Below are positions 1 through 26,942 of a DNA stretch of 26,942 nt, piece after piece. Location of the stretch: the IMG/VR virus record IMGVR_UViG_3300037044_000090, positions 1 to 26,942 of that record; one strand, given 5' to 3'. The stretch is from a virus (taxonomy: Duplodnaviria > Caudoviricetes). Under the pieces are notes generated by a model, which did not search any database, was not told the DNA's origin, and saw only the letters and a list, made by a program, of their open reading frames with translations. Each line of letters begins with the position of its first letter. Position 1 is the stretch's first letter. The position numbers and the translations under genes are program-made.

Positions 1-4
1 AAAA

Positions 5-328
5 TTATTTAGTCAAATCGCTAATACGATCCTTTAATGTCTGGATCGTTTCTTCCTTTGATTCAAGCAATCTTTCGCGAAGATCACAATTACTACATGA
101 TAAAAATTTATCATTCACTAAATGTGATTCCTGATTAGAATACTTACCTCTGATTAGCCAATTAAGGTCAACATCATTACATTTTGTGAAGATCAAATCA
201 TAATCTATAGTATTTCTTGATTTCCACATACTAATAGTATTTGGTTTAACGCCAAGAAAATTAGCGAGTTGTAAATCACTACTAAGATTGTAATGAGTCT
301 TTAAACGATCTATTAAAAAAATAATCAC
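5..328 (-). CDS. CI-like HTH prophage repressor, short, no S24 peptidase domain
   Basis: HTH SDLQLANFLGVKPNTISMWKSRN followed by DLNWLIRG; C-terminal coiled coil; divergent from Cro-like gene. GTG start uncertain. Confidence 0.85.
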   Translation of the reverse strand: MIIFLIDRLKTHYNLSSDLQLANFLGVKPNTISMWKSRNTIDYDLIFTKCNDVDLNWLIRGKYSNQESHLVNDKFLSCSNCDLRERLLESKEETIQTLKDRISDLTK

Positions 329-398
329 AAAATTTGATTTATTTCTTGCAAAATCACATATCGTGATTATCTTTGCAAAGATTTATCACAAATGTAAT
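324..398. promoter_or_regulatory. Immunity region: operator-like palindromes and rightward early promoter
   Basis: ATCAC-N5-GTGAT perfect at 353-367, imperfect at 324-338 and 385-398 (N4); -7 element TATCTTTG at 368-375 with CTTG at 345-348 (19-nt spacing). Confidence 0.7.
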
Positions 399-409
399 AC
401 ATTACAACA

Positions 410-646
410 ATGAATGTCAACACGAAAATTAAACATCCGGAAAACCTGCAGGTTAAAGCCAGGCTCACACATGGCGATATGATTGAGCTGGCACGCAAGC
501 TTGGCCGCAGCCCCAACCACATAAGGGCCATAATGAGCGGCCACCGGCTGATGAAACCTTATGTGGCCGAAGCTGTGGCAGCCATGTTTAACGAGCGGCG
601 CGCCGCCCTCAAAAAAGTGCAACGGGCCATTAGCCAGGATAAATAA
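410..646 (+). CDS. Cro/Ner-like HTH regulator
   Basis: HTH-like GDMIELARKLGRSPNHIRAIMSG; first gene of early operon. Confidence 0.75.
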   Translation: MNVNTKIKHPENLQVKARLTHGDMIELARKLGRSPNHIRAIMSGHRLMKPYVAEAVAAMFNERRAALKKVQRAISQDK

Positions 647-661
647 AAAACACGCGACACG

Positions 662-1531
662 ATGAAAGATCAATACACAAAGCAGTGGATCATTGACAAC
701 TCAATAGACATATTGAGCAGCTACTACGATGGCACACTCACCCTGCGCGCACTGCACTACCAGCTGGTTGGCCTTGGAATGACAAACGACACACAGCACT
801 ACAAGCGCGTGGTGAAGGCGATGATTGATGCGCGATGGGCCGGCCTTGTTTCGTTTGAAAAATTTTCGGATCTGGAGCGCGAAATGGTTGGGCAAACCGA
901 TTACGAAGAAACGGTGCTGGATGATGAGATAGAACGTGCAAAAGATGCGATACAGGGCTGGATGACATTCTATAAAAAGAACCGCTGGGAAAATCAGCCT
1001 TATTACCCCGAAATTTTTATTGAGAAAAAGGCCTTACAGGGCGTTTTTGCTCGCATGTGTAGCCAGTGGGATGTGGCACTTGGTGCCTGCAAGGGATACC
1101 CGTCGCTCACTTTTCTCAACGATGCCTACAAACGCTTCGATGCAGCTGCCACCGCCGGAAAAAAACCTGTGATCATTTACTTTGGCGATTACGATCCATC
1201 GGGCGAAGATATACCACGCAGCATCCAGGACAACATTGAGCGCATGGGCGTGATAGTGGAGGTAAGGCGCATTGCCCTCATGGAGCACCAGGTGATTGCC
1301 TGGAAGCTCCCACACGCTCCCACCAAAGACAGCGACACGCGCTCTGCCACATGGACCGGTTTTGGCCAGGTTGAGCTCGATGCCGTGAAACCAGAAAAGC
1401 TGATGCAGCTGCTTGAGGATGCCTTGCTTGATATTTTTGATCAGACCCTTTTTGAAGAGCTGCAGGATATTGAGCACCAGGAGAAGAAGCTGTATCGCGA
1501 AAACCTAAAAGACTATGTTCAAGGTCTTTGA
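662..1531 (+). CDS. Spo11/TopoVI-A-like (Mini-A/JetD-related) winged-helix + Toprim protein
   Basis: TLRALHY (like the T-x-R-x-x-Y-Y catalytic helix), IFIEKKAL, KGYPS, YFGDYDPSG (DxD), ELDA. Confidence 0.8.
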   Translation: MKDQYTKQWIIDNSIDILSSYYDGTLTLRALHYQLVGLGMTNDTQHYKRVVKAMIDARWAGLVSFEKFSDLEREMVGQTDYEETVLDDEIERAKDAIQGWMTFYKKNRWENQPYYPEIFIEKKALQGVFARMCSQWDVALGACKGYPSLTFLNDAYKRFDAAATAGKKPVIIYFGDYDPSGEDIPRSIQDNIERMGVIVEVRRIALMEHQVIAWKLPHAPTKDSDTRSATWTGFGQVELDAVKPEKLMQLLEDALLDIFDQTLFEELQDIEHQEKKLYRENLKDYVQGL

Positions 1532-1566
1532 TCAATAATAAGCAACAAAAAGCAAAATTCACGCAA

Positions 1567-1737
1567 ATGGAAAAAAAACATGTTCACATCCACATCAATA
1601 TAGCTGCCTTAATTGGTGCTGTAAACATTAAACAAACCCGCAGAAGGCTGCGCAAAAGGCAAATAATCGAGTTGCAAAAGCAAATTGAAAAAGCCCTTGT
1701 ACAGGCAGTTAAATGTACTAAACAAGCTATAAGTTAA
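1567..1737 (+). CDS. Small basic hypothetical protein
   Basis: ATG at 1567 after A-rich leader, inside ORF 1528-1737. Confidence 0.45.
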   Translation: MEKKHVHIHINIAALIGAVNIKQTRRRLRKRQIIELQKQIEKALVQAVKCTKQAIS

Positions 1738-1921
1738 TGGTTGGATATTCAATTATCAAGCTAAGGTAAATGCGGCATACAATGAGCATATCATCAAAAT
1801 TAAAACCTGGATTTTCATCAACAGCCTTTCGACAGCAGATTTTAAATTTCTCGATTTGCAAGGGATGCAATCCTTCTAATATGCCTGATGATTCAAAATG
1901 ATTAAACACTTCAATTTCCAT
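1727..1921 (-). CDS. Small hypothetical protein (64 aa) antisense to early operon
   Basis: ATG at 1921 (MEIEVFNHF...); own -7 element TACATTTG on minus strand at 1955-1948. Confidence 0.6.
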   Translation of the reverse strand: MEIEVFNHFESSGILEGLHPLQIEKFKICCRKAVDENPGFNFDDMLIVCRIYLSLIIEYPTINL

Positions 1922-2020
1922 AAAACTACATTTTAAAGTTAGCACCACAAATGTAGAAAAATCCCGGAGATAAGCGTGAGCAGCTGGATCGAATCGGCCT
2001 CCGGGAGCAAACAAAAAAAA

Positions 2021-4120
2021 ATGGCAATGCCCGAGTATTATCAAAACATATTGTGCGTGAGCAAACCCGAGCTAACCGACGGCCCAAACCCGGTAATGAC
2101 GGTGGATGCTTATGATAGTTATGTTAGAAGATATAGCCAAGTTCGCCTGCGCATGGGCAAGGGCAAGGGTTGCCCGGCGCTGCTAAGTTTTGACAATTTG
2201 CGTGCCGACATAAAGGAGGGCTACATAGCCAAATATGGCCACCCGCGCAGCGATGGCGCCGCCGGGCTGCTGCGCCGGATGATAGAAACCGACTACGCCG
2301 CCATTGATTTTTTTGCCACGCACCGTGTGCCAGGCAGTGGCAAGCATTTGCTGCCAGACCGGCAAAAAGAATATGTGGCCAACGCGCAGGTGCTGGCAGC
2401 GCTGTCAAAAATGAGCCAGGCCAGCAAGCAAACTATCAAAGCCCTTGGAGGCAACAGCCGCCACCTGTGGCCCAACCTGGCCGAAACAGTGGCAAAGCTC
2501 AAAACCGAAACAGGCCACAGCCTGCCCGCAAACCATCTTCGCCTTAAGCAAAAGGTTGAGGATTTTGCCAGGGCCCAGGGCGACGAACGCTACCTGGTGA
2601 TTATTCCCGACAAGTATGGCAATGCCAATGCCGCCAAAGTGACCGACAAGCAGCAACAAAGCACACTGCGCCAGCTGCTGCGCAAGCACCAGAATTTCGA
2701 CAACGAGCAAATACGCATGTTGTACAACATCGTGGCTGAGAATATGGGCTGGGACATGATCAGCGCGCAAACAGTGGCCAACTACCGCAAAAAATGGGAT
2801 ATGGCCACTTATGGCGGGCGCGTGGGCGAAACAGGCTTCGACAATGCAAAAGCCATGCTTGTGAAACGCAAGGCACCAACACTGCCGCTCTATTACTGGA
2901 CCGTTGACGGCTGGGATGCCGAGCTGTTGTATCAACGCACCGACATTGACAAGAATGGCCACAGCGTGACCACCTACCACAACCGCCCGACAATGGTTGT
3001 GGTGCTCGACCCAAGCCTGAAATACCCGGTGGGCTATGCCATTGGCACCCACGAAACCCCCGAGCTCATTAGGCAGGCACTGCGCAATGCCTATCAGCAT
3101 ATCAAGGAGCTGTTTGGCAACTACTACAAAGTGCTGCAACTGCAGAGCGATAACTATGGAGGCGGCAAGCTGCGCAGCATCTATGAGTTTGTGAGCGAAA
3201 AATACACACCTGCACGCGCTCACAATGCAAAGGCAAAAGTGATTGAACCCTGGTTCAAATGGTTTAACGAAACCCACTGCCAAATGATGCCAAACTGGAG
3301 CGGTGTGGGTGTGGCGAGCGGAAGCAGCAGGCAGCCCAATGCTGAATATCTGAACAAGATAAGGCACAGCTTCCCGGATTATGCAGGAGTGATACAGCAG
3401 TTAGATGTGTTGATGCAGATGGCACGGGGCAAGCAGCGCGAAGCCTACATCAAATCATTTGACGATCTGCCGGAGGCCGACAAGAAACCAATGCAGGTAG
3501 CTGATTTTCTGTTTATGCTGGGCGAGACAACCGGATATGTCAACAAGCTCACCGCACCCGGGGTGGTGGCCACCATTGGCGGCGAAGAAAAGGTGTATGA
3601 CAGCTTTGATCCTAAGTTCAGGTTGAACGCGCATGAAAGCTGGGTATTGAAATACAATCCTGACGATACAACACAGGTGCTGGCCGTGAGTGCCAAAGGG
3701 CACAATGGCCGTCTGGAGCAGGTGGTTGGCGACAAACGCTTTCTTCTCACCGAAAAATATGTGCAACCGATGGCCTTGCGCGAGCGTGAGGAGGAGGATA
3801 GTAAGCAGCTTGCCTTAGTGAGGGGCTTCAATGCAGGGCTCAAAGCGGAACTGATTGAAGCGGCAGCCGAAGATTTTAACCAGGTGAATCAGCTCTTTGA
3901 GGCCAATCCAAAGCTTAATAACACCCTGGCAAAGCTTGTTTTGGTTGACAGCAACGGGCAGCACAAGGATCAAAAGTCGGGCTTGCGCCTGCAGGCAGCT
4001 AAAAAACAGCTTGACCGCCAGGCAAAAAAAGACGAAAACGATGCTGCAAAGCTTTGGCAACGCCAACAGGAAGCCTACCTTGATAGTAAAGTGAATGTGA
4101 ACGAATACATTGAATCTTAA
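2021..4120 (+). CDS. Mu-like DDE transposase (MuA equivalent)
   Basis: Triad motifs WTVDGWD, QSDNYG, KAKVIEPWF; about 700 aa; followed by AAA ATPase. ATG 2021 or 2027 preferred to GTG 1976. Confidence 0.92.
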   Translation: MAMPEYYQNILCVSKPELTDGPNPVMTVDAYDSYVRRYSQVRLRMGKGKGCPALLSFDNLRADIKEGYIAKYGHPRSDGAAGLLRRMIETDYAAIDFFATHRVPGSGKHLLPDRQKEYVANAQVLAALSKMSQASKQTIKALGGNSRHLWPNLAETVAKLKTETGHSLPANHLRLKQKVEDFARAQGDERYLVIIPDKYGNANAAKVTDKQQQSTLRQLLRKHQNFDNEQIRMLYNIVAENMGWDMISAQTVANYRKKWDMATYGGRVGETGFDNAKAMLVKRKAPTLPLYYWTVDGWDAELLYQRTDIDKNGHSVTTYHNRPTMVVVLDPSLKYPVGYAIGTHETPELIRQALRNAYQHIKELFGNYYKVLQLQSDNYGGGKLRSIYEFVSEKYTPARAHNAKAKVIEPWFKWFNETHCQMMPNWSGVGVASGSSRQPNAEYLNKIRHSFPDYAGVIQQLDVLMQMARGKQREAYIKSFDDLPEADKKPMQVADFLFMLGETTGYVNKLTAPGVVATIGGEEKVYDSFDPKFRLNAHESWVLKYNPDDTTQVLAVSAKGHNGRLEQVVGDKRFLLTEKYVQPMALREREEEDSKQLALVRGFNAGLKAELIEAAAEDFNQVNQLFEANPKLNNTLAKLVLVDSNGQHKDQKSGLRLQAAKKQLDRQAKKDENDAAKLWQRQQEAYLDSKVNVNEYIES

Positions 4121-4152
4121 TCCAATAATGTTGAATTAAACCAAAAAAAAGA

Positions 4153-5100
4153 ATGGAAAATTCTACCAAACAACAAATCATGGCTGCTGTTGAGCAGTTT
4201 CTTACAACCCACGGGATGACGGCCACCGACTTGGCCAAGCGAGCCGGGGTGAACAACACCTACCTGAGCACCATGCGCCAGGGACAAACGCAGATAGGCG
4301 CCGGGCAGGGCAATATGGTTGACATTGCCGACAGGTATTACGAAATGCTTGCCAAATACATTGATTTCAAGCTCACGAAAACCTATTGGCAAACAGTGCC
4401 TACAACGCAGTTTAAGCAGATAATAAGCACACTCGAAGATGCACGCGAATATGGTGCCACCAATGTGGTGATAGGCGAAACAGGCAGCGGCAAAACCTTT
4501 GTGAGCAAGATTTTCCAACGCAAATACCCAATGGATTGTTTTGTTGTAAAAGTTGGATCGAGCGACAACCTGGGCGATTTGATTGAGAAGATATGCGAAG
4601 CGGTTGGCAGTGTCACGATCGAAAAAACGAAAAGCAAGACGTTGCGTGCCATCGTGAAAAGGCTTCAGTTGTTGAAAATGGACGGTTTTAAGCCCACTGT
4701 GATCTTTGATGAGGCCGAATATATGAAGCAGCCTGCTTTGTGCAACCTGAAGGAGCTTTACGACGCCCTGAACGGAACATGCAGCCTGGTGCTCATGGGC
4801 ACAGAGCAGCTGAGCAGAAACATTGAAAAAATGCGCCGCAAAAACCGCGACGGCATCCCCCAGCTATACCGCCGCATAAAGTTTGGATACAGACCGCTCA
4901 ATAGCATTGACCGCACTTATAAGCTCTTTTTTGCTACCGGCGTTTACAGTGCCGAAGTGATGCGCTTTTTGCGCGAAAACTGCGAAAACTACGGCGAGCT
5001 GCACGATGTGCTCGTTCCGGCATTGCGCGAAGCCGACCGATCAGGCCAGGAACTCACCGTGGAGCTCATCCGAACCATGTTAAACATGCCTAATATATAA
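4153..5100 (+). CDS. MuB-like transposition AAA+ ATPase with N-terminal HTH
   Basis: N-terminal HTH, Walker A GETGSGKT, Walker B VIFDEAE, LYRR arginine finger; adjacent to transposase. Confidence 0.9.
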   Translation: MENSTKQQIMAAVEQFLTTHGMTATDLAKRAGVNNTYLSTMRQGQTQIGAGQGNMVDIADRYYEMLAKYIDFKLTKTYWQTVPTTQFKQIISTLEDAREYGATNVVIGETGSGKTFVSKIFQRKYPMDCFVVKVGSSDNLGDLIEKICEAVGSVTIEKTKSKTLRAIVKRLQLLKMDGFKPTVIFDEAEYMKQPALCNLKELYDALNGTCSLVLMGTEQLSRNIEKMRRKNRDGIPQLYRRIKFGYRPLNSIDRTYKLFFATGVYSAEVMRFLRENCENYGELHDVLVPALREADRSGQELTVELIRTMLNMPNI

Positions 5101-5103
5101 GCA

Positions 5104-5721
5104 ATGACACGGGCATATAGTGTTGATGATATTCTTAAAAAGAAACACAAGCTCATAGAATGGGATGGCGATTGGTACAATGCATTTGGCTTGGTTGGTT
5201 GGGTTGGCATTTGGTTTGTCTGGGGAAATTCAGGCAATGGAAAGACCTCATTTATCATCCAGCTAATGAAAACCTTGTCTCAATTCTTTAAAATTGCCTT
5301 TGTAAGTCTGGAGGAAGGGTCTGACTTTACCGTGCAAAAATCATTCTTAAAACACGGATTGCAGGAAGCGCGCAAGCGAATTATTGTAATTGAGGATGAA
5401 ACTATCGAAGAGATTGAAGCGCGAATGCTTAAACCAAAAGCACCCCACGTGTGGATTATAGATAGCTTCCAATACACCGACATGAATTATAAGCAATACC
5501 GCGAGTTTAAGCACCGGCACCGAAACAAGCTTATAATTCTGATTTCACATGCCGATGGTAAACAACCAATGGGTCGCAGCGCAAGGAGCGTGATGTATGA
5601 TGCGGCGCTTAAGATCTGGGTTGAAGGCTACAGGGCAATGAGCAAAGGCAGATACATAGGACCAAATGGAGGAATATATACAGTGTGGCCTGAGGGCGAA
5701 CAAAAATATTGGGGATCATAA
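5104..5721 (+). CDS. RecA/KaiC/Sms-like P-loop ATPase
   Basis: Walker A GNSGNGKT, SLEE motif, Walker B WIIDS, ILISH. Confidence 0.8.
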   Translation: MTRAYSVDDILKKKHKLIEWDGDWYNAFGLVGWVGIWFVWGNSGNGKTSFIIQLMKTLSQFFKIAFVSLEEGSDFTVQKSFLKHGLQEARKRIIVIEDETIEEIEARMLKPKAPHVWIIDSFQYTDMNYKQYREFKHRHRNKLIILISHADGKQPMGRSARSVMYDAALKIWVEGYRAMSKGRYIGPNGGIYTVWPEGEQKYWGS

Positions 5722-5724
5722 AAC

Positions 5725-6129
5725 ATGAAAACAGAAACATTAAAGAAAAACAGGGCGCAAAAGCAGCTCGAGCTTGCCGGGCAGGTGTGCGCAATCTTGA
5801 AGAAAGACGAACATTGGATAAGCAATGTTAAATTTGAAACAGCCTGCCTGTACATGGAAGGCCTGCTGGATGGCAATGATGCTATTGCACGGGAATTTCT
5901 GCGCGAGAAGATGTTTTGGGGCTGGTGGAAACAGCAATGGGCCCTCATTGACGAGTTGTGGATAGCGCGTGCCGTAAAAACAAGCCTGTCGCCTGAGCTG
6001 CTTCAGGCATGGTATATGAAGATGCATCTGGAGCTTGATAAATATCCGGATGATATTGTGTGGGAACAGGTGAACACCAACTATATGCAGATGGTGGCAG
6101 CAATCATCGAAAAAAACGCGAAACAATGA
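5725..6129 (+). CDS. Hypothetical phage protein (Trp-rich)
   Basis: Tightly packed ORF; FWGWWKQQW motif. Confidence 0.75.
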   Translation: MKTETLKKNRAQKQLELAGQVCAILKKDEHWISNVKFETACLYMEGLLDGNDAIAREFLREKMFWGWWKQQWALIDELWIARAVKTSLSPELLQAWYMKMHLELDKYPDDIVWEQVNTNYMQMVAAIIEKNAKQ

Positions 6130-6392
6130 TGATAATGCGATTAGTATCAAACATAATCTACAAGCCATTGTTTGCCGCGATCCTCAAAAGACAGATAAAA
6201 AGCGCAAACAAATGGCAGCAGCTCACCGGATACCGCTATATCATCATGCTGTGGAACGGCTGGCCCAGGACATACCGCAAGAAGGACCTGGAAGAAAAGA
6301 TCAAACGCCGCCAGTTTGGCAAAAACATAAAGATAACCGATCTGGAGCGCGATGCACTATACATCACTCAGCTTAAAAAGAAACATCAATGA
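6126..6392 (+). CDS. Hypothetical basic protein
   Basis: ATGA overlaps with both neighbours. Confidence 0.65.
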   Translation: MMIMRLVSNIIYKPLFAAILKRQIKSANKWQQLTGYRYIIMLWNGWPRTYRKKDLEEKIKRRQFGKNIKITDLERDALYITQLKKKHQ

Positions 6393-6610
6393 GCAATCTT
6401 CACAAAAGGGGAAAATTAGAGCTTGAGAATAAAATTGCAAGCCTCAATAAAAGAATTGATGAGTTATCGAACAACAAAACAATAGAATTGGAAGAGAGAA
6501 TAAGCCAAATAGCTGCGTTGCAGCATAAGCTTGCCTGTACTATAACAAGGCTTGCCCTTCTTAAAGGGCAAACAATTCAAGAAGTAAGTACACTTAACTA
6601 TAAACCTTAA
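6389..6610 (+). CDS. Small coiled-coil hypothetical protein
   Basis: ATGA overlap; heptad pattern. Confidence 0.65.
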   Translation: MSNLHKRGKLELENKIASLNKRIDELSNNKTIELEERISQIAALQHKLACTITRLALLKGQTIQEVSTLNYKP

Positions 6611-6623
6611 AAACTGTTTTAAA

Positions 6624-7280
6624 ATGGATTTACAAAACCTTTCACCCGAAGAAAAACGCAAAATGCTGGCCGATCTGGAGGCCGACGTAAAAGCTGAAGA
6701 TGCCCGCAAACGACGCGAGAAAAAAGCCTATGAAGCCATGCGGGATCAAACTGTGCGCAAAATGTTTAAAAAGCTTGAGAAGCTTTCCAAAATGATTCTT
6801 GATACAAAAAGCGAAGCTTTTGAAACTTTTGAAACAATTCTCAATCTAAAAAGAGAACTCTACCAGGTTGGCGATGCCCGCTGGCAATCGCAGCAAAGCC
6901 ACACGTTTACCACAGAGGATCAAAAGATGAGCATTATCATCGGACACAACGTGATTGACCGCTGGGACGAAACAGTATCGGCAGGCGTTGAATTTGTGAA
7001 TAAATGGCTCAATTCCCTGGCAAAAGACGATGAAAGTGCTGTGCTTGTGGATATGATACGCGATTTGATGAAACCCGACAAAGAAGGTCAATTGAAAGCA
7101 AACCGTGTGCTGGAGCTTGCAAAAAAGGCCGATGAGATTGGCAATGCCGACCTTAAAGAAGGCGTTCGCATCATCCGCGATGCTTACCGTCCGGCCAAGA
7201 CAAGCACCTTCCTGAAGGCAAAATACAAGGACGAGCTTGGACGCGATCAGTGGTTGCCACTTAGCATGAGCGCCGTATGA
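6624..7280 (+). CDS. DUF3164-like Mu-type phage protein
   Basis: Helical N-terminus, QQSHTFT, terminal W..LS motif; typical of Mu-like early regions. Confidence 0.75.
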   Translation: MDLQNLSPEEKRKMLADLEADVKAEDARKRREKKAYEAMRDQTVRKMFKKLEKLSKMILDTKSEAFETFETILNLKRELYQVGDARWQSQQSHTFTTEDQKMSIIIGHNVIDRWDETVSAGVEFVNKWLNSLAKDDESAVLVDMIRDLMKPDKEGQLKANRVLELAKKADEIGNADLKEGVRIIRDAYRPAKTSTFLKAKYKDELGRDQWLPLSMSAV

Positions 7281-7528
7281 TCAGGCTCTTTATCACTGCT
7301 TACCTGCAGGTGGCTTTGGTATCGGCAAACACCTGGTTTGTGGCTCAGGGAGCTTGGGCAGGTGTGGCCGTGTGCAGCTTCGGCATCAGCTATGTGTGGA
7401 CACTGAATGTGAAGAAAATAAGCGCATCAACCACCATGCAGCGCATTGCCTACAGCAGCGGTGCCATGCTTGGTGGTTTGACTGGTATGGCGCTGAGTAT
7501 GTTCATATCAAAAACAAAATTGCCATGA
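7277..7528 (+). CDS. Small multi-TM membrane protein
   Basis: Two to three hydrophobic segments; ATGA overlaps. Confidence 0.7.
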   Translation: MIRLFITAYLQVALVSANTWFVAQGAWAGVAVCSFGISYVWTLNVKKISASTTMQRIAYSSGAMLGGLTGMALSMFISKTKLP

Positions 7529-7668
7529 CAAGCCAGCAAATACTGATGGATATTGCCCTGTTGATGACCTTTACCTGCATTGCATTGTTGGCGGTGATAG
7601 CATTAGCAATTTTCATACACTACAAAATAATAGCGGAATCAAAATGGAAGCAACAAAAGGACAACTAA
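7525..7668 (+). CDS. Small single-TM protein
   Basis: ATG 7525 overlaps previous stop; one hydrophobic helix. Confidence 0.5.
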   Translation: MTSQQILMDIALLMTFTCIALLAVIALAIFIHYKIIAESKWKQQKDN

Positions 7669-8066
7669 GGATATTTCATGCAATTTTAGCCAAGCGGGGC
7701 ATTGCCGACATGAAATCACAATTGGTGAGCAGCCAAAGTGATGGTCGCACAGAACACGCCTCGGAGCTTACGGTGACTGAATTGTCAAACCTTATCAAGC
7801 GGCTGCAGCTGGAGCCGGAGATTAGGTTTGACAGTGCTAAAGAAGCCGAAAACAGGATGCGCCGCAGGATACTAAGTTTATGCTATTCAATTGGCTGGAC
7901 AATATTAAACAGAGAAAAAAGCAAGCAGGAAGTTGATTGGGCAAAACTGAATGCCTGGCTCGTTAAATATGGATACTTGCACAAACTTTTGAATGAGTAT
8001 AACTATCATGAGCTTACTAAGCTGGTAACGCAGTTCGAGAATTTTACAAAAACAGAGATGTTATGA
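7644..8066 (+). CDS. GemA/gp16-like protein
   Basis: Q..IH/FH helix and GRTEHASELTVTEL..LI repeat with second L..Y...EL..LV..F repeat; typical position. Confidence 0.6.
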   Translation: MEATKGQLRIFHAILAKRGIADMKSQLVSSQSDGRTEHASELTVTELSNLIKRLQLEPEIRFDSAKEAENRMRRRILSLCYSIGWTILNREKSKQEVDWAKLNAWLVKYGYLHKLLNEYNYHELTKLVTQFENFTKTEML

Positions 8067-8482
8067 AAAAATATAGTCTCACATCGGTAGCCTTTGATGG
8101 CGAAGTGGTTTTTGAATTCGATGATGCGGGCTTATTACTTCGTTTTGATATGAGCCAGGCGAGCTTGAGTGAAGACCAACAGCTATTTATTTTACGTAAA
8201 ATTCCACGCGAGTTGTCAGAAGTGCAACGCGTGATTGCTAACAGCGACACTGCTAAACTGACAGAAATTGATACAGAAGTGAGTTTTGAGGCCTTCTGGA
8301 ACCGCTACGACGAGAAGATACGCAGCAGTAAAAAAAAATCTTTGAAAATATGGCATCGCTTGAGCAAAACTGATAAAATTAAAGCCTTCAGATTCATCCA
8401 AAAATATGAAATGAGTCTTTACCAGGGCACAGCCAAGAAGTATGCAGAAACCTATCTAAACAGCGAGTTATGGAACAATTAA
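8063..8482 (+). CDS. Hypothetical protein with replication-initiator-like C-terminal helical domain
   Basis: FEAFWNRY..K...KKK....W..L and YAETYLN...W motifs. Confidence 0.65.
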   Translation: MKKYSLTSVAFDGEVVFEFDDAGLLLRFDMSQASLSEDQQLFILRKIPRELSEVQRVIANSDTAKLTEIDTEVSFEAFWNRYDEKIRSSKKKSLKIWHRLSKTDKIKAFRFIQKYEMSLYQGTAKKYAETYLNSELWNN

Positions 8483-8670
8483 GCAACGAAGCCAGGCTCA
8501 AAGCACGCCGCAGGCGCTACCGGCTTCACTACATGATACGCAAAGCCGGATTTAGGCTCAACACTTCCAACAGAACCATTTACCTGTCTGCCACCTGCAA
8601 ACAAGACAATAAACATGTGCTGATACTGCACCGCCAATTTTGTTATGCACTACAAACTGTAATTGAATAA
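8470..8670 (+). CDS. Small basic hypothetical protein
   Basis: Packed ORF in operon. Confidence 0.6.
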   Translation: MEQLSNEARLKARRRRYRLHYMIRKAGFRLNTSNRTIYLSATCKQDNKHVLILHRQFCYALQTVIE

Positions 8671-8674
8671 AGAA

Positions 8675-9049
8675 ATGAGCAACTTAGTTTTACATAAAAA
8701 TCAGGCCGATGAGCAGATACTCATGCGGCTGCTGTCGAAAAAGATCAACATCACTCTGGCTTATGATGAGCTCAAGAGTCTTGATCAGATTGTTAAGCAC
8801 TGGATTGTTAATCAGAACCTGTCCGAAGCCGATATCTATGAGCAAGCCTTGAGGCAGGCAGTGCTGAAGGTGGTTGAAACAAAGTTCAGGCCACGGATTT
8901 TCCGACTACCAAAAACCGTTACACTGAAGTTTGACCTTATGCAGGCTTTTGTGCTGCATCAGGTGCTCGAAAACATAATCTTTGAGCAATCTTCGTTCGA
9001 GATCAATGTAGCAACGCGTGTGTTTGCGCAGATTGACAAGCAATTATGA
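8675..9049 (+). CDS. Hypothetical protein
   Basis: ATG 8675 just after previous stop. Confidence 0.65.
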   Translation: MSNLVLHKNQADEQILMRLLSKKINITLAYDELKSLDQIVKHWIVNQNLSEADIYEQALRQAVLKVVETKFRPRIFRLPKTVTLKFDLMQAFVLHQVLENIIFEQSSFEINVATRVFAQIDKQL

Positions 9050-9279
9050 TGATGATTGACCAGGAACAGCAAAACGAAATGCTTGAGCATTTGCGCCAAA
9101 TCACTACCGATGCGCAACTAACCACCACGGGCAATATGCCCCACCGCCTTGCCAGGATACACGCCACAGCACAATATTTGATCATGCTTATTGAAGAAAA
9201 CCAGCAACACGAAGAAAATGGCTTACAAGAACGACAACCGGCTGCGCCGGATCATCCGCATTCAGGAGATAACGCTTGA
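9046..9279 (+). CDS. Hypothetical protein
   Basis: ATGA overlap; 3' end overlaps next gene by 62 nt. Confidence 0.5.
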   Translation: MMMIDQEQQNEMLEHLRQITTDAQLTTTGNMPHRLARIHATAQYLIMLIEENQQHEENGLQERQPAAPDHPHSGDNA

Positions 9280-9502
9280 ACACACCAAACGGGGTGTTAC
9301 GCAGGAATGGGTATATCAAAACGTGATAAACCCCGACTATTGCATCAGCAAAACCACGTTTTATAAGTATCTTGGCATGAACGCAAAAGCAACGATTAAA
9401 ATGCCCGCCGATAAGCGGCCTAAAGCCACGAAAAACAGCTTTGACTGGTCGCGCAAGCGCTTAAAAAAAGACAGCGACAACGGTAATTCAAAAATTGACT
9501 AA
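9218..9502 (+). CDS. Putative HTH DNA-binding protein, candidate late activator
   Basis: GVTQEWVYQNVI.P.Y.ISKTTFYKYL HTH-like segment; end of early operon where Mor/C lies in Mu-like phages. Confidence 0.6.
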   Translation: MAYKNDNRLRRIIRIQEITLEHTKRGVTQEWVYQNVINPDYCISKTTFYKYLGMNAKATIKMPADKRPKATKNSFDWSRKRLKKDSDNGNSKID

Positions 9503-9535
9503 TTTTATCACAACAATCAAAAAAAAATCTCACAC

Positions 9536-10132
9536 ATGAAAAACACCTTCATTTTAGCACTCTCAATCGTGCTGCTGGCAGCCTGCAGCAGGCAAATGCC
9601 GCGGGCAGATCAGGCAACAACACAGGCAACCGACAGCTTGAAACTATTGCTCGAACAGATAAATCAAAAAATTGACAGCCAGCAAACACAGCTAACGCTT
9701 ATAAAAGCAAGGCTTGACCGGCAAAATCAAAAAGACCTTGGCATTGTGTGTTTTATTGGCAACACACGCCCCGAAATACGCCGCTACTGGCTGCTCAATG
9801 TGGACGAACAATACATTGGCGAGGGTGTGTATGCCGATGCAGAGCTTGATTTTTTGTCCATCCGTCCGCCGGTTGGCACCGGAGCTCCCTATTTTGCAGC
9901 ATCATTTAGCCCCGGGGGCAGCTGCATCGAACACTCGCAGCTTATCAGCGCCGACGATTTTGGCGTTTACATTCAACGCTTCAAATACCTTGGCTTTGAA
10001 TACAACAAAGCATTGGATGGATGGATGAACCAGGCCGATACAGACCATGTGTGGTATATGGAAGCCTACCACCCCAACTATTTTGTGAGCTGCGCAACGG
10101 TGAGCTATCGAAGAAAGATGATTGGTAAATAA
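9536..10132 (+). CDS. Lipoprotein
   Basis: MKN + hydrophobic stretch + lipobox LAAC; coiled coil then beta-rich domain. Confidence 0.8.
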   Translation: MKNTFILALSIVLLAACSRQMPRADQATTQATDSLKLLLEQINQKIDSQQTQLTLIKARLDRQNQKDLGIVCFIGNTRPEIRRYWLLNVDEQYIGEGVYADAELDFLSIRPPVGTGAPYFAASFSPGGSCIEHSQLISADDFGVYIQRFKYLGFEYNKALDGWMNQADTDHVWYMEAYHPNYFVSCATVSYRRKMIGK

Positions 10133-10142
10133 TGCAATAAAT

Positions 10143-10197
10143 CTGATAACACCTGTGTATGCACCGCCACAAGTGGTATATACACCGATGTTATCAG
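10143..10197. repeat. 55-bp imperfect palindrome (attC-like)
   Basis: CTGATAACA 10143-10151 / TGTTATCAG 10189-10197; inner arms GTGTATGCACC / GGTATATACAC. Confidence 0.6.
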
Positions 10198-10212
10198 GCT
10201 TTAAAAAAAAAA

Positions 10213-10243
10213 CTTGACAAATCACCAAACTGTTGTATTTTTG
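10213..10243 (+). promoter_or_regulatory. Bacteroidota primary-sigma promoter of antirepressor operon
   Basis: CTTG(ACA) at 10213 and TATTTTTG at 10236-10243. Confidence 0.75.
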
Positions 10244-10247
10244 CCCC

Positions 10248-10428
10248 TGCATGACATTCATATCATTCTTGGGCAAAAATCAATAAATCAATTTTTGACA
10301 AGATAAAGGGAACGCCCCTAATGGTGGTTGGAACGAAAGAACCAACGACTTAAACGCCCAGCGTATGAGTGTCATGCACACCTACGGGGGGCGTTTCTTT
10401 TTATCACAATTCTTTTTAACGCATGACA
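10248..10428 (+). ncRNA. Structured leader / C4- or CI-like antisense RNA controlling antirepressor
   Basis: 10248-10263 pairs with 10363-10378 (16 bp, 2 GU); 10309-10319 pairs with 10387-10397 followed by U-tract; inner GAAA-loop hairpin 10327-10346; GCATGACA repeated over the start codon (10421-10428). Confidence 0.7.
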
Positions 10429-10959
10429 AAAAAGAATGAAAAAGAGGCTATGAGCCTCACCGTAACCGAAGGTTTGACGGTTACCATCCTGCCCAGTTCA
10501 GACCACGAGTTTTTAATGCCGACTAAAGAAGTTGCAAAAGGCTATGGAGCAACTGAGTATTCCATTAGAATGGCAAAAAAAAGAAATCATGCAGAGCTAA
10601 TTGAGGGTAAGCACTTTATTAGCAACGTAACAATTAGTCACGCTGCCTCCCCGGGCTCGTCCATAGGCACCATGTGGACCAAGCGCGGCATTGTTCGATT
10701 AGGCTTTTTTATAAAGAGCCAGCGGGCACGCTTATTCCGCGATTGGGCAGAGGATTTGATCATTAAAGTGGATGAAGCTAAAGATTTGTTTGGCAATCGT
10801 GTTCCTGAGGTCAGGAAGTCGTTGGTAGGCAAAGGTAAGCACAACCGGCTTTCGCCACCGCGTTTGATTGATTTGTTGGCCGATGTTGCTTTGATTGATA
10901 ATCCAGAACTTCGCCACCGCATTATTGATAAGCTGTTGATGAAAGGAGGCCAGGCATGA
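10423..10959 (+). CDS. ORF6N-like phage antirepressor
   Basis: TKEVAKGYG, ELIEGKHF, WTKRGIVRLGFFIKS.RA..FRDWAE motifs. Confidence 0.75.
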   Translation: MTKKNEKEAMSLTVTEGLTVTILPSSDHEFLMPTKEVAKGYGATEYSIRMAKKRNHAELIEGKHFISNVTISHAASPGSSIGTMWTKRGIVRLGFFIKSQRARLFRDWAEDLIIKVDEAKDLFGNRVPEVRKSLVGKGKHNRLSPPRLIDLLADVALIDNPELRHRIIDKLLMKGGQA

Positions 10960-11159
10960 GAGAAGATGCAAAAATTAAACCGGGAAGCGAAATTACATTG
11001 AAGCTTATGAACGTAAACGAAAAGCTATTGGCAGCCAAGGCATGGTGCGCAGCAGAATATGGTGATGCCTGCATTATGTATGATATACTGAATAATATAG
11101 AAGCACAAATGGATGTGTGTATAGAAGAATCGTTTGCCAGGGAAGGAGGCCGCTCATGA
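10956..11159 (+). CDS. Small hypothetical protein
   Basis: AAGGAGG + ATGA coupling. Confidence 0.65.
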   Translation: MREDAKIKPGSEITLKLMNVNEKLLAAKAWCAAEYGDACIMYDILNNIEAQMDVCIEESFAREGGRS

Positions 11160-11359
11160 ACCAGGCCAGCGAAGCGGTGCACATCGTAACATCGGCAGCT
11201 GAGCCTGTGTTTTTTCAGGAGTATCTGCACGAGATGTTTGTGGCCTATTTTGAGGCTAACGATTGCCACAACAAAGAGGACAAGAGCAACGTGATCACCA
11301 CCTACCGCACGCTGCGCGAGTTTTTGCGCGTGCTCGACGAGCAGGAAAAGAAACACTGA
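11156..11359 (+). CDS. Small hypothetical protein
   Basis: AAGGAGG + ATGA coupling at 11156. Confidence 0.65.
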   Translation: MNQASEAVHIVTSAAEPVFFQEYLHEMFVAYFEANDCHNKEDKSNVITTYRTLREFLRVLDEQEKKH

Positions 11360-11376
11360 CAGAGTCGTTATTCAAC

Positions 11377-11408
11377 AAAAAAAAGCCATCCGCTTCGGGT
11401 GGCTTTTT
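11377..11408. terminator. Bidirectional intrinsic terminator
   Basis: A8-GCCATCC-gcttc-GGGTGGC-T5. Confidence 0.85.
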
Positions 11409-11409
11409 A

Positions 11410-11441
11410 TTTGCACAAAGGCAAGCAATAGACTAATTTTG
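11410..11441 (+). promoter_or_regulatory. Promoter of DinD-like moron
   Basis: TTTG 11410-11413, 20 nt, TAATTTTG 11434-11441. Confidence 0.75.
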
Positions 11442-11461
11442 TGGCCAAAATAAGCAATAAA

Positions 11462-12289
11462 ATGACTGATTTGACACATGCTGCAAGTGGCGGCGGCCTC
11501 ACATTTGAGGATTTCAAGCATGAGAATGGCATCACCTATTGGTGGGCATCGGACCTGATGCGCATGTTGGGCTATCCGAATATGCGTGCTTTTCAGAAAG
11601 TGCTCGACAGGGCTACCAAGGCCTTTGTTTCGCTCAACATACCACATTATGAGAATATCATTGCCGAGCAACGCACCATTGAAGGAGCGGCGTGCCAGGA
11701 CTTTAAATTGACACGATTTGCCTGCTACCTGAGCGTGATGAACGGAGATCCAAAAAAAGTTGAAGTGGCACAAGCACAGGCCTATTTTGCACAACAAACA
11801 AGAAAGTTTGAGCTCTACATTGAAAACAACCAGGAAATTGACAGAATCTTGATTCGGGAAGAGCTCACCGAGGGCAATAAATCGTTGAGCTCGACAGTTC
11901 ATCAGGCAGGCATTCAAGATTATGCAAGATTTACCAATGCCGGATATTTGGGCATGTACAATATGCCATCGTGGCAATTGGAGCGAAAAAGAGGCATTAA
12001 AAAAGGAAAGCTGATGGATTTTATGGGACGAACAGAGTTGGCAGCCAACCTGTTTAGGGTTACACAAACAGAAGAGAAAATCAAAAGCAGTGGTGCAAAA
12101 GGGCAGGCAAATCTTGAGCAAACACACTTTCAGGTAGGCAAAGAGGTGAGGGAAATCATTCAAAAAAACGTTGGAAGAAGTCCGGAGAATTTGCAGCAGG
12201 AAAAACAACTTCCGGAAGTGAAGAAAGAGCTCAAACAAGGCTATAAGAAAATGCTCAAAGAAGAGAAGACTGAAAACAAAAAGAAGTAG
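11462..12289 (+). CDS. dinD: DNA-damage-inducible protein D family (Bro-N-like N-terminus)
   Basis: WWASDLMRMLGY, DFKLTRFACYL..MNGDPKK.EVA.AQ.YFA.QTR, D.MG.TELAANLFR.TQTEEK, H..VG.EVR. Confidence 0.88.
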   Translation: MTDLTHAASGGGLTFEDFKHENGITYWWASDLMRMLGYPNMRAFQKVLDRATKAFVSLNIPHYENIIAEQRTIEGAACQDFKLTRFACYLSVMNGDPKKVEVAQAQAYFAQQTRKFELYIENNQEIDRILIREELTEGNKSLSSTVHQAGIQDYARFTNAGYLGMYNMPSWQLERKRGIKKGKLMDFMGRTELAANLFRVTQTEEKIKSSGAKGQANLEQTHFQVGKEVREIIQKNVGRSPENLQQEKQLPEVKKELKQGYKKMLKEEKTENKKK

Positions 12290-12290
12290 C

Positions 12291-12326
12291 ACAAAAAAAG
12301 CCACCCATTGCGGTGGCTTTTTTTGT
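12291..12326. terminator. Bidirectional intrinsic terminator between convergent operons
   Basis: Perfect 15-bp inverted repeat ACAAAAAAAGCCACC / GGTGGCTTTTTTTGT, 6-nt loop. Confidence 0.9.
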
Positions 12327-12871
12327 TAATCAAAGAGATCGAGATCGGGCACTGGTGGTCTGGTGCTTGTGGCAATGGATGCCTGCAGGCTGAGTTTATC
12401 AACGGTGGCCTCGCCAATGCTTGGTTTGTGCAGGCTGTCGGTGTAGGGGTCAACAAGGCAGCTGTATTCAATCACGTGCAGCTTAAAATATTGCGTTGCT
12501 GCCGGGCGCAAGGCTTTGAATTTGAGCGGGCTTGTTTCGGCACTTGCCAGGTTGTTCATCACAAAACGCACGGCACGCAGCAGGCGCAGGTATTGCAGCC
12601 CTGGCTGCAAATCGGCTGCATAGCTGGCAGTGAGCTCGCCGGGGTCTTGCACCACGCTCAGCTGCAGGTTTAGCACATCGGAGCTGTTTGGCTCGCCTGG
12701 CACAACGGCAAAGTTGATGAGCACAGCAGGCAAAAAAAGTTCAAAATTCTCCGGATCGTCGGCCTGGCCATAATCAATGTCAATGGTGCGTGGCACTGGC
12801 AATCCGCGATCGGTAAAAACCTGTGTGTTTAAGTTGAACGTTTCGATAATTTTTTGATAGAGCGTTTCCAT
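12326..12871 (-). CDS. Probable tail completion/terminator (Mu gp37-like) protein
   Basis: ID.D.GQ...PAVLI.F motif; follows gpG-like gene. Confidence 0.55.
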   Translation of the reverse strand: METLYQKIIETFNLNTQVFTDRGLPVPRTIDIDYGQADDPENFELFLPAVLINFAVVPGEPNSSDVLNLQLSVVQDPGELTASYAADLQPGLQYLRLLRAVRFVMNNLASAETSPLKFKALRPAATQYFKLHVIEYSCLVDPYTDSLHKPSIGEATVDKLSLQASIATSTRPPVPDLDLFD

Positions 12872-12873
12872 GC

Positions 12874-13410
12874 TTAGCTATTGTTAAATTGTTTGATAAC
12901 CCTTAGAAATTCTGCCTTGACAAAGCGGTTTAGTTTTTGCTCAAGCGTTGCCGATGCACCCATGAAACGGCGTTGCGGCATATTGATATTGAGCTGTCGC
13001 TTGTGGGCGCTAACCACGACTGTTTTTTCTTTGTTGCCCCGTTTTACGCGGCGTGAGTGCTCGCGCACGTTCTGTTCTATCTTACCGCGAAATCCATCGT
13101 TGTGTATCCTTGCATAAGGCACATCACTGCCAATAACAATCTGATTTGGCGAAACGCTGACAATGCGCACAGAGCGCCTTAGCCTGCCGCTTTTGACTAA
13201 GATGGCACGTCCGGGCCTTTCGCGTTTTTTGCCCCATGCCGGTTTTGGGTTTCTGGGTTTCCAGGGATGTGTTGTATGATCAACCCAGTTTTGGGCTCTG
13301 AAGCGGTCCATACTAAAGTTTACGGCCACAACTGCAATGCTGTCGGGTAGGGTAGTCACCAGTTGTTTCAGGCTTTCAACCAGTGCATTGAATTCAGCAG
13401 TTTCTTCCAT
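12874..13410 (-). CDS. Virion morphogenesis protein (Mu gpG / tail_S family)
   Basis: PWKPR, ILVKSGRLRRS, IGSDVPYARIHN.G, MPQRRFMG. Start ATG 13410. Confidence 0.85.
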   Translation of the reverse strand: MEETAEFNALVESLKQLVTTLPDSIAVVAVNFSMDRFRAQNWVDHTTHPWKPRNPKPAWGKKRERPGRAILVKSGRLRRSVRIVSVSPNQIVIGSDVPYARIHNDGFRGKIEQNVREHSRRVKRGNKEKTVVVSAHKRQLNINMPQRRFMGASATLEQKLNRFVKAEFLRVIKQFNNS

Positions 13411-13420
13411 GCGGTGTGGT

Positions 13421-15289
13421 TTATTGTTGATAGGCTGTGTCAACATTGGCAATCACACGCAAAAACATATTCCTGAACCAGTTTTCGAGTTGGTTTTCGT
13501 CCATCTGCTGCAGCTCTGTTTTTTGGGTGTTGATGCCACCCTTTACGAAGCTGTCAATGTTCACGGTGAGGCTTTTGGCTGGTTGTGCAGCCTGGGTTAT
13601 TTCGCCGGCTTTGTCGGGCAGTTTCTTTTCCGAACCGGCTGTATCAGACGTTGGTGTTTCGGCTGCAAAGGGGCTGTTGGCTACCTGAGCACGCTTGGCC
13701 TGGCTTTCTTTTATCAGGTCGTTTATCTCGCCAATTGATGCAGCTGCAGTGTGATATTGGGTATAGCGGTCAGGATTAAATGCCTTATAAATATTGTTTT
13801 TAAACGCTTTGTTGGCCTCGAGTTGTTCGTAAAACAAGGCGCGTCGATCCTTGGCATCAGCTATCATATCGCCATATTCGCGGTCGGTAAGGTTTTCGGG
13901 GGTGATTAGGCTAGCATGTTTATCTCTGATGTTGGATGCAGCCTCACCGGTGATGGTCTTTTTGTAATGCTCAGGTGTCATAAGCCATCTTACGGATGAA
14001 TGTACTGCTTCGGCCAGCCAGGATTTGAATGGGATCATATCCTTTCCTATTTGTGCCCACAACACACTCGTTCGGTTTTGCAATTGATCGTTGATGTAGT
14101 TTATATCATCGCGTGCAATTTTGGTAGCTTTTACAAGGCCAAGTTCGGCATTGTCGAAAGTGTCGAAAGCCGTTTTAAGGCCTTCGGTTTTGTCGGTAGC
14201 GGCCTGAATGAATGCAATAAGACCTTCGCTGCCCGTGAACTGATTTTTAAGTGCAATAACCGAACGATCATCGGTGAGGCTGCGAAACTTTTTGTTGAGC
14301 TCGATCAAAATATCATCAGCCTGGCGAAACCGTCCGTTCACGTCGTACATATTGATGCCAATGCGTTCAAAGGCCTTGATGGTTGTTTCCTTTGTGAGAT
14401 CGTTAAACAGCGATTTGGTGAGTGTCGAAGCTTCGTCAACGCTTTTAACCTTGGCTGTAAATAGTGCAAAAAGCTTGTTGGCAGTGTTAAAATTCTGGTT
14501 GGCCGATGCTGCCGATCCGGCATAAGTGCTCATCACCGATGCAATCTGATCGTAGTTCGTTACGCCCACTTTCACGGTCGCAAAAGCCGACCGGTTAAAC
14601 TCATCGAGTTTGTCGAGCCCAAAGCGGTAGTTGGCCATTGCCTTAGCAGATCCTTCGATCCACTTGTTGAAATCGGCCTGCATGAGGTTGGCAAACTCTC
14701 CTTGCTTGCGAACGATCACATCCACCTCGCGCCCATATTTGCCGGTGGCCGACTGCACATCAAAGAAAGCTGTTGAAGTGGCAGAGTGGTCAAAGCCCTT
14801 GGTGTATGCCGCGCTCATAACCATGTCTTTGAGTTGTGAGCGCTGGCCATCGGTTTTGTCAATGTTGAGCATGGCTAATTGTCGCCAAACCCCCGAAAAC
14901 CTTGCTGCCTCCTGCATTGCAGTTGAAGCGCCTTTGAATGCGACGGCAATAGCAGCTCCGGCCAGGGCAACAGGACTAGTAAGCGCGGCAAAAGCAGCTC
15001 CAAGCCCGGGTATTTTGTCGCCCAAATCGCTCAGGTGTCCTGCCCACCTGGATTTGAGTTGACCAAACTTATCGCCTAATCGGTTGAAGTGCTGACCAAC
15101 CTTGTCGAGATAACCGCGTGTCGTTTTTTCAAAGCCCGACATGTGTGTGTTGGCATTGTTTTTAAAGTCGGCCAACTGATTTTTCATCTCGCGCACGTTT
15201 TGGTTCAGGTGCTGCTTAGCCTCAGTAATGGCGGTTTTCATCCGGTTTTTAACCTCGAGCACGAGGCTAACTTTAGCTTGTCCGTCCAT
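13421..15289 (-). CDS. Tail tape measure protein (622 aa)
   Basis: Ala/Gly-rich helical protein; VKVGVTNY.QIA, IGINMYD.NG.FR...DIL.EL core motifs; C-terminal LTVNIDS. Confidence 0.8.
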   Translation of the reverse strand: MDGQAKVSLVLEVKNRMKTAITEAKQHLNQNVREMKNQLADFKNNANTHMSGFEKTTRGYLDKVGQHFNRLGDKFGQLKSRWAGHLSDLGDKIPGLGAAFAALTSPVALAGAAIAVAFKGASTAMQEAARFSGVWRQLAMLNIDKTDGQRSQLKDMVMSAAYTKGFDHSATSTAFFDVQSATGKYGREVDVIVRKQGEFANLMQADFNKWIEGSAKAMANYRFGLDKLDEFNRSAFATVKVGVTNYDQIASVMSTYAGSAASANQNFNTANKLFALFTAKVKSVDEASTLTKSLFNDLTKETTIKAFERIGINMYDVNGRFRQADDILIELNKKFRSLTDDRSVIALKNQFTGSEGLIAFIQAATDKTEGLKTAFDTFDNAELGLVKATKIARDDINYINDQLQNRTSVLWAQIGKDMIPFKSWLAEAVHSSVRWLMTPEHYKKTITGEAASNIRDKHASLITPENLTDREYGDMIADAKDRRALFYEQLEANKAFKNNIYKAFNPDRYTQYHTAAASIGEINDLIKESQAKRAQVANSPFAAETPTSDTAGSEKKLPDKAGEITQAAQPAKSLTVNIDSFVKGGINTQKTELQQMDENQLENWFRNMFLRVIANVDTAYQQ

Positions 15290-15303
15290 GATTTGAAAAT
15301 TTA

Positions 15304-15334
15304 TTTGACATTTCTAAAATTTGACTTATTTTTG
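15304..15334 (+). promoter_or_regulatory. Bacteroidota promoter driving small RNA antisense to packaging operon
   Basis: TTTG 15304-15307, 19 nt, TATTTTTG 15327-15334; no credible protein gene downstream on +. Confidence 0.75.
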
Positions 15335-15340
15335 TGCTTT

Positions 15341-15403
15341 GAAAATGCCCTGAGTTGCTCCGGTTTGCAAAACCGGCACGGTGACTCAGGGTGTTTTCTT
15401 TTT
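15341..15403 (+). ncRNA. Candidate ~60-nt sRNA with tRNA-Cys(GCA) anticodon-arm mimic
   Basis: 19-bp stem (5 GU pairs, valid only on +), CAC bulge, CCGGU/ACCGG stem, loop UU-GCA-AA, then U5. Confidence 0.65.
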
Positions 15404-16534
15404 GATAAGCTTCGTAGCATCAAAGTTATCTGAGATATAGTGTATGCGAAACTCGTTGTCACGGGTCTGCATCACGTTGATATACGAATCAATACCACCA
15501 ACCTTTGTTTTGTAATAATGCCACTTGATCACGTTTGGATGCGATCCATCGTCATAGCTCCAGTCAAGATAAACAGCATCTTTCATCACATCCGGAAGTT
15601 TTTGCAGCATTGAGGCAATAATTTCGCGGTATTTATGCGGTTTGCCAAGAATTGTTTTCACGTCGCTGCGCCGAAGTGTGATATGTTTAAATTGTTCCTG
15701 AGATGATTCAAACACATAGCCTTTTTCCTGGTTCACATGTTTTTTTGTCCAGACTTTGGCCTGATCTATTGTAACACGATGCTGCAGCCTGATGGCTTGC
15801 TTTAAAACATCGTCCGGAATGCCAATGTAGTAAGGGTGTTGCTTTGGATAGATCATCCCTGTTTTAGCCAGGTTGGTTTTGAACATCGAATTGATTGGCA
15901 CATCGGGTACTGAAGCTGTTTTGGTATGCTTCTTCCCTGCTTGTTGCCGTGCATTGCAACGACACCTCCACCCATTTGGAGGGTAATAGGTATCCCAAAA
16001 CGGATCGTCTATTTCTGCGGTAATTCCATCGAGCAACTCGTGATCAGGGCGTACGCGTTTGTCGCCGACAGTTTCGTAAGTTAACCACGGGTTGGCTTCG
16101 GCCCTGCTCATAAACTCCTGCCAGCGTGCCGACATGGTTGCCGACCCTATTGCGTGGTCGTATTCTGTTAGCAGCCAGTTCTTGTTGTAGGTTGCATCTA
16201 TTTTTCTGACAGCCTCCTCAAAATCGGCAAACGACCTTGTTTTGCCCTGATCGTCCTTGAGTGCAAGGGTGATATCGCGCAGTTGCTGGTAGTCTTTAGC
16301 TACAGAAAATGACCAGGTGTCGCGTGTGAGCCGGGCAAGCATTGCGGCGTCAGGAGTTGTGTAGTCAACCGATAAAAGTGTTTGTCCATAGCCATCGGTC
16401 ACAGCATCGCCAAGCTTGCGCTGGTAGGTTCTTGCAATTGCGGATGAGTCGATAGTATGTTTGCGTTCATACACATCTTTTGCAAGGCTAAGAACGAGTT
16501 GTTCTAATTCATTGCTGTTGGCAGCAGTTGCCAC
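15386..16534 (-). CDS. MuF/SPP1 gp7 minor head protein with C-terminal probable BECR-fold (LPD3/PBECR-like) RNase domain
   Basis: YETVGDKRVRPDH..LDG, DDPFW..YYPPNGWRCRC, F..N..KTG.I....HPY; ~120-aa extension with KPH...L.KLPDVMKDAVY...WHYYK...YINV...F.IHYISD. Confidence 0.85.
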   Translation of the reverse strand: MATAANSNELEQLVLSLAKDVYERKHTIDSSAIARTYQRKLGDAVTDGYGQTLLSVDYTTPDAAMLARLTRDTWSFSVAKDYQQLRDITLALKDDQGKTRSFADFEEAVRKIDATYNKNWLLTEYDHAIGSATMSARWQEFMSRAEANPWLTYETVGDKRVRPDHELLDGITAEIDDPFWDTYYPPNGWRCRCNARQQAGKKHTKTASVPDVPINSMFKTNLAKTGMIYPKQHPYYIGIPDDVLKQAIRLQHRVTIDQAKVWTKKHVNQEKGYVFESSQEQFKHITLRRSDVKTILGKPHKYREIIASMLQKLPDVMKDAVYLDWSYDDGSHPNVIKWHYYKTKVGGIDSYINVMQTRDNEFRIHYISDNFDATKLIKKKTP

Positions 16535-16579
16535 CGGATGAAAACCGCCGCAACACTGACAAGGCTCATAAAGTTGAAT

Positions 16580-16621
16580 GGGATCGGCCTTGGCCTTTGG
16601 GACAATCCCTATCGAAAATTT
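16580..16621 (-). other. Candidate -1 ribosomal frameshift site portal to MuF
   Basis: A-AAU-UUU at 16621-16615, 5-nt spacer, stem GGGAUUG/CGAUCCC; -1 frame open into MuF. Confidence 0.65.
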
Positions 16622-17853
16622 TGCCAGAGGCTCTTCGGTTGTGTCGGTTCTTGTATTTGAGCCTGTTTTTCACGTGGCTTGACAATAGGAATGTTGAAAG
16701 TTTCGCCCACCCAGTTTTGATTAATCTCATAGTGATTCAATGCTGCATTGACAATGTTCCAGTGATCCTTGAGTGTGAGATCCTCGCTGCGGTCGAATAT
16801 AAACTCATCATCATCTGTAAAAGCAAAACCATGACTTGCAAGCAGCGGTATAACAGTGTCATTGACAAAGAACTCGATTGACATTCTGTCGTTTTCGGAT
16901 ATCTTGTAGTCCAATGTGCGCTCGTGCACTTCGGACTGGCTTCGTGAGCTGCCATTGTCGGTGAGCATTGTGCCGCCGAGCAGACGTTTTGATATCTCCT
17001 CATTGGCTGTTTTTATCTGTTCCTGGAACACTTTGTAGGGGTCGCCTTTGGTGGCCTGATCGTGAATGGTGATCACCGTTCCTTCGGGCAGCACGGCCTG
17101 CGCACTTTGACCCAATGCCTTAAGCATTGTTTCAATGCGGTCGAGCTGTTGTTTGTCGGTTTTGTTCGTTGTGGCAGTGATGAGTGGAACGCCATATCGC
17201 TCACTAAAATCAGCCCATGTTTGCTGCGCGTTCCTTTTCCAAATGAGTTGCGGTATCACGTCGTTGAGCAGGCCAAAGTAGTCATCTGGAGAAAACTCAA
17301 TCACATGATCTTTAAAGGCGGGGTTTTTGTAGTCGGCAAATTTATCGCCAAACACTTCAAAATAAATTCTGCCAAGTTGTGGAGCAATGTTTCTTCGCGG
17401 AATGACAGACCATTTCATAGTGAGCGGATCAACGAGCTCGAGCACTGTATATCCTCTCAGGAAAGCATCAAAAGAGCTTGCAAGAATTTTATGAAACCAG
17501 GCCTTGTGTAATAGGCTGGTTTTTTCGGGCACTTCTTTGCCTGTTTTTTTGCTGCGTACAATAAACCTGTTTGATAGGGTTGCAGCCTTACGCACCTGAA
17601 TTGTAGCCTTCAGGTGGCCATCAGTCATCAGGTTATCAACTAAGTCCTGGTATGGTGCCCAGCGCGGATTTTCCGGATTATCGGCTGTGGTAAGTGCTTT
17701 TCTCCATTTCTGTATATCAGCCCTGCTTCTATCTGTAAATTCCTTTGCAAGACCCATAATGATTGCCTTGTCCTGCTTTTTAAGCGTTGTTGCCGGTTGT
17801 GCTTGAGAAATAAACCCAAACTCCCAATTTTTTTGTCCTATTGAAATTTTCAT
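16609..17853 (-). CDS. Portal protein (DUF935 / Mu gp29-like)
   Basis: D.HL..TI..RK, W..F.ERYGVP, ANEEISK.LLG.TMLTDNGSS.SQSEVH. Confidence 0.9.
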   Translation of the reverse strand: MKISIGQKNWEFGFISQAQPATTLKKQDKAIIMGLAKEFTDRSRADIQKWRKALTTADNPENPRWAPYQDLVDNLMTDGHLKATIQVRKAATLSNRFIVRSKKTGKEVPEKTSLLHKAWFHKILASSFDAFLRGYTVLELVDPLTMKWSVIPRRNIAPQLGRIYFEVFGDKFADYKNPAFKDHVIEFSPDDYFGLLNDVIPQLIWKRNAQQTWADFSERYGVPLITATTNKTDKQQLDRIETMLKALGQSAQAVLPEGTVITIHDQATKGDPYKVFQEQIKTANEEISKRLLGGTMLTDNGSSRSQSEVHERTLDYKISENDRMSIEFFVNDTVIPLLASHGFAFTDDDEFIFDRSEDLTLKDHWNIVNAALNHYEINQNWVGETFNIPIVKPREKQAQIQEPTQPKSLWQNFR

Positions 17854-17854
17854 A

Positions 17855-18292
17855 TCAGTACCTGTTATCTTCTGGTTTATGTTGGCTCCAAATTCTTACA
17901 TCATAAGAGGGCTCACCTTTTGCATCGGTAATAAGAGGCAAGTTGCATGGTTTGCCCGATTGCACAGCCTCCAGCCATTTGATTGCGTCTGCATACCGAA
18001 GTTCCCGGGTCTTTGGAATGTTGTTAGGGCTTTCTTTCGACCAGAGGTGATACAACGCGATATCAATCACAATCATCACGATGAATTTGTCACGCTCGTC
18101 ATCGTCACTATCGTTATGAGCCTGTTTAAAAATCTCTACAGTGTTATACCTTGCCGAAAGGTGATTTTTTATCTGGCTGATAGCCATTTCTTCGGCAGTC
18201 AGAAATTTTGATTTAGCCAAAGTTGGGTCGAGGATGCGTGCCACTTCGGTGCGCACCTGCACGTCCCAGTCGGTTTCTTTTAAAAAATTCAT
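17855..18292 (-). CDS. Mu gp36 / DUF1320 head-tail adaptor
   Basis: A.S.I..HL..RY, DIALYHL, RY.DAI.WL..V. Confidence 0.85.
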   Translation of the reverse strand: MNFLKETDWDVQVRTEVARILDPTLAKSKFLTAEEMAISQIKNHLSARYNTVEIFKQAHNDSDDDERDKFIVMIVIDIALYHLWSKESPNNIPKTRELRYADAIKWLEAVQSGKPCNLPLITDAKGEPSYDVRIWSQHKPEDNRY

Positions 18293-18293
18293 G

Positions 18294-19871
18294 TCAATAT
18301 CTGTTTTTAGAAAAGGTATTTAATGCAGCTCTGGAGGTTAGACGCGGCTCAAACTTCTCAACAAAAGCAGCCCTGTTGCATTCTGAGAAAGCTCCTTCAA
18401 GGGCATCAGGCCCATCCTTTGCGGCTTCTGTTCCTTTTTGAAAAGCAAGTAATTGGTCGCGCAGTTCAATTTGGTCGTAATTGTCTTTTTCGTCAATGTT
18501 GAAAAACACATTGAGACGCTCAAAGAAAGCTGACAAGGCTTCAATACGATCATCTTTATCAGCTTTAGGTCGTTTGTTGGCTGTGACAGGAATGTAGTAA
18601 CCACGATTATCGCCAACCTGGTCGAAGTCTGTTACAAATTCGTCCATTGCAAAAAGCCCCTCGATCATGTATTTGATGGGGTAACTTAATAGCTTCTTAC
18701 TCTCATTCAGGTCATAAAGCCAGTTGGCAAGTGCATTGCGTGATGCCTGACGTAGAAAGCCGTGAATGATATCGAATTCGCGGCCAATCTTACCAACGAG
18801 CCACATGCCCTTGTAGGCGGCATTGGTTTTGTAAGATAAGTCGCCATAGAAAATAAGGGCGTCGTATTGATTAAGCCTAAGGAGCTTTCTCCATTGAAAA
18901 TACTCAGGTTTAAATACGCGCCCATCTTCGATATGCACGTGCATGAATTCGCGCATGAATGAGCGGTAAGGCGTGTCGCGAAATTTCTTGCGCCAGTAAT
19001 CAGCCGATGCTTTTTCTGGCCACTCAGGTTCAAAGCTTTGTAGATCCTTGACAGCGCAGACGGTTAAAACATGAAAAATACTTGATTCACCCTCGTGTTT
19101 TGCTTTTTTTTCGGAAGCCTTAAAAAAGGTTTTTAAACGGTTTGTTATGCTTTTTTTATGGGTGTTGTTGTTGGCAAACACAAAACGTTCAGTACCACCC
19201 TCCATGTTGTCAAAAGCTCCCCAAACGTCTTCGGTAATGTAGTCAACCGAATCGGCCATGAGTCTTTCATTTTTGAAGTGCCGCCTGTTGTCAACATCAT
19301 CCACAGCGATGTAATCAGGCCGGTCGGCTCCTTCGCGTGCACCGCGTGGATTTTGTCCAAACCCGATTGCCTGAAACCTGACGCCATCGGTTGTTAGAAA
19401 ATCTCCGGAAGCCCAGTCGCCCGTTTTAAACTTCTCGCCATAATCATCAATCAGCCGTTTGTTGTATTGCAGCTGCGCCTGAATGCCACTCAGAAGTTTT
19501 TGTGCTTTTGGTTCAGTTTCGCCAATCAGGAGCATAAATTTTAAATCATTCATCACAAACATCAGGAATAGCGGAATTCCCATGTCAATATGAACGGATT
19601 TGCCTGCACCTCTGAATAGTTCGGCTAAAAGCCTGATCATTCTGTTGCGAATGATAAGATTGGCTAATTTGGCATGAAACCATGCGCTTTTTACCTTGGC
19701 ATAATTTGGGAAGTAATACTCAAACCATCGGATATAGTTTGCCTCAAGATGCTTTATCCTGGCAACTTTTTCCTTTGAGCTCTCGTTGAGCCTTATATTA
19801 GTTGCCTTGACTATTGCTTGACAATGCTTGTCATAGTCTTGAACGAAAGATAAGTATTTATTGCTGCTCAC
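18294..19871 (-). CDS. terL: Terminase large subunit
   Basis: Walker A FRGAGKS, RPDYIAVDD, nuclease YGDLS and KDGPDALEG. Confidence 0.9.
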   Translation of the reverse strand: MSSNKYLSFVQDYDKHCQAIVKATNIRLNESSKEKVARIKHLEANYIRWFEYYFPNYAKVKSAWFHAKLANLIIRNRMIRLLAELFRGAGKSVHIDMGIPLFLMFVMNDLKFMLLIGETEPKAQKLLSGIQAQLQYNKRLIDDYGEKFKTGDWASGDFLTTDGVRFQAIGFGQNPRGAREGADRPDYIAVDDVDNRRHFKNERLMADSVDYITEDVWGAFDNMEGGTERFVFANNNTHKKSITNRLKTFFKASEKKAKHEGESSIFHVLTVCAVKDLQSFEPEWPEKASADYWRKKFRDTPYRSFMREFMHVHIEDGRVFKPEYFQWRKLLRLNQYDALIFYGDLSYKTNAAYKGMWLVGKIGREFDIIHGFLRQASRNALANWLYDLNESKKLLSYPIKYMIEGLFAMDEFVTDFDQVGDNRGYYIPVTANKRPKADKDDRIEALSAFFERLNVFFNIDEKDNYDQIELRDQLLAFQKGTEAAKDGPDALEGAFSECNRAAFVEKFEPRLTSRAALNTFSKNRY

Positions 19872-20331
19872 GACTTATGACTTCTTGAATGTATAGCTTG
19901 TGAAATTTTAGAAACTCGACGCATATAGCCGGATCAATATCCGACATCCACTTGTCAAAGTCCTTCAACACATTGATCACGATGCGCGGATTGATACGTT
20001 TATCAATCCTGTCAATAGCTGCAATAATCTTAGATAGCTTATCAGCATTGAATGTTGATTCTTTGCCTTCAGAAATAGTTAATGCTTCGTTTAGCAGCAA
20101 CTCTTTCAGCTTTAGCGGAGTCAGCATGACGAACGAACGTTTTTCGTCCCATGACTTTTCACCTGACTCTCCTTTCTTCCACTTCACAAGCGTTTGCTCA
20201 CTAACTTCCCATTCACTTGCAAGTTGTGTTAAGGTATAGCCTTTGTTGACAAACATATCTTCGCAGATTGGCTTGATTCGCTTTAGTTCTGCCCTGGTCC
20301 ATTCCTTTTTATCGCCTGCTTTTTTTGCCAT
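19858..20331 (-). CDS. Probable terminase small subunit (HTH, DUF1804-like)
   Basis: HTH TLTQLASEWEVSEQTLVKWK...W; overlaps terL start. Confidence 0.75.
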   Translation of the reverse strand: MAKKAGDKKEWTRAELKRIKPICEDMFVNKGYTLTQLASEWEVSEQTLVKWKKGESGEKSWDEKRSFVMLTPLKLKELLLNEALTISEGKESTFNADKLSKIIAAIDRIDKRINPRIVINVLKDFDKWMSDIDPAICVEFLKFHKLYIQEVISREQQ

Positions 20332-20482
20332 ATCATTAGGTTTTATGCAAATAAACGAAGTGATTAATATGAATTAAAAAAATCATGTTACATATCTATC
20401 AATCAATGCAATACATGTATAAATGCTTGTTTTGCAAAAAGCTATAACATATTCTTGCATCCTCATAGCAAACGATAATGTA

Positions 20483-21556
20483 ATGTTTAAGATTGAAAAG
20501 AAGGTCAACAAGGCAATACTAACCATCTACGGCTACGTGGGTGGATATTACATGGACTTTAGGGCTGTAGTTACAGCTCTTGATGCGATCAAGCGTGAAG
20601 GCTATAAACACCTTGACTTTCATTTTCACACCTACGGTGGCGATGTTTTTGATGGCAACCTGATTTATTTATTCCTTGCTATGTGGGAATATGAAATGGA
20701 TATTTACATTGATGGTGTAGCTGCCAGTATGGGAGCGATTATAGCCACTGCCGGCAAAAAACCACCAATCATTGCCGAAAACGGATTTATGATGATCCAC
20801 AGCCCTACTGGATCAGTTCACGGCAATAAAAAACAACTCATTCAGGGAGCAAAGCTGCTGGGAAGCATGGAAAAGAACTTCACCAGAAAACTTGCAGATA
20901 TGACCGGCAAGGATGAAGCATTTGTTAGCAAATGGTTCGACGGCGTTGACTATTGGTTTGATGCCGATGAAGCCATATCACTCGGGCTTGCAAGAGAAAA
21001 GTTTGATCCAAAAAGCAAAATAACCCTTACAAAAGAAGAGCTTAATACCCTTGGTGCCAAGGGGGTGTATGACAGATTTACAGACCTTACTCAAAATTCA
21101 AATCATAAAAGTATCATGGACAAAGAAAAAGTGATCAAAAAGTTCAACCTCCAGGGCGTTACTGCTCAAAGCACCGAGGAAGAAATTGAAAATGCAATCC
21201 AGGCAAAGATTGACGCACCGCGTGCCGAAGCCGAAGCTGAAGCGATCAACCAGCTGGTAGGTGCTGCCATCAGCGAAAAAAAGATTACCGAGGCTCAGCG
21301 CGCTCACTACACCGACATAGGCAAAGCTATCGGCAAGGATAAACTCAAAGCAACCTTTGAACAAATGAAAGCCTATGAACCAATCACAGGTTCTCTCAAA
21401 GGAGGTGCATCAGGTGCAGCCGGTGGCGGCGATGATAACTGGAAGTGGGACGACTTTCAGGCTAAGGCTCCGGAAGTGCTCTCAGAGATGCCTAAGAAAG
21501 ATCCGGAGAGATTCAAGAATCTTTACAAGGAAAAATACGGAAAACTTCCGGACTAA
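20483..21556 (+). CDS. ClpP-type prohead protease with C-terminal scaffold
   Basis: HTYGGDVFDG, GVAASMG, FMMIHSP, WF.A.EA...GL. ATG 20483 preferred to 20423. Confidence 0.88.
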   Translation: MFKIEKKVNKAILTIYGYVGGYYMDFRAVVTALDAIKREGYKHLDFHFHTYGGDVFDGNLIYLFLAMWEYEMDIYIDGVAASMGAIIATAGKKPPIIAENGFMMIHSPTGSVHGNKKQLIQGAKLLGSMEKNFTRKLADMTGKDEAFVSKWFDGVDYWFDADEAISLGLAREKFDPKSKITLTKEELNTLGAKGVYDRFTDLTQNSNHKSIMDKEKVIKKFNLQGVTAQSTEEEIENAIQAKIDAPRAEAEAEAINQLVGAAISEKKITEAQRAHYTDIGKAIGKDKLKATFEQMKAYEPITGSLKGGASGAAGGGDDNWKWDDFQAKAPEVLSEMPKKDPERFKNLYKEKYGKLPD

Positions 21557-21618
21557 AGACAGTGAATCTGTAGTAAACAATTCATTTTTTGTATAACAAA
21601 CCCTTAATTTTTTTTCAA

Positions 21619-22680
21619 ATGAAACTAAAAATTGTTTTATCATTTTGTTTTGCCTTTTTGCTTAGCATTTTTGCCGGAGCAGGCATTGCACACGCCACAG
21701 GCTTGCCAACGGCCCCTGTTGTTGGCACACTCTTTACCGCCTCACTCGTTCCTCAGGACTTGGCCGGATCGTTCAGATCAGGCGTTTATAAGGAGGTGTG
21801 GACCGGCGAAGTTATTAAAGCTTTGGAAGCTGCTCAAAAGACCACGTTCCTGGAAGGAATACGCGACTATTCGCAATATGTTTCAGCTGTTGGAGACGAA
21901 GCGCAGGGAATACACATGACATATTTTGGTGTGGAACCAGAAGTGCTGATCAACAACACAACATATCCGATTGCGATACAGGAGCTTAACGGGGAAGATG
22001 TCATTATAACGCTCGACAAATATCAAACAAAAGCAACTCCTGTTACCGATGATGAGTTGTATGCGTTAGCCTATGATAAAATGAAAGTGGTCAAGGATGC
22101 ACACGCCAATGCAATTTCCAAAACGAAGGTAAAAAAGGCGCTTCATAGTCTTGCGCCTGGCTCTAACACTGCTAAGATGCCAGTGATAGTTACAACAGGT
22201 CCAGACGATGGAACCGGTAGAAAACGTTTGACATATACTGACCTGGTTAATTTTAAAATAGCCCTGGATAATCTTGAAGTTCCGGAAGAAGGCCGTCGCC
22301 TGGTTTTATGCACCGACCATGAAAATGATTTGATGTTCCAGGATCAAAAGTTCAAAGATCAATACTATAATGCTTCTTCAGGCAAACCATACAGTCAACT
22401 CGGATTCGAGTTCCATAGCTTTATGACAAGCCCTTACTACAATCCGGCAACAAAAGAAAAATTAAGTTTTGGAGCGGTGCCAGGTGCAACAAGTCGCCGT
22501 GCAACGATCTTCTTCAGTCTTGAGCGGGCCTCAAAAGCCTCAGGATGGACAAAGATGTATTACAGCGAAGCGGCCAAAGACCCACAGATGCAAAGAAATC
22601 TGATCAACTTCAGACATCATTATATCGTGATGCCAACACGTGAAGAGGGACGAGGTGCAATTGTAAGTGCAAACGTTTAA
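21619..22680 (+). CDS. Major capsid protein with hydrophobic N-terminal leader
   Basis: Follows protease; EVWTGE, EPEVLINNTTYPI, LD...VP..GR.LVL motifs. Confidence 0.78.
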   Translation: MKLKIVLSFCFAFLLSIFAGAGIAHATGLPTAPVVGTLFTASLVPQDLAGSFRSGVYKEVWTGEVIKALEAAQKTTFLEGIRDYSQYVSAVGDEAQGIHMTYFGVEPEVLINNTTYPIAIQELNGEDVIITLDKYQTKATPVTDDELYALAYDKMKVVKDAHANAISKTKVKKALHSLAPGSNTAKMPVIVTTGPDDGTGRKRLTYTDLVNFKIALDNLEVPEEGRRLVLCTDHENDLMFQDQKFKDQYYNASSGKPYSQLGFEFHSFMTSPYYNPATKEKLSFGAVPGATSRRATIFFSLERASKASGWTKMYYSEAAKDPQMQRNLINFRHHYIVMPTREEGRGAIVSANV

Positions 22681-22684
22681 GCCG

Positions 22685-23083
22685 ATGAGCAAGAAAAAGC
22701 CGCAAAATGAAGCTGCAGCGGAGGGGGGAATGCCCCCTCCTGCAGCATTTTCGGAAGCTTCGGCTGCACCTGATGAAACCGCTGCTGCTGCACCTGATGA
22801 AACCGCTGCTGCTGCACCTGATGAAACCGCTGCTGCTGCACCTGATGAAACCGCTGCTGCTGCACCTGGTGAAACCACAACTGAAGCACCCGCCAAAACC
22901 CACACGGATCATGGGTATCTACTACTTGATATAATGTTCCATTACAACTGTGACAAGGTTTGGGTTAACAACAAAGGCGAAGTCTTCGTTGATGAAAACC
23001 TTGCAAATCTTTCGGTCAATCAACAGAAAAAAAGACTGAAAGTTTATACGAAGAGTCAAATAGAATCTTTAAAAGCTAATTAA
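22685..23083 (+). CDS. Hypothetical virion-associated protein with Ala/Pro/acidic repeat
   Basis: Between capsid and sheath; (AAPDETAA)n linker plus small C-terminal domain. Confidence 0.7.
   Translation: MSKKKPQNEAAAEGGMPPPAAFSEASAAPDETAAAAPDETAAAAPDETAAAAPDETAAAAPGETTTEAPAKTHTDHGYLLLDIMFHYNCDKVWVNNKGEVFVDENLANLSVNQQKKRLKVYTKSQIESLKAN
22763..22876 (+). repeat. 24-bp tandem repeat, 4 perfect copies + partial
   Basis: Unit GCTGCACCTGATGAAACCGCTGCT at 22763, 22787, 22811, 22835; variant partial at 22859. Confidence 0.97.
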
Positions 23084-24364
23084 ATGGACGGTGTTAAACT
23101 TGTAATTGGAGTTGTTGGTCCATCCTCAACTACGATTGATAATACATGCGCTCTTCTGGTCAATGGCAACGAAATAGCTGCAGTGCAGGGATTCACGGGG
23201 CTGGAAAATGGTACGGTGTACTTAATCACGAACGTGGGGCAAGCCGAAGCGATGGGAATCACAAAGGCCTACGATTCAATAAATAAGATTCGTGTGCATC
23301 GGCATATATCGGAATTCTTCCGGATGGCCGGTGATGGCACAAAATTGTATCTTGTTGTTGGAGAGCCAGGATACACAATGGTTGAGCTTATTGAGCATTA
23401 TGGTCAAAAGATCATCATTGAAAGCAAAGGCGAAGTGAGCTACATGGGCGTCGCATTCAATCCTCCGGAGCATTACGCAACGACTTATGTAAATGGGCTT
23501 GAAGAAACGATTCACAGCAGCATTCAGAAGGCTCAGGAGCTCTTTGAATGGAGTTGGGAGACCAACAGGCCTGTTTCGATCGTACTTGAAGGTCGCGGTA
23601 TGAATAACGGTGCGGCAACGATGCTTAATCTTCGCAATATCACTATTGGAGCTGCATCGCTCAATGCGACGCATGTGCTTCTTTGCGTGGGCCAGGATTG
23701 GGATTATGCCGAAACACAGGATACCCGAGGAAAACTTTTTGCCGATGTGGGTACACTGCTCGGCACAAAGGCGTTCATTGGGGTGAACAGGGATATTGGC
23801 GAGGTTGAAGCGCTCAACTTGAGCAATGCGGTCAAAGGCATTTGGCTTACTGCCGGGTTGAGCAACCATCAAACAACCGCACAAATGGATGCTGATCTTA
23901 GCGTATTGGATGGTAAAGGCTATGTCTTTGGTGTCTCATACACAGGAATAAGTGGTTACAGGTGGAACGGTGATCACGTTTGCGCTCCTATTGTAGTAGA
24001 TGATGATGGAAATATCAGCATCAGCACATTGGGACATGCTGCAACGATCAACAAAGCATCAAGAGAGATCCGGAAGATGCTGCTACTAAAGCTAAAGTCA
24101 ACCGTTCCTGTTGATTCAAAAACAGGCTTTCTTCCAGCAGGTGTGAGAAAATGGCTTGAAAACATCGCTGATGCTGCTTTCACAAAGATGGGCAAAGCCG
24201 GTGAGATCAGCGATGGCAAAACGGCTGTTGATCCAACGTCTCAACTGCTCACAGGAGCCAAAGAACTCAAGGTATCGTTTGTGATCGTTCCAACGGCCAC
24301 AATTGGCAAAATCAAAGGAACTATTAACCTTAAAACCACGATAAGCAATGGCACTGATCAATAA
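23084..24364 (+). CDS. Contractile tail sheath (DUF2586-like)
   Basis: L..KGYVF...YTG.SGY.WN.D..C, INKA.R, M...GEIS, P......I...I C-terminus; precedes tube. Confidence 0.8.
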   Translation: MDGVKLVIGVVGPSSTTIDNTCALLVNGNEIAAVQGFTGLENGTVYLITNVGQAEAMGITKAYDSINKIRVHRHISEFFRMAGDGTKLYLVVGEPGYTMVELIEHYGQKIIIESKGEVSYMGVAFNPPEHYATTYVNGLEETIHSSIQKAQELFEWSWETNRPVSIVLEGRGMNNGAATMLNLRNITIGAASLNATHVLLCVGQDWDYAETQDTRGKLFADVGTLLGTKAFIGVNRDIGEVEALNLSNAVKGIWLTAGLSNHQTTAQMDADLSVLDGKGYVFGVSYTGISGYRWNGDHVCAPIVVDDDGNISISTLGHAATINKASREIRKMLLLKLKSTVPVDSKTGFLPAGVRKWLENIADAAFTKMGKAGEISDGKTAVDPTSQLLTGAKELKVSFVIVPTATIGKIKGTINLKTTISNGTDQ

Positions 24365-24767
24365 AAACGGCAAAGCCTATGATGCAGGCGATGTTTCGGT
24401 AACGTTATTTGGCCGGATGGATTATGAGGTTACGGAAGTAACTTATAATACTGACCAGCAACATCAGCCAAATTATTCATTAGGAAGCAACCGGATGACC
24501 TCTTTCTCTATGGGCAAAGTAACCAATACCGGTACAATTACCATGCGTCTTGCTTCTGCTTCTCAGATTGAAAAAGCAGCAGGCGGAAACCTGCTGGCAA
24601 TCAAACCATTCCCAATCAACGTCACCTTCGTGAACGATGACAACGATATTATTAATGATACGGTTTTAGCCAAGTTCCAAAGCCAGGGCCGCGAGGTAGG
24701 TGGTGAAATGGATCTGAAGAAACAGTATCAATTGTTTGTGCTTGGTGTTGAATACAATAATCTGTAA
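24348..24767 (+). CDS. Tail tube protein
   Basis: 139 aa beta-rich protein after sheath; NGKAY, G....TGTIT, PF.I.V. Confidence 0.8.
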   Translation: MALINKNGKAYDAGDVSVTLFGRMDYEVTEVTYNTDQQHQPNYSLGSNRMTSFSMGKVTNTGTITMRLASASQIEKAAGGNLLAIKPFPINVTFVNDDNDIINDTVLAKFQSQGREVGGEMDLKKQYQLFVLGVEYNNL

Positions 24768-24768
24768 A

Positions 24769-25113
24769 ATGAAGAAAGATCAGATAACATTGCCGCAGGG
24801 CGTTACCGCAGAAATGGTTGCAGCCTGGAAGGAGCAGTTTGGTGCCGACAAAGTGAGGTTAGCCGAATTACCTCTGGATGATCAGGGCGAAAAAGTGATT
24901 GAAGTGGTTGTGCGTGTTCCAGGTCGAAAAGAACTTGGAGAGTTTGAAAAGTGGCTTGATCGAAACCCCGATAAAGCAAAGGAGATTTTGGTGAATGCCT
25001 GTCTTCTGACCAGAAAAGAAGAAGTGAAAGCCCAGGACGATTTGTTTCTGGCTGCATTTGATGCTATCAGCCAACTGTTGCCTATAAGAAAGGCTATCAT
25101 AAAAAACTTATAG
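24769..25113 (+). CDS. Tail assembly chaperone (G)
   Basis: After tube; ends in IKNL with slippery A-AAA-AAC. Confidence 0.75.
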   Translation: MKKDQITLPQGVTAEMVAAWKEQFGADKVRLAELPLDDQGEKVIEVVVRVPGRKELGEFEKWLDRNPDKAKEILVNACLLTRKEEVKAQDDLFLAAFDAISQLLPIRKAIIKNL

Positions 25114-25328
25114 AAGACTATCCTTCGATTGATGTCAATATTGATGAGGATAGTCTGCAACGACAGCACAGCAATTTTATCCGCAAAGGGAATGCCTTGA
25201 TAAGCTTTTATTTAGGCATTCCATTTCCGGAGATTTTAGATGATGAAACTTGGTTTGAAAAATACAGACAATTAGAATGGCTATCAGCCAGCGGAGTGTT
25301 AGGAACTAAAAAAAATGGCAGAGTTTAA
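25101..25328 (+). CDS. -1 frameshift extension of tail chaperone (GT)
   Basis: -1 frame open from 25107 to TAA 25326-25328 with no ATG: LIEDYP...GNALISFYLGIPFPEILDDETWFEKYRQLEWL... Confidence 0.75.
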   Translation, partial: KKLIEDYPSIDVNIDEDSLQRQHSNFIRKGNALISFYLGIPFPEILDDETWFEKYRQLEWLSASGVLGTKKNGRV

Positions 25329-25929
25329 TCTACAGTCGGTTATTGAGAGATACCAAAGCGCTTTTGGCTATGTCGGCGGCAACTATGCCAAGGTTTTTGG
25401 TTTGATAGACACTTACAATCAAGATGCTAAAACTTCCGGAAGTTTGATCTCGAATTTTCCATTGTTTACTGTTCAATCTGTATATTTTACCGATGTAAGG
25501 CTCACAAGCGCTTCATCGGGCAAAGTCTATTATTTCGGACTCAAGTTTGAAGAGAAAAACTATGTGTGTCCGCCTGTGATGCTCCAGTTTGCGAGAGACA
25601 AACATGTAGTTGAAACACAGATTGACCGGTCAGAAATACATGTGATTGAATACTTTGGTTTGAAACCCTGGGAAATAAGTTTTCAGGGAATATTGATTGA
25701 CCAGGAAGATCATCACTACCCTGGTGATAAGGTCACGAAAATAGCGGAGCTGTTCAGTCAGTCAGGCACTTTCAACGTTTCCGGAGAATTGTTTGCAAAT
25801 CTTGGTATTACCGAAATTTTTATCAACAAAGATTTGAAGATAAATCATGTTGAAGGATATATTGACACGGTCAAGTTTTCATTCCAGGCTATCAGCACAT
25901 TTCCACTCGAAGTAATTCAAAGACTCTGA
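25315..25929 (+). CDS. Tail tube initiator/baseplate-associated protein (DUF6046-like)
   Basis: K.VVET.I......V.EY.....W.I...GIL, YP, LGI..I motifs. Confidence 0.65.
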   Translation: MAEFNLQSVIERYQSAFGYVGGNYAKVFGLIDTYNQDAKTSGSLISNFPLFTVQSVYFTDVRLTSASSGKVYYFGLKFEEKNYVCPPVMLQFARDKHVVETQIDRSEIHVIEYFGLKPWEISFQGILIDQEDHHYPGDKVTKIAELFSQSGTFNVSGELFANLGITEIFINKDLKINHVEGYIDTVKFSFQAISTFPLEVIQRL

Positions 25930-25932
25930 GCC

Positions 25933-26889
25933 ATGCATCTTGAACCATATTGCAATATTACGATTAACCAGTTGCTGTTTCGCAACGTTAATAAGGTTGT
26001 CATTGACAGATCGGTCAAAGAAACAGGCTCATCCGCCATGATTGTTTTACCGCGAAATTTCGCAAAGCTCAATGATCGATCTATTATTGATTTGATAAAG
26101 CATGGCGACAAAGCCGAGATAATATGTGGATATACAGGAACTGGGGAGGTTGACTTATTTAGTGGCTACGTTCGTAAAATAGAACGGTCGATACCATTGA
26201 TCATTCATTTAGATGATGAGTTGTATCCACTCAAGCGAAACAATCATGTGCAAATTTGGGTAAATTCCAAACTAAGGACAATCCTGACGACAGTCGCTCC
26301 TGGTTACAAGATTACTTGTCCTGATGTATTGATTGGTAAAATTGAAGCAAACAATGAAAGCTCCTTCCAGATGCTCCGGAAGCTTCAGAACAATTACGGT
26401 TTTTTTACCAGCATACGCGATGGTCAGCTCAATTGTGACTTTCCTTTTGATTTTAAAGGATCGTTAAATGTACATCAATACCAACTTTATAATTGGCCTG
26501 TTAAATCGCATAACCTCACCTACTCATCCAAGGAAGAAAAGAAAGTGCTTGTAAAAGCAACTTCACTGCAATCGACAACCGGAAAGAAAATAAGCTATGA
26601 TGCAGGCGATAAATCCCCTGGGGCAACAGTGATAGTTCTTAACCTTCCGGGGATGAGTGCCGAAGATTTGAAAAGATATGCCGAAAGCTGGTATAGCACA
26701 CTCTGTTATGATGGTTTCAAAGGCACAATAACAGGCTTTGGAACATCCGTAACAATGCCTGGTGACACGCTCCAGATCAACGATCCGCAGGAAGGAACAT
26801 CAGGAGCCTACATGATCGAATCAGTCAAAACGATTTATGATCTGAAAGCAGGATACTACAGGGAAAACAGGATAAGCTTTAAAGTATGA
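25933..26889 (+). CDS. Baseplate hub (Mu gp44 / P2 gpD-like)
   Basis: A.I.LP, GD...I..GY.....LF.GYV, YDGF.G.ITGFG......GD, G.Y.I.SV. Confidence 0.8.
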   Translation: MHLEPYCNITINQLLFRNVNKVVIDRSVKETGSSAMIVLPRNFAKLNDRSIIDLIKHGDKAEIICGYTGTGEVDLFSGYVRKIERSIPLIIHLDDELYPLKRNNHVQIWVNSKLRTILTTVAPGYKITCPDVLIGKIEANNESSFQMLRKLQNNYGFFTSIRDGQLNCDFPFDFKGSLNVHQYQLYNWPVKSHNLTYSSKEEKKVLVKATSLQSTTGKKISYDAGDKSPGATVIVLNLPGMSAEDLKRYAESWYSTLCYDGFKGTITGFGTSVTMPGDTLQINDPQEGTSGAYMIESVKTIYDLKAGYYRENRISFKV

Positions 26890-26942
26890 GTTTAGAACGA
26901 GTTATAGAAGAAGCTATCCGGAAGGTCTCGCGAGATAAGTGC
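26886..26942 (+). CDS. Start of next baseplate gene (truncated by window)
   Basis: ATGA overlap with hub stop; open to window end. Confidence 0.55.
   Translation, partial: MSLERVIEEAIRKVSRDKC

Follow-up and report, generated by a model that had tools for sequence, protein, structure and literature searches.

The window, the whole stretch of 26,942 nucleotides analysed here (IMG/VR record IMGVR_UViG_3300037044_000090, Caudoviricetes), belongs to a Mu-like transposable phage. Genes for a Mu-type transposase and a transposition protein (matches to PHROG 310 and 296), a terminase, a Clp-type head protease, a major head protein, a sheath protein and a tape-measure protein were found, in an order that matches Flavobacterium phage fF4. 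The arms diverge, with the protease on one side and terminase, portal and MuF on the other, as in the Winoviridae-like layout of Bacteroidota transposable phages. Compared to cultured phages through the portal only, the window reaches 40.8% in its best match. A likely tail assembly chaperone -1 frameshift site is located at 25101-25107 of the same window.

The portal-MuF junction of the window

The portal gene ends with CAA AAT TTT CGA TAG, and the features surrounding this end are collected in Table 1. A sequence-only reading of the window had placed here an in-phase heptamer, a 5-nt spacer, a 7-bp stem and an open -1 frame, together predicting a portal-MuF product of approximately 820 aa. 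All four elements are found where it put them, and the predicted fusion measures 822 aa (~94 kDa). The -1 frame, which is the MuF frame, is free of stops from 16669 to 15386 on the minus strand. That reading had a GTG as the predicted start of MuF; GTG 16534 is the first near-cognate start of the frame, and the first ATG, at 16342, is positioned 93 codons past the heptamer and well within the conserved region. Stem 1 has a predicted 2-bp extension (16601-16600 with 16589-16588), and the AAGGC loop of the predicted stem 2 is formed by 16597-16593 or, alternatively, by its second copy within 16592-16587. Taken alone, the window hairpin is within chance, with a z of -1.74 and 13 of 200 shuffles folding equally well, and the z is weaker still in longer folding windows. 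The case for frameshifting rests on the relatives. The reads were a further point raised at the outset, and no frame-changing indel was detected at the junction in the covering contigs of three sequencing runs (X4, X5 and X6), none of which is flagged as the source; the X6 contig represents a relative that is ~8% different, and its sole gap is an in-frame 9-nt insertion downstream. Another in-phase heptamer is present in the window portal gene at 17833.

Table 1 Features of the portal-MuF region of the window.
Feature	Position	Strand	Basis
Portal gene (Mu gp29 type), 0-frame product, 414 aa	16609..17853	-	Pfam PF06074 Portal_Mu, E 1.5e-64; PHROG 113 portal
Slippery heptamer motif A AAU UUU, in phase, one codon ahead of the portal stop	16615..16621	-	sequence; strict heptamer there in 111/117 distinct split junctions
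Spacer CGATA, 5 nt (last portal codon and first two bases of the UAG stop)	16610..16614	-	5 nt in 48/70 and 6 nt in 10/70 representatives
Stem 1 of the putative stimulator, GGGATTG (16609-16603) with CGATCCC (16586-16580)	16580..16609	-	fold; 7 bp, one U-G
Predicted pseudoknot stem 2, loop AAGGC with GCCUU(G) (16565-16560)	16560..16597	-	loop-to-downstream pairing test in relatives
-1 frame (linker, MuF and cargo), 411 codons counted from the heptamer, predicted extension of the portal by 409 aa	15386..16621	-	sequence
Linker motif LYEPCxxCGGxH, conserved, ahead of the GTG used by gene callers	16538..16573	-	aligned -1 frames
MuF (gp30 / SPP1 gp7-like) core, residues 131-224	15950..16231	-	Pfam PF04233, E 2.3e-16
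C-terminal cargo, LPD3-type, predicted BECR-like RNase fold	15400..15763	-	Pfam PF18798, E 1.8e-7

The -1 product was modelled from 104 sequences at a mean pLDDT of 91, residues 1-33 excepted, which are of low confidence and hold the linker with its Cys motif. This motif may bind metal, as the sequence-only reading suggested. In this model, the fold of the cargo matches BrnT, two CdiA C-terminal domains, the colicin D tRNase and MqsR, all weakly (Z 4.6-5.4), and each of the five rows among the top 50 fold matches that are confined to the cargo domain represents either an RNase toxin or a CdiA C-terminal domain; a Foldseek search with the confident model returned nothing at E <= 0.001. A single-sequence fold of the cargo (pLDDT 44) was not used. 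Homologues were gathered by a HMMER search (61 proteins) and a word-based search (1). His329 of the cargo (15637-15635, minus strand) is kept in 59 of 69 homologue rows, and at the position of Ser397 a Ser or Thr is found in 41 of 68, while position 395, a Tyr in the window, is Ser, Ala or Cys in 62 of 68. The RNase half of the earlier RNase-toxin assignment is accordingly a fair lead, with the conserved His and the weak but concordant BECR fold matches pointing to a cargo that is likely an RNase. The toxin half is not supported by the gene order: the tape-measure gene begins 96 nt past the MuF-frame stop, and this gap contains no ORF that could serve as an immunity gene. As no immunity gene follows in the window, we do not file the protein as a MuF toxin.

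The junction in split and fused relatives

Five scans yielded 320 loci, 321 rows with the window: 206 are split with MuF in the -1 frame, 85 are fused, 12 are split in +1 and 2 in frame 0, 15 have no MuF in reach and 1 has a cut portal. Removal of identical junctions left 204 rows, including 117 split in -1. These split loci are Bacteroidota Mu-like phages that are kin to each other, with portals 39-91% identical, and the counts below are hence not independent events. A strict in-phase heptamer is located exactly one codon ahead of the portal stop in 111 of the 117 junctions, namely A AAT TTT (89), A AAT TTC (12), T TTT TTC (9) or G GGT TTT (1), and the same position had been observed in 8 of 8 first relatives; the six remaining junctions comprise four near-heptamers and two A runs. 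The background frequency of such heptamers is 279 in 71,797 portal codons (0.39% per codon), and at the stops of upstream genes none was detected (0/102). As the four heptamers encode N-F, G-F or F-F, it is the X XXY YYZ pattern that is kept and not a peptide. From the heptamer into MuF, the -1 frame is open in 117 of 117, whereas it closes a median of ~15 codons upstream of the heptamer (first 94 split junctions), suggesting that frame overlap is needed only from the heptamer on. The junction comparison proposed together with the sequence-only reading thus came out in its favor, and none of the three outcomes that it had named as refuting was encountered.

Three groups of loci behave differently. 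Two relatives (L090 and L185) possess the signal, yet MuF follows further on in another frame; both seem to be broken or misassembled loci, and they are included under other classes. In a more remote group (27-31% identity), which served as a negative control, the portal stop is accompanied by a start codon in 25 of 25 cases, and each of the three possible frame offsets occurs. For a subgroup from Flavobacteriales (W-x-R/K-P-D-Y-x-stop; 9 and 13 junctions in two partly overlapping sets), +1 frameshifting at the stop was suspected and then set aside. An ATG in the MuF frame lies upstream in 9 of 9, and two relatives start a separate MuF bearing that N-terminus.

The putative stimulator was analyzed in 70 representatives that are less than 80% alike over 50 nt. 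The best stem starts 5 nt past the heptamer in 48 of these and 6 nt past it in 10. Its 5' arm scores 20.9 in pairing with its own downstream sequence as compared to 13.0 with swapped sequence, and the fold z at split junctions averages -2.90 against -0.41 upstream and -0.35 further downstream. Hence, judged from sequence and by a test that requires no alignment, the stem that follows the heptamer covaries across the split relatives. The loop also pairs with the stretch just 3' of the stem in the 58 loci with loops of at least 9 nt (12.8 versus 11.4 +/- 0.3 permuted, 0 of 5000 as high), an effect that is modest and expressed in a permutation statistic that ignores kinship among loci. The paired elements vary by locus, with GGGC/GCCC, ACGGC/GCCGT, AATGG/CCATT, GGGTG/CACCC, GCGGA/TCCGC and GCGCA/TGCGC in relatives and AAGGC/GCCTT in the window, while the short-loop U-run subgroup lacks such pairing. 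The stimulator in much of the split family is thereby suggested to be an H-type pseudoknot, a feature that the sequence-only reading had not noticed.

Start codons for a separate MuF were surveyed in 115 split loci, i.e. the 117 minus the two with A runs. From -20 to +45 codons around the site, no ATG is available in 83 and no ATG, GTG or TTG in 31. In the linker upstream of the GTG, all 60 aligned -1 frames share the same Tyr, and LYEPC is spelled by 20 different synonymous codon strings in 32 loci; the CxxC is confined to 64 of the 115 split relatives. The pattern of synonymous change indicates that selection acts on -1-frame residues upstream of any usable start. Additional, independent initiation of MuF beside the frameshift is possible.

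Fused genes present the junction in the reverse polarity. At least 209 proteins are long portal relatives, and among the 120 listed, MuF is present in 119 and PBECR2 labels are found in 119. Their junction residues are NF followed by K or N in 53, S/G/F-F followed by K or N in 16, KKK in 37 and other or unparsed in 14, where the K or N after the junction is accounted for by the DNA, as codons for both residues start with AA. In 18 of 18 fused genes with an in-phase A AAT TTT at the junction, the next two bases are AA, so that the -1 frame reads UAA at once; in portal cores, AA comes next after 279 of 2,281 TTT codons (12%). Fused heptamer sites also show a hairpin at the same spacing, with a z of -2.29 versus -0.11 and -0.35 (16 representatives). 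Among 67 fused junctions, 21 are of the heptamer and hairpin type (18 strict, 3 near-heptamers) and 36 have an A9-A11 run without hairpin, so that 57 hold a candidate truncating signal; the other 10 fit neither type, although inspection by eye reveals G GGA AAR or A AAA AAG in phase in 7 of them. Only two A9-A11 runs occur elsewhere in the same loci (212,861 nt). The short distance to a stop after the A runs is at the chance level of AT-rich DNA and was not used as evidence. A-run junctions are present in split layouts, too (L038, L055, L065, fF4 and Peternella_1). Fused relatives thus likely keep a signal that, as far as sequence can tell, would slip out of the cargo and into a stop, giving a short portal.

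A portal tree of 139 rows, built with a quick method and without inferring the root, shows split and fused forms intermingled. On it, the fused-heptamer label needs nine changes, of which strongly supported branches force at least seven, and seven are needed for the split label. A fused locus (L107) and a split one (L110) share 91% identity across 1,845 nt, to a point ~25 nt before the heptamer of the former, and diverge from there, which indicates that signal and cargo are exchanged as one module. In agreement with different cargoes on the two forms, each of the 40 scanned fused genes carries PBECR2 (21 of 21 of the heptamer type and the 19 listed of 34 of the A-run type), a count biased toward that label by the retrieval of some fused loci with a PBECR2-bearing query, as compared to 0 of 60 split genes, which have CdiA_C in 36 and LPD3 in 2.

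Cultured phages carry the junction as well. Near the end of the portal gene, Hankyphage p00 and Elizabethkingia phage TCUEAP3 exhibit T TTT TTC together with a hairpin, and in both the -1 frame runs on into the following gene without a stop; a coupled ATG is present in p00 in addition. In P. gingivalis phage007 the same heptamer and hairpin are located within an in-frame fusion, and a stop ends the -1 frame after 21 codons. MuF has a plain ATG start in Flavobacterium phages lotta8-1 and FPSV-S1, and no such signal was detected at their junction.

Alternative explanations and known systems

MuF may be produced separately, from GTG 16534 or another non-AUG start, through translational coupling, with the stem governing coupling or mRNA decay and the heptamer being incidental. 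The GTG is present, an ATG, GTG or TTG can be found within 45 codons in 84 of the 115 split loci, and lotta8-1, FPSV-S1 and the L373-L407 group do start MuF separately. However, coupling leaves unexplained why four different heptamers share one phase and spacing, why the Tyr is invariant and LYEPC varies synonymously upstream of the GTG, why 31 loci are devoid of a usable start and why the signal recurs in fused genes, and we consider it improbable. Slippage by the RNA polymerase instead of the ribosome is suggested by the A9-A11 runs that lack a hairpin at the same junction, in 36 fused loci as well as in phages fF4 and Peternella_1. As an account of the window site it is very improbable, as only A4-T4 is available there, the signal is codon-phased and the stem is placed at ribosome-typical spacing in 58 of the 70 representatives. 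That the split merely reflects faulty assembly or a damaged version of a fused gene could be argued from the many long portal relatives, as in-frame portal-MuF-PBECR2 fusions make up almost the whole of the 120 listed. The same layout in 117 distinct junctions with divergent portals, along with the contigs of independent runs that are free of frame-changing indels, reduces this explanation to a negligible one, and an assembly indel as the cause of the split was rejected on these grounds.

A different objection accepts the frameshift and concerns only the stoichiometry: the fusion may be cleaved or stay outside the portal ring, in which case recoding would set the MuF to portal ratio and nothing else. 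The 33 low-confidence residues at the start of the -1 product could be a cleavable linker, and the phage encodes a Clp-type head protease. Conversely, SPP1 gp7 is portal-bound at 1-2 copies per capsid, as cited in the part of PMC5576092 consulted, to which a covalent tether is well suited, and the truncating signal in fused genes suggests that short subunits are needed beside long ones. We regard this objection as a minority possibility, albeit one to be taken seriously. Regarding the frameshift itself, the programmed -1 event put forward in the sequence-only reading is strongly supported by the comparative evidence, with the support being at the level of sequence.

Several known systems resemble the one proposed here. 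In lambda gpG/gpGT, a heptamer near the end of a structural gene yields a short product and an extended one in a fixed proportion. The window likewise combines a heptamer near the end of a structural gene with two predicted product lengths, but its pair is portal and MuF, the extension is an enzyme-like cargo and the relatives carry the signal in both polarities. Frameshift-extended capsid and tail proteins are known from T7 (gp10A/10B), Lactobacillus phage A2 and Listeria phage PSA. Here, too, a fraction of oligomeric virion subunits would carry an extra domain, although capsid or tail-tube proteins with surface domains are replaced by a portal with a predicted internal cargo. The frameshift in dnaX gives the truncated gamma product. 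It resembles the fused relatives, having a heptamer and stem-loop inside a long ORF and a shift to a stop that generates a short subunit of the same complex; in contrast, its heptamer is A AAA AAG rather than A AAU UUU, and the window itself is of the opposite polarity. The E. coli dnaX -1 signal is described in an excerpt of PMC7026636, and the -1 frameshift in tail assembly chaperones of dsDNA phages by Xu, Hendrix and Duda 2004, as cited in a passage of PMC7302621.

Static portal-MuF(-PBECR) fusions share the domain order of the long product. In the sections consulted, PMC5512222 and PMC7302621 (clusters EA and EB) present them with no mention of recoding, and the corresponding parts of PMC5576092, PMC11699363, PMC10367356, PMC8008677, PMC6199706, PMC7026636 and PMC10274946 describe static fusions as well. 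There they are described as single, fixed proteins, unlike the fused genes analyzed here, most of which hold a candidate truncating signal. MuF polymorphic toxins, in the excerpts at hand a stand-alone MuF followed by immunity genes (PMC5576092; Bxa and Apk2 in PMC11699363), are similar in having MuF just downstream of the portal and a variable C-terminal domain, but the window MuF possesses no good start of its own and no immunity gene downstream. No report on recoding at a portal/MuF junction was found in the full texts searched, which are largely those of open journals. The nearest hint in print, within the portion seen, is in PRFect, which lists 'MuF-like' among predicted, unannotated frameshift genes of actinobacteriophages and remarks that frameshifting may operate in certain genomes on genes that elsewhere are fused.

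Proposed mechanism and implications

Based on these comparisons, we propose that the junction operates as follows. A ribosome that started at the portal would, in some cases, slip back one base at the heptamer at the portal end, with the Asn and Phe tRNAs presumably slipping in tandem at the stem or pseudoknot, so that one start would give two products, the 414-aa portal and the 822-aa portal-MuF-cargo fusion. On the sequence evidence, it is highly probable that A AAU UUU, with the stem or pseudoknot as stimulator, directs tandem -1 slippage, so that a 48-kDa portal and a 94-kDa fusion are both made. A point against this is that A AAU UUU is a weak heptamer in E. coli. It is plausible that fusions make up a minority of portal subunits in the split layout. 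The portal ring is dodecameric, with the C-terminus directed toward the capsid interior. Both products would then co-assemble in the ring, and their ratio would set the number of MuF-cargo copies per head; that both enter the ring, and that the slip rate hence sets the cargo copy number, is the outcome we favor, if with some reserve. Depending on the slip efficiencies, split and fused phages may arrive at similar or at opposite ratios. In the fused relatives the signal would truncate, via the heptamer and hairpin into an immediate UAA or via an A9-A11 run. As a signal at the same junction would there have this opposite effect, the conserved need is likely a mix of short and long portal subunits, whichever frame holds the cargo.

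Extended to the family, this leads to a reading towards which we incline only slightly. Bacteroidota Mu-like phages would build mixed portal rings using interchangeable recoding modules (-1 into the cargo, -1 out into a stop, or an A run either way), each travelling with its cargo and setting the copies of a tethered nuclease, with CdiA-type toxins on split forms and PBECR2 on fused ones. If so, many annotated 840-aa 'portal-MuF fusion' genes encode two proteins, which would explain how phages with a single portal-MuF gene avoid a 45-kDa cargo on every portal subunit. Many prophage annotations would change, through miscalled MuF starts or a hidden short form of fused portals. The signal occurs in cultured or inducible phages, namely Hankyphage p00, TCUEAP3, P. 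gingivalis phage007, fF4 and Peternella_1. The most surprising part of the family-wide signal is that a single junction combines two polarities with two slippage mechanisms, a natural experiment in the evolution of recoding. Through this mechanism the portal would join the few phage proteins that recoding provides in two lengths, and the dose of enzymes carried inside the head with the DNA may be controlled in this way.

Portal/MuF junctions among the relatives

At the portal/MuF junction, seven of the relatives with an in-frame portal-MuF gene (L230-L232, L240, L073, L235 and L236) carry G GGA AAG/AAA or A AAA AAG in phase, with a -1 stop about 6 codons downstream. These Lys-type heptamers, picked out by eye, possibly represent a third truncating signal, next to the heptamer with hairpin and the A9-A11 run.

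In the Flavobacteriales subgroup (L057, L060, L063, L071, L077, L082, L087, L088, L138 and L328-L351), the portal ends in W-x-R/K-P-D-Y-x-stop, a motif which serves fused relatives as linker. Here, the MuF frame is +1, with an ATG located upstream within that frame. The junction may be an overlapping start or a +1 shift at the portal stop. In the distant group L373-L407, MuF begins with M-C-G-Y-C, and hence CxxC, part of the linker motif in the window, is a mark of the N-terminus of MuF also where no frameshift is involved.

Tape-measure position and a second candidate -1 site

The tape-measure gene of the window is located on the strand opposite to the sheath, tube and chaperone genes, and a tape-measure gene lies at most 200 nt behind MuF in 32 of the 117 split and 38 of the 67 fused relatives. 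In L091, a tape-measure-like gene is found directly behind the portal, near 4230. Neither MuF nor a heptamer is present at this locus, an arrangement that reads as joint loss of signal and cargo.

Features of the window beyond the portal/MuF junction
Feature	Position (nt)	Strand	Evidence or context
Second candidate -1 site	gene region 24769-25328; heptamer 25101-25107	+	gene-end sequence, hairpin, open -1 frame
Tape-measure gene	13421-15289	-	next gene after MuF, head arm

In the gene that follows the tail tube gene, the 3' end reads A AAA AAC UUA UAG. A strong hairpin begins 7 nt further on (folding z -3.92), and 75 codons are open in the -1 frame. This is likely an ordinary tail-assembly-chaperone frameshift, the chaperone label being drawn from gene position.

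Hankyphage

Bacteroides phage p00 (Hankyphage, L326), a widespread gut phage, has heptamer, hairpin and open -1 frame at portal codon 448 of 462, and the gene that follows also has a coupled ATG. Hankyphage p00 represents a handy test case for the portal-end signal.
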